From the NCBI GenBank assembly GCA_021201635.1, contig JAJQEM010000035.1, forward strand, positions 1 to 51,434: a stretch of 51,434 nucleotides of DNA, written 5' to 3'. Positions 1 through 51,434 of the stretch are shown piece by piece. The position numbers and the translations under genes are program-made. The number at the start of each line of letters is the position of its first letter. The first letter of the stretch is position 1. Source of the DNA: Clostridiales bacterium (lineage in GTDB: Bacteria; Bacillota; Clostridia; Oscillospirales; Oscillospiraceae). Under the pieces are notes generated by a model. It searched no databases. It saw only the letters and a list, made by a program, of their open reading frames with translations, and had not been told where the DNA came from.

Positions 1-52
1 ACTCTATTAAAAATTTTTCGCGGATGTGTTCAACTTGCACTTGCAATTTTCG

Positions 53-102
53 ACAGGAAACCTTTTCATCTGCCCACAGAAAAGGTTTCCTGTTTTCTTT
101 TT
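53..102. terminator. Strong hairpin just downstream of the MFS gene
   Basis: ACAGGAAACCTTTT (53-66) / AAAAGGTTTCCTGT (80-93) perfect inverted repeat, T-rich on the + side. Confidence 0.6.
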
Positions 103-1293
103 TCACTTTACCTTCTCCGTCCGCCGTACCAGCAGCAGGCCGGCGATGAGGACGACGGGAAAAATCACCCCTGCCAGCAGGCCGATGTTCAAATCTCCGG
201 CGGCGCTGGAGATCAGTCCCACCAGGGTAGGGCCGCCGCCGCAGCCCAGGTCGCCCCCCAGGGCCATCAGGGCGAACATGGCGGTGCCGCCCCGGGGACA
301 GTTGGCCGACACCAGGGAGAAGGTGCCCGGCCAGAGGATGCCCACGGAAAAGCCGCAGAGGGCGCACCCCACCAGGCCCACCGCCGCATTTCCGCTGAGG
401 ATGGCCAGGAGGTAGCTGACGATACACAGCACGCCGCTGCCCATCATAAAGGGGATCAAATCCCACCTCTCGCTGAATCTGCCGTAGATGGCCCGGCTGG
501 CCCCCATGAGCAGGGAGAAGGCGCAGGGCCCCGCCAGGTCGCCCACCGTCTTGGATACCTGGAGCCCCGCCTCGGCAAAGGTAGAGGCCCACTGGCTCAT
601 GGCCTGCTCCGCCGCCCCGGAGCAGAGCATCAGCACGAAGAACAGCCAGATCACCTTAGACCGGAGCAGCTCCCCCAGGCTCATCCCCTTCCCCTCGGGA
701 ACCAGGGTGGGGATGGGGACCCGGGTGAACAGAAGGGCGTTGGCCAGGGGCAAAACCGCCCACAGGCAGGCCAGGATGCGCCAGTTGCCCACCCCCGCCA
801 GGGCAAAAAATCCGGTGGAGATCAGGGTCACCAGCACACAGCCCCAGCAGTAGAAGGAGTGGAGGTTCGCCATGACTCCCGCTTTGTTGTCAAAGGGGCA
901 GGCCTCCACGATGGGGCTGACCAGCACCTCCAGCAGTCCGCCTCCCACGGCGTAGAGAGCCACGGAGCAGAGCAGGCCGATATACGGGTCCGGCAGCAGA
1001 GAGGGAAGCGTCCCCAGCCCCACCACACCCAGGGCGGCAAACAGGTTGGCTGCCACGGCGCAGGGGCGATAGCCGATCCTGTCCACCAGCTTCACCGACA
1101 GCAGGTCTACCGTGAGCTGGATGCAGAAGTTCAGCGTCACCAGCAGGGTGATCTGCTCCAGGGGGATGCCGAGCTCCGACTGAAAGGTGAGAAACAGTAG
1201 GGGGGCAAAGCTGTTGACGATGGCCTGGGTAACGTACCCAAAGCAGCAGGCAGAGAGGGTGTGCTGATAGTTGGGCGTCGTTCCCTCTCTCAT
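103..1293 (-). CDS. MFS transporter
   Basis: 396 aa, about 12 hydrophobic segments, loop motif KLVDRIGYR; ATGA overlap with the upstream AAA gene. Confidence 0.85.
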   Translation of the reverse strand: MREGTTPNYQHTLSACCFGYVTQAIVNSFAPLLFLTFQSELGIPLEQITLLVTLNFCIQLTVDLLSVKLVDRIGYRPCAVAANLFAALGVVGLGTLPSLLPDPYIGLLCSVALYAVGGGLLEVLVSPIVEACPFDNKAGVMANLHSFYCWGCVLVTLISTGFFALAGVGNWRILACLWAVLPLANALLFTRVPIPTLVPEGKGMSLGELLRSKVIWLFFVLMLCSGAAEQAMSQWASTFAEAGLQVSKTVGDLAGPCAFSLLMGASRAIYGRFSERWDLIPFMMGSGVLCIVSYLLAILSGNAAVGLVGCALCGFSVGILWPGTFSLVSANCPRGGTAMFALMALGGDLGCGGGPTLVGLISSAAGDLNIGLLAGVIFPVVLIAGLLLVRRTEKVK

Positions 1294-2792
1294 CCGTTCT
1301 CCTCCAGCTCCCGGAGGATCTCCCGCTGACGGCCTCCCAGCAGGAGGGAGCGGTTGTAGCCGGAGAACTTTTCACAGCCGTTTTGGGCGATAAACGTCAT
1401 GGAGTAGGGGTTCATGGTCAGCTCGGTCAGGAAGATGACCAGCTCCTGGCCCTCCCCGAAGGTGGCCTCGATGAGGGCGAAGGCCCTGTCCAGCCGGAGG
1501 GAGGCGTTTTGAATGGCTCCTTTCCGGGCCTCCACTGCGCCCCGGAAGTCGGTGCGCACCCGGTCTGCGGCGGCGGGGCCTGTGAGGGACTCCCGCCGGA
1601 GGGTCTGGAGCAGCCCGTCCAGGGTATCCAGCGCCCGGTCCATCCGCCGGGCCTCCTCCGGCTCCAGCAGATTCGCCCTGGCCTTGGACGCCTTCATGCC
1701 CGCCAGCGTCTCCGTCACCGGGGCAAAGGCGGCCTCCGGGGCAGTGCCGCCCTCCAGGGCGGGCATGAGCCCCTTGAGCTGGCTGTGGAGGAGGGTCACA
1801 TAGGCGTCCTCCTCGTTGGCCTCCCGGCAGGTGCGGAACAGGGCGTCCAGCAGCAGAGACAGGGCAGACAGCCGCTCGTCAAAGGGGGCAGTCCGGAGAC
1901 GGGACACGGTTTTCTCCGTCAGATGGCCGGAGAGGATGGCCTCCACGTCGTAGTCCGTCCGGTACTTCCGGTAGAGGTCGTAGTAGTTGGCAAAGTCCTT
2001 GGCCACGGCGGGGTATTGGATGTACTGGCCCACCACGCTCTCGTCCACCGTCAGCTCCAGTCTCTCGCTGGCGGAGATAAGCCGGGACAGGTCCTCCCAG
2101 CCCCGGGCGGTGGCGAAGCGCTTGCCGTCCACCGTAGTCTCCAGTCGGTAGAAATTCCCCGGTTTCAGCTCCAGATAGGCCAGCACCGCCGGATGGACCT
2201 GGCGGAGATAGGCATACTCCTTCCAGGCCGGGTAGCTGGCCTGGATGTCCAGCCGCCGCACCCGATCCAGGGTCACCACGTCGAAGTCCCGGACGGAGCG
2301 GTTGTACTCCGGGGGATTTCCCGCCGCCACGATGACCCACCCCTCCGGCAGCTTATGGCTGCCGAAGGTCTTGCACTGGAGAAATTGCAGCATGGCCGGG
2401 GCCAGGGTCTCGGAGACGCAGTTCACCTCGTCCAGAAACAGGATGCCGTTCTCCAGCCCCGTCTCCTCCATGGCCCGGTAGACGCTGGCGATGATCTCGC
2501 TCATGGTGTACTCCGTGACCTGGAAGGACTTGCCGTGATAGGAGGCCTCCCGGATGCTGGGCAGGCCGATGGCAGACTGGCGGGTGTGGTGGGTGATGGT
2601 ATAGCTCACCAGGGCCACACCGCACTCCCGGGCCGCCTGCTGGGCGATGGCAGTCTTTCCCACCCCCGGAGGGCCCATGAGCAGGATGGGCCGCTGGGCC
2701 ACCAGGGGGATGCTCCATTCCCCGTGCTCGTCTTTGGACAGATACGCCTTTACCGTGTTTTTGACCTGTTCCTTCGCCTCTTTGATGTTCAT
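1290..2792 (-). CDS. MoxR-like AAA+ ATPase
   Basis: Walker A GPPGVGKT, Walker B ILFLDE, AAGNP sensor; start taken at MNIKEAK, overlapping the VWA stop. Confidence 0.85.
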   Translation of the reverse strand: MNIKEAKEQVKNTVKAYLSKDEHGEWSIPLVAQRPILLMGPPGVGKTAIAQQAARECGVALVSYTITHHTRQSAIGLPSIREASYHGKSFQVTEYTMSEIIASVYRAMEETGLENGILFLDEVNCVSETLAPAMLQFLQCKTFGSHKLPEGWVIVAAGNPPEYNRSVRDFDVVTLDRVRRLDIQASYPAWKEYAYLRQVHPAVLAYLELKPGNFYRLETTVDGKRFATARGWEDLSRLISASERLELTVDESVVGQYIQYPAVAKDFANYYDLYRKYRTDYDVEAILSGHLTEKTVSRLRTAPFDERLSALSLLLDALFRTCREANEEDAYVTLLHSQLKGLMPALEGGTAPEAAFAPVTETLAGMKASKARANLLEPEEARRMDRALDTLDGLLQTLRRESLTGPAAADRVRTDFRGAVEARKGAIQNASLRLDRAFALIEATFGEGQELVIFLTELTMNPYSMTFIAQNGCEKFSGYNRSLLLGGRQREILRELEENG

Positions 2793-4225
2793 TCCCGTTG
2801 CTCCCTCGTCTGTTGTCTTTCTGTATTGGTTATCCCGTCTGTGTCGGGCATCATTCCTACATTCTCGCCCTCCGTCCACTCCGGCAGCCCCTCCGGGCCA
2901 AGCACCACCCGGATAGCCCAGGGTGGCACCGGGGGCGCCTGGTAGTCCTCCCGGAAAAAGACGAAAGCAGTCTCATAGTCCGGCTTGCGCTCCGGGTAGC
3001 TACCGAAGCCGTCGGTGAAGTAGAGGATGCCCTTCAACCCCGCCAGCTCTCCCGACTGCACCAGGCCGTCGATATAGCCGAAGGCGGGGCGGAAATCGGT
3101 GCCGCCGAAGCCCCGCATCTGAAAGTCCCGGCAGAGCTGCTCCAGCTCCTCCGGGGTGTGTACCACCGTGTCCTGCTGCACCCCGGCGTCCGCCTGGATG
3201 ATGTGGAGGTTGGCGTGGTCGAAGAACAGGCCCTCGCTGGACAGGACGGCCCTCGTCTCCTCCAGAAAGCGGCGCACCGTGTCCCCGGAGCAGGAGTCCG
3301 AGGTGTCGATGACGATGGCGAAGTCCTGGATTTTCCGGCTCTCCCGGTACTCCAGCGGCTCGATGAGGGGAATGTCCCCGTACAGCTCCAGGCCCAGGGC
3401 GTAGTAGGCATAGTCAAAGCTGTCCACATCCACCCGTATCTCCTCCCGGGTGGTGACAAAGCGCCGGAGGAACTGCCGATAGTCGTACCGCTCCCGGTTC
3501 TCCACCGCCAGGGATTGGAGCAGATCCCCCGCCTGGTCGCCGTGGTCGGCAAAGAAGGTCTCCAGACTGGTCTGGGTCTTTTCCCCTAAATTGCGCCACT
3601 TGTCCTCCAGCTCCTGCCGCCGGTCCCCGTCGCCGTTGTCCCCGTCGCCGGGCCGGTCATCCGGCTGGCTGTCCCCCTGGGGGTCGTCCTCCGGGGGCCA
3701 GAACCGGTGGTCGTCCCGGCGGAACTCCCGGATGAGGGCCAGCTCGTCGTCATAGCTCCGGCACCGCTGGCCCAGCCAGCGGTAGATGGCCTCCGCCGTC
3801 AGGACGGGCATCTCAGCGCTCAGGTCGGCGTAGGTGTCCTCCCGGAATTCGCTCTGCATCACCTTCAGGCAGCGGCTGTCGATGGAGTCCAGGATGGACT
3901 CCACGGCGATGTCGCAGGCCAGGCTCCACCGCTCCTCCTCCCGGCCCTGCCGGTTGAAGGGGTGCCGGAGGAGACAGTGGAGCAGCATGTGGAGATACAC
4001 CCGGTTGAGCAGCACCAGGTCGTCCCGGTACAGCTCCATCAGATACCGGGGATTGAACTGGATGGAGATGCCGTCCACCCCGATGGTGGGGGTGTTCAGG
4101 TTCATGGCGTAGTCCAGGCCGGACAGGGCGATGTCCAGAAAGCGCATATTCAGATACAGCTCGTTCCGGGCGGAGGACAGGATGGCCCGGCCCAGGCGGT
4201 CCAGCTTTTCGTGATTTTCGTGCAT
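2789..4225 (-). CDS. VWA-like domain protein with N-terminal metallopeptidase-like domain (DUF2201-type)
   Basis: HMLLHCLLRH zinc-like motif, acidic linker, MIDAS DTSDS, GGTDF and YFTDG; GGGGAG RBS before ATG 4225 (alternative GTG 4240). Confidence 0.8.
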   Translation of the reverse strand: MHENHEKLDRLGRAILSSARNELYLNMRFLDIALSGLDYAMNLNTPTIGVDGISIQFNPRYLMELYRDDLVLLNRVYLHMLLHCLLRHPFNRQGREEERWSLACDIAVESILDSIDSRCLKVMQSEFREDTYADLSAEMPVLTAEAIYRWLGQRCRSYDDELALIREFRRDDHRFWPPEDDPQGDSQPDDRPGDGDNGDGDRRQELEDKWRNLGEKTQTSLETFFADHGDQAGDLLQSLAVENRERYDYRQFLRRFVTTREEIRVDVDSFDYAYYALGLELYGDIPLIEPLEYRESRKIQDFAIVIDTSDSCSGDTVRRFLEETRAVLSSEGLFFDHANLHIIQADAGVQQDTVVHTPEELEQLCRDFQMRGFGGTDFRPAFGYIDGLVQSGELAGLKGILYFTDGFGSYPERKPDYETAFVFFREDYQAPPVPPWAIRVVLGPEGLPEWTEGENVGMMPDTDGITNTERQQTREQRE

Positions 4226-4236
4226 ATGCTCCCCCG

Positions 4237-5376
4237 TCACAGGTCAAATTCCCGGTCTGCGCCGCCGCCCAGGCCCATCCGGGCCTCCAGCAGACGACTG
4301 ACAAAGCGGACGTTCCCCGCCCGCTCCGCCTGTCCGGACAGCGCCTCCAGCGCCTCCCCGGTCAGCGGCAGAATTTCCAGCAGGGCCTCCAAGCCCTCGG
4401 TGTCCTCCTGCTCCAGCAGCAGAGCCAGCAGCTCCCCTGTGTGGGCGGCGGCATAGGCCAGATAGTCCTCCCGGCCCTTGCCCAGGTGATAGGGCCAGCG
4501 GAGACGATACCAGGCAATGCGGGCGGCCACGGCGGGGGTCTCCTCTTTCCGGGCCAGGTCGAAATAGCTCTCATACAGGTCAAAGTCGATGTCCCGACTG
4601 GAAAAGCACTCCCGGTAGAGCTGGCCGGAGCCGTAGGTGATGGTCCGCCACATCCGGGGGGCGTTGATGTCCTCGTACTCATAGGAGAAGCCTGGGAGAA
4701 AGAACCGGGCCACCCCGTCGGGGCAGCGGACGGTCAGGTCCAGATCGTCCGACAGATCGGAGAGCAGGACGCTGATGTTGATGCCCAGGGGTAGGGTCAG
4801 CCGGGAGAGATGCTTGCAGTTGAGAAACAGCCCGCCTCCCACAAAGCTCACCGTGTCCGGAAGGGTCAGTTCCTTTAAGGCCACGCAGTTGTAAAAGGCG
4901 TGGCTCCCCAGGGTTTCCAGCCGGGTGGGCAGGGTCACCCGCTCCAGACGGCGGCACTGGGAAAAGGCATAGTCCGGCAGATCGACCAGCCCCTCCGGGA
5001 GACGGATGCGCTCCAGACTGCCGCAGCTCTGAAAGGCTCTGGCCCCCAGATGGGTCAGGTTCGCCGGGAGGGTCAGCCGTTTCAGGCCGCTGCACCGGGC
5101 GAAGGCCCGGTCTCCAATGGAGGTGACTGTCTCCGGGATGGTCAGCCGGGTCAGTGGGCTGTCGGTTCGGGAGAGGGGCGGCAGCTCCTCCGGGGCGGCG
5201 GCGATCAGGCAGTCCCTCTCCCCTGTCCACGCCCCGCCCCCGAAGCAGTCCGGGCCGAGAGACGTGACCGGGCAGCCCTCTATTGTCTCCGGCAGGGCCA
5301 GGGGCGCACCGTCTCCGGCGCAACGGAGGACGGCGGCCTCGCCGTCGGCAATAGCGTAATAAATCGTCCAGGGCAT
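4237..5376 (-). CDS. BspA-type leucine-rich repeat protein, no evident signal peptide
   Basis: Repeats such as LTIPETVTSIGDRAFARCSGL; AAGGAGG RBS before MPWTIYY. Confidence 0.85.
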   Translation of the reverse strand: MPWTIYYAIADGEAAVLRCAGDGAPLALPETIEGCPVTSLGPDCFGGGAWTGERDCLIAAAPEELPPLSRTDSPLTRLTIPETVTSIGDRAFARCSGLKRLTLPANLTHLGARAFQSCGSLERIRLPEGLVDLPDYAFSQCRRLERVTLPTRLETLGSHAFYNCVALKELTLPDTVSFVGGGLFLNCKHLSRLTLPLGINISVLLSDLSDDLDLTVRCPDGVARFFLPGFSYEYEDINAPRMWRTITYGSGQLYRECFSSRDIDFDLYESYFDLARKEETPAVAARIAWYRLRWPYHLGKGREDYLAYAAAHTGELLALLLEQEDTEGLEALLEILPLTGEALEALSGQAERAGNVRFVSRLLEARMGLGGGADREFDL

Positions 5377-5518
5377 GGCGAAGCCTCCTTTCCCCGGTTG
5401 TTTTTCGCACCCTATTATATCCAATTCGGCGGTTTGGGGCAACAGGGTGGGGAAAGTTTTTGGGCATATGTTGGCTTCCTTTCGCAGAGGTTGAAAAGCA
5501 GCATAAAACCAGCCATCA

Positions 5519-5646
5519 GCGAATTCGCCGCAGGACTTTAGCGTACCGGAGTTCCTGCCGCTCTCCCTCAGTCTGCCCTTCGGGCAGCCAGCTCCACCGT
5601 CAAGCGGCACTTCCGCTACGCTCCATGCCTCAAAGAGGGAGCCAAG
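5519..5646. repeat. REP-like modular palindromic repeat, copy A
   Basis: GAATTCGCCG...CTCCCTCAGTC-hairpin-CAGCTCC...CCTCAAAGAGGGAGCC; related copies at 11590-11875 and 46710-46818. Confidence 0.8.
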
Positions 5647-5808
5647 GGGAACCTCGCTTGCGTATCCTGTCCGAATCTTCCCCACTCTTTCTTCTTACCG
5701 CCGCTCTGTCTCGTTCTGTCTCTCTGCGCCTGTTTGCGCAGATTCGCAACTCTCCGTTCTTCTTTCCTCTCTTTTTCGTTGTAAATTTGTTTTTTGCATT
5801 TCGCAAAT

Positions 5809-5822
5809 AGCACAAATGTTCT
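5809..5822 (+). promoter_or_regulatory. Possible LexA/DinR (SOS) box upstream of the phage-like operon
   Basis: AGCACAAATGTTCT, one mismatch to GAAC-N4-GTTC. Confidence 0.35.
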
Positions 5823-5877
5823 ATCCTTTACTCAGCAAGAGCGCCGGGGATGTCCGGTGCAGGAAGGAGGAGAGGAC

Positions 5878-6396
5878 ATGACCCAGGCGGAGTTCTGGCA
5901 GCAGCCGGAGCAGCTGGCCCTGATCCGGGGCTGGGTCCGGGACGGCGTGGAAAGCAAGGAGATCGCCCGCCGGATGGGGCTCAAGCCCCTGGGACTGCGG
6001 ATCTGGCGAACCAGGTATCCGGCCATCGGTGCAGCCCTGGCCCAGACGGGAGAGCTCACCGACTACCAGGTGGAGGAGGCGCTGCTCAAGGCGGCCATGG
6101 GCTACCGATACACCGAGGAAAAGACGGAGCAGACCGAACGGGGAGACAAACTGGTTTCCACGGAGAAGGAGGTCAGCCCCAATGTCACCGCCATCAGCCT
6201 GTGGCTGAAACGGCGAAAGCCGGAGGTGTGGGACTGCGGAGAGGAGGAGCCGGAGCCTCCGGCGGAGAACAATCTGTTTGCGGCCCTGGGAGACTGGGAG
6301 AGAGAGGAGTTGAGAGGGGATGCACTACCGGACGTTCAGCAGACGGCAGAGGCTGGTGCTCACCTGGTGGAAGCACCCGGCGTTCCGGAATCGTGA
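5878..6396 (+). CDS. Terminase small subunit-like HTH protein
   Basis: GWVRDG..EIARRMG..W...YP..VEEALLKAAMGY..PNVTAISLWLKRRKPEVW resembles clostridial phage TerS; GGAGG RBS; overlaps the TerL start. Confidence 0.75.
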   Translation: MTQAEFWQQPEQLALIRGWVRDGVESKEIARRMGLKPLGLRIWRTRYPAIGAALAQTGELTDYQVEEALLKAAMGYRYTEEKTEQTERGDKLVSTEKEVSPNVTAISLWLKRRKPEVWDCGEEEPEPPAENNLFAALGDWEREELRGDALPDVQQTAEAGAHLVEAPGVPES

Positions 6397-7567
6397 CGGC
6401 ATCATCTGCGACGGCTCGGTGCGTTCAGGTAAGACGGTGAGCATGGCGGTGGGCTTCCTGCTGTGGAGCATGGAGACCTTTGACCGGCAGCGGTTCGCCC
6501 TCTGCGGCAAGACCATCGAGAGCCTGCGGCGGAACGTGTCCGGGCTGCTGCCCCAGTGGATGGAGGGGCTGTGCTCCATGGAGGAGCGGCGGGGAGAGAA
6601 CCGGCTCACCGTGCGCATGAACGGGCATGAAAACGACTACTACCTGTTCGGTGGCAAGGACGAGGGGAGCTACGCTCTCATCCAGGGCATGACCCTGGCG
6701 GGGGTGCTGTTTGACGAGGTGGCCCTGATGCCCCGCTCCTTTGTGGAGCAGGCGTTGGCCCGGTGCAGCGTGGAGGGCTCCAAATTCTGGTTCAACTGCA
6801 ACCCGGAGGGACCCACCCACTGGTTTTATCAGAGCTGGCTCACCCGGGCGGAGGAGCGGAACCTGCTCTATCTCCACTTCACCATGGAGGACAACCCCGC
6901 TCTCTCCCCCGCCATCCGGCAGCGGTATGAGCGGCTTTATACCGGAGTGTTCTATCAGCGGTATGTCCAAGGGCTTTGGGCGGCGGCAAAGGGCCTGATC
7001 TACGATATGTTCCGGCCGGAGGTACACGTCACGGAACGGCTGCCGGAGGCCGGGCGGGGGTGCTACGTCTCCGTGGACTACGGCACCCAGAACCCCACCG
7101 TCTTTCTGCTGTGGCAGAAAGGGGAGCGTGGCCGGTGGTGCTGTCTGCGGGAGTATTACTGGTCGGGCCGGGATCGGATGCGGCAAAAGACCGACGGGGA
7201 GTACGCCGACGATCTGGAGGTGTTTCTGGACGGGGTGAAGCCCCGGGCGGTGATTGTGGACCCGTCGGCGGCCAGCTTCATCGCCCTGCTCCGGCAGCGG
7301 GGATACCTCGTCCTGGGGGCGGACAACCAGGTGCTCTCCGGCATCCGCCGGGTGGGCGACCTGCTCCGGGAGGAGCGGCTGCTCTTCTCCCCTGGCTGCG
7401 TCCGGACCGTGGAGGAGTTCCGCAGCTACGTCTGGGACGAGGACGGGGCCGGACAGGACAGGCCGGTGAAGGACCACGACCACTGTATGGACGCCCTGCG
7501 GTACTTTGTGAGCACCGTGCTGGTGCGCAGCCAGGCTCGGGCGGGGAAGCGCCCCAGAGGGCTGTGA
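6320..7567 (+). CDS. Terminase large subunit, PBSX family
   Basis: Walker A DGSVRSGKT, Walker B GVLFDE, NCNP, nuclease acidic motifs SVDYG and DHCMDA. Confidence 0.95.
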   Translation: MHYRTFSRRQRLVLTWWKHPAFRNRDGIICDGSVRSGKTVSMAVGFLLWSMETFDRQRFALCGKTIESLRRNVSGLLPQWMEGLCSMEERRGENRLTVRMNGHENDYYLFGGKDEGSYALIQGMTLAGVLFDEVALMPRSFVEQALARCSVEGSKFWFNCNPEGPTHWFYQSWLTRAEERNLLYLHFTMEDNPALSPAIRQRYERLYTGVFYQRYVQGLWAAAKGLIYDMFRPEVHVTERLPEAGRGCYVSVDYGTQNPTVFLLWQKGERGRWCCLREYYWSGRDRMRQKTDGEYADDLEVFLDGVKPRAVIVDPSAASFIALLRQRGYLVLGADNQVLSGIRRVGDLLREERLLFSPGCVRTVEEFRSYVWDEDGAGQDRPVKDHDHCMDALRYFVSTVLVRSQARAGKRPRGL

Positions 7568-7585
7568 TCTATTTTGTGATATGAG

Positions 7586-9022
7586 GTGATTGAGATGATT
7601 TTGTATGTGGACAGACAGGATCTCCCCGACCCGGAGCATCCCGACCCGGCGGTGCTCCGGTGGTGCATCCGCAAGGCGGAGATCGCCAACGGGCGGTATC
7701 AGCGGCTGGACCGGTATTACCGGGGTGAGCATGACATCCTCCGGCGCAGCGGCGGAGAGGGAGAGAGCCGGGTGGCGGTGAACTACGCCCGGTATGTAGT
7801 GGACATCGCCCTGGGTTACTATCTGGGAACGGATGTGAAATACGACCCCAACCCCCAGAGCTGGAATGAGGCTCCCTCCCGGGGACTGCTGGGACAGCGG
7901 GTGCTGGACATCACCCCTCTGCTGACCTGCTATGACCGGCAGCACATCAGCCAGGTAGACCGGGAGATCGGCAAGACCATGGGGGTGATGGGGGACTGCC
8001 TGGAGCTGTGCTATGCCTCCTGCGAGGCAAACCCCCACCCCAGAAGCGCCCGGATCGACCCGAGAAACGGCATTCTCCTCTGCGACGCCACCGTGGAGCA
8101 CAACAAGCTGCTGGCCCTGGTGTGGGAGCGGCGGGAGTGGCCCTCCGGCGAGCAGTTTTACGCCGTCACCTGCTACACCGGCCGGACGGAGCGGGACTAT
8201 ATCAGCGGCGACCTGGAGACGGCGGTCTTTCGGCCCATCGGCCCGGCCCGGGAGCACTACTTTGGGGCGGTGCCGGTGATCGCCTATGAGAACAACGCCG
8301 AGCGCCAGGGGGATTTTGAGCAGATCATGAGCCTGATCGACGCCTATGACGATCTGATGTCCAGCCGTCTCACCGACAAGCGGCGGTTCGTGGACGCACT
8401 GCTGGTGTTCTTCGGCATGACCCTGGCCCCCGGGGAGGAGGAAAAGCTGCTCCGGGAGCGGTTCATCGACGGGGCGCCGTTGGACGCCCGGGCGGAGTAC
8501 ATCCAAAAGACCTTCGATGAAGCGGGGGTGCAGGTGCTGGCGGACAGCCTGGTGCGGGAGATGCACAAGATGACCCTGACGGTGGACATGTCCGACGAGC
8601 AGTTTTCCGGCAACGCCTCCGGGCAGGCGTTGAAGCTGAAGCTGCTGACCATGGAGCAGCTGGTGCAGGGCAAGATGCGGCAGATGGAGCGGGGATTGCG
8701 GGAGCGGTTCGAGCTGTACAGCCATTGGCTGGCCGTCAAGGGGGAGATGGCCCCGGTGTCGGCGGCGGAGGTGGACGTGGTGTTCACCCGGAATCTGCCC
8801 ATCAATGAGAGCGAGACGGTGGACATGGTGACCCGCCTCCGGGGGATGGTGGACGACCAGACACTGCTGGGACAGCTCTGGTTCATCCGGGACCCGGCGG
8901 AGGCCCTGCGGAATCTCCGCCGTCAGGAGCAGCTACAGGGGACAGCAGGCAATGCCTGTGACCATAACAGGACGGGGTGGGCCCTCGGGAACGGCCCGGA
9001 CGGAGAGGAGAAGGTCAGATGA
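7586..9022 (+). CDS. Phage portal protein, SPP1 gp6-like
   Basis: YYRGEHDIL, VNYARYVVD, GDFEQIMSLIDAYD, FSGNASGQALKLKL, FTRNLP motifs; follows TerL. Confidence 0.92.
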   Translation: MIEMILYVDRQDLPDPEHPDPAVLRWCIRKAEIANGRYQRLDRYYRGEHDILRRSGGEGESRVAVNYARYVVDIALGYYLGTDVKYDPNPQSWNEAPSRGLLGQRVLDITPLLTCYDRQHISQVDREIGKTMGVMGDCLELCYASCEANPHPRSARIDPRNGILLCDATVEHNKLLALVWERREWPSGEQFYAVTCYTGRTERDYISGDLETAVFRPIGPAREHYFGAVPVIAYENNAERQGDFEQIMSLIDAYDDLMSSRLTDKRRFVDALLVFFGMTLAPGEEEKLLRERFIDGAPLDARAEYIQKTFDEAGVQVLADSLVREMHKMTLTVDMSDEQFSGNASGQALKLKLLTMEQLVQGKMRQMERGLRERFELYSHWLAVKGEMAPVSAAEVDVVFTRNLPINESETVDMVTRLRGMVDDQTLLGQLWFIRDPAEALRNLRRQEQLQGTAGNACDHNRTGWALGNGPDGEEKVR

Positions 9023-9558
9023 GTGCAGAGGAGCTGAGACAGGAGCGGCCGGACTTGGACACGCTGCTCCGGGAGGATCGGGACTATCAGTCCGCCTACG
9101 ACAAAAAGGTGAGCCAGGCGCTGGCCACCGCCCGGGCCAACTGGGAACGGGACCGTCAGGGGGAGGAGGACCGGCTCCGGCAGACGCTGGAGGCGGAGAT
9201 GCAGGAGACGCTGGAGCAGGAGCGGCAGGTGCTTGCCGGGCAGCGGCAGGACTTTGACCGGCGGCTCCGGCAGGTGGCGGTGGGGGAGGCCCTGCAGCAG
9301 CGGGGCCTGGATGCCCGTTTTGCCCCCTGGATCGCCGGCGAGAGCGACGAGGACTCCGCCCAGCGGGTGGATGCGTTCACCGGGCTGTTTCAGGAGGCCC
9401 TGTCCCAGGCGGTGGCCGGACGGATGCGGGGGGAGGCCGCCCCCAGAGAACCGGACCGGCCCCGGGAGCTGACCCGTGAGCAGGTGCGGGGGATGTCCCC
9501 CCGTGAGATCAACCGGAACTGGGAACAAATCTCCGGTCTGCTTCGGGAGAGCCAATAA
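9019..9558 (+). CDS. Capsid scaffold protein (DUF4355-like)
   Basis: YQSAYDKKVSQALATARANW, charged coiled coil, lies between portal and capsid; ATGA overlap with portal. Confidence 0.8.
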   Translation: MSAEELRQERPDLDTLLREDRDYQSAYDKKVSQALATARANWERDRQGEEDRLRQTLEAEMQETLEQERQVLAGQRQDFDRRLRQVAVGEALQQRGLDARFAPWIAGESDEDSAQRVDAFTGLFQEALSQAVAGRMRGEAAPREPDRPRELTREQVRGMSPREINRNWEQISGLLRESQ

Positions 9559-9599
9559 CACAGTACGACAATGACAACATAAGGAAAGGATGAGAGCGA

Positions 9600-10445
9600 A
9601 TGGCATTTTCCAATTTTATCCCTGAGATCTGGTCTGCCCGGCTGCTGGAGCATCTGGACAACGTCCACGTCTACGCCGGTCTGATGAACCGGGACTATGA
9701 GGGCGAGATTCGGGCCTATGGCGACACGGTACACATCAACCAGCTGGGGGACATCACCATCAGCGACTACACCGGTGCGGACATCGCAGACCCGGAGGAG
9801 CTGGACGGCTCCATGCAGGATCTGACCATCGACAAGGCCAAGTATTTCAACTTCCAGGTGAAGGACGTAGACCACGCCCAGTCCAACCCCAAGCTGGTGG
9901 ACGCCGCCATGCAGCGGGCCAGCTACGGCATGAACGACGTGATCGACCAGTACCTGGCCTCCCTGCTGCTGGAGGGGGCGGACAGCGGCAACATTCTCTA
10001 TGACGACAGCTCCGCCGTCACCCCCACCAGCGCAGACGCCTATGACTACCTGGTGGACCTGGGGGTGCTGCTCAACGAGGCCAACGTCCCCATGCTGGGC
10101 CGGTGGGTGGTGCTGCCTCCCTGGTACCACGGTCTGCTGCTGAAGGACTCCCGGTTCGTGGGCAACGGCACCGGTTACAACCAAGCCATCCTTCAGGGCG
10201 GTCTGGTGGGTGAGGCCGCCGGCTTCCAGATCCATCTGTCCAACAACGTCCCCAACACCAACGGCTCCCTGTACAAGGTCATCGCCGGCACCAGCGCCGC
10301 CGGTGCCTATGCCGAGCAGCTGGTGGAGCTGGAGGCCTATCGGCTGGAGAAGAATTTCTCCGACGCCGTGAAGGGGCTCCACGTCTACGGGGCCAAGGTG
10401 GTCCAGCCCAAGGCCCTGGCGGTCATGACCTGCAACAAGGGGTAA
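9600..10445 (+). CDS. Major capsid protein (P22-coat-like family)
   Basis: FIPEIWSARLL, NRDYEGEI..GDTVHIN, FSDAVKGLHVYGAKV; AAGGA RBS. Confidence 0.9.
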   Translation: MAFSNFIPEIWSARLLEHLDNVHVYAGLMNRDYEGEIRAYGDTVHINQLGDITISDYTGADIADPEELDGSMQDLTIDKAKYFNFQVKDVDHAQSNPKLVDAAMQRASYGMNDVIDQYLASLLLEGADSGNILYDDSSAVTPTSADAYDYLVDLGVLLNEANVPMLGRWVVLPPWYHGLLLKDSRFVGNGTGYNQAILQGGLVGEAAGFQIHLSNNVPNTNGSLYKVIAGTSAAGAYAEQLVELEAYRLEKNFSDAVKGLHVYGAKVVQPKALAVMTCNKG

Positions 10446-10449
10446 GGCC

Positions 10450-10809
10450 ATGACGAGCGAGCAGATGGAGTCCAGTCTGGAGCGGCTGGCGAGAAAGCTG
10501 GGGCTGGAAGATCCTGAGGAGGACGTGACCCTGCTGCTGGAGGACGAGCTGCTGGACGCCGAGGGGGAGATGCTGATCTATCTGGGGGTGAGCTCCCTGG
10601 AGGAGCAGTTCCTCTATAAGGCGGTGGAGCTGGCGGCCCTCTACTACCAGCGGGACCGTTGGGAGCTGGAGGGCGGCGGGCTCCGCTCCTCCGCCTACTC
10701 CGAGGGGCAGATCAGCCAGTCCGAGCAGTATCTCTCCCCCGCCGAGCTGCGGGCCGGAACGGCGGAGATTTTGGACAGCCTGGCCCGGTTCCGGAGGGTG
10801 TCATGCTGA
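10450..10809 (+). CDS. Head-tail connector (SPP1 gp15-like)
   Basis: 119 aa after capsid; AVELAALYY and SAYSEGQISQS pattern. Confidence 0.7.
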   Translation: MTSEQMESSLERLARKLGLEDPEEDVTLLLEDELLDAEGEMLIYLGVSSLEEQFLYKAVELAALYYQRDRWELEGGGLRSSAYSEGQISQSEQYLSPAELRAGTAEILDSLARFRRVSC

Positions 10810-11177
10810 GCCGTCAGACCCCTCTGGCCTGGCGGCAGGGGTTCTCCCTCTACCGGCGCAGTCTGGAGACGGACAGCATGGGCGACCCGGCGGCGGTCTA
10901 TCACATGGACGAGCCGGACTTCACCGCCGCAGACGGGACGGAGGACGGCATCTGCTGGCAGAGCGTCCAGTCCTGGCAGAGCGGCGGGCGGCTGACCTCC
11001 GGTCTCTCCCGCAAGGAGCCGGGGGAGAGCTCCACCGGGGCGGTGGAGGGATGCCTCTTCACCGACCTGGAGCTGTCGCCGGGGGACCGTCTGTCCATCG
11101 GGGAGGGGCTATACGAGGTGCGCTCCCTCCAGCAGTGGCCGGGGCACCGGAAGGTGCTGGCCCAGCGGATCGGGTGA
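10803..11177 (+). CDS. Head closure protein
   Basis: Position in head-tail order; DSMGDP and LSPGDRL...YEV pattern; start MLSRQTP overlaps previous stop. Confidence 0.65.
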   Translation: MLSRQTPLAWRQGFSLYRRSLETDSMGDPAAVYHMDEPDFTAADGTEDGICWQSVQSWQSGGRLTSGLSRKEPGESSTGAVEGCLFTDLELSPGDRLSIGEGLYEVRSLQQWPGHRKVLAQRIG

Positions 11178-11188
11178 GGTGATACGAA

Positions 11189-11578
11189 ATGTCAGACATC
11201 AGATGGGCCATGGTAGACGCCCGGGAGCAGGTGCGCCAGGCGTTGGAGGAGATGGAGACGGAGTGCTCCTTCTCCCTCCGGGGGCGGTTCGCCCCCGGCA
11301 GTGCGGAGCCGCCCGTGGTGGTCTGGGGGGAATACTCCAACATCGCCACCGACTGTCCGGTGGTGGACGAGCTGGTCTTTCAGGTGGACCTGTGGACCGC
11401 CGACCGGGACAGTCAGAACGAGCTGGCGGCGGCGGTGAATCAGGCGCTGGGGCAAATCGGTCTGCGGCGCATCTACGCCGGGCCGGACGGCTATGAGGAC
11501 ATCGGGCCGGGGTACTGCCGCAAGACCCTCCGGTTTGGCAGGAGGGTGGACAAGCGGACGCTGCGGTTGGTGGACTGA
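11189..11578 (+). CDS. Tail completion/terminator protein
   Basis: 129 aa, FQVDLW..ELAAAVNQALGQIGLRR; precedes tail tube gene. Confidence 0.65.
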   Translation: MSDIRWAMVDAREQVRQALEEMETECSFSLRGRFAPGSAEPPVVVWGEYSNIATDCPVVDELVFQVDLWTADRDSQNELAAAVNQALGQIGLRRIYAGPDGYEDIGPGYCRKTLRFGRRVDKRTLRLVD

Positions 11579-11589
11579 GGGGGCCAGGG

Positions 11590-11875
11590 GCGAATTCGCC
11601 GATGGATTTCTGCTGGACGGCAGTGCCTGCCGCACTCCCTCAGTCTGCCCTTCGGGCAGCCAGCTCCCTCAGAGAGGGAGCCAAGAGTGGAAGTGAATTT
11701 CACTTTCCTCAGTCGCCTTGCGGCGACAGCTCCGCCGTCAAGCGGCACTTCCGCTGCGCTCCCTGCCTCAGAGAGGGAAACAGGGGCGGATTCGCCGGGG
11801 GATTTCTGCTGAACGACAGTACCTGCGGCACCCCTCAGTCAGCTTACGCTGACAGCTCCCCTTTCAGGGGAGCCA
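11590..11875. repeat. Three tandem REP-like palindromic repeats (11590-11685, 11707-11778, 11786-11875)
   Basis: Each has CCTCAGTC-hairpin-(G/C)CAGCTCC and a GAGGG/GGGGAGCC end; 33 bp (11635-11667) identical to 5563-5595. Confidence 0.8.
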
Positions 11876-11914
11876 GAAAACAAACGCACAAACGCAGAAA
11901 GGAATGATACGACT

Positions 11915-12328
11915 ATGGCAACACAGGGACTTTCCACCATTGGGATTCAGGTCAAGGTCAACGAGGTGGCGATGAACTACGTCACCGAGATCGGCGACAT
12001 CGGCGGCACTCCCGCCACGCTGGATGCCACCTGTATGCAGGACAGCATGAAAAAGAGCGTCCCCGGCGTGCAGGACGTGAAGGCGTTTGAGGTGACCTAC
12101 CTCTACGACAACACCGCCGCCGACTCGGACTATCGGGTGCTCAAGGCCCTCCAGACGGCGGGAAAGGTGGTGCCCATCGGGGTGGTATTCCCCGACGGAA
12201 CCACCTTCACCAGCTCCGGCTACGTCAGCACCTATGTGGTGGGTGCGAAGGTGGATGAGCTGATCTCCGCCAAGCTGTCTATGACCCTCCAGAGCGACTG
12301 GACGGTCACCGACCCCAGCGCAGCGTAA
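11915..12328 (+). CDS. Major tail tube protein
   Basis: IGDIGGTPATLDAT..VPGVQD..FPDGTTFTSSGYV siphovirus tube pattern. Confidence 0.85.
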   Translation: MATQGLSTIGIQVKVNEVAMNYVTEIGDIGGTPATLDATCMQDSMKKSVPGVQDVKAFEVTYLYDNTAADSDYRVLKALQTAGKVVPIGVVFPDGTTFTSSGYVSTYVVGAKVDELISAKLSMTLQSDWTVTDPSAA

Positions 12329-12341
12329 CAGACGTTCCAAT

Positions 12342-12371
12342 GGCCGTCCCGTTCTTCGGAGCGGGACGGCC
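12342..12371 (+). terminator. GC-rich hairpin after the tail tube gene (attenuator or mRNA stabiliser)
   Basis: GGCCGTCCCG / CGGGACGGCC stem, TTCG loop, no U-tract. Confidence 0.5.
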
Positions 12372-12397
12372 TGAGTAAATGAAACGGAGGGATTTTT

Positions 12398-13147
12398 ATG
12401 GCAAGAAAGTATCTCCCCCTGCGGGGAGACGGAAAGGAATACCGGCTGCGGCTGACGGTGGGAGGACAGCGGAACCTCCGGGAACGGTTCCAGGAGGAGA
12501 CCCTCCAGACCGTCCTCCTGGCCGCCGGAGACAATGAGCGGCTGTGCGCCCTGCTGGGGGAGGCTCTGAGCTGGCCCGGCAGCGGCAACGACTGCACCGA
12601 CGGAGAGCAGTTTCTGGACCTGCTGGTGGACTGGGGCTACCAGGGACAGGAGCGGTTCGGGGCGCTGGCCTTTGACCTGGCGGCGGCCTCCGGTCTGCTG
12701 ACGGCAGAGCAGGCAGGACAGCTCAAGGCCGCTCTCCGCTCGGCGGTGGAGCAGGCCTACACCCGGATGGAGACACCAGAGACGGCGGAGGAGGAACAGA
12801 CCGATGCCCCCTTTTCCCCGGACCTGACGCTGGACGAGCTGCTGGAGGCCGGCGTCCGGGCTGGGGGCAGTCCCTCGGAGCTGGAAGACTGGACCTGGAG
12901 CGAGGTGCTCCAGCTCGTCCGGTGCCGCCGGGAGGCGGAGCGGCAGCGGTATCAGGCCCTGAGCGTTATCGCCTGGGAGCAGGCAGTGTTCACCGCCCGG
13001 CTGCTGGCAGGGGAGCGGGCGGAGCCGGTATACGAGCGGTTCCCCTTCTGGGAGGAATCGGAACAGGCATCCCTCCGGCTGGCGGGCTATCGGTCCATGA
13101 TGGAGCGCCTGGCCGGGAACAAGAGAGAGGTGAGAGAACATGAGTGA
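12398..13147 (+). CDS. Tail assembly chaperone, G and T parts in one frame
   Basis: Between tube and tape measure; KEYRLRLT N-part and WTWSEV C-part joined at CCCCCTTTT (12807-12815). Confidence 0.7.
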   Translation: MARKYLPLRGDGKEYRLRLTVGGQRNLRERFQEETLQTVLLAAGDNERLCALLGEALSWPGSGNDCTDGEQFLDLLVDWGYQGQERFGALAFDLAAASGLLTAEQAGQLKAALRSAVEQAYTRMETPETAEEEQTDAPFSPDLTLDELLEAGVRAGGSPSELEDWTWSEVLQLVRCRREAERQRYQALSVIAWEQAVFTARLLAGERAEPVYERFPFWEESEQASLRLAGYRSMMERLAGNKREVREHE

Positions 13148-15011
13148 CAGTACACAGGAGGCGGCCCGGCTCCGGGCAGAGCTGTCGGCGGCCAACGATG
13201 CCGCCCTCCGCTTTGCCGCCTCCGCCTCCCAGATGCAGAGCGCCTATACCTACGCCCTGAACCGGATGAACAGCGCACTGAGCCAGCTCTCCGGGGCCTT
13301 CCGGGGGCTGGCAGCGGTGGGGATGAACGCCTTTTCCGGCCTGATCTCCGCCGTGACCCCGGCGGTGCAGACCCTATCCAATCTGGCGGTGAAGCTGTTC
13401 GGGGCCACGGTCTGGCAGTCGGGGACGAAGGCGGCAAACGCCACCGCCTCCGCCATCAACTCTGTGACAAAGGCGGCCAAATCTGCGGCCAGCGCCCAGC
13501 GGGATCTGTATGGCTTTGACCAGATCACCCGGGTCAGCGCCGGTTCCGGCTCCGGCTCGGGCGGCAGCTCCTCGAGAGGAGGCTCCGCCGGTGGCGGCGG
13601 GGACGCAGAGGGGAGCTGGGTGCGTATCTCCGGGCTGCTGGACGACTTTGCTGATAAGGCGAAGTCGATTTTAGGGCAGATCTGGCAGCCCTTTGCCGAC
13701 GCCTGGGACAGCCAGGGGGCCGGGGTGGTAGAGGCGGCCCAAACCGCTCTCTCCAATATCAGCTTGGCGGCGGCAGCTGTGGGCAGCAGCTGGCTCAAGG
13801 CCTGGACTGGCGGGGCCGGGGAGCAGGCGGTGTCCTCGGTGCTGGGCATCGTCCAAAATCTGCTGACAGCGGTGGGCAATGTGGCCGCCCGGTTCCGGGA
13901 GGCCTGGACAGCCGGGGGCGCAGGAGACGCCATTTTTCAAAATCTGGCGGACATCGCCAACGTCTTTCTGGACGCCCTGGAGGACATGGCCGCTGCCACC
14001 GCAGTCTGGGCGGGACAGCTGAATTTCTCCGGCCTGGTCAGTGGCTTTGGCAATCTGGTATCCGCCTGCAAGCCGTTGGTAGAGCTACTGTCCAACGGGC
14101 TGAACTGGGCGTATACCAACGTGCTGCTGCCCCTGGCGGGGTGGGTCATCCAGTCGGCGGGACCGGCGGCGGTGAACGTGCTGACCTCGGCAGTCAAGCT
14201 GCTCACCTCCGCCCTGAGCCTGTTCCAGCCGTTGGGCCAGACGGTGTGGAGCAATCTGCTCCAGCCCCTGGGCCAGTGGACAGGGCAGACGATCACTGCC
14301 GCCCTGAAAACGGTATCCGCCGCCTTTAACACCCTGGCGGAGGTGCTGAACGGTCTGCCCGCCGGGTGGGAGGCGCTGAAGGCGAAGGCGTCCGGCATCT
14401 GGGAGTCCATCAAAGCCGCCCTGACCGGGGCGGCCAACGGCAGCAAGACCGCCGTGGTCAGCGCCTTTACCCAGATGACCAGCAATGCGGTCAATCAGGG
14501 GAACAGCCTGAAAACCAAGCTGACCGGCATCTTCGGCACCGTCGTCTCTACCCTCCAGAGCAAGCTGAACGGGGTCAAGACTGCCCTGACCACTCCCTTT
14601 AAAAACGGGCTGAACGCAGTGATCGATCTGGTGAACCGGATGATTACAAAAATCAACTCGGCACTGAAATTCTCCTGGTCAGCCATCAAGGTGCTGGGCA
14701 AGGTCATCGTCCCGGCGGGGAGCGTGACCCTGGCCAAGCTCCCCACCATCTCCAAGCTGGCGGAGGGCGGCGTCACCACCAGACCGGTGTTCTCCCTGAT
14801 CGGCGAGGCGGGCCGAGAGGCGGTGCTGCCTCTGGAGCGGAACACGGACTGGATGGACCGGCTGGCAGAGCGGCTGGCCCAGGCGGAGGGCCGCCAAGGA
14901 GACAGTCTGGTGCTGGAGGTCCACGTGGGAGATGAGCTGCTGGCAAAGCAGGTCATCCGCAGGGTCAACGAGACCACCCGGCGAACCGGGTGCTGTCCCA
15001 TCTACGTGTGA
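13140..15011 (+). CDS. Tail tape measure protein
   Basis: 623 aa, Ala/Gly/Ser-rich with periodic Trp; LYGFDQIT and LAEGG..IGEAGREAVLPL motifs. Confidence 0.85.
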   Translation: MSDSTQEAARLRAELSAANDAALRFAASASQMQSAYTYALNRMNSALSQLSGAFRGLAAVGMNAFSGLISAVTPAVQTLSNLAVKLFGATVWQSGTKAANATASAINSVTKAAKSAASAQRDLYGFDQITRVSAGSGSGSGGSSSRGGSAGGGGDAEGSWVRISGLLDDFADKAKSILGQIWQPFADAWDSQGAGVVEAAQTALSNISLAAAAVGSSWLKAWTGGAGEQAVSSVLGIVQNLLTAVGNVAARFREAWTAGGAGDAIFQNLADIANVFLDALEDMAAATAVWAGQLNFSGLVSGFGNLVSACKPLVELLSNGLNWAYTNVLLPLAGWVIQSAGPAAVNVLTSAVKLLTSALSLFQPLGQTVWSNLLQPLGQWTGQTITAALKTVSAAFNTLAEVLNGLPAGWEALKAKASGIWESIKAALTGAANGSKTAVVSAFTQMTSNAVNQGNSLKTKLTGIFGTVVSTLQSKLNGVKTALTTPFKNGLNAVIDLVNRMITKINSALKFSWSAIKVLGKVIVPAGSVTLAKLPTISKLAEGGVTTRPVFSLIGEAGREAVLPLERNTDWMDRLAERLAQAEGRQGDSLVLEVHVGDELLAKQVIRRVNETTRRTGCCPIYV

Positions 15012-15030
15012 TGAGAGGAGGAACGAAGCT

Positions 15031-15414
15031 ATGGCAACGGTATCGGTCAGCGGTCTGACCATCAACGGGATGTCCATGCCCGACCCGGCTCTGGAGGGAG
15101 TGACCATCTCCACGGAAAAGGTGTGGTCGTCCAACACCGGGCGGACGGCCTCCGGCAGGATGGTGGGGAGCATTATCGCCACCAAGACCACCATCAAGAT
15201 CAAGTGGCCGGTGCTCACCACCGACCAGATCGCCCTCATCGAGGCGGCGGTCAGCGACCCGGACAGCCCCTTCGTCCCGGTGTCCTACACCGACATGTGC
15301 GGGGAGACGGTGGAGCGAACGGTGTATTTCGGCACCCCCAGCTACACCCTCTACTCCTGGGCGGACGGGCTGACCCTGGTGAAGGACGCCTCAGTGGAGG
15401 GCATCGAGCAGTAG
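15031..15414 (+). CDS. Distal tail-like protein (DUF6711-like)
   Basis: EKVWSSNTGRTASGRMVG..K..IKIKW; directly after tape measure; GGAGG RBS. Confidence 0.7.
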   Translation: MATVSVSGLTINGMSMPDPALEGVTISTEKVWSSNTGRTASGRMVGSIIATKTTIKIKWPVLTTDQIALIEAAVSDPDSPFVPVSYTDMCGETVERTVYFGTPSYTLYSWADGLTLVKDASVEGIEQ

Positions 15415-15425
15415 GGTCATACAAA

Positions 15426-15458
15426 GCGGCGGCTCCGTCCTTCGGGTCGGGGCCGCTG
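15426..15458 (+). terminator. Hairpin closing the phage-like operon
   Basis: GCGGCTCCG..TTCG..CGGGGCCGC stem starting about 12 nt after the last stop. Confidence 0.5.
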
Positions 15459-15465
15459 CGCACCC

Positions 15466-15494
15466 TCGACAATCCGCCCGTTTCCTGCTATACT
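15466..15494 (+). promoter_or_regulatory. Sigma-A promoter of suhB
   Basis: TCGACA-17-TATACT with extended -10 TG. Confidence 0.6.
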
Positions 15495-15525
15495 GGAGAC
15501 AGGCAGACGCAGGGGAGGCATTTTC

Positions 15526-16314
15526 ATGCGCTACGGCATAGGAGAACGGGAGCTGATCCGGCTGGTACATCGGGTCAGTCCTCTCTTTTGGGACAGTGCC
15601 CGGGTGAGCCAGGTCCGGGAGAAGGGCCTGGACGACTTTGTCACCCAGGCAGACCTGGCGGTGCAGGAGACGCTTCGGGCCGAGCTGAGCCGTCGCTGGC
15701 CGGGGATCGGCCTTCTGGCGGAGGAGGACGCCGCTCGCCCGGAGGAGCGGAACAGACCTCTCTGGATCTTAGACCCCATCGACGGCACCAACAACCTGAT
15801 CCACGGCTTTCGGGAGAGCGCCGTCTCCCTGGCTCTGTGGGACGGGGCGCAGACGGTGATGGGGGTGGTATACAACCCCTTCCAGCAGGAGACCTTCTCC
15901 GCCACCCTGGGCCGGGGAGCCCGCTGCAACGGGCAGCCCATCCGGGTCAGCAAGCGCCCGGACCTGGCCCACAGTCTCGCCATCTTCGGCACCTCTCCCT
16001 ATGAAAAGGAGCGGGCAGACCTGGTGTTTCAGCAGGCGAAGGAGGTCTATCTCCGCACAGAGGACCTCCGCCGGGGCGGCAGCGCCGCCCTGGAGCTGTG
16101 TAAGGTGGCCTCTGGCCGGGCAGAGCTCTACTTTGAGTTCAACCTGAAGCCCTGGGACTACGCCGCAGGGCAGCTCATCCTCCGGGAGGCTGGGGGAATG
16201 TGTACCGACCTGGCGGGAGGTCCCCTGCCCGTGACGGAGAACGCCGACCTTCTCGCCACCAATGGACAGGTCCACGGGGAGGCGCTGGCAGTGCTGGGGC
16301 AGGGGGAGGCATAG
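15526..16314 (+). CDS. suhB: Inositol monophosphatase family protein
   Basis: DFVTQAD, AEE, WILDPIDGTNN, GSAAL, LKPWDYAAG. Confidence 0.9.
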   Translation: MRYGIGERELIRLVHRVSPLFWDSARVSQVREKGLDDFVTQADLAVQETLRAELSRRWPGIGLLAEEDAARPEERNRPLWILDPIDGTNNLIHGFRESAVSLALWDGAQTVMGVVYNPFQQETFSATLGRGARCNGQPIRVSKRPDLAHSLAIFGTSPYEKERADLVFQQAKEVYLRTEDLRRGGSAALELCKVASGRAELYFEFNLKPWDYAAGQLILREAGGMCTDLAGGPLPVTENADLLATNGQVHGEALAVLGQGEA

Positions 16315-16356
16315 TCTCCCCCGCCCGGAGTTGTTCGTTCCGGTTGAAAAAAGCGG

Positions 16357-16385
16357 TTGACAAATCGGCCCGGCCTGACTATAAT
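16357..16385 (+). promoter_or_regulatory. Consensus sigma-A promoter of the tRNA
   Basis: TTGACA-17-TATAAT. Confidence 0.85.
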
Positions 16386-16408
16386 ACTATCTGTTGAAAA
16401 TATGATAT

Positions 16409-16492
16409 GCGGATGTGCTGGAATTGGTAGACTGGCAAGCTTGAGGTGCTTGTGCTCGAATGGGCGTACGGGTTCGAGTCCCGTCATCCGCA
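16409..16492 (+). tRNA. tRNA-Leu (anticodon GAG)
   Basis: Acceptor GCGGATG/CATCCGC, D-loop TGGTAGAC, anticodon stem CAAGC/GCTTG with loop TTGAGGT, long variable arm, GGTTCGAGTCC; CCA not encoded. Confidence 0.95.
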
Positions 16493-16505
16493 TTAACGAC
16501 AGCAT

Positions 16506-16545
16506 CATCCGGACCGACTCTCCTCTGGGGGAGGCAGGTTCGGAT
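16506..16545. repeat. Imperfect hairpin CATCCG...TTCGGAT after the tRNA
   Basis: Alignable with 17115-17154; followed by a T-tract. Confidence 0.55.
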
Positions 16546-16591
16546 TATTTGTTTTTTCGGTCCATTGGAGCGTGCGCTGTGAGGTGGGCAA

Positions 16592-17065
16592 ATGGGACTT
16601 CTTGAATGTGCAAGCGGCGCCTCTGTCTGGCGAGGCTATGACTACTTTAAAAGGGGAAACGTGAAAAGCGTCGAAAAAATGGAAGAAAATGTTTTTTCGG
16701 CAGCCGTTTCGGGGAGCGCCGTCAAGCCCTATGCTGTAGAGCTTCGCATCGATCACCCCCGCAAGTCAAAATGCAGCTGTCCCCACGCAAACGGCAAACG
16801 GATCGTATGCAAGCACATGGTAGCTGTGTATTTCACCGTGTTCCCCCAGCAGGCCGAAGCATTTTATGTGGAAGCGATGGCTTACCAGGAGGAGCAGGAG
16901 GCGCAGGCAGAGGAGCTTTCCGACAGAGTTTGCCAGTATGTGCAGAAGATGAAGAAGGCCGAGCTTCAGCAGGCACTGCTGGAGTTGTTGTTCGACGGTC
17001 CCGAATGGCAATTTGACCGTTTTCTCCGTGAATACAGGTTAGATGAAGATGAAGGCCGCTGTTAG
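16592..17065 (+). CDS. SWIM zinc-finger protein
   Basis: CSC-x8-CKH motif; GAGG RBS; visibly lower GC than neighbours. Confidence 0.85.
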   Translation: MGLLECASGASVWRGYDYFKRGNVKSVEKMEENVFSAAVSGSAVKPYAVELRIDHPRKSKCSCPHANGKRIVCKHMVAVYFTVFPQQAEAFYVEAMAYQEEQEAQAEELSDRVCQYVQKMKKAELQQALLELLFDGPEWQFDRFLREYRLDEDEGRC

Positions 17066-17114
17066 GCAATACAGCGCCCTCTGACGATTTCTCATCAAAA
17101 CCGTACGCTATGTG

Positions 17115-17160
17115 AACATCCGAACGCTCTCCCGAGGGAGGGCATTCGGATGTTGTTTTT
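17115..17160. terminator. Hairpin AACATCCGAA...TTCGGATGTT plus T-tract
   Basis: Inverted repeat between converging genes; related to 16506-16545. Confidence 0.6.
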
Positions 17161-17172
17161 CTATATTACCAT

Positions 17173-18791
17173 TTACCCCAGAAACGCCGTCACCACCGCT
17201 CGCAGCTCCTCCGGCAGTTCCTCCAGGGCGGAGATCTTTTCCCCGTTCACCCGGGCGACGAAGCCGTCCCCGGTCAGATAGAAGCCGTTGTTGTCACTGT
17301 TCTTCATGGCAGCCCCATCGTCAAAGAGGGTGAACTTGTCCCGATAGGGCAGATAACCGAAGGGGCACAGACAGGCGCAATTGCCGCACTCGTTACAGAG
17401 CGCCTCGATGTGCACCGCCTTTTTCAGCTCCGGCAGGGCCAGATTGGCCCGGTTGGGGCACACGTCCACGCAGTTCCGGCACTTGTAGCAGGCCAGGCTG
17501 TCCAGAGGACGCTTTACCGTCCTGCGCTCAGGCTTTTTCTGATAATAGGGGTCGGCGCTCACCGACGCCACCAGCTCGTCCAGGGCCGCCACGTCCACCC
17601 GGGCGGGGACCGTCTCCGGGACTTGGGCGCAGAGCCGGGAGAGGTTTTTGTACCCCCCTGCTGGAGCAGCAGGGTCGCCACCGTCACCGGGGCGATACCG
17701 GCGGACAGCACCTGGGCCACGTTGTGGGTGTCGATGCCCCCGGAGAAGGAGACGGGCAGCGTCCCCCCGAAGGCCCGGCTCAAAAGCTGGGCGGTGCGGA
17801 TGGAGAGCAGGAACAGCGGCTTGCCGGAGAGGTACATGGTCTCCCCGGGCAGCTCGCCGTTGCGGATGGCCACCGGGAAGGTATTGGTCAGCTTCACCCC
17901 CAGGGTCAGGCCCAGAGAGTCCGCCAGGGCCTTCAAATCAGTGAGCAGCTCCACGGCATAGTCCGGCTGGAGGTCGCGGTCAAAGCCCTCCCGGTCAAAG
18001 GTCAGATAGCCGTAGCCGTTCTCGTCCAGTACCTGCCGGGCGGCGTCGTAGCCCACCAGGGTGGGGTTACACTTGACGAAGGTGTTCAGCCCCTTCTCCT
18101 CCAGCAGATAGGCAATCATCCGCCGGATCTCCCCTACCGGACATCCGTGGAGGGTGGAGAGGGTGACTGTGTTACAGATTTTGGCAGGAATGGAGTTGAC
18201 ATAATCTTCATTCACCACCCGGAACAGCTCCGGATGCGCTCTGACCTGGGACAGATACAGGCTCCACACCGGGGCACAGGAAGCGTCCTTCATCGTCTCG
18301 ATGAACCGGTCCACCTTTTCCGACTGCAGTCCCGCCAGGTCGTAGCCCACGGACATATGGAACTGGAAGCCCTCCGGGTCCCCCAAATCGAACTCCCTGG
18401 CCAGCAGGTGAATGACGATCCACGCCTTGATGTACTCCTCCGCCGCCTGGCCGATGGTCAGCTCGGTGGACCACTCCACATTGTACGCCTCTCCGGAGAC
18501 GTAGATACAGGGCTTGTCCACCGGCAGGTCCTCGCCGTCGATGATCTGGACGGTTTTCAGCTCGAAAATGCGGCCTCCCGCCCCATAGGCGGCAATCAGG
18601 TTGTTTGCCAGTTGGGTGTGAGGCCCCGCAGCGGGGCCGATGGGAGTCTCCACCCGTCCGCCGCAGAAGTCCACCGGGCACGCCTTGGGCCGGACTGCCG
18701 GGACGCCGAACAGGGTATTGCGCTCCCGCAGCTCGTTCACAGCGGTACAGAGCAGGGTCTCAAAGGGCAGGGGGTTCATTCGGTCACTCAT
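17173..18791 (-). pseudogene. ygfK: Short YgfK-like oxidoreductase, frameshifted at a G6 run (17653-17658)
   Basis: MSDRM, GPAAGPHTQL, ELKTVQ, NVEWSTEL, KCNPTL, KLTNTFPV; C-terminal CRNCVDVCPNRAN and CNECGNC in another frame; adding one G restores QGGYKNL. Could be a sequencing error. Confidence 0.75.
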
Positions 18792-19741
18792 TTTTCTCGC
18801 TCCTTCCCGTCGGGGGCGGCGCACTCGGCGGCGGTCCCCCGCAAAATGTCGATGCCGTGGCCCAGGCTGGGGAGGAGAAATTCCAGGCTCTCCCGCACCG
18901 CTTTGGGACTGCCAGGCAGATTGACGATCAGCGTTCTGCCCCGGATGACGCTGGCCCCCCGGCCCAGCATGGCCCTGGGGGTGATTTGCAGGGAGTACCA
19001 GCGGATGGCCTCGGCGATGCCCGGGGCGTTCCGCTCCGCCACCGCCAGGGTGGCCTCCGGGGTGCGGTCTCTCTCCGAAAATCCGGTGCCCCCGGTGGTC
19101 AGCACCAGAGCCACCTGCCGCCCGTCCGCCAGCCGACACAGCTCCCGCTCCAGCCTCTTCTGCTCGTCCGGGAGGAGCAGGGTCTCCACCACCCGGTAGC
19201 CCGCCGCCTCCGCCATTTGGACGGCCAGGGGGCCGCTCTTGTCCTCCCGCTGGCCGCAGGCCCCCTTGTCGCTGAGGGTGATCACCGCCGCCGTGGGCCG
19301 TTTGTCCGGGTTGTCTGTCAGGGAAATCTCGTCCCCCACACGAATGACGCCGCCCCGGAGCACCTGGGCAAAGACGCCGTTGGTGGGCATAATACATTTG
19401 CCCACCCGCTGAAAGATCTCACAATGGCTGTGGCACTCCTTGCCGATCTGGGTCAGCTCCAGCAGAGCGTCCCCGATCTGAAAGCAGGTCCCCACCGGCA
19501 GGCTCCGCAGGTCGAAACCCTCCACGATGAGGTTTTCCCCGAAGTCTCCGGGCTGCACTCCGGCCCCCTGGGCGTTGAAGGCGTCGATGACCTCCTGTCC
19601 CAGCAGGCTGACCTGGCGATGCCAGTTGCCGCCGTGGGCGTCTCCCTCCAGGCCGAAGCCCTCCACCAGCCGGACGGAATCCACCGGCCCTTTGGCTGTC
19701 CCCCGCCGGGGGCTGATGCAAATTCCTCTGATGATGCCCAT
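18788..19741 (-). CDS. MOSC domain - MogA/MoaB molybdenum cofactor protein fusion
   Basis: GLEGDAH, FGENL, TQIGKECH (MOSC) then REDKSG, TTGGTG, TPEAT, NLPGSP (MogA). Confidence 0.9.
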   Translation of the reverse strand: MGIIRGICISPRRGTAKGPVDSVRLVEGFGLEGDAHGGNWHRQVSLLGQEVIDAFNAQGAGVQPGDFGENLIVEGFDLRSLPVGTCFQIGDALLELTQIGKECHSHCEIFQRVGKCIMPTNGVFAQVLRGGVIRVGDEISLTDNPDKRPTAAVITLSDKGACGQREDKSGPLAVQMAEAAGYRVVETLLLPDEQKRLERELCRLADGRQVALVLTTGGTGFSERDRTPEATLAVAERNAPGIAEAIRWYSLQITPRAMLGRGASVIRGRTLIVNLPGSPKAVRESLEFLLPSLGHGIDILRGTAAECAAPDGKEREK

Positions 19742-19776
19742 GGGAAAGCACTCCCTCTCATTTTGTGGTTCTGCTG

Positions 19777-20755
19777 TCAGCCGCCGATGGCCGACATTCC
19801 CCGCCGCTCCAGGCCGGTCTGGGCCTGGTTCTCGGCAAAGCGGTGGCCCTTTGGCTTGCTCCAAACAGCGGCGGACAGGGCCGCCTTTATCGTCTCTCCA
19901 GAGGCCCCCGCCCGGAGCAGCTCCCGGAGATTCACCGTCCCCTGATACTGGAGACAGGGCTTCACCCAGCCGTCGGCAGTCAGCCGCAAACGGTTGCAGC
20001 CGTCGCAAAAGGGGGCGGAGCATGGGCTGATAAAGCCCACCAGTCCTGCAAAATCTGGGACTGAATAATAAATCGCCGGGCCGTTCCCCCCGCTCATTCA
20101 CCGGAGTCAGAGGGCCGTACCGTCCCTCCAGCTCCTGTATCAGCGCCTTCCGAGTCACGGGGCGGTAGCTTTTCCCCCGGCCCAGAGGCATGGTCTCGAT
20201 ATACCGCACCCACACCTGCCGGGTGCGGGCCAGCTCCGCCACCTCGGCGGGGTTCCGGTCTGTGATGCCCTCCCCCGCCACGCAGTTCACCTTGACGTGG
20301 GAGAACCCGGCGCAGAGGGCGGCGTCCAGCCCCTCCAGCACCCGCTCCAGGCCGTCCGTCCCGGTGAGGGCGGCGTAGGACGCCCGGTCAAGGGTGTCCA
20401 GGCTGATATTTACCCCGGAAATACCCGCCTCCGCCAGTTGTTCCGCCTGTGCTGAGAGCAGCAGGCCGTTGGTGGTCAGGGTGATGTCTCCGATGCCGGG
20501 TATCTCATACAATCTCCTCACCAGCTCCGGCAGTCCGGGGCGGAGCAGGGGCTCTCCCCCGGTGAGCTTGAGCCGGGAGATGCCCAGCTCTGCGGCGGCG
20601 GAGACGACGGTACACAGCTCTTCGTCTGTCAGCAGCGTCTCCTCCGGCAGCCAGCGCACCGGCCCTGACCCGAGGCAGTAGCCGCACCGGAGATTGCACC
20701 GGTCGGTCAGGGAGATGCGGAGGTAGTCGATCTCCCGCCCGTACTGATCTCTCAT
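19777..20755 (-). pseudogene. moaA: GTP 3',8-cyclase MoaA, frameshifted at a G6 run (20086-20091)
   Basis: YLRISLTDRCNLRCGYC and TGGEP in one frame; GNGPA..FCDGCNRLRLTADG..KPCL..MSAIGG in another. Could be a sequencing error. Confidence 0.85.
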
Positions 20756-20783
20756 GGCGTATCAGCCTGTCTGTTCTGCCGTC

Positions 20784-21269
20784 TCAATCCTGTCCCTCCC
20801 GGCGATAGTGTCCCGTCTTGCCCCCGTCCTTGTCCCGGAGGAAGATGGGGCTGATGGTCATGTCCTGGCCCAGAGCCTTGCACATATCGTAGACCGTGAG
20901 CAGGGCGGTGCTGACCCCAGTGAGGGCCTCCATCTCCGCCCCGGTCTTGCCCACACACTTCACCCGGCAGACGCACTCCACCTCCAGCGTCTCCGGCGAG
21001 AGGGAAAAATCCACCGCCACCTGGGTCAGGTTCAGGGTATGACAGAGCGGGATCAGCTCCCAGGTGTGCTTGGCCCCCTGGATGCCTGCGATCCGGGCCG
21101 CCGCCAGCACGTCTCCCTTTTTGCTGGTGTTCGTCTCGATGGCTTGGAAGATGGCCCCGTTCACCTGCATCCGGCCCACGGCCTCGGCGGTGCGGAGGGT
21201 CTCCTCCTTGCCGCCCACGTCCACCATGGACGCCTGGCCCCGCCGGTCTACATGGGATAACTCACTCAT
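20784..21269 (-). CDS. moaC: Cyclic pyranopterin monophosphate synthase MoaC
   Basis: MVDV..K, LIPLCH, TGAEMEAL, YDMCKA, GGKTG. Confidence 0.95.
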   Translation of the reverse strand: MSELSHVDRRGQASMVDVGGKEETLRTAEAVGRMQVNGAIFQAIETNTSKKGDVLAAARIAGIQGAKHTWELIPLCHTLNLTQVAVDFSLSPETLEVECVCRVKCVGKTGAEMEALTGVSTALLTVYDMCKALGQDMTISPIFLRDKDGGKTGHYRREGQD

Positions 21270-21277
21270 AGGCCCTC

Positions 21278-22307
21278 CTAGTGTCTCTTTCCGAAGCCGC
21301 AGTTGGGGAAGGTGCACACCGGGCAGTTCAGGCAGAAGCCTCCCTCTCCCAGGCCGTCCAGGTCCTCCCGGGTGATCTCCACCCCCGCCATAATGCGGGG
21401 CAGCACCAGGTCAAAAATGGTGCGCTTGGAGTACATGACGCAGCCGGGGAGCCCCAGAATGGGGATGCGCTGCTCCCCCAGGTAGCTGAGCAGGAACATG
21501 GCCCCCGGCAGCACCGGAGAGCCGTAGCTGACGATCTCCGCCCCGGTGTTGCGGATGGCCAGGGGCGTCCGGTCGTCCGGGTCCACGCTCATCCCTCCGG
21601 TGCAGAGGATCAGGTCGGCCCCCTGTGCCAGCAGCTTTTCAATGGCGGCGGTGGTCATGGCTGCGTCGTCGTTGGTGATCTCGTGGCCCACGATCTCCAC
21701 GGGAAATTCCTTCAGCTTGGCCTCCAACACCGGGGTAAACTGGTCCTGGATGCGGCCATAGTAGACCTCGCTGCCGGTGGTGACGATGCCCGCCCGGCGC
21801 TTCTGATAGGGCAAGACCTGAAACAGTGGGGCGGGGCCTGCGGCCTCTCTGGCCCGCCCCATCTTTTCCCCCTGGATGACCAGAGGGATAATGCGGGTGC
21901 CCGCCAGCTTATCTCCCTTCTTCACCGGGAAATTCCCATGACGGCAGGCGATCATCATCTCCCCCAGGCTGTTCACCGCCCGGAGCCCCGCCCGGTTCAC
22001 CCGGAACAGGCCGTCGCAGTCGGCGATCAGCTCGATCTTGCCCTCTTTTGCCCCGGACGGGTGCATATTTGCTCCCTGGCAGATCTCCCGGAGGATGTCC
22101 GCCGCCTCGTTCTCGTGGAGCATCCCCTCCTGCTTCTCCCAGACGTAGAGGGTCTCCTTGCCCACGGACAGCAGGACGGGGATGTCCTCCTCCCGGACCA
22201 CATGGCCCTTGGTGAACACCGCCCCCCTTGGTCACGCCAGGGATGATCTGGGTGATGTCATGGCAGAGGACGTGTCCCACTGCCTCAGTAGTCTTGATAC
22301 ATTTCAT
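21278..22307 (-). pseudogene. Molybdopterin-binding (MoeA C-terminal-like) protein, frameshifted at a G6 run (22222-22227)
   Basis: MKCIKTTEAVGHVLCHDITQI in one frame, FTKGHV..TGGMSVDPDD..PVLPGAM..GLPGC in another; start overlaps the hyuA stop. Confidence 0.75.
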
Positions 22308-23668
22308 AGACTGCCCACCTCTCTCGCAATATAGATTCCCGTGCCGGGGCGGCGGAGCTCGCCGTCCTCCACGATCTTTTCTCCTCTGAGGAACACCGTC
22401 TCCGCTCTGCCTTTGAGCCGCCACCCCTCGTAGGGGGCGTAGTCACAGGCGGAGTGCCGGTTCTCCCGGTGAATCACCGTCTCCACGTCCGGGTTCCAAA
22501 TCACCACGTCGGCGTCGCTCCCGGGGAGCAGCGCCCCCTTCCGGGGGTACATCCCGTAGAGCTTTGCAGGATTGGCAGACAGCCGCCGCACCAGCTCGGT
22601 CAGGGGCAGCCGCCCCGTCTCCACGCCGTAGGTGTACAGCAGCGACACCCGCTCCTCTGCGCCGGGCATTCCGCCGGGGATTTTGGAGAAGTCTCCCCGT
22701 CCGGCGTCCTTTTGGGCCAAGGTGAAGGAGCAGCGGTCGGTGGAGACCGTGTCGATCTCTCCCTTTGCCAGAGCCTCCCACAACGCCGCCTGGTCCCGCT
22801 TTTTCCGCAGGGGCGGGGAGCAGACATACCTGGCCCCCCGGAAGTCGGGCTGTGCGTACAGGCTGTCGTCCAGGAGCAGGTACTGAGGGCAGGTCTCAAC
22901 GTAGACCTTCTGCCCCATGGCCCTGGTCCGGCGAATTTCCTCCAGGCCCTTTTCGGTGGAGAGATGAACCACCACCACCGGCACGTCCACCAGCCGGGCC
23001 ACCGTCAGCAGGCGGTGAATGGCCTCTGCCTCCGCCTCGTCCGGGCGGGAGAGGGGGTGCCCCTCCGGGCCGGTGACGCCCTGCTCCTTCAGCCGGGCGG
23101 CGGTGGCCTGGATAATGCCGTCATTTTCACAGTGGACGCCCACGATGCCCCCCAGGGGCTTGAGGGCCAGCAGCACCTCGTACAGCTCCCGGTCGCTGAC
23201 CATATTGCCGTAGGTCAGATAGACCTTGAAGGAGGTGACGCCCGCCCGTATCATATCGGGCAGCTCCTCCCGGACATCCGGCCTCCACTGGGAGATAGCC
23301 ATGTGAAAGGCGTAGTCGCAGCTGCTTCTGCCGTCTGCCTTTTCGTGCCAGTTGGCAAGCCCCTGGGCCAGGGTCTCCCCTGCCTCCTGGGTGGCGAAGT
23401 CCACCAGACAGGTGGTGCCCCCCAGAATGGCGGCGGTGCCGGAGGCAAAATCGTCCGCCGTTACCGTGCCGCAGACGGGCAGGTCCATGTGGGTGTGGGC
23501 GTCGATAAAGCCGGGAAACACCAGCCGTCCGGCGGCGTCTATGGCCTCCGCCTCCGGGTCAGTAAGGCTCTCCCCTACCTGGGCCACCCTGCCGTTTTCC
23601 AGCAGGAGATCCTGCACCCGGGTGCTCTCCTCTGTCACCAAAGTGCCGCCCCTGATGAGTGTTTTCAT
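22304..23668 (-). CDS. hydA: Dihydropyrimidinase / hydantoinase
   Basis: PGFIDAHTH, GGTT, SFKVY, HCEN, HLS, ETCPQY, NPAKLYG, GSDADVV. Confidence 0.9.
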   Translation of the reverse strand: MKTLIRGGTLVTEESTRVQDLLLENGRVAQVGESLTDPEAEAIDAAGRLVFPGFIDAHTHMDLPVCGTVTADDFASGTAAILGGTTCLVDFATQEAGETLAQGLANWHEKADGRSSCDYAFHMAISQWRPDVREELPDMIRAGVTSFKVYLTYGNMVSDRELYEVLLALKPLGGIVGVHCENDGIIQATAARLKEQGVTGPEGHPLSRPDEAEAEAIHRLLTVARLVDVPVVVVHLSTEKGLEEIRRTRAMGQKVYVETCPQYLLLDDSLYAQPDFRGARYVCSPPLRKKRDQAALWEALAKGEIDTVSTDRCSFTLAQKDAGRGDFSKIPGGMPGAEERVSLLYTYGVETGRLPLTELVRRLSANPAKLYGMYPRKGALLPGSDADVVIWNPDVETVIHRENRHSACDYAPYEGWRLKGRAETVFLRGEKIVEDGELRRPGTGIYIAREVGSL

Positions 23669-23690
23669 AACCGTTCCCCCTCTCTGCCGT

Positions 23691-25022
23691 CTATCCGTTG
23701 ATGCTGTCCCACAGCTCCTGGGCCGACGCCCGGACCTGGGCGTTGACCGCCTCCTCGTCGCAGAAGGTCAGCTTCCGATCCCGCATGAGCACCCTTCCGG
23801 CGCAGACCGTGTGGATGACGCTCCGCCCGGTCATGCCGAACAGAATGTGACTGTTACAGTTTCTCCCGTCCATGGGGGTGTTGGGGATGTAGTCGGTGAC
23901 GACGACATCCGCTCCGTATCCGGGCTTCAGTGCCCCCAGAGGGGTGTCGAAATACCGCCCTGCAATTTTCGGATTGCCGTCAAACAGCATCTCCGGCACC
24001 TCGCCCCAGGCGGCGTTGGGGTCTTTCAGGTGGTGCTTGTGGAGGATGTTGGCCACCTTGTAGCTCTCCAGCATATCGTGGGTATAGCCGTCGGTGCCCA
24101 GCCCTGTCAGCACTCCCCGATGGCACAGCTCCATGGTGGGAGGACAGCCGCAGGCGTTGCCCATATTGGACTCCGGGTTGTGCACCACCATGGTGTCCGT
24201 CTCCCGGAGCAGCTCCATCTCGTCCTCGTTGATATAGATGCAGTGGGCCGCCAGGGTCTTGGGCCCCAGAATGTCCATGTCGTGGAGCCGCTCCACCAGT
24301 CGCTTGCCGTAGGTTTTTTGACAGTGTTCTAAATCGTATGCCCCCTCGGCCACATGGATGTGATAGCCCACCCCCTCCGGCCGGTGGGCGGCGGCGAAGG
24401 CCAGCGTCTCGTCCGAGAGGGTGAAGGAGGCGTGGAGGCCCATCATGGCGGCCACCATCCCCGTCTCGTCCTGTTGGGCATAGCGGATGAACCGCTCGTT
24501 TTCCAGCACCGCCTCCCGAGCCTTCTCCCGCCCGTCCCGGTCTGAGACCTCGTAGCAGAGGCAGCGGCGGATACCCACCGTCTGCGCCGCCTCCTCGATG
24601 GCGGAGAGGCTGTCCGGGATGCAGAAAAAGCTGGCGTGATGGTCAAAGACGGTGGTGACGCCGTTTTTCACGCAGTCGATCAGGGTGTTCATGGCGGAGA
24701 GCCGGGTCTGCTCCAGAGTCAGATGGCGGTCGATGTTCCACCACATCCCCTCCAGGATGTCCAGAAAGCCTCTTGGATGGTAGCCTCTGACGGACAGACC
24801 ACGGGCCATGGCGGAGTAGATATGCTCGTGGGTGTTGATGAGTCCCGGCATAATGACCCCTCCGTGGGCGTCCAGCAGCTCTGCCTCCGGGTAGCGCTCC
24901 CGCAGATCGGACCAGGGGCCCACCTCCTGTATTCTGCCGTTCCCTACGGCCACGCCTCCCAGCTCCAGCCAGGGGCAGTCCGGGTCACGGGTGACGACCC
25001 GTCCGTTTCCGATGAGCAGCAT
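23691..25022 (-). CDS. ssnA: Putative aminohydrolase SsnA
   Basis: PGLINTHEHIYS, FDHHAS, GLHASFT, HIHVAEG, HNPESNMGN, LGTDG. Confidence 0.9.
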   Translation of the reverse strand: MLLIGNGRVVTRDPDCPWLELGGVAVGNGRIQEVGPWSDLRERYPEAELLDAHGGVIMPGLINTHEHIYSAMARGLSVRGYHPRGFLDILEGMWWNIDRHLTLEQTRLSAMNTLIDCVKNGVTTVFDHHASFFCIPDSLSAIEEAAQTVGIRRCLCYEVSDRDGREKAREAVLENERFIRYAQQDETGMVAAMMGLHASFTLSDETLAFAAAHRPEGVGYHIHVAEGAYDLEHCQKTYGKRLVERLHDMDILGPKTLAAHCIYINEDEMELLRETDTMVVHNPESNMGNACGCPPTMELCHRGVLTGLGTDGYTHDMLESYKVANILHKHHLKDPNAAWGEVPEMLFDGNPKIAGRYFDTPLGALKPGYGADVVVTDYIPNTPMDGRNCNSHILFGMTGRSVIHTVCAGRVLMRDRKLTFCDEEAVNAQVRASAQELWDSING

Positions 25023-25164
25023 CTCAGTTCCCCCTTTCATAAAAGGTTTTTCCCATTCTAGCATGATTCCCGGCGGTTTGCAACCGGCGGAGCTTCCATT
25101 TCACATTGCAATTTCCCAAAAATCTGTTAGAATAGATGACAGAAAATCAGTCTGCGGAAGGAAG

Positions 25165-25809
25165 TTGACCCTTATGCCCGCTCAGCTGGAGCTGCTCAAA
25201 CAGATCGCCCACGGCCTGGCCGCCCAGTGCGGCCCCAACACCGAGGTGGTCATTCACGACCTGACCGACCGGGATGGCGACCCGGTGGTGGCCTACATTG
25301 AAAACGGACACGTCACCCACCGCTCCGCCGGGGACGGCCCCTCTCCTGTGGGCATCGCCGCCCGGAAAAAGACCCGCTCTCAGCTCCCGGACAAGCTGGG
25401 CTTCACCACCCGGACGGCAGACGGCAAGGTGCTGAAATCCAGCACCCTGTACATCTGGGGTGAGGACGATCAGCTGGACTACATCCTCTCCCTGAACACC
25501 GACGTCACCGTCCTCATGGCGGCGGAGAACGCCATCCACACCCTCATCTCCCCGGACGCAGAGCAGCAGCCCGTGGCGGACAAGCCCGCCACCAACGTGA
25601 GCGAGCTGCTGGACAGCCTCATCCAGCAGTCGGTGGCCCTGGTGGGCAAGCCGGTTCCCCTGATGACCAAGGACGACAAGGTGAAGGCCATCCGATTTCT
25701 CAACGACTCCGGCGCCCTGCTCATCACCAAGTCCGGGGCGAAAATCAGCCAGTTTTTCGGTATCTCCAAGTATACGCTCTACAGCTATATCGAGGAGGGC
25801 AGCGAGTGA
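25165..25809 (+). CDS. YheO-like PAS + HTH transcriptional regulator
   Basis: EVVIHDL, IENGHVT.R..GD, LKSST, C-terminal ISKYTLYSY; TTG 25165 or ATG 25174 start. Confidence 0.85.
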   Translation: MTLMPAQLELLKQIAHGLAAQCGPNTEVVIHDLTDRDGDPVVAYIENGHVTHRSAGDGPSPVGIAARKKTRSQLPDKLGFTTRTADGKVLKSSTLYIWGEDDQLDYILSLNTDVTVLMAAENAIHTLISPDAEQQPVADKPATNVSELLDSLIQQSVALVGKPVPLMTKDDKVKAIRFLNDSGALLITKSGAKISQFFGISKYTLYSYIEEGSE

Positions 25810-25858
25810 CGGAGCCAAACGCTCCCGGTGTTTGCAATATCGTGCCCGGAAACGGTTT

Positions 25859-25900
25859 GGGTGGATTGCCTGTTGCAAGGCAATCCACCCGTTTTTGTTT
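25859..25900. terminator. Terminator between converging genes
   Basis: GGGTGGATTGCC / GGCAATCCACCC followed by T-tract. Confidence 0.65.
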
Positions 25901-25950
25901 TCAGTCGTCACCGCATTTTGCAACAGTACAGGCCTGTGCACAGCGCCCTT

Positions 25951-26967
25951 TTAGCCCTTGAACAGGGAGAGCACCCGGTTTTTCCCTGTTCTTTTTTCAA
26001 TGGCGGCGACAATCGCACTTTGAGCTGACACCACCACCAGGCTGAATAAAATGACGATCAGCATTCTGACCGGCTCGCTTTCCGTCAGTCTTTTTGCGAT
26101 CTGTAAGCCCAATATGTGCCACAGATAAAGCCACAGCGTAGAAGACCCGATAAAGGTCACCACCCGATTGGCTTTCAGGTGTCGTTTCAGCTTTTCCGCC
26201 GCTGACAGCAGCAGCAGTGAGCAGCCAATCGTATACGCCAGGTAGTAAATCCGGGGCGGATACTTATATTCGGAGCCGGTGCGCACAAACGCACCGTTTT
26301 CCTGCCAAAGGCAGATGGCGACAGCGAAAAACACTGCCAGGCAGAGAATGCCGAGCGCTACCCAGATGCGCCTGTCCACACGTCTGAAATTGACCCCTAT
26401 GACGCTGATCAGTCCATATATAACCGGATACAGGACAAAAATGCGGTAGAGATAGCTGTCGGACAGGTCTATGATAGCAAGGTACAGGCAGAAAATCAAA
26501 ATACACGCTACGACATGGGACAGCTTTCGCAAATCCACATGAACCAGCAGAGGCATCAACAGGGCACAGATCAGATAGATGTATATGATCCAGACATACC
26601 CGATGGACGCGTCCTGCAGCAGATATGTTCTGAGGATTTGCCGTTCTGTCAATTGCTGAAATTCAAAAATGTTGTTCAGTAGGAAGTAAAACGTCACAAA
26701 AATCCACGTGGGCAAAACGAGGCGGAAAAACCTTTTTGCGTAATATCGTCCAATATATATATATTTATGGTCATTTTCTGTGCTGCACTGCTCAAACCCT
26801 CTGCACCCGAGCATGGCGCTGAGTATCACAAGCAGATTTACATCAAACACCCTGAGCTGCAAAAGAAACTCATTTGTGGATACGTGCGCTATCACCAGTC
26901 CCAGCAGCGCAATACATTTTAAATAATCGAGGGAAGCGTCTCTTGGGGGTGCTGTATTTACCTCCAT
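25951..26967 (-). CDS. Membrane acyltransferase family 3 protein
   Basis: RDASLDYLKCIA..H, KRFFRL..P, YLWH; multi-pass hydrophobic; AT-rich codons. Confidence 0.8.
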   Translation of the reverse strand: MEVNTAPPRDASLDYLKCIALLGLVIAHVSTNEFLLQLRVFDVNLLVILSAMLGCRGFEQCSTENDHKYIYIGRYYAKRFFRLVLPTWIFVTFYFLLNNIFEFQQLTERQILRTYLLQDASIGYVWIIYIYLICALLMPLLVHVDLRKLSHVVACILIFCLYLAIIDLSDSYLYRIFVLYPVIYGLISVIGVNFRRVDRRIWVALGILCLAVFFAVAICLWQENGAFVRTGSEYKYPPRIYYLAYTIGCSLLLLSAAEKLKRHLKANRVVTFIGSSTLWLYLWHILGLQIAKRLTESEPVRMLIVILFSLVVVSAQSAIVAAIEKRTGKNRVLSLFKG

Positions 26968-27059
26968 ACAGGCCCTCCTTCTGCGTCACACGCACGGGAG
27001 CGTTTTCGTGCCGACACAGGGACGGCACTCCGCTGTTGCTTCTGTTCCGTTTTTTGGCC

Positions 27060-28292
27060 TCACAGCCGCTCCATGACCTCCAGCAGTTGTCCCATGTCCG
27101 GGTCGATGGAGATCGGCTCCCCGGCGGCTTTGATGGCGTTGGGGGTATCCTTTAATCCGTTCCCGGTGACGATGCTCACCACCGAGGCCTCCGGAGAGAT
27201 CAGCCCCAGCTCCAGTGCCTTTTTCACCCCGGCGGTGCCTGTCACCCCCGCAGGCTCTCCGAACACACCGCAGGTGCGGCCCGGCAGTCGGGCGGCGGCC
27301 AAGATCTCCTCGTCCGAGACGTTGACCACCACGCCGTCCGACTCCCGGATGGCGTTGAGGGCCTTGTCCGCATTCCGGGGGACGCCCACGGCGATGGAGT
27401 CCGCCAGGGTGTTCTCCTCCATGGGCTCCCAGGGCTTGTTCTCCGCAATCGCCCGGTTCAGAGGGCAGCAACCCTCTGCTTGGACGCTGATGAGCCGGGG
27501 CAGGTGGTCGATCATGCCGGTGGCGTACAGGTCCTTGAAGCCCTTCCACACCCCGGCGATGGTGCAGCCGTCTCCCACGGAGAGGGCCACGTAATCGGTC
27601 ATCTGCCAATGGAGCTGCTCGGCGATTTCCAGGGCCACCGTCTTTTTCCCCTCCATCAGGTAGGGGTTGATGGCGGCGTTCCGGTTGTACCAGCCGTAGC
27701 GCTCAATGGCCTGCTGGGAGAGGCGGAAGGTGTCCTCATAGCTGTCCCGTACGCTGATGACGTGGGCGCCGAAGATCATCAGCTGGGAGACCTTCCCCTT
27801 GGGCGCCCGGGAGGGGACGAAGATATAGGTGGGGAATCCGGCGGCGGCGGCGTTGCCCGCCAGAGAGGATGCGGCGTTGCCGGTGGAGGAGCAGGCGATG
27901 ATCTCCGCCCCCGCCTCCTCCGCCTTGACCACCGCCATGGCGGAGGCCCGGTCCTTTAAGCTGGCGGTGGGGTTCACTCCATCGTCCTTGACATACAGGG
28001 TGTCAAGGCCCAGCACCTTCGCCAACCGCTCCGCCCGGTAGAGGGGCGACCAGCCCACCCGGAGGCGGGGACGGTTTCCCAGGCCCCGGACAGGAAGGTA
28101 CCCCATATACCGCCACATGGACTGCTCGGTGCGGTTTGCCATGGTCTCATGGCTCACCTCTTTTGCAATGGCGACGTAGTCATATTGGATGTCCAGCATC
28201 CCCCCGCAGGCGGGGCAGGTGGTGGTGTTTGGCTCTGCCGGCCACTCTTTTCCGCAGCGGACGCATTTCGCCCCCAGAGCGTGCTTCATCAT
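27060..28292 (-). CDS. thrC: Threonine synthase-like PLP enzyme
   Basis: CxxC..CxxC ribbon, NPTASLKDR, SSTGNAA, VGDG, EPA, TGNGLKD. Confidence 0.8.
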   Translation of the reverse strand: MMKHALGAKCVRCGKEWPAEPNTTTCPACGGMLDIQYDYVAIAKEVSHETMANRTEQSMWRYMGYLPVRGLGNRPRLRVGWSPLYRAERLAKVLGLDTLYVKDDGVNPTASLKDRASAMAVVKAEEAGAEIIACSSTGNAASSLAGNAAAAGFPTYIFVPSRAPKGKVSQLMIFGAHVISVRDSYEDTFRLSQQAIERYGWYNRNAAINPYLMEGKKTVALEIAEQLHWQMTDYVALSVGDGCTIAGVWKGFKDLYATGMIDHLPRLISVQAEGCCPLNRAIAENKPWEPMEENTLADSIAVGVPRNADKALNAIRESDGVVVNVSDEEILAAARLPGRTCGVFGEPAGVTGTAGVKKALELGLISPEASVVSIVTGNGLKDTPNAIKAAGEPISIDPDMGQLLEVMERL

Positions 28293-28304
28293 GGCGGTAT
28301 CCCC

Positions 28305-29780
28305 TTACAGCTGTTTCAGCAGCCCGGTGCGGTCATTGAACTCGTCGATGAGGGCGTCCAGGTCCTTTGCCTGGGCGTGGACAGCGTCCCAGGTGCCCTC
28401 GGTGTCGTACCAGAGGGCGTTGAGCTCCTCCACCGTCTTGCCCTGCTGCTCCACCCAGGTGTAGTATTTCAGGTTGTGGATGCGCTTCCGGTCGGCGTAG
28501 GTCAGCTCCTGGAGGTTGTCGGTTTTCAGGTTCAGGATGTGGAGGCTGTGGTCCAGCAAGGCCTGAGTTGCGCTGTAGGGGCCGTGGAGCTGGTTCAGCT
28601 CCTCGATACGGCTGCCGTACATAACGGTGGAGTCGGTGAGGACCGTGCCCACCACATCGTGCTCGGTGAACTCGTAGTATTTGGCCATCTTAATGCAGCA
28701 GAGGAGGTTGGCGATGCCGGAGATGCCCAGCCAGGCGAGCCGCTCCACCAACTCGTCGTCCAGGCCCAGCTCCTCTTTCAAATAGGTCTGGCCCTCAGGG
28801 GTGTTGAACAGCCGCAGCAACCGCTGAGAGTCCTCGTCGTCGATGGCGATAGCCATGTCGGTGTTCTTCACGTTGTGGATCCAGGGGATGTGCTTGTCGC
28901 CGATGCCCTCGATCCGGTGACCGCCGAAGTCGTTGCTGAGAATGGTGGGGCACTGGAGGGCCTCGCCTACGCCCAGCTTCAAATTGGGATACAACTCCTT
29001 GAGCCGGTCTCCAGTGGACATGGTCCCGGCGGAGCCGGAGGTGAAGCAGGCCCCGGCGAACCGGTCCCCGGGGTGCTTGATCTCCTCGTACACGTCGGCC
29101 AGGGCGTTGCCGGTGACGTTGTAGTGCCAGAGGACGTTGCCCATCTGCTCGAACTGGTTGAAGATCATATACTGGGGGTCCTGCTTGAGCTCGTTGGTCT
29201 TGTCGAAGATTTCCTTCACGTTGCTCTCGCAGCCCAGGGTGGCGATGACCTCCGCCCCGATGGAGTGGAGCCAGTCAAACCGCTCCTGACTCATCTCGGC
29301 GGGCAGGATGGCCACGCCCTGGGCCCCCAGCAGACGGGAGTTGAAGGCGCCGCCACGGCAGTAGTTGCCGGTGGAGGGCCAGACCGCCTTGTGCTTTTCC
29401 ACATCAAACTGTCCCGTGACCAGTCGGGGTGCCAGGCAGCCGAAGGATGCCCCCACCTTGTGGCAGCCCGTGGGGAACCACTTGCCCACCATGGCCACGA
29501 TCCGGCAGGGGACGCCGGTGAGGGCAGAGGGGAACTCGATGTAGTTGGGCGCCTGCCGGAACAGGCCGCCGGACTCCTTGGGCTCATTCTTCCAGGTGAT
29601 GCGGAACAGGTTCAGGGGATTGATGTCCCACAGGCCCACGCTCTCCAGCTTCTCCTGGATGGGGGCGGGGATCGTCTCCGGGTGCTGCATCTGAGCGATG
29701 GTGGGGATGATGATGCCGTTTTCCCGGGCGGTCTCCACATTGTGCTGCAAACCGGTCTCATTCTTGGTCAAGTCGATCAT
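28305..29780 (-). CDS. Fold type II PLP-dependent enzyme, substrate unknown
   Basis: FPTGCHKVGA (PLP lysine), WPSTGNY, GSAGT, HRIEGIG. Confidence 0.8.
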   Translation of the reverse strand: MIDLTKNETGLQHNVETARENGIIIPTIAQMQHPETIPAPIQEKLESVGLWDINPLNLFRITWKNEPKESGGLFRQAPNYIEFPSALTGVPCRIVAMVGKWFPTGCHKVGASFGCLAPRLVTGQFDVEKHKAVWPSTGNYCRGGAFNSRLLGAQGVAILPAEMSQERFDWLHSIGAEVIATLGCESNVKEIFDKTNELKQDPQYMIFNQFEQMGNVLWHYNVTGNALADVYEEIKHPGDRFAGACFTSGSAGTMSTGDRLKELYPNLKLGVGEALQCPTILSNDFGGHRIEGIGDKHIPWIHNVKNTDMAIAIDDEDSQRLLRLFNTPEGQTYLKEELGLDDELVERLAWLGISGIANLLCCIKMAKYYEFTEHDVVGTVLTDSTVMYGSRIEELNQLHGPYSATQALLDHSLHILNLKTDNLQELTYADRKRIHNLKYYTWVEQQGKTVEELNALWYDTEGTWDAVHAQAKDLDALIDEFNDRTGLLKQL

Positions 29781-30066
29781 GGTGATACAACCTCTCTTTA
29801 CTACCCGTTGACCGGGCGCACGCCGCCCAGTCTGCCGTTTCTGTCATGCTTACTATACCACCGGGCCCTGTGAATTTCAACTCATGGTCTAAATTTTTAT
29901 CAGGCAGTCTGATTTTTTGTCAGTTTTTAACTTTTTGTATCTATTCTTTCTTTTTTTCTATTTCTTTCATCTAAATTCAAAACTTTTTATCGCCTATTCT
30001 AATTTACATAATCCTTTTCTGTGTTGCAAAAGTCACCGATCCGGCCAAAACTTTTTTTGTTTGCCC

Positions 30067-30094
30067 TTGCATTTTTTTGCATATCTGCTATGAT
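30067..30094 (+). promoter_or_regulatory. Probable promoter of ygeY-ygeW in an AT-rich divergent region
   Basis: TTGCAT-16-TATGAT with extended -10 TG. Confidence 0.5.
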
Positions 30095-30204
30095 GGGTGC
30101 AGGAGAAAGGAACGCAGACCGAAGAAGATTTTCCTCTTTCTTTTGGTCTGCCGGGTGCGCCCTGTGGGGCACAGAGATATGATGATGCAGGAGGTCGTTC
30201 CGCA

Positions 30205-31512
30205 ATGGATTTTGAACAGATCAAGCAGGCCGCTCAGGACTACGGCCCGGCCATGAACCGGTTCCTCCGGGATTTGATTGCCATTCCCAGCGAGAGCTGT
30301 GAGGAGGAGGGCGTCATCCGCCGCTGCGCTCAGGAGATGGAAGCCCTGGGCTTTGACAAGGTGGAGATCGACCCCATGGGCAACTGCCTGGGCTGGATGG
30401 GCACGGGCAGCCGTATCATGGCCTTTGACGGCCACATCGACACGGTGGGCATTGGCAACATCGTCAACTGGACCGACGACCCCTATCAGGGCTATGAGAC
30501 GGACCGCATCATCTACGGCCGGGGCGGCTCCGACCAGGAGGGCGGCGTGGTGGCCGCCGTGTACGGGGCGAAGATCATGAAGGATCTGGGGCTCATCCCC
30601 CAGGACACCTCCATCCTGGTCACCGCCACCGTCCAGGAGGAGGATTGCGACGGCCTTTGCTGGCAGTACATCCACAACGAGCTGGGTATCACCCCTGAGT
30701 TTGTGGTCTCCACCGAACCCACCGACGGCGGCATCTATCGGGGGCACCGGGGCCGGATGGAAATTCGGGTGGACGTCCACGGCGTCTCTTGCCACGGCTC
30801 CGCCCCGGAGCGGGGGGACAACGCCATCTATAAGATGTCGGACATTCTCCAGGACGTGCGCTCCCTCAACGAGAACGGCTGCGGCCCGGAGGACGAGGTG
30901 AAGGGCCTGGTCAAAATGCTGGAGCCGGAGCTCAATCCCGCCTGGGAGGACGCCCGGTTCCTGGGCCGGGGCACCATCACCGTCAGCCAGATCTTCTACA
31001 CCTCTCCCTCCCGGTGCGCCGTGGCGGACTCCTGCGCCGTCTCTCTGGATCGCCGGATGACCACCGGGGAGACCTGGGAGAGCTGTCTGGAGGAGATCCG
31101 TCAGCTGCCCAGCGTGCAGAAGTACGGCGGGGACGTGAAGGTGTCCATGTACACCTATGACCGCCCGGCGTGGACGGGGCTGGTCTACCCCACCGAGTGC
31201 TACTTCCCCACCTGGATCAACAAGGAGACCGCTCCCCATGTCCAGGCCCTGGCCGACGCCCACAAGGCCCTGTTCGGCGAGCAGCGCCAGGGAGATGCGG
31301 ACGCCATGGAGAAGCGGAACCGTCCTCTCATCGACAAGTGGACCTTCTCCACCAACGGCGTCTCCATCCAGGGGCGATACGGCATTCCCTGCGTGGGCTT
31401 CGGCCCCGGGGCGGAGAGCCAGGCCCACGCTCCCAACGAGATCACCTGGAAATCCGACCTGGTGCGGTGCGCTGCGGTCTACGCCGCAATGCCCAGCCTG
31501 TACAAGAAATAA
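30205..31512 (+). CDS. ygeY: YgeY-family M20 hydrolase
   Basis: [50 protein letters not shown]. Confidence 0.9.
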
Positions 31513-31524
31513 GGAGGCCTTTCC

Positions 31525-32736
31525 ATGGCACTGGATACCCAAAAGTTTGACGCCCTGCTGACCCAGCTCAATGGGCTGGACTGCAAGGATATGTACGACA
31601 ACGACTTTTTCCTCACCTGGGAGAAAACCGACGACGAGCTGAAGGCCGTCTGGACGGTGGCGGACATTCTCCGCACCCTCCGGGAAGGCAACGTCTCCAC
31701 CAAGGTATTCGACTCCGGGCTGGGCATCTCTCTGTTCCGGGACAACTCCACCCGCACCCGGTTCTCCTTCGCCTCCGCCTGCAATCTGCTGGGCCTGGAG
31801 GTGCAGGATTTGGACGAGGGCAAGAGCCAGATCGCCCATGGTGAGACGGTGCGGGAGACCGCCAACATGATCTCCTTTATGGCAGACGTCATCGGCATCC
31901 GGGACGATATGTACATCGGCAAGGGCAACGCCTATATGCACGCCGTCTCCGACGCCATGCGGGAGGGGCATGACGCCGGAGTGCTGGAGCAGCGGCCCAC
32001 CCTGGTCAATCTCCAGTGCGACATCGACCACCCCACCCAGACCATGGCGGATATGGACCACATCATCCACTACTTCGGCGGCATCGAGAATTTGAAGGGC
32101 AAGAAGGTGGCCATGACCTGGGCCTATTCCCCCTCCTATGGCAAGCCTCTCTCCGTGCCCCAGGGGGTTATCGGCCTGTTCACCCGTCTGGGCATGGACG
32201 TGGTGCTGGCCCACCCGGAGGGCTACGAGGTCATGGGCGAGGTGGAGGAAGTGGCGAAGGCCAACGCCGCCCGTTCCGGCGGCTCCTTCACCAAGACCCA
32301 CTCCATGGCGGAAGCCTTCCAGGACGCCGACATCGTCTATCCCAAGAGCTGGGCGCCCTTCGCCGCAATGGAGCGTCGGACCGACCTCTACGGAGAGGGC
32401 GACTTCGACGGCATCCAGGCTCTGGAGCAGCAGCTGCTGGCCCAGAACGCCCAGCACAAGGACTGGACCTGTTCGGAGGAGCTGATGTCCACCACAAAGG
32501 ACGGAAAGGCCCTCTATCTCCACTGTCTCCCCGCCGACATCACCGGCGTCTCCTGCAAGGCGGGCGAGGTGGACGCCTCCGTGTTCGACCGGTACCGTGA
32601 CCCCCTGTACAAGCAGGCCAGCTACAAGCCCTATGTCATCGCCGCCATGATCTTCCTGTCCAAGTTCCAGGATCCCGCCGCTGTGCTCCAGCAGCTGGCA
32701 GAGCGGGGACAGCAGCGGCAGCTTGAGCCGAAATAA
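31525..32736 (+). CDS. ygeW: Knotted carbamoyltransferase YgeW
   Basis: DNSTRTR, DHPTQ, YSPSYGKPLSVPQG, HCLPAD. Confidence 0.95.
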   Translation: MALDTQKFDALLTQLNGLDCKDMYDNDFFLTWEKTDDELKAVWTVADILRTLREGNVSTKVFDSGLGISLFRDNSTRTRFSFASACNLLGLEVQDLDEGKSQIAHGETVRETANMISFMADVIGIRDDMYIGKGNAYMHAVSDAMREGHDAGVLEQRPTLVNLQCDIDHPTQTMADMDHIIHYFGGIENLKGKKVAMTWAYSPSYGKPLSVPQGVIGLFTRLGMDVVLAHPEGYEVMGEVEEVAKANAARSGGSFTKTHSMAEAFQDADIVYPKSWAPFAAMERRTDLYGEGDFDGIQALEQQLLAQNAQHKDWTCSEELMSTTKDGKALYLHCLPADITGVSCKAGEVDASVFDRYRDPLYKQASYKPYVIAAMIFLSKFQDPAAVLQQLAERGQQRQLEPK

Positions 32737-32760
32737 CCGTTTTCGTTTTTGTACCATCGG

Positions 32761-32799
32761 GCAGGGAGACCTTTGCCGTCTCCCTGCTCTGCGTTTTTT
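32761..32799 (+). terminator. Terminator-like hairpin between ygeW and arcC
   Basis: GCAGGGAGAC / GTCTCCCTGC then TTTTTT. Confidence 0.55.
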
Positions 32800-32820
32800 G
32801 AGAAAAGAGAGGAACTCCAC

Positions 32821-33777
32821 ATGAACCGCAAACCCCGCATCGTCATCGCCCTGGGCGGCAACGCCCTGGGCAACACCCTGCCGGAGCAGATGGCCGCCGT
32901 GAAGCACACCTCCCGGGCCATCGTGGACCTGATGGACGAGGGCTATCAGGTGGTCATCTCCCACGGGAACGGCCCCCAGGTGGGCATGATTAACAATGCC
33001 ATGGCTGCCCTCTCCCGGGAAAATCCCAGCCAACCCAACACGCCCCTCTCTGTCTGCGTGGCCATGAGCCAGGCCTACATCGGCTACGACCTGCAAAACG
33101 CCCTCCGGGAGGAGCTGTGCCGCCGCCGGGGGAAGGGACAGCCCCATGAGGACGTGGTCACCATGGTCACACAGATCGAGGTTGACCCGAATGACCCGGC
33201 CTTTCAGCACCCGGTCAAGCCCATCGGCCATTTTATGACGGAGGAGCAGGCCATGTTCGCCCAGCGGGAGTACGGCTACCTCATGGAGGAGTTCCCCGGC
33301 AAGGGCTGGCGGCGGGTGGTGGCCTCTCCCCTGCCCGGAAAAATCGTGGAGATCAACGCCATCCGTACCCTGGTGGACGCCGGGCAGGTGGTCATCGCCT
33401 GCGGCGGCGGGGGCATCCCCGTCACCCGGCAGGAGCTGGGGCATTTAAAAGGCGCCTCCGCCGTCATTGACAAGGACTTCTGCTCCTGTCTGCTGGCGGA
33501 GGAGCTGGACGCACAAATGCTCATCATCCTCACCGCCGTGGAGAAGGTGGCCCTCCACTACGGCACGCCGGAGGAGGTGTGGCTGGATACGCTGACCCCG
33601 GAGCAGGCGGAGGAATACATCGCCCAGGGCCAGTTCGCCCCCGGCTCCATGCTCCCCAAGGTGCAGGCCGCCACGGCCTTCGCCAAAAGCGCCCCCGGAC
33701 GTACCGCCCTCATCACCAGCCTGGAGTGCGCCCGGGAGGGTATCCTGGGGCGGACGGGCACCCGAGTCTGCATTTGA
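32821..33777 (+). CDS. arcC: Carbamate kinase
   Basis: ALGGNAL, HGNGPQVG, KPIG, RRVVASP, GGGGIPV, VIDKD, GSMLPK. Confidence 0.95.
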   Translation: MNRKPRIVIALGGNALGNTLPEQMAAVKHTSRAIVDLMDEGYQVVISHGNGPQVGMINNAMAALSRENPSQPNTPLSVCVAMSQAYIGYDLQNALREELCRRRGKGQPHEDVVTMVTQIEVDPNDPAFQHPVKPIGHFMTEEQAMFAQREYGYLMEEFPGKGWRRVVASPLPGKIVEINAIRTLVDAGQVVIACGGGGIPVTRQELGHLKGASAVIDKDFCSCLLAEELDAQMLIILTAVEKVALHYGTPEEVWLDTLTPEQAEEYIAQGQFAPGSMLPKVQAATAFAKSAPGRTALITSLECAREGILGRTGTRVCI

Positions 33778-33865
33778 CCACGCCGTTTCGTCCTTTTGAC
33801 GGCTTTCCGGAAAATTTGCGGTCAGAGTTTTGTCTGGCCGCAATTTCTTTTCTCCTCTCCCCGGA

Positions 33866-33894
33866 TTGACTTTCCTTTTGGGGGCTGTTATAAT
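33866..33894 (+). promoter_or_regulatory. Sigma-A promoter of the permease
   Basis: TTGACT-17-TATAAT with extended -10 TG. Confidence 0.8.
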
Positions 33895-33900
33895 GACAAT

Positions 33901-33988
33901 GGTAAGCAAAAATACACAGACGATGCAATGAGGCATGACAAGGAAACATTCCCGATCATGCCTCTTTTTCGTGTCTGCACGCCTTACC
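33901..33988 (+). promoter_or_regulatory. Structured 5' leader with terminator-like hairpin
   Basis: GGTAAG/CTTACC outer pairing; GAGGCATGA/TCATGCCTC followed by TTTTT. Confidence 0.5.
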
Positions 33989-34040
33989 GAAACGCTTCCA
34001 TTTTGTACCCCGCAACCTATTTGAGAAAGAAGGAGCGATC

Positions 34041-35489
34041 ATGGCAAAAGAGAAGAAAACCACCGTCTATTCCACCCCTTATGACCTGGACGGACGCCTG
34101 CCTCTGCGACAGGCCATCCCCCTGGGCCTGCAGCACGTGCTGGCAATGTTCGTAGGCAACCTGACCCCGCTGCTGTCCGTCATGGCCATCTGCGGCATCA
34201 CCCTCCAGGACTACGCCGCCCTCCGCATCTCCCTGCTCCAGAACGCCATGCTGGTGGCCGGTCTGGTCACCCTGGTGCAGCTTTTCCCCATCGGGCCTGT
34301 GGGCTCCCGGCTCCCCATCGTCATGGGTACCAGCTCCGGCTTTATCGGTATGAATAACAGCATCGCTGCCAGCATGATGGCCGGCGTAGCCGCCGGTACC
34401 ATCTCTACCAGCGTGGAGGCGGGTATCTACGCCTACGGCGCAATCATGGGGGCCTGTCTCATTGGCGGCTTCTGGGAGGGCGCTCTGGGTCTGTGCATCA
34501 AGCCCCTGCGTAAGTTCCTGCCCCCGGTGGTCACCGGAACGGTGGTCATGGCTATCGGCCTGAGCCTGCTGAGCGTGGGCATCAACTTCTTCGGCGGCGG
34601 CAACTCCAATCCTGACTTCGGCTCCACCACCAACCTGCTGCTGGGCCTGTTCGTCCTGGTGGTCATCATCTGCGTGAAGCACTTCGGCAAGGGCCTTGTC
34701 TCCCAGATGGCGATTCTCATCGGCATCATTGCCGGATACATCGTGGCTACCGTCATGGGCTTTATCCTCCCCACCACCTACACCGTAGACGGCGTGGAGT
34801 ACACCTACTCCTGGGTGGTCCAGTGGAGTCAGGTGGGAGACGCGGCCTGGTTCTCTCTCCCCAGCCTGATCCCTGTGGCCTATCAGTTTAACATCTCCGC
34901 CATCCTGCCCATGCTGATCATGTTCGTCGTCACCGCCGTGGAGACGGTGGGCGACACCGCCGGCGTCACCGAGGGCGGCCTGGGCCGGGAGCCCTCCGAC
35001 AAGGAGCTGGCCGGCTCCGTCCTCTGCGACGGCATCGGCTCCGCCTTCGCCTCTCTGTTCGGCGTCCTGCCCAACACCTCCTTCTCCCAGAATGTGGGGC
35101 TTGTGGGCATCACCAAGGTGGTCAACCGTTTTGCCGTGGCCTGCGGCGCCATCTTCCTGGTCATCTGCGGCCTGTTCCCCAAGGTGGGCGCCATCGTCTC
35201 CATCATGCCCCAGAGCGTGCTGGGCGGCGCAGCCGTCATGATGTTCGCCTCCATCGTCATCTCCGGCATCAATCTGATCACCAAGGAGCCTCTCACCGGC
35301 CGGAACACCACCATTGTAGCCATCGCCCTGGGCCTGGGCTACGGCCTTGGCTCCCACAGCACCGCCCTCCAGTTTATGCCTGACTTCATCTCCAACCTGT
35401 TCGGCGAGAGCGGCATCGTCCCCGCCTTCCTGGTGGCCGTCATCCTGAACCTGGCGCTGCCCAAAGACGTGGATCAGATCGAGCCGTAA
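34041..35489 (+). CDS. NCS2 xanthine/uracil permease
   Basis: GLQHVLAMF, LPIVMGTS, ETVGD, NAT signature SFSQNVG. Confidence 0.92.
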   Translation: MAKEKKTTVYSTPYDLDGRLPLRQAIPLGLQHVLAMFVGNLTPLLSVMAICGITLQDYAALRISLLQNAMLVAGLVTLVQLFPIGPVGSRLPIVMGTSSGFIGMNNSIAASMMAGVAAGTISTSVEAGIYAYGAIMGACLIGGFWEGALGLCIKPLRKFLPPVVTGTVVMAIGLSLLSVGINFFGGGNSNPDFGSTTNLLLGLFVLVVIICVKHFGKGLVSQMAILIGIIAGYIVATVMGFILPTTYTVDGVEYTYSWVVQWSQVGDAAWFSLPSLIPVAYQFNISAILPMLIMFVVTAVETVGDTAGVTEGGLGREPSDKELAGSVLCDGIGSAFASLFGVLPNTSFSQNVGLVGITKVVNRFAVACGAIFLVICGLFPKVGAIVSIMPQSVLGGAAVMMFASIVISGINLITKEPLTGRNTTIVAIALGLGYGLGSHSTALQFMPDFISNLFGESGIVPAFLVAVILNLALPKDVDQIEP

Positions 35490-35511
35490 TCCTTACCTTT
35501 CCATACAGACA

Positions 35512-35562
35512 GAAAGCGGCCCCTGTAGAGCGTACAAGCTCCACAGGGGCCGCTTTTCGTTT
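35512..35562. terminator. Bidirectional terminator
   Basis: GAAAGCGGCCCCTGT / ACAGGGGCCGCTTTT. Confidence 0.75.
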
Positions 35563-35565
35563 TGC

Positions 35566-35997
35566 TCACTCGCCCTTCCGGGCGTTCAGGGCCTCCCGGA
35601 AGATGGCGTCGTAATCCGGGGCCGCTTTTCGCAGGATGATGGGCTTATAGTCCCGGTCCACAAAGCAGTGGCTGCTGGTGCCGGTGCAGCGCAGCTCGCC
35701 GGTAGCGTCGTTGTACACCCGGTAGCTGACGGTGAAGCGGACGCTGTTGTAAAAGTCCAGTCGGGACTCGATGCGCACCCGCTCCTTGAACCGGGTCATG
35801 GTCTTGTACTCCGCCGTCACCCCGATCACCGGGATGATGATGCCCCGGGCCTCCATGGCGTCGTAGGGGATGCCCATCTGCTCCAGCCAGTCGATCCGGG
35901 CCTCCTCGAACCAGCGGATATAGTTGGAGTGGTGCACCACCGCCATCTGATCCGTCTCATAATATTTTGCATCGTGAAAATAGGGTTTCGTCTCCAT
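35566..35997 (-). CDS. Acyl-CoA thioesterase (YbgC/4HBT family)
   Basis: YETDQMAVVHHSNYIRWFEEAR. Confidence 0.9.
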   Translation of the reverse strand: METKPYFHDAKYYETDQMAVVHHSNYIRWFEEARIDWLEQMGIPYDAMEARGIIIPVIGVTAEYKTMTRFKERVRIESRLDFYNSVRFTVSYRVYNDATGELRCTGTSSHCFVDRDYKPIILRKAAPDYDAIFREALNARKGE

Positions 35998-36024
35998 TGA
36001 GATTCCTCGTTTCTTCTGTCCGAT

Positions 36025-36669
36025 TTATCGTTTTCCCGCTCTGCTCACCGGAACGGCCCTGAACGACTCGCCGGTGATCTGCGCCTGGACGCTGCCCGCC
36101 GTCAGGTCACGCAGCTGGGCCGGGAATGGCTCCGCCTGCCCCTCCGGGAGCAGGGCCTTTACCGTCACCTCTGCGCCGCATTCCGTGTCCAGCAACACCC
36201 CCTGGCAGCTCTCCACCTCCAGCTGCACCCGGCTGAGCCACCGGTAGCCGCAGGGGATGGAAAATTCCACCCACCGGCCCACGGCGGAGACCCCGGCGGC
36301 GTCCAGGGCGTCCTTGGCGGAGCGGGTATAGGCCCGGAGCAGTCCTCCGGCTCCCAGCAGCACCCCGCCAAAGTACCGAGTCACCACGCACACTGCGTCG
36401 GTGACCCCTTCCTTTTGTAGCACCCCCAGCATGGGCTGTCCCGCCGTGCCCTGGGGCTCTCCATCGTCGGAGTAGCGGACGATGCCGCCCTCCCGAATGA
36501 CATAACACCAGCAATTATGTCGAGCGTCGTGGTATTGCTTTTTCATCTGCTGAATAAAGGCCCGGGCCTGCTCCTCGTCGGTGACATGGACCAGGTGACC
36601 CAGGAAACGGGACCGCTTTTCAGTGAACTCCGTCTCTCCCCGTCCGGTGGGGATGTAATATTCCTCCAC
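36025..36669 (-). CDS. yigZ: YigZ/IMPACT family protein
   Basis: EKRSRF, ARHNCW, SDDGEPQGTAG, TRYFGGVLLGAGGL. Confidence 0.9.
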   Translation of the reverse strand: MEEYYIPTGRGETEFTEKRSRFLGHLVHVTDEEQARAFIQQMKKQYHDARHNCWCYVIREGGIVRYSDDGEPQGTAGQPMLGVLQKEGVTDAVCVVTRYFGGVLLGAGGLLRAYTRSAKDALDAAGVSAVGRWVEFSIPCGYRWLSRVQLEVESCQGVLLDTECGAEVTVKALLPEGQAEPFPAQLRDLTAGSVQAQITGESFRAVPVSRAGKR

Positions 36670-36671
36670 GG

Positions 36672-37985
36672 TCAGTCCTCCCAGTCCTCAGTTTTTGGGG
36701 GGAGGGGAGGCCACACATAGTCCCGCACCTGCCCCAACACCCGGGGATTGCACCGGGCGGTGACCTGGATGGTGTCGGCGTACTCCACGCTGTCCACGGC
36801 GGCCTCCCGATAGAGCAGGTCGAGGACGCCCCCTTTATCATAGGGCAGCCGAAGCTCCACCGACCGTATCCCGCTGTCCAGGCGCTTGCCGATGGCGGCG
36901 GTCAGCTCGTCCAGGCCCTCCCCGGTTTTGGCGGAGATGCAGACGATGTTCTCCCCGTGGGGCAGGATCTCCTCCGGGCACAGGTCGCACTTGTTGAACA
37001 CGTCCAGCCGAGGGGTCTGCTCCGCCCCCAGCTCCCGGACGAGGTTTTCCACCACCTCTGCCTGATCCCGCCAGTCCTCTCTGGAGGCGTCGATGACGTG
37101 GAGCAGCAGATCGGCGTAGGTCAGTTCCTCCAGGGTGGCCTGGAACGCCTCTACCAAGGTATGGGGCAGCTTGTGGATAAAGCCCACCGTGTCTGAGAGC
37201 AGCACCGTCAGGGTGTCGGAAATCTCCAGGGTCCGGGTGGTGGTGTCCAGGGTGTCGAACAGCCGATCATTGGCAGGAATGCCTGCGTCGGTCAGGGCAT
37301 TTAACAGAGTGGATTTCCCCGCATTGGTGTAGCCCACAATGGCCACCACCGGCACCTCGTTTTTCTCCCGGCGCTCCCGCTGGACGGCCCGCACCCGGCG
37401 GACCTCCTTTAAGTCCTCCTCCAGCCGGGTGATCTTCCGACGGATATGCCGCCGGTCCGTCTCCAGCTGGGTCTCTCCGGGGCCACGGGTGCCGATGGGG
37501 GATTTGCCGCCGGAGGCGGTCTGCCGCACCAGGTGGCCCCACATACCCGTCAGCCGGGGAAGGATATACTTGTACTGGGCCAGCTCCACCTGGAGACGGC
37601 CCTCCTTCGTTCTGGCCCGTTTGGCAAAGATGTCCAAAATCAGCCCCGCCCGGTCCATGACCTGCACCCCCACCAGCTCGGTGAGCACCCGGACTTGGGT
37701 GGGGGACAGGGCGTTGTCAAAGATGACCAAGTCGGCCTCCAAGGTCTGGACAAGCTCCTTTAGCTCCAGCGCCTTGCCCTCTCCCAGAAAGCTCCCCGGG
37801 TCGGGGGTCTCCCGGTTCTGGAGCATGGTGCCTACGCAGGTGCCCCCTGCCGTCTCCAGCAGGGCCTCCAGCTCCGCCATGCTCTCCTCGGTGACCGTCT
37901 CCCCCACGCTCTGTCGGGTGGCATTCAGGCCCACCAGAATGGCCCGGTTGATCTCGCCCTCTTTGATGCTGTCAAATTCCGTCAT
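36672..37985 (-). CDS. hflX: Ribosome-splitting GTPase HflX
   Basis: RGPGETQLETDRR, GYTNAGKS, DTVGFI, NKCD, ISAK. Confidence 0.95.
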   Translation of the reverse strand: MTEFDSIKEGEINRAILVGLNATRQSVGETVTEESMAELEALLETAGGTCVGTMLQNRETPDPGSFLGEGKALELKELVQTLEADLVIFDNALSPTQVRVLTELVGVQVMDRAGLILDIFAKRARTKEGRLQVELAQYKYILPRLTGMWGHLVRQTASGGKSPIGTRGPGETQLETDRRHIRRKITRLEEDLKEVRRVRAVQRERREKNEVPVVAIVGYTNAGKSTLLNALTDAGIPANDRLFDTLDTTTRTLEISDTLTVLLSDTVGFIHKLPHTLVEAFQATLEELTYADLLLHVIDASREDWRDQAEVVENLVRELGAEQTPRLDVFNKCDLCPEEILPHGENIVCISAKTGEGLDELTAAIGKRLDSGIRSVELRLPYDKGGVLDLLYREAAVDSVEYADTIQVTARCNPRVLGQVRDYVWPPLPPKTEDWED

Positions 37986-38040
37986 GGGTTCCTCCGTGTG
38001 TCGTCTCTCTCAGTCCCATCGCAGCGGACTATTCAGCGCT

Positions 38041-38547
38041 TCACTCCGCTTCGTATGCCTCCACGATCTGGCCGATATAGATGTCGTGAAAATCCCGCTC
38101 CGGGTAGCACCGCTCTACCACCGTCTCATCCAGGATGCAGTCCGGGTCCATCCGCTGGCAGAACTGCTTTTTCACCACCAGTACCAGCTCTGCCTGGGCC
38201 ACATAGGGGACGCCGCTCTTCGTAAAGGCAGGGGTCAGGCCGGTGGCCGCCCACTTGTCCCCGTCCCGTCCGGAGTGGCTGCCGCAGTAGCCCAGAGCCT
38301 TCCGGTAATCCTCCGGCAGGAAGGAGAGGGTGAAATACGCCTCCCGGTCAAGGAACTCGTGGGTGTACCGCTGGGGCCGGATATAGGCGGTGGCCGCCGG
38401 ATTGCCCCACAGCACCCCCAGGCCGCCCCAGCTGGCGGTCATGGTGTTGCAGTTCTCCCGGTCTCCGGCGGTGACCAGCATCCACTGCTTGCCGATGGCC
38501 CGGAATACGTTTTGATTCAACTGTTCTACGTCAATTTTCTGTAACAT
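38041..38547 (-). CDS. Flavin reductase-like protein
   Basis: WMLVTAG, NTMTASWG, IRPQRYT, SGRDGDK, H.IYIG. Confidence 0.85.
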   Translation of the reverse strand: MLQKIDVEQLNQNVFRAIGKQWMLVTAGDRENCNTMTASWGGLGVLWGNPAATAYIRPQRYTHEFLDREAYFTLSFLPEDYRKALGYCGSHSGRDGDKWAATGLTPAFTKSGVPYVAQAELVLVVKKQFCQRMDPDCILDETVVERCYPERDFHDIYIGQIVEAYEAE

Positions 38548-38684
38548 GGCGATGACCTCCTGAAAGATTGGTTTTTACTATTATAGCACAGATGGGGCGG
38601 GATGTAATCGGTGATGAGCAGCATCACTCCCCAAAAAGCCAAACAAAAACCCGCACCGGAATCCGATGCGGGTTATCGTCCAGC

Positions 38685-38885
38685 TTACTTGAGACCGAAC
38701 TTCTTGTTGAAGCGGCTCACGCGACCGCCAGTATCCACCATTTTCTGCTTTCCAGTGAAAAAGGGGTGACACTTGGCGCAAACTTCCACACGGATGTCCT
38801 TCTTGGTGGAGCCGGTAGGATAGACCGCACCACAAGCGCAACGGATGGTGGTCTGCTGATAATCAGGATGGATTCCTGCCTTCAT
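38685..38885 (-). CDS. rpmE: 50S ribosomal protein L31 (zinc-binding type)
   Basis: [29 protein letters not shown]. Confidence 0.95.
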
Positions 38886-39022
38886 GATGTTCACCTCTTT
38901 CGATGTTTGACGTTATACATATATGAGAATCGTGTTTTTCTCACAGAGCAGGAATTATGATACCATACTCCTCTGGAAATTGCAACTCTTTTTCCCGCAT
39001 TTTTCAAAAATTTATGTCCGGA

Positions 39023-42000
39023 TCACAGCTCCCAGCCCCGGCCCAGGCGGAAGTACCACAGCACCTTCCGCACCACCGGGCGGCCTAAAATCTGCTCCAG
39101 GGCCCAGGCGTAGCCCTCCAGCTGTCCCCGATAGCCCTCGCTGTGGGCTTGCAGCTCAGACGGGCGCACATGGTCGGTCTTGAAGTCCACCACCGTCAGC
39201 CCCTCCGGCCCGGTGAAGCAGCAGTCCACCACGCCCTGGAGCATCACCTGCTCTCCTGCCGGGGCCTGGGGGAAGAACCGCTCCGCCGGAGCAAAGAGAG
39301 AAAATTTGAACTCCCGCCGGAGGTCGGGGGCCGCTGCCGCCGCCCGGCCCAGATCGGAGGCGTAGAAGCCCGCCAGCATGGACGGCTCCACGCTGTCCGC
39401 CTCCGCCCGGGTCAGCCATTTTCCGGCCACCAGCCGTTCCAGCTCCTCCCGGACACCCGGAACGCTGTCCGCCCGGTCCAGGTGCACCAGCTCCATGACG
39501 GTATGCAGCACCGTTCCCCGCTGGGTCGGGGTGAGCCCTGCCGTCTCCTGCCGGAACCGGGGCCGGGGGAAGTCGGGGAGGGCCGGGGGCTGCCAGGTCT
39601 CCTGGGCCACCTCCTCGTCCAGAGGGCGGCCCTTGAGCTGGGTGGCCGTCACCTTGCTGGGCAGATCGGAGAGTGCCGCCCAGGGATACCGCCAGTCCAG
39701 CAGGGAGAGGTCCAGCTTCTCTGTCGCCGCCTCCGATGGGGGAGCGGCAGTCTGCCGTCCGTTCCGGGTCAGGGGCGGCTCCGCCGGGACCAGGCGGATG
39801 TCCCAGTCGGAGGCGGAGATGGGGTTCGACACGCTGGCCCCCAGTCGGAGGGCCTGGGCATCCGTCCGGGCCAGCACCGGCAGCAGCAGCCACTTGGCCA
39901 CGCTGTCCTTCTCCTGCAGTGCCTGGGGGTCGGGGTGCGGCCCCGCCTCCGGGAGCAGGTTGCCCAGCTCCTTCCAGGCGTTGGTCATGGAGCAGGTCAT
40001 GATGAGCTTCTCTCTGGCCCGGGTCATGGCCACGTAGAGCAGCCGCAGCTCCTCCGCCTTGGTCTCCTCCTCCAGCTTGAGCTGTACCGCCTTTCGAGCC
40101 AGAGTGGGGTACTCGATCCGGAGCTCCGGGTCTACCCCCTTCGGCCCCACTCCCAGCTTGGGGTGGAACAGAACCGGGGCCCGCTCGTCCGTCCGGTTGA
40201 TCGTCCGGTTCAGCCCGGCCAGAATGACCACCGGGAACTCCAGCCCCTTGGAGCGGTGGATGGACATGATACGTACCCCGTTCCCGGCAGCCTTGCCCAG
40301 GGCAGGGAGCCGTCCCCCCTGCTCTTCCAGCCGCCGGAGCCAATTGACAAAGTCGAACAGCCCCTGCCGTCCCGGCTGGCCGAAGGTGCGTGCGCAGTCG
40401 TACAGGGCCAAAAGATGCTCCCGCCGCCGGGGGCCGCCGTCCATCCCCTCAAACAGGGCCAGCATCCCCGTCTGGTCATAAAGCTGCCACAGCAGCTGGG
40501 CACAGGTCGCGTCTCCCGCCCGGAGGCGCAGGGCATCCAGCTCCTCCAGAAAGGCTCTGGACGGCTCATCTCCATGCTCTGCCCCCTGCTGGAGGCAGGC
40601 GTGCAGATCTCCGTCGGGGCAGCCGTGGCGGAGAGCCGCCAGCTGATCCGGGGAAAAGGCGTACATAGGGGACCGGAGCACCGACAGCAGCGGCACGTCC
40701 TGCCGGGGGTTGTCGATGATCTCCAGGAAGGAGACCGCACAGCTCACCTCGGTGGTGTGGAAGAAATCCTCCGCCCCCTCCGTCTGCCAGGGGATATTCC
40801 GAATATCCATGGCCTGGGTCAGATAGCCCATCACCGCCCCGGGGGAACGATAGAGCACCGCAATGTCCCCCGGCTGGACGGGACGCAGCACCCCATCCTC
40901 TCCCGTCACCGGGAAATGGGAGGTGAGCAGCTCCTCCACCCGCCGGGCCACGAAGTCCACCTCTACCTGATCCCTGGGGATGGCTGCGCTGTCCTCCTCC
41001 CGCTCCAGGGCGGCGAGGTCTATGCAGTCCAGCTCCACCCGGTCGTCCGGGTGCTCGGGATAGGCAAAGCCGGGGTTGAGCCGCTGATCCTGTGTGTAGT
41101 CCATCTCCCCGAACTGAGTTGACATAATATTTTCAAAGATGAAGTTCACCCCCGCCAGCACACTGGCCCGGGAGCGGAAGTTCTGGCTGAGCACCACCGT
41201 CCGGGGCTGCCCCTCCACCGGACAGTCGGTCTGGGGGAAGGTGTGGTACTTGTGCAGGAAGATGGTGGGGTCCGCCAGCCGGAAGCGGTAGATGGACTGC
41301 TTCACGTCCCCCACCTGGAACAGGTTGCTCCCGTCCCGGGTGATGGCATCAAAGATGGCGTTCTGGACGGCGTTGGTGTCCTGATACTCGTCCACCATCA
41401 CCTCGGCGTACCGTTCCCGGAGCTGATTGGCCAGGGCGGTGGGCTGTCCCTCTCCGTCCAGCAGCAGCTTTAGGGTCAGATGCTCCAGGTCGTTGAAGTC
41501 CACCGTCCGGCGGCTCCGTTTCGACCTGGTATACACCTCGTCCAGCTCCAGCACCAGGTCGAACAGGGCCTCCACCGCCGGGTGGACGGACGACATATCC
41601 TCCAGCAGCGTATCGTTAGAGGCAAAGAACAGATCCTTCAGCCCCTTCATCCGACGCTTGCAGGTCTCCCGGACCGCCTTGACCTCCTCCTGGAGCCGCT
41701 TGTCCTGAATTTTCCTACTTCTCCCCAGGGTGGGGAACTTGATCTCGCACAGGGCGCAGGCGCTGTCCCAGCCCCGGTCCAAACCGTTTAAAAAGTCCTC
41801 GATGCTGTCCATGGTGTCGCAGAAGCTGGGAGCGTAGGCGGCCTCCAGGGCCGGGTCGGCCATCATGGAATTGAGAGCCTGGAGCATCCGCCCGTCCCAG
41901 TACCGGGCCACGGAAGCGGCCCGCTCCATGATCTGTTTTCCCCACACCGTCTGCCCCACGTCCCGGACGCCGGAGAGGTCAAAGGCGGCGCTCTGCTCCC

Positions 42001-42577
42001 GCAGCCACTGCTCCGGGTGGGGGTGGGCCTGGACTCTGGCGTGGATGTCCAGGACAATCTCCTTTAACTTCCGGTCATCCCGGCCTGCGGACATGGTGTC
42101 CACCAGATGAGAAAAGGCGTCTCCCTCCTGTATCGTCTCATACCGGGCCTCCATGACCCGGTCCAGCGTCTCCCTGCGGAGGATCTCCGCCTCTCCCTCC
42201 TCGGACACCCGGAAGTCCGGGTCTAAGTCCAGCAGGTAGCCGAACTCCCGGAGGAGGGCGGTGCAATAGGCGTGGATGGTGGAGATCTGGGCCTGATAGA
42301 CCAGGGTGAGCTGCCGCCGGAGGTGCCGGTCTTCCGGATGCTCCGCCAGGCGCTGATTCAGCCCTTGTAAAATTTTGCCCCGCAGCTCAGAGGCTGCCGC
42401 CTTGGTGAAGGTGATGATGAGGAACCGGTCCACATCCAGCCCCTCCAGCTCCACCCGGTCCAGCAGCCGCTCCACCAGCACCCGTGTCTTGCCGGAGCCG
42501 GCGGCGGCGGAGACCAGCAGCTCGCCGCCCCGGTGGTCTACCGCAGCCTGCTGCTGGGGCGTCAGCTGAATACTCAC
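39023..42577 (-). CDS. addA: Helicase-nuclease AddA
   Basis: AAAGSGKT, VDEYQD, VGDVKQSIYRFR, SIHRSKGLEF, YVAMTRA, C-terminal VDFKTD nuclease; GTG start overlaps the addB stop. Confidence 0.95.
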   Translation of the reverse strand: MSIQLTPQQQAAVDHRGGELLVSAAAGSGKTRVLVERLLDRVELEGLDVDRFLIITFTKAAASELRGKILQGLNQRLAEHPEDRHLRRQLTLVYQAQISTIHAYCTALLREFGYLLDLDPDFRVSEEGEAEILRRETLDRVMEARYETIQEGDAFSHLVDTMSAGRDDRKLKEIVLDIHARVQAHPHPEQWLREQSAAFDLSGVRDVGQTVWGKQIMERAASVARYWDGRMLQALNSMMADPALEAAYAPSFCDTMDSIEDFLNGLDRGWDSACALCEIKFPTLGRSRKIQDKRLQEEVKAVRETCKRRMKGLKDLFFASNDTLLEDMSSVHPAVEALFDLVLELDEVYTRSKRSRRTVDFNDLEHLTLKLLLDGEGQPTALANQLRERYAEVMVDEYQDTNAVQNAIFDAITRDGSNLFQVGDVKQSIYRFRLADPTIFLHKYHTFPQTDCPVEGQPRTVVLSQNFRSRASVLAGVNFIFENIMSTQFGEMDYTQDQRLNPGFAYPEHPDDRVELDCIDLAALEREEDSAAIPRDQVEVDFVARRVEELLTSHFPVTGEDGVLRPVQPGDIAVLYRSPGAVMGYLTQAMDIRNIPWQTEGAEDFFHTTEVSCAVSFLEIIDNPRQDVPLLSVLRSPMYAFSPDQLAALRHGCPDGDLHACLQQGAEHGDEPSRAFLEELDALRLRAGDATCAQLLWQLYDQTGMLALFEGMDGGPRRREHLLALYDCARTFGQPGRQGLFDFVNWLRRLEEQGGRLPALGKAAGNGVRIMSIHRSKGLEFPVVILAGLNRTINRTDERAPVLFHPKLGVGPKGVDPELRIEYPTLARKAVQLKLEEETKAEELRLLYVAMTRAREKLIMTCSMTNAWKELGNLLPEAGPHPDPQALQEKDSVAKWLLLPVLARTDAQALRLGASVSNPISASDWDIRLVPAEPPLTRNGRQTAAPPSEAATEKLDLSLLDWRYPWAALSDLPSKVTATQLKGRPLDEEVAQETWQPPALPDFPRPRFRQETAGLTPTQRGTVLHTVMELVHLDRADSVPGVREELERLVAGKWLTRAEADSVEPSMLAGFYASDLGRAAAAAPDLRREFKFSLFAPAERFFPQAPAGEQVMLQGVVDCCFTGPEGLTVVDFKTDHVRPSELQAHSEGYRGQLEGYAWALEQILGRPVVRKVLWYFRLGRGWEL

Positions 42578-45500
42578 TGGTCTTCCCCTCCTGTCCGTTC
42601 CCAAAAGTCCTTGCCCCGCACGGAATAGAGCCAGCGGCGGCGGTCCGTCCCCCGGCCCTCCTCAAAGTGGCAGGCCTGGGCGTAGTCGCAGAACTGGCAG
42701 GCGGTGTCCCCGCCCCCCTTGAGGTAGGGGTCCGCATCGATGTTTCCGTGGGCGATCTCCCGGCCCATCTCCTGAAGCAGATGGCCCAGCCGCCGCTCCA
42801 GGCGGCCCCACTGTTCGGCGGTGGCCAGGCTGTCCCCGGAAATGGCCCCGTTCCGGCTGACTCGGAGGGGGAGGAACCGGGGGCCGTCCGCCCCCCACTG
42901 CTCCATGGCCCAGAGCACCTCCTCATCCCGGAGGAGCAGCCCGGACCGGCGCAGGGCCTTGTCCGTCTCCCGCTTTCTCGTGTCTCCGTCCATCTCCCGG
43001 CTGCCGGAGAGGAGCAGATCCCGGGCGGGGAGGTACAGCACCCCCGCAGGCTCCACCGGGCGCTGGAAGTAATCCTGCCCCTGCTCCCGGAGGGTGAACA
43101 GGTAGAGCAGCATTTGCAGAGACAGGCCGTGCCACACGTCGGTAAGACTGAAGGATTTGCGCCCCGTCTTGTAATCCACCACCCGGAGGTAGAGCCGCCC
43201 GTCCTTTTCCCAGCCGTCCACCCGGTCCACAAAGCCGGAGATGGACAGGGTGATGCCCTCCACCTCCACCTGCACCGGGGGCAGCTCCTTGCCCCGGCCA
43301 AAGCCCAGCTCGAAGGCGATGGGCCGGAACTGACTGCCCTGGAGCTCCTCCACCACGTTCTGAACGATCAGCTCCACCGAGGCGAGCATCCGGCGGAAGA
43401 GATATTGGAGCCGGGGGCTCTGGTCGGACAGGCCCCCCAGCTGATTGTTTACATAATCCTGTATCGCCTGGGCGGTCAGCTCCCGCCGCCGCTCCTGGGT
43501 GAGCCGGGCCACCCCGCCCTCGGTCTGGGCCGATTGCAGCACCTCCTCCAGGACGGCGTGGACAAAGGTGCCGGTGGCCGGTGGGTCAAAGCCCGCCCGT
43601 CGCCGGGCCTGGGCCTTCAACCCGTACTGACAGAAATAGGAGAAGTGGCAGGAGCTCAGCTTGTCCATCCGGGAGGCGGAGAGGGCCGCCCGGTCGCCGT
43701 ACAGGTCGTGTACCCCCTGGGGGCTGAGACGGCCCCGGTCGGCGCTGGCCGCCTGCTCCAGCCGCTGGTGGACATTCTCCCACCCCGGCTGTTGGGCCAG
43801 ATGGTCAATGACTGCCCCGTCCCGGCGCTCTGCCCCCAGCTCCAGAGCAGGGAGGGGGGCCAGCAGGCGAAGGTTCGGGTCGTGATGTCCCCGCTCCGCC
43901 TCGGGGAACAGGGCCTCTGCCCGCCGCCACAGGATGGCGGGGCGCTTCTCTGCGCCTCCCGCCTGCCGGGGACAGGTCAGCACCAGCAGCTCTGAGGGCC
44001 GGGTCATGATCTCGTAGGCCATGGTCTGCTCCCGGTCCAGACGGTGCTCGGCGGTGGGGGCCAGCTCCAGCCCCCGGACGGTGAGCAGCGTCCGATCCTC
44101 GTCGGTGAGCAGGCCGGGAGACTGGGAGATCAGGGGGAACAGCTCGTCGTCTACCCCCAGCAAAAACAGAGCCTTGCACTGGCAGTGGGCCAGCCGGGCC
44201 ATCTCTCCCCCGTTTACCCGGTCCAGGGAGACGGGGATTGCGCTCACCGACGACTGGCTGAGCACCAGCCGGAACAGGTCGGAGAAATAGTCCAGCTCCA
44301 TCACCTGCTCATTTAACAGGTCGTGGCACTGCTCCAGGGCCTGGAGCAGGATGCTCCACAGCTGGCGGTATTCCTCTGCCTGCTGGAGCTCTCCCTCCTC
44401 CCGGAGGGCGTTGGCCCGTTCGGTCAGCCGCTGGGGCAGGTCGATCTCCTCCAAAAACTGATAGAGGGCGTCCGCCAGCTCTGCCCCGGTGCCCTGGCGG
44501 TGCTGTGCCAGGGATTCCAGCGGGGCGACCACCCGCCGCCGTAGGCCGTTGAGCCGCTCCAACAGCGCCCGGTCATCCTCCTCCCAGTCCAGGCCAAAGC
44601 CTCTGGGGTGCCAGCTCCAGTCTGCCGCCCGGCTCCAGCGGCTGCCCCGGATGTCCCACTGGAGGACATAGTTCTCCAGCAGGTCGGTCTCCTCCCAGTT
44701 CAGCCCGGTGAGGCCTGTCTTGAGGTAGCGGAATACGTCCTCATATTCGTAATGGCTGCGAATGGTGTCCAGTGCGGCGGTGAGCAGGGTCAGCACCGGC
44801 TTTTCCAGCACCGGCTCCACCCGACCCAGAAACAGGGGGATCTGATACCGGCGGAACACCGTCTCCAGCGGCCCCTCATACCGGTCCAGGGTGCGGGCGG
44901 CCACGGCGATGTCCCGGAAGTGCCAGCCCCGCTCCTTCACCAGACGCAAAATCTCCCCGGCGGTCCACTCCACCTCGTCATAGGGACTCTCCCCGGTGAA
45001 CAGACAGACGCCCTCTCCCTCGGAGGGCAGCATCGGCCCGTCGGAGAACAGCTGCTCCTCCAGCTCGGAGAGGCCATCCACCGCCCCGTCCTGCCGTTTG
45101 GTCAGCGTCTCATACTCCATGGAGACGTGGAGCTCCCGGCACAGGTTCACCAGCTCCAGAGCCGTCCGCCGCTGGGGGGCAAAGACGGACTCGCCCCCCT
45201 CCAGCCGGTCACAGGTCAGGGTGGCGGTGACGCTGCTCGCCTGTCCCAATATCTGCCGGAGTACCAGCCGCTGCTGGGGGGTGAAGTCGGTGAAGCCGTC
45301 CAGATACACGTCCTTCCCCCGGAACCAGGGGCAGTCCTCCAGGGTCTCCGCCAGCCGGGTCAGCCGGTCCCTGGGGTCCGCCGCCCGCTGGGCGGTCAGG
45401 GCGTCATAGGTCTCCAAAATCAGGCCCAGGTCACGGAGACGGTCGCCTGTCCCCCCCTCCTGCTCCTCGCCCGCCCGGATCAGCTCCTGAGGCCGGACGC

Positions 45501-45885
45501 AGTAGCTTTTCAGCTCGTCCGCTGTGGCCAGCAGCTGCTCCAGAAAGGCGGCCTTCCGGGAGGGACGGGCATAGACCCGGAGGCTCCCGCCGACCGCCGC
45601 CACCGCCTGGCTCATGAGCAGAAGCCGCCCGCCCCCGTCCAGCAGGGGAGAGGCCAGTCCGCCTCCCTGGGTGAACACCCGGTGGGCCAGACGGGTGAAG
45701 GACAGCACCTCGGCGTACCGGGACGCCTCCGCCCCGCAACGGGCGCAGAGCAGCCGCTCCATATCGTGAGAGAGCTGCTCCGGGGTCAGCAGCACCTGGG
45801 GACGGTACTGTCCCTGGCGGCGGATGGTGCGCAAGATCTGTTCGGTTTTGCCGGTCTTTGCCCGGCCAAGGATAAGGTGGAGCAT
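42574..45885 (-). CDS. addB: Helicase-nuclease AddB
   Basis: GRAKTGKT, PEQ, DGFTDFT, SASRMD..C.F, DRVD, VDYKTG, C-terminal CxxC Fe-S ligands. Confidence 0.92.
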   Translation of the reverse strand: MLHLILGRAKTGKTEQILRTIRRQGQYRPQVLLTPEQLSHDMERLLCARCGAEASRYAEVLSFTRLAHRVFTQGGGLASPLLDGGGRLLLMSQAVAAVGGSLRVYARPSRKAAFLEQLLATADELKSYCVRPQELIRAGEEQEGGTGDRLRDLGLILETYDALTAQRAADPRDRLTRLAETLEDCPWFRGKDVYLDGFTDFTPQQRLVLRQILGQASSVTATLTCDRLEGGESVFAPQRRTALELVNLCRELHVSMEYETLTKRQDGAVDGLSELEEQLFSDGPMLPSEGEGVCLFTGESPYDEVEWTAGEILRLVKERGWHFRDIAVAARTLDRYEGPLETVFRRYQIPLFLGRVEPVLEKPVLTLLTAALDTIRSHYEYEDVFRYLKTGLTGLNWEETDLLENYVLQWDIRGSRWSRAADWSWHPRGFGLDWEEDDRALLERLNGLRRRVVAPLESLAQHRQGTGAELADALYQFLEEIDLPQRLTERANALREEGELQQAEEYRQLWSILLQALEQCHDLLNEQVMELDYFSDLFRLVLSQSSVSAIPVSLDRVNGGEMARLAHCQCKALFLLGVDDELFPLISQSPGLLTDEDRTLLTVRGLELAPTAEHRLDREQTMAYEIMTRPSELLVLTCPRQAGGAEKRPAILWRRAEALFPEAERGHHDPNLRLLAPLPALELGAERRDGAVIDHLAQQPGWENVHQRLEQAASADRGRLSPQGVHDLYGDRAALSASRMDKLSSCHFSYFCQYGLKAQARRRAGFDPPATGTFVHAVLEEVLQSAQTEGGVARLTQERRRELTAQAIQDYVNNQLGGLSDQSPRLQYLFRRMLASVELIVQNVVEELQGSQFRPIAFELGFGRGKELPPVQVEVEGITLSISGFVDRVDGWEKDGRLYLRVVDYKTGRKSFSLTDVWHGLSLQMLLYLFTLREQGQDYFQRPVEPAGVLYLPARDLLLSGSREMDGDTRKRETDKALRRSGLLLRDEEVLWAMEQWGADGPRFLPLRVSRNGAISGDSLATAEQWGRLERRLGHLLQEMGREIAHGNIDADPYLKGGGDTACQFCDYAQACHFEEGRGTDRRRWLYSVRGKDFWERTGGEDQ

Positions 45886-46190
45886 GGGAGCCTCCTGACG
45901 CAGTGGATGCACGGTTTGTTTGTTACATTATAATGCGTCAGCGAAAAAGCCGCAAGCCCGGGAATGGGGGGCTGCAGCAGTCCCCTTCCGTCTTTCCGGT
46001 CTTTCCGGATCAATTCAGTTGTGGCAAAAGAACGGTTGAGGAAACGGAACCGCAGATACTTAAAATATTTGGAGCTCACGATTCCGGAAGGGAAATCAAT
46101 CGAAGATTTTATAGCCCAGGATCTTCAAAACAGCAGTCTGTTTTCCAAATAAGCACGGAAAGAGGACACCCAGGCTGTCGTTTGAGACGC

Positions 46191-46222
46191 AAAAAATCCC
46201 CGCCACAGTGGCGGGGATTTTT
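46191..46222. terminator. Bidirectional terminator downstream of secG
   Basis: AAAAAATCCCCGCCAC / GTGGCGGGGATTTTT. Confidence 0.8.
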
Positions 46223-46245
46223 CCAGGCGATTTGGTTCTCTGCTC

Positions 46246-46482
46246 TCACACCAGGTTCAGCACCAGAACGGCCAGCATGAAGACAAGGGCGACCCACTTG
46301 GTCAGCCGGGCCAGACGGGCGTCGGCAGTGCTGGCCTTGTTCTTGCCCATGTAGGTGTCAAAGCTGCCACCCAGGGAGCTGGCCAGGCCGGAGTTCTTGC
46401 CGGACTGGAGCAGCACAACGGCGATGATGATAACGGCTGCGATCACCACAATGATAGAGAGAACGAGCTGAGCGGTTTCCAT
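46246..46482 (-). CDS. secG: Preprotein translocase subunit SecG
   Basis: Two TM segments, VLLQSGK.SGL, L.RLTKW. Confidence 0.92.
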   Translation of the reverse strand: METAQLVLSIIVVIAAVIIIAVVLLQSGKNSGLASSLGGSFDTYMGKNKASTADARLARLTKWVALVFMLAVLVLNLV

Positions 46483-46709
46483 TTTCTTTTCATCCTTTCG
46501 TCAAACGTCCTCACATCGTGTGGAGACGGCATATTCTGCGATGCTATTGATTCTAACACAGGCGAATGGGAAATGCAAGCACTTTTCCTGCGCAGAAGCC
46601 AGTTTTTGTTTGAATTTTATCTGTCTCTCTGAGGCGTCCGTACCGTAAAGAGGCAGAGACGGCGGAAGGAGAGCGGCACATATGAACGGCTTCCTGAAAA
46701 TGCTCCATC

Positions 46710-46818
46710 GCATTCGCCGATAGCTTTCAGGGCATCGGCAGTGCCTGCCGCTCTCCCTCAGTCGCCTTACGGCGACAGCTCTACCGCTTTGCGGCACTTC
46801 GCCTCAGAGAGGGAGCCA
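46710..46818. repeat. REP-like modular palindromic repeat, copy E
   Basis: ATTCGCCG..GGCAGTGCCTGCCGCTCTCCCTCAGTCGCCTTACGGCGACAGCTC..GCCTCAGAGAGGGAGCC. Confidence 0.8.
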
Positions 46819-46829
46819 GGGAAACACTC

Positions 46830-47822
46830 TCACACATACCCGTACAGTCCCCGGACCGACACCTCTCCCGAGGTGACCGTCTCTTCCCGACCGTCCGGGT
46901 GCCGGATGACCAGGCCGAACCGGTCGTCGATGCCCACCGCCTGAGCGACGGTCTCCCCGTCCGGGCGGATGAGCCGGACCTCCCGGCCCAGGGTGATGCA
47001 GTCCCGGCGGTACCGCTCCAGATAGGGCTGCCGCCGTCCCGCCAGCCAGTCCAGATAGGTGCGGTCCAGGGCGTTGAGCAGACAGGCCGCCAGCCGTCCC
47101 CGGGAGACGGGGCGCCCCACCGCCTGGGCGATGGAGCCTGCGATGGCCTGGAGCTCCTCCGGCCAGTCCTCCGCCCGCTGATTCACGTTGACCCCGATGC
47201 CGGGGATGACGTACTGGAGCGCCCCGCTCTCCCCCTCGATGGACATCTCCGTCAGGATGCCGCAGACCTTGTGGTCGTTCATGATGATGTCGTTCGTCCA
47301 CTTAATCTGGGGCCGCAGTCCGGTGGCCTCCTGGATGCCGTCGCACACCGCCACCGCCACATAGGCGGTCAGGTCCACCGCCTCCGCCGGGGCCACGTCC
47401 GGCCGGAGCAGGGCGGAGAAATAGATGCCCTTCCCGGAGGGTGAGGAAAAGCTCCGCCCCCGGCGGCCCCGGCCTCCGGTCTGTTCATCCGCTATGACCG
47501 CTGAGCCGTCCGGGAGGCCGTTCTGCGCCTCCCGTTTCAGGTAGTTGTTGGTGGAGTCAATGCTCCGGAACACCTCCAGATGTCGGGCGATGCGCTCCGT
47601 GTGGAGGAAGGGCTGTATCTCCCCCTCGGTGAGCAGGTCGGGGGCGGCGGACAGGCGATAGCCCCGGTTGGTGGCGGAGTCGATGGTATACCCCTCCCGG
47701 CGCAGGCCGTCGATGGCCTTCCACACCGCCGCCCGGCTGACGCCCAGCCGACGGCTCATCTCCTCCCCGGAGAGGTAGCCCTCGCTCTCCCGGAGCAGGG
47801 CCAAAATCTTCTGCTTGCTCAT
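46830..47822 (-). CDS. birA: Bifunctional biotin ligase/repressor BirA
   Basis: N-terminal HTH SGEEMS..LGVSRAAVWK, DSTN, QTGGRGRRGR, KWTND, KVCGIL, GIGVN. Confidence 0.95.
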   Translation of the reverse strand: MSKQKILALLRESEGYLSGEEMSRRLGVSRAAVWKAIDGLRREGYTIDSATNRGYRLSAAPDLLTEGEIQPFLHTERIARHLEVFRSIDSTNNYLKREAQNGLPDGSAVIADEQTGGRGRRGRSFSSPSGKGIYFSALLRPDVAPAEAVDLTAYVAVAVCDGIQEATGLRPQIKWTNDIIMNDHKVCGILTEMSIEGESGALQYVIPGIGVNVNQRAEDWPEELQAIAGSIAQAVGRPVSRGRLAACLLNALDRTYLDWLAGRRQPYLERYRRDCITLGREVRLIRPDGETVAQAVGIDDRFGLVIRHPDGREETVTSGEVSVRGLYGYV

Positions 47823-47942
47823 GCTGCCCGTCCTTTCCCGCCCCTGGGGGCGGTCTTTGATGAGGGCATTATACCACGATTCGGGGGGCGGGGCAATCAA
47901 TTGAAGCGTCTCTCGCCTCTGCTGCAAAGAGGGAGGGGCAAA

Positions 47943-47979
47943 AGGGAGCGTTGCAGTCTTTCGTTCTGCAACGCTCCCT
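47943..47979. terminator. Hairpin downstream of the flavin reductase gene
   Basis: AGGGAGCGTTGCAG / CTGCAACGCTCCCT. Confidence 0.65.
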
Positions 47980-48051
47980 ATCATTTATCTCAGATGACAA
48001 ATACTCCATATATGCAGCATAACCAGGACGTCGGCTCATGGAACATCACAG

Positions 48052-48615
48052 TTATTTCAGCCGCAAACCATCCTGAAAGGCGTTGCCGACACGCTCTGTT
48101 ACCCGGTAATATCCGTGGGTGTATGGGTCAAAAGCGATGGCGGAAACCTTTGAAATATCCACCTTGTCGCCATCCAGGACGGATTCATCTGCCGTTGTGT
48201 TCACGACCTTGCCAATGACGCCGCAGCCATATTCGCCATCCTGATAGGTGATAAATTCACATTCCATGCAGAGCGGAAATTCGGTGATAATGGGAGCGTC
48301 TACATGGTCTGACCGCTGAGCAGTCAGACCGCTTTTCGCAAATTTGTCCGGTGTGTTGTTGCCGGATACCACGCCGAAATAATCCGCCTCTACCATATGT
48401 GCAGCGTCCGCAATGCTGACGGTAAACGCCTTTCTCGCCTTGATATTTTTCACCGTTTTGTGTGTCTCGGTCAGGTTGAGGATTACCTGATTTCGGGACA
48501 GCATGGTTCCCCATGCGGCATTCATGACGTTGACGCTCCCGTCCTCGTTATAGGTTGCGACCATCAGCACAGGCATCGGAAAAATTGATTCGGTGGCTTT
48601 TATATCCTTTCTCAT
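48052..48615 (-). CDS. Flavin reductase / flavoredoxin family protein
   Basis: PMPVLMVAT, NAAWG, ADYFGVVSG, AP.I.EFPLCMEC. Confidence 0.85.
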   Translation of the reverse strand: MRKDIKATESIFPMPVLMVATYNEDGSVNVMNAAWGTMLSRNQVILNLTETHKTVKNIKARKAFTVSIADAAHMVEADYFGVVSGNNTPDKFAKSGLTAQRSDHVDAPIITEFPLCMECEFITYQDGEYGCGVIGKVVNTTADESVLDGDKVDISKVSAIAFDPYTHGYYRVTERVGNAFQDGLRLK

Positions 48616-48683
48616 GGAAACGGACCTCCTGTTTTGATTGCCTTTCGGCTGTACATATGCTATCATAGCGTCAGTTCAAAGGC

Positions 48684-48710
48684 AAGTACCCACATTTTTG
48701 TTAGGTACTT
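48684..48710. promoter_or_regulatory. Probable HxlR-family operator
   Basis: AAGTACC-N13-GGTACTT between divergent genes. Confidence 0.55.
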
Positions 48711-48730
48711 ACATGGAGGTAAGCGCTGGA

Positions 48731-49066
48731 ATGAAGAACATAGAAACAGCGAATTTTGAGGATACCGGCTACAGCTACACCCTGTCCCTCATTTCCGGGA
48801 AATACAAGCCCATTATTCTCTACTGCCTGATGGAATATGAGCCGGTACGGTTCAATCAAATGCGGCGTTATCTGAAAAATGTAGCGGATAAAACCTTGAG
48901 CATGAATCTCAAGGAGTTGGAAGCGGATGGGTTGATTCAGCGGCACGAGTATCCGCAAATCCCTCCCAAGGTGGAGTACTCTCTCACACAGAGGGGACAC
49001 TCTTTAGTCAACGTATTGGACAAGCTGTGCGACTGGGGCAACGAAAACCGGATAGAAAAAGGATAG
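48731..49066 (+). CDS. HxlR family transcriptional regulator
   Basis: ISGKYK..IL, RFN, LKELEADGLI, PPKVEYSLT. Confidence 0.9.
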   Translation: MKNIETANFEDTGYSYTLSLISGKYKPIILYCLMEYEPVRFNQMRRYLKNVADKTLSMNLKELEADGLIQRHEYPQIPPKVEYSLTQRGHSLVNVLDKLCDWGNENRIEKG

Positions 49067-49102
49067 GGGCAGTTCCCGCTGGCACGTTTGTGTCGTGCTA
49101 CC

Positions 49103-49804
49103 TCAAGCCTCCGCCGCAATGAAGCGATAGCCCACGCCCCGGACCGTCTTGATGAACCGGCTGTTCCCGGCGTCGTCCCCCAGCTTTTGCCGGAGGGTGC
49201 CCACGTGGATGTCCAGGGTACGGCTCTCCCCCAGGGCGTCGGTGCCCCAGACTCCGTCCAGCAGCTCCTGACGGCTGACGCTCTGGTCGGGCCGCTCCAT
49301 GAGGTACTGGAGCAGGGCGAACTCCTTCAGAGTCAGCTCTACGATCTGGCCGTCCACGCACACTTCATGGCGGCTGGGGGACAGCTCGATGCCGTCAAAC
49401 ACCAGGTCGCCCTGCCGTCTGCCCCGGTTGCCCCCCGCCCGGCGGAGAAGGGCCCGCACCCGGGCGCACAGCTCCATGACGCTGAAGGGCTTGGTGATGT
49501 AATCGTCCGCTCCGGCGTCCAGGCCGCTGATTTTGTCCTCCTCCATGCCCCGGGCGGTCAGGAGGATGACCGCCACCTGCCGCAGCCGGGGGGCCGCCCG
49601 CATGAGCCGCACCGCCTCCAGGCCGGAGAGGCCCTCCATCATAATGTCCATGAGCACCAGGGCGGGGGGCTCCTCCTTCATGTTCTCCAGCGCCTCCAGG
49701 GCGTTGGGGAATCCGGAGACCTCATACCCCTGACTGGTCAGTGCGAACTCCAGCAGTCGGCGGATGCTCTCGTCGTCCTCCACCACAAAAATACGCTCTT
49801 TCAC
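49103..49804 (-). CDS. OmpR/PhoB family response regulator
   Basis: VEDD, MDIMM, LTA, GADDYITKPF, RTLDIH, TVRGVGY; no adjacent kinase. Confidence 0.92.
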   Translation of the reverse strand: MKERIFVVEDDESIRRLLEFALTSQGYEVSGFPNALEALENMKEEPPALVLMDIMMEGLSGLEAVRLMRAAPRLRQVAVILLTARGMEEDKISGLDAGADDYITKPFSVMELCARVRALLRRAGGNRGRRQGDLVFDGIELSPSRHEVCVDGQIVELTLKEFALLQYLMERPDQSVSRQELLDGVWGTDALGESRTLDIHVGTLRQKLGDDAGNSRFIKTVRGVGYRFIAAEA

Positions 49805-49914
49805 GTTTTTCCCTCCGTTTACTTCTGTCTTACACGATTGATTATAGAAAACCATCCCCCTCGCCGCTATCAACTCTGTGCAAAGTTTGTGTTAGATTTT
49901 TGAAAAATCGGCAG

Positions 49915-49948
49915 GAGCAGACAACGCAATGGCACGTTGTCTGCTCCC
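49915..49948. terminator. Hairpin downstream of the dehydrogenase
   Basis: GGAGCAGACAACG / CGTTGTCTGCTCC. Confidence 0.6.
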
Positions 49949-49976
49949 GCTCGGTTTTGAAGTGAAGTTGTCCGCC

Positions 49977-50954
49977 TCACAGCAGCGTCCGATAGACCCC
50001 GGTCTCCAGCACGGAGCAAATGCCCTCCACGCCGCACCGGACCATGTTGGCCACCGCCGCATCCGTATAGAACGCCATGTGCTGGGTCATGACCACGTTG
50101 GGGAACTGCCGGAGATAGGCCATGGAGCTGTTGCAGATGATCTCGTCCCGGTGGTTCTGATGGTAAATGCCCTCCTCGTACTCGAAGCAGTCCAGCCCCA
50201 GGCCGCCGATCTTCTTCTGCTCGATGCCGGCGATGAGGGCATCCGTGTCCATGAGGGGACCCCGGGCGCAGTTGATGAGGATGACCCCGCCCTTCATCCG
50301 GGCGATGGCGTCGCCGTCGATCATGTGATAGGTCTGCTCGCTCAGGTTCAGGTGGACGGTGATGATGTCGCTCTCCCGGTAGAGGGTGTCCAGGTCTGTG
50401 TAGGTGAGCCAGCGGGACGCCGGGCCGGGATGGCAGTCATAGCCCAGCATCCGACAGCCGAAGCCGGAGAGATTTTGGGCCACCTGGGCGCCGATCCGCC
50501 CGGTGCCCACAACGCCCACTGTCAGATTGCGCAGCTCCCGGCCGTAAAGCCCCTGGAGGGAGTAGTCGTTCACCTGCATCCGCCACAGGGCCGCCTTGTA
50601 ATGCCGCAGGCAGAGGAGCATGAGCATGACGGTGTACTCCGCCACCCCGTTGGGGTCGTAGTACGCATTGCACACGGGCAGGCCGATTTTCTTCGCATGG
50701 GCCAAGTCGATGTGGTCGTACCCCACCGTGCGGGTGGTCAGACAGCGAACCCCCAGCTGCCGGTAGGCGTCCAGCAGGGCCGCATCGATTTTCCCCTGAC
50801 CGAGGATCGTCACCCCGTCGCACCCTGCCGCCAGCTCGGCATTTTCCAAAGTCGGCACCTGCTCCGTCAGAGACAGCTCCACCCCAAGCTGCCGGGCGCA
50901 GCGGTCAAAATGCGCCCTCTCATCGTCTCTGACCTCATAGGCAAATATTTTCAT
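49977..50954 (-). CDS. D-2-hydroxyacid (D-lactate-like) dehydrogenase
   Basis: RTVGYDHID, GTGRIG, INCARG, HMAFYT. Confidence 0.9.
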   Translation of the reverse strand: MKIFAYEVRDDERAHFDRCARQLGVELSLTEQVPTLENAELAAGCDGVTILGQGKIDAALLDAYRQLGVRCLTTRTVGYDHIDLAHAKKIGLPVCNAYYDPNGVAEYTVMLMLLCLRHYKAALWRMQVNDYSLQGLYGRELRNLTVGVVGTGRIGAQVAQNLSGFGCRMLGYDCHPGPASRWLTYTDLDTLYRESDIITVHLNLSEQTYHMIDGDAIARMKGGVILINCARGPLMDTDALIAGIEQKKIGGLGLDCFEYEEGIYHQNHRDEIICNSSMAYLRQFPNVVMTQHMAFYTDAAVANMVRCGVEGICSVLETGVYRTLL

Positions 50955-51005
50955 ACCGGCACCTCCCAAATCATCTGGTTGCATGATAGCCCCAACTGTG
51001 CTATT

Positions 51006-51031
51006 CTGAATGTAACACAGATGACATTCAG
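51006..51031. promoter_or_regulatory. Crp/Fnr-type operator
   Basis: CTGAATGT-N10-ACATTCAG containing TGTAA-N6-TGACA. Confidence 0.55.
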
Positions 51032-51043
51032 GAGGGAAATCGA

Positions 51044-51434
51044 ATGGAGATCAAGTTTTCAGCTGAGGAGATGGACGTTCTCGCCCGGTGGGGCTATTTG
51101 CGCCATTTTACCCGGAACGAACCTATCTACCTGGAGGGGGATGTGGCCAGCACCCTGTGCTTCATCCGGGAGGGCCGGGTGCGTATTATGCTGGGCACTC
51201 CGGAGGGGGAGGAGCTGACCCTGGAGATCGTGGAAAAGGGGCGGCTGTTCGGGGAGTCCTCCTTTCTCAGCAAAAGCCTGCGGCCCACCACCGTCACGGC
51301 GGTGACAGAGGTCGAGCTGATCTGCTGCACCATCGGCCAGCTCATCCCCTGTCTCTGCCAGAATCCGGACATTCTGACCAAAGTGTTACAGCACTGCTCC
51401 GAGACCATGAACCACCTGTCTTACTCCCTCCACT
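51044..51434 (+). CDS. Crp/Fnr family regulator (runs off the window end)
   Basis: Manual translation MEIKFSAEE..IYLEGD..FIREGRVRI..GEELTLEIV..LFGE; GGAGG RBS. Confidence 0.85.
   Translation, partial: MEIKFSAEEMDVLARWGYLRHFTRNEPIYLEGDVASTLCFIREGRVRIMLGTPEGEELTLEIVEKGRLFGESSFLSKSLRPTTVTAVTEVELICCTIGQLIPCLCQNPDILTKVLQHCSETMNHLSYSLH

Follow-up and report, generated by a model that had tools for sequence, protein, structure and literature searches.

The 51,434-nucleotide stretch of clostridial DNA analyzed here (the window) carries a gene cluster that we read, with a probability of about 0.65 and from comparative sequence evidence, as an independently domesticated gene transfer agent (GTA) of siphovirus type that is old, host-owned and kept by selection. 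In the mechanism we propose, a head-and-tail operon inherited with the chromosome would encode a phage-derived particle that takes up short segments of the host's chromosome at random and carries them into related cells. An activator would turn four loci on together, and LexA would gate them after DNA damage in most species. A headful-type terminase would fill small heads without needing a particular sequence to start from; the tail, non-contractile and rapidly changing at its tip, would bind related cells; and a holin and an endolysin would lyse the producer cell. The fragments would measure ~6 kb, a size taken from the literature, and be too short for the ~14 kb of particle genes.

A GTA has been defined by Caudoviricete-derived particle proteins, endogenisation, mostly vertical inheritance, packaging of mostly random host DNA, own genes that are not fully packageable, and delivery of the DNA (PMC9662315). 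The host genus is most likely Onthomonas, as judged from sequence. In the mostly open-access literature covered, we found no description of this cluster. It is a concrete candidate for the GTA-type packaging genes of Onthomonas, and because partner loci and regulatory sites are identified along with the candidate operon, the question becomes testable. If functional, it would give a gut genus a damage-inducible means of exchanging genes and reshuffling its genomes.

A head-tail operon of host-like composition

Between positions 5878 and 15414, twelve stop-free ORFs in a single orientation run from the terminase through the distal-tail protein. The preliminary description was right that the ORFs are uninterrupted and co-oriented, and its count of eleven falls one short. 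Searches of Pfam, PHROGs and NCBIfam assigned nine families. On the forward strand, these are a terminase small subunit (TerS) with an N-terminal HTH (5878-6396; phrog_309, E 3e-28), a terminase large subunit (TerL) of the PBSX family with conserved motifs (6320-7567; TIGR01547, E 8.5e-57), an SPP1-type portal (7586-9022; PF05133, E 2e-72), a head scaffold (9019-9558; PF14265, phrog_172), a major capsid protein (9600-10445; phrog_267, E 2e-69; PDB 8e16, E 3.5e-35), a head-tail adaptor (10450-10809; phrog_132, E 3e-6), a tail terminator (11189-11578; phrog_78, E 6e-10; PF11367, weak), a tail tube protein (11915-12328; PF08813, phrog_158) and a 623-aa tape measure protein (13140-15011; phrog_1535, E 2e-79). 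Two further forward-strand ORFs had no family match in the three collections and are named by position: a likely head-closure protein (10803-11177), whose place in the gene order is conserved, and a likely tail assembly chaperone in fused G/GT form (12398-13147). The last ORF (15031-15414, forward strand) is likely the distal tail (Dit) protein, named from a fold match and phrog_1194. Its predicted structure (pLDDT 90) has a fold of the tail-tube/Dit type and aligns with T5 pb9 at Z 8.3 and an rmsd of 2.2 over 95 residues; Foldseek returned nothing matching at E 0.001, and a PDB sequence search with the Dit profile gave no match.

The preliminary description held that phage life-cycle genes are lacking nearby, and the window's 47 gene calls include none for an integrase, a repressor, replication or lysis; flanks were annotated by family search and the remainder assessed from translations. 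Att sites, which together with integrase and replication genes would mark a satellite or prophage, are likewise absent from the window; as a candidate attachment site, the tRNA-Leu at 16408 was rejected, the variable islet lying on its far side. The host-like composition judged earlier by eye is borne out by GC3 values of 0.79-0.92 across the operon against a genome median of 0.84, and codon use in the operon genes is host-like as well. The host palindromic repeats reported within the operon are real: an intergenic cluster at 11571-11880, a spacer that differs in length between relatives, matches 30 of 167 contigs. Another cluster, upstream of the promoter (5500-5700; families D4 and D7), has matches on 23 contigs. 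A hairpin at 12342-12371 lies 3' of the tail tube gene. The hairpin said to close the operon is present at 15426-15459 on the forward strand (-30 kcal/mol for its segment); it is GC-rich, has no U-run and is not among the structures listed as terminator-like.

Vertical inheritance and purifying selection

The cluster is found throughout the genus and not patchily, as expected of an old, maintained element. TerL occurs in 42 of 43 genomes, including all 33 of high quality. All 36 genomes sampled for the capsid gene have it, as do the other six; one genome that is 69% complete has no TerS or TerL at the locus. In the sister genus the capsid gene was found in 5/5 genomes. Across a sample of the family, 13 of 300 genomes matched, namely 5/5 of this genus, 5/5 of the sister genus and three others; few other genera of the family have matches. 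Clostridiales bacterium NK3B98 (L077), a rumen isolate in culture, has all twelve genes at 49-85% identity. The congruence with the host tree that had been proposed as a check is also evident: in 43 genomes, the cluster tree and the RpoB tree have 30 of 40 splits in common (random mean 0.1; patristic r 0.90), and of 20 well-supported RpoB splits the cluster tree recovers 17 and contradicts 1. On this congruence, inheritance is mostly vertical and the cluster co-diversifies with its host, as the GTA definition has it.

Selection has acted on the proteins. For each of the ten genes tested, dN/dS lies below 1 in all clades tested; in the nearest clade it is 0.015-0.16, with 0.015 for the major capsid protein and dS similar to that of rpoB. 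The ATPase and nuclease motifs of TerL are intact here, as first noted, and also in nearly all chromosomal copies (46-47 of 47). These observations bear out the earlier judgment that this is not a decaying prophage. A functionless remnant would be in keeping with the 249-aa chaperone ORF, a fusion caused by one extra base near 12807 where 9/9 aligned relatives and 4/4 sequencing runs lack that base and show two ORFs, and with single broken copies in two relatives (a split TerL in one genome and a split capsid gene in another). Against it stand dN/dS below 1 in every clade tested, the intact catalytic motifs and host repeats that were seen only between genes. We regard decay as refuted for the lineage; it could hold for this one strain, should the extra base prove genuine.

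The prediction of one locus across relatives is only partly borne out, because the cluster is kept while the genes on either side differ even between close relatives. Some clades have an unbroken operon that includes the tail tip; this clade has a break downstream of Dit and another clade has one upstream of it, and the pieces are retained. Changing flanks could also point to a helper-dependent, capsid-forming satellite or to prophages repeatedly reduced at different sites, as could the rejection of TerL monophyly (see below) and the HTH segment of TerS, which is retained in this genus and absent from the sister genus. However, the host genes nearby are rearranged to the same extent, in small blocks; the cluster is congruent with RpoB; the loci examined hold no integrase or replication gene; sequencing depth is flat across the operon and its flanks in four runs; and in IMG/VR, relatives with at least 76% capsid identity are found only on contigs below 15 kb, with 66% as the maximum on 35-43 kb contigs. 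A mobile element or repeatedly reduced prophages are therefore very improbable and largely refuted.

Partner loci for the tail tip and lysis

Separate loci for tail-tip and lysis genes, for which a genome search had been suggested, were found on other contigs. One holds the tail tip, a carbohydrate-binding protein and a holin (C33:16300-13134), a second a GH25 endolysin (C164:4070-4918) and a third a 58-aa phage-like protein (C23:3841-3665); the gene for the last gave matches in 9 of 43 genomes (strong ones in 5) and therefore may be clade-specific. The set of head, neck, tail, tip and lysis functions is complete by family matches and fold, a gene content that is Caudoviricete-derived and would be able to form a virion-like particle. 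The four loci lie among host genes and have a common promoter motif, an endogenised, multi-locus arrangement as is often seen in GTAs; loci 1 and 2 are equal in depth in run X4.

The tail-tip role was assigned because the gene sits after Dit in relatives and has PHROG tail matches; a single-sequence structure model was unusable (pLDDT 34.6), and a PDB sequence search gave nothing. A tail-tip query had no match in 6 of 43 genomes, and some of the matches are prophage copies. The C-terminal half of the protein is 47-57% identical between relatives at dS 0.8-1.1, and the N-terminal part 88-90%. Two terminase family models detected no second terminase in this genome. Its recombinase matches, four tyrosine and four serine, all lie on contigs other than that of the operon; one, at C33:31741, is separated from the tail-tip gene by 15 kb that includes host genes. 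As possible replication partners, two DUF6291 genes preceded by LexA-type boxes were dismissed, since they were not found in four other genomes and had low box-A scores. A ComEC-family gene was also set aside as evidence because it occurs in 10 of 14 control genomes too.

A common promoter motif and a predicted SOS link

A promoter motif was trained on 20 promoters from other genomes and used to score 50 candidates in this genome. The top four were the operon, the tail-tip/holin locus, the endolysin locus and the 58-aa gene, with scores of 20.8, 20.6, 18.9 and 10.4; the next candidate scored 2.3. Box A of the motif, a predicted activator site (5733-5751, forward strand), is the highest-scoring in the genome and lies 61 nt before TTGCAT, an offset identical in 20/20 training promoters. 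The predicted core (5794-5827, forward strand) consists of TTGCAT and the -10 hexamer TATCCT, separated by 22 nt. The motif accompanies stand-alone copies of the lysin and is missing from two copies of that lysin in prophages. Late-gene activator-like proteins of prophages had no match in this genome.

A LexA-type box with one mismatch (5810-5821, forward strand) abuts the -10 hexamer, and in most relatives it overlaps the operon's -10. The LexA-type consensus used agrees with sites before host lexA and the recA region. The box has 0-1 mismatch in 26 of 42 promoters of the genus and is exact in 3 of the 4 sister-genus promoters seen. Its mismatch here and its weakening or loss in 16 of the 42 genus promoters complicate a clean picture. 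In the sister genus a CI-like repressor adjoins the operon; a CI-like gene on contig C150 of this genome is only 27-28% like it.

Relation to temperate phages

Prophages in the same genomes carry close morphogenesis genes (capsid 75% and TerL 56-65% identity). Temperate siphophages of the same hosts (L043, L047, L048, L051, L118 and L160-L162) have a homologous module in the same order, with capsid identity reaching 76%. They differ from the cluster in having gp7 (Mu F) and, mostly, gp10, neither of which was found in the 50 chromosomal loci examined; in tape measure length (979 and 1122 aa for the two complete ones versus at most 723 in the cluster); and, in L051, L160 and L161, in phage-type genes upstream of the terminase. 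The cluster documents a stepwise domestication, in which phage genes were lost, the operon was split at points that differ and matching promoters arose on the pieces.

In the TerL tree, chromosomal copies mix with prophages, and a single clade of chromosomal copies is rejected (p-AU 0.023; portal 0.143); exchange of genes with prophages is likely, judging from these trees. A capsid tree rooted on L308 was discarded, its root misplaced by a long branch. The mixed TerL tree, the variable flanks and the extra base in the chaperone gene all sit uneasily with a tidy history.

The related prophages and the apparent exchange with them bring in another possibility, that the domesticated particle does a different job, either interfering with related temperate phages, through small heads or decoys that would disrupt phage assembly, or lysing the cell in a programmed way to release DNA, with packaging a by-product. 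We consider this improbable: the cluster has its own terminase, a full tail, a tip and lysis genes under one promoter motif, a set that interference alone would not need, and it is conserved in genomes without a second terminase match.

Packaged DNA and comparison with known systems

Known non-contractile killers such as F-pyocins and monocins are headless. The PBSX particle of Bacillus subtilis has a contractile tail and is encoded at one locus. The cluster resembles PBSX in its TerL family (TIGR01547), its predicted SOS link, the CI-like repressor that adjoins the sister genus's operon and the packaging of host DNA, which is proposed for the cluster. It differs in being spread over several loci and in lacking a sheath gene, no contractile sheath family being matched among the operon or second-locus ORFs. 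The main rival to the GTA reading is a PBSX-like killer particle whose heads fill with host DNA and whose tail kills competing relatives with no DNA delivery. The LexA-type control and lysis genes, the rapid divergence of the C-terminal half of the tail tip and the precedent of PBSX, which packs DNA without injecting it according to PMC12946183 (where the same question is left open for FpGTA, the Faecalibacterium GTA), would all fit such a particle. Yet the operon is without a sheath gene, capsid and terminase are constrained as much as the tail genes or more, which is unlike the headless non-contractile killers, and a variable tip fits equally well a GTA that tracks host surfaces. We judge a killer particle unlikely, though less so than the other alternatives.

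For the GTA reading, a 2026 gut-virome paper (PMC12946183) reports GTA-type packaging with a first peak at 5.9 kb for an Onthomonas MAG; it looked for the responsible genes and names an operon for Faecalibacterium only and none for the Onthomonas packaging. The operon described here is likely the source of these short random chromosome fragments, a link made by genus only; if it applies, ~14 kb of particle genes would face a 5.9-kb peak. A fuller account, held tentatively and at slightly less than even odds, is that of a long-tailed GTA of Gram-positive gut anaerobes with an independent origin, ancestrally LexA-gated, scattered in clade-specific ways, re-wired under common promoter sites, still exchanging genes for packaging, the tip and the lysin with temperate phages of the same hosts, and the source of the orphan 5.9-kb Onthomonas DNA of human gut viromes.

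RcGTA (Rhodogtaviriformidae) and other viriform GTAs are, like the cluster, siphovirus-type, multi-locus, vertically inherited and host-regulated (PMC9662315). The cluster differs from RcGTA in its separate origin, with a PBSX-family TerL and an SPP1-type portal, and in the LexA-type box placed directly on its structural promoter. Head-tail homology does not place it in the RcGTA family: in a scan of 17 proteins with RcGTA models, only the tape measure matched, at 19.9 bits versus a cut-off of 220.

Faecalibacterium belongs to the same order as the cluster's host. Compared by its description in PMC12946183, FpGTA likewise belongs to a Gram-positive gut anaerobe, has a structural operon without replication or integration genes and a second locus with tail-end and lysis genes, and is near-universal in its genus. 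It is podovirus-like and packages 8.4-8.9 kb fragments, whereas the cluster has the tube, chaperone, tape measure and Dit-fold protein of a long non-contractile tail. The cluster's TerS also retains its HTH within the genus, a point against the GTA reading, whereas that source describes the FpGTA TerS as lacking a DNA-binding domain.

A phage-type operon among host genes

The preliminary description had placed eleven co-oriented ORFs at 5878-15414. Their shared orientation and siphovirus order are real, but ORF calling fills the interval with twelve ORFs on the plus strand. Family profile matches, with position for the two ORFs called likely, give the order TerS, PBSX-family TerL, SPP1-type portal, scaffold, capsid and adaptor, followed by a likely closure protein, terminator, tail tube, likely chaperone, tape measure and a 127-amino-acid protein. 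Because of its position and fold, we identify the last as a predicted distal tail protein (Dit). Its structure model (pLDDT 90, from 61 sequences) finds nearly all of its best matches among 48,161 chains in tail-tube, Dit or Hcp-type proteins, including the T5 Dit pb9 (Z 8.3, rmsd 2.2). The claimed host setting was also confirmed: the operon is bordered by an LRR/vWA/AAA operon and by an inositol monophosphatase gene, GC is flat along the window, GC3 of the operon genes is host-like, and a genome-wide repeat lies both upstream and between the terminator and tube genes.

In this genome (1.85 Mb, 98% complete, 167 contigs, of which the window is C161), an extra base near 12807 fuses two chaperone parts that are separate in 9/9 aligned relatives and in all four sequencing runs of related strains. 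Long-tailed phages usually require both chaperone forms; thus, the strain's particle system may be impaired; alternatively, the extra base may be an assembly error. Read depth is level across the operon and its flanks in the four runs, with no sign of operon amplification in these strains.

Two other features lie nearby. At 16408-17065, a tRNA-Leu gene precedes a lower-GC SWIM zinc-finger gene; since one run (X4) has 1,918 other bases instead, this stretch is a small insertion hot spot. At 17173-20755, molybdenum-cofactor and selenium-dependent oxidoreductase-like genes look split over several frames, apparently through assembly errors or decay.

Distribution, inheritance and selection

The preliminary description proposed looking for the cluster at the same locus in relatives, testing congruence with the host tree and dN/dS, and searching for separate tail-end and lysis genes. 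Each comparison bore it out, the first in part: the cluster and its gene order, constant among loci compared, are kept, but flanking genes change even among close relatives.

All 43 genomes of the genus examined carry the cluster. TerL was found in 42 (the single miss is a 69% complete genome), and the capsid gene in 36/36 sampled genomes, at 75-100% identity, and in all six remaining genomes once fetched. A family-wide draw of 300 genomes gave 13 matches at E 1e-20, comprising 5/5 from this genus, 5/5 from its sister genus in the RpoB tree (g40), one from another genus (g70) and two distant genomes at 48% and 38%. 'Candidatus Onthomonas avicola' is among the named carriers, as are two records of 'Candidatus Onthomonas sp.'; their TerL is 75-79% and their capsid 83-87% identical to the window's. 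Because only 1 of 24 named loci compared clearly exceeds these identities, Onthomonas (Oscillospiraceae) is the most likely host genus.

For the 43 genomes with both sequence sets available (38 from the genus and 5 from g40), we set a tree built on a concatenation of ten operon proteins against the RpoB tree; six genomes whose RpoB was absent or short were left out, as were all prophage copies. The trees have 30/40 splits in common (random expectation, 0.1), 17 of the 20 RpoB splits supported at 0.95 or more reappear in the operon tree with one contradicted, and patristic distances correlate at r = 0.90. Selection is purifying: within the nearest clade, of seven genomes, Nei-Gojobori dN/dS ranges from 0.015 (capsid) to 0.16, at dS of 0.12-0.23 for operon genes and 0.19 for rpoB. 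Across the nine other clades it spans 0.02-0.62, with the highest values in g40 and in clade B2, a group of operon carriers. The tape measure and the two parts of the chaperone are likewise constrained.

In other families of the order, loci L057, L059, L061 and L063 hold short clusters with a likely portal of 500-570 amino acids, a scaffold-sized gene and a capsid of 32-37% identity. The window's tape measure has no match in these clusters, which are possibly podovirus-type and GTA-like.

Relation to prophages

The operon has its module in common with related prophages of the same hosts, which counts against a closed lineage. In the capsid tree, chromosomal copies stand apart from phages, save one prophage-region copy. 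A single clade of chromosomal copies is not rejected for portal (p-AU 0.143) and is rejected for TerL (p-AU 0.023, with long branches in play). The simplest reading of these trees is module exchange with phages, in either direction. The gp7 and gp10 genes of related prophages are absent from the 50 chromosomal loci examined, several of them cut by contig ends. One genome has a chromosomal-type capsid gene among phage genes (L051:7001-7852 and L158), upstream of a prophage head module with a different gene at the capsid position; TerL is split in its chromosomal cluster.

Separate tail-tip and lysis loci

The operon of g40 and of several clades of the genus continues from Dit into a tail-tip gene, followed in several cases by holin and lysin. 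The tip gene of this genome shares 16300-13134 of contig C33 with an 87-amino-acid ORF and the genes for a CBM5/12 protein and holin, and a stand-alone GH25 endolysin, with homologues (73-77%) in all six other genomes of the clade, lies at 4070-4918 of contig C164. The C33 locus adjoins VanW-like and DUF2461 genes, which in relatives come after the operon; in run X4, a single contig joins these host genes to the tip gene at depth 49 (window, 44-52). In clade B2, the operon is broken before Dit, which is kept elsewhere in 5/5 genomes tested. At L370, a second copy of Dit runs straight on to holin and a lysin-like gene without an intervening tip gene.

Host genes that neighbor the operon in relatives are scattered over many contigs in this genome, one to five genes to a block, and the variable flanks therefore point to general genome shuffling. 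Between genomes about 0.2 dS apart (L014-L016, L052, L053, L151, L228-L230), gene order is shuffled in few-gene blocks, in a genome with many palindromic repeats.

Shared promoter motifs

Abutting the -10 of the terS promoter is a match to the Firmicute LexA consensus, which we take to be a LexA-type box. It has 0-1 mismatch in 26/42 genus promoters (here one, in the left half) and is exact in 3/4 g40 promoters seen; similar sites precede this genome's lexA and genes 5' of recA. Among clade A carriers, terS and tip promoters have in common TTGCAT-N22-TAnnnT as well as another box, which lies 60-61 nt upstream. We scored 50 candidate sites of this genome (with a filter relaxed after a first scan missed the lysin and a phage-like gene on contig C23) against a matrix derived from 20 promoters in other genomes. 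The terS (20.8) and tip (20.6) sites came highest, followed by those of the C23 gene, which encodes 58 amino acids (18.9), and lysin (10.4); the next site scored 2.3. The motif precedes 10/10 stand-alone lysin copies examined (6.8-16.7) and 0/2 prophage lysin copies.

In g40, terS is preceded by a divergent gene for a CI-like repressor, and the HTH segment of TerS has been lost. In clade B2 (L242-L245, L367-L372, L148), separated Dit and tip genes have a common operator-like site of the TATCACC..TGGAGATA type, also found before terS in the g70 genome and different from the clade A motif. Two DUF6291 genes of this genome (L273:3893-4762 and L274, on C47 and C13) have LexA-type boxes and near-identical promoters, and were not found in 4 other genomes.

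A candidate gene transfer agent

Sequence comparisons argue for a real phage-derived particle system that is old, under selection and spread over several loci. Among the defining features of a GTA given in PMC9662315, the three that sequence can settle are found here. We put the probability that the system works as a GTA at roughly 0.65; a PBSX-like killer particle ranks below this and seems unlikely. The system falls outside the RcGTA family, and its tail type differs from that of FpGTA, the Faecalibacterium system.

Our literature search found no published description of this cluster. In the accessible part of one preprint (bioRxiv 10.64898/2026.07.08.737213), GTA clusters are put forward for other genera of clostridia, and Onthomonas goes unmentioned. 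In the parts available of a gut-virome paper (PMC12946183), the text reports GTA-like packaging in Onthomonas (3/25 events), one table row names Onthomonas and puts the first length peak at 5.9 kb, and the authors searched an Onthomonas MAG and three others, naming an operon only for Faecalibacterium. Because all 43 genus genomes carry the cluster and its TerL is the only terminase that the models PF03237 and PF03354 find in this genome, the cluster would be the obvious candidate for that packaging, if the genus call is right. One genus member (G018, 100% complete) was binned with >20 unrelated terminase-bearing contigs, as would be expected of a particle-enriched library with encapsidated host DNA but also of loose binning.
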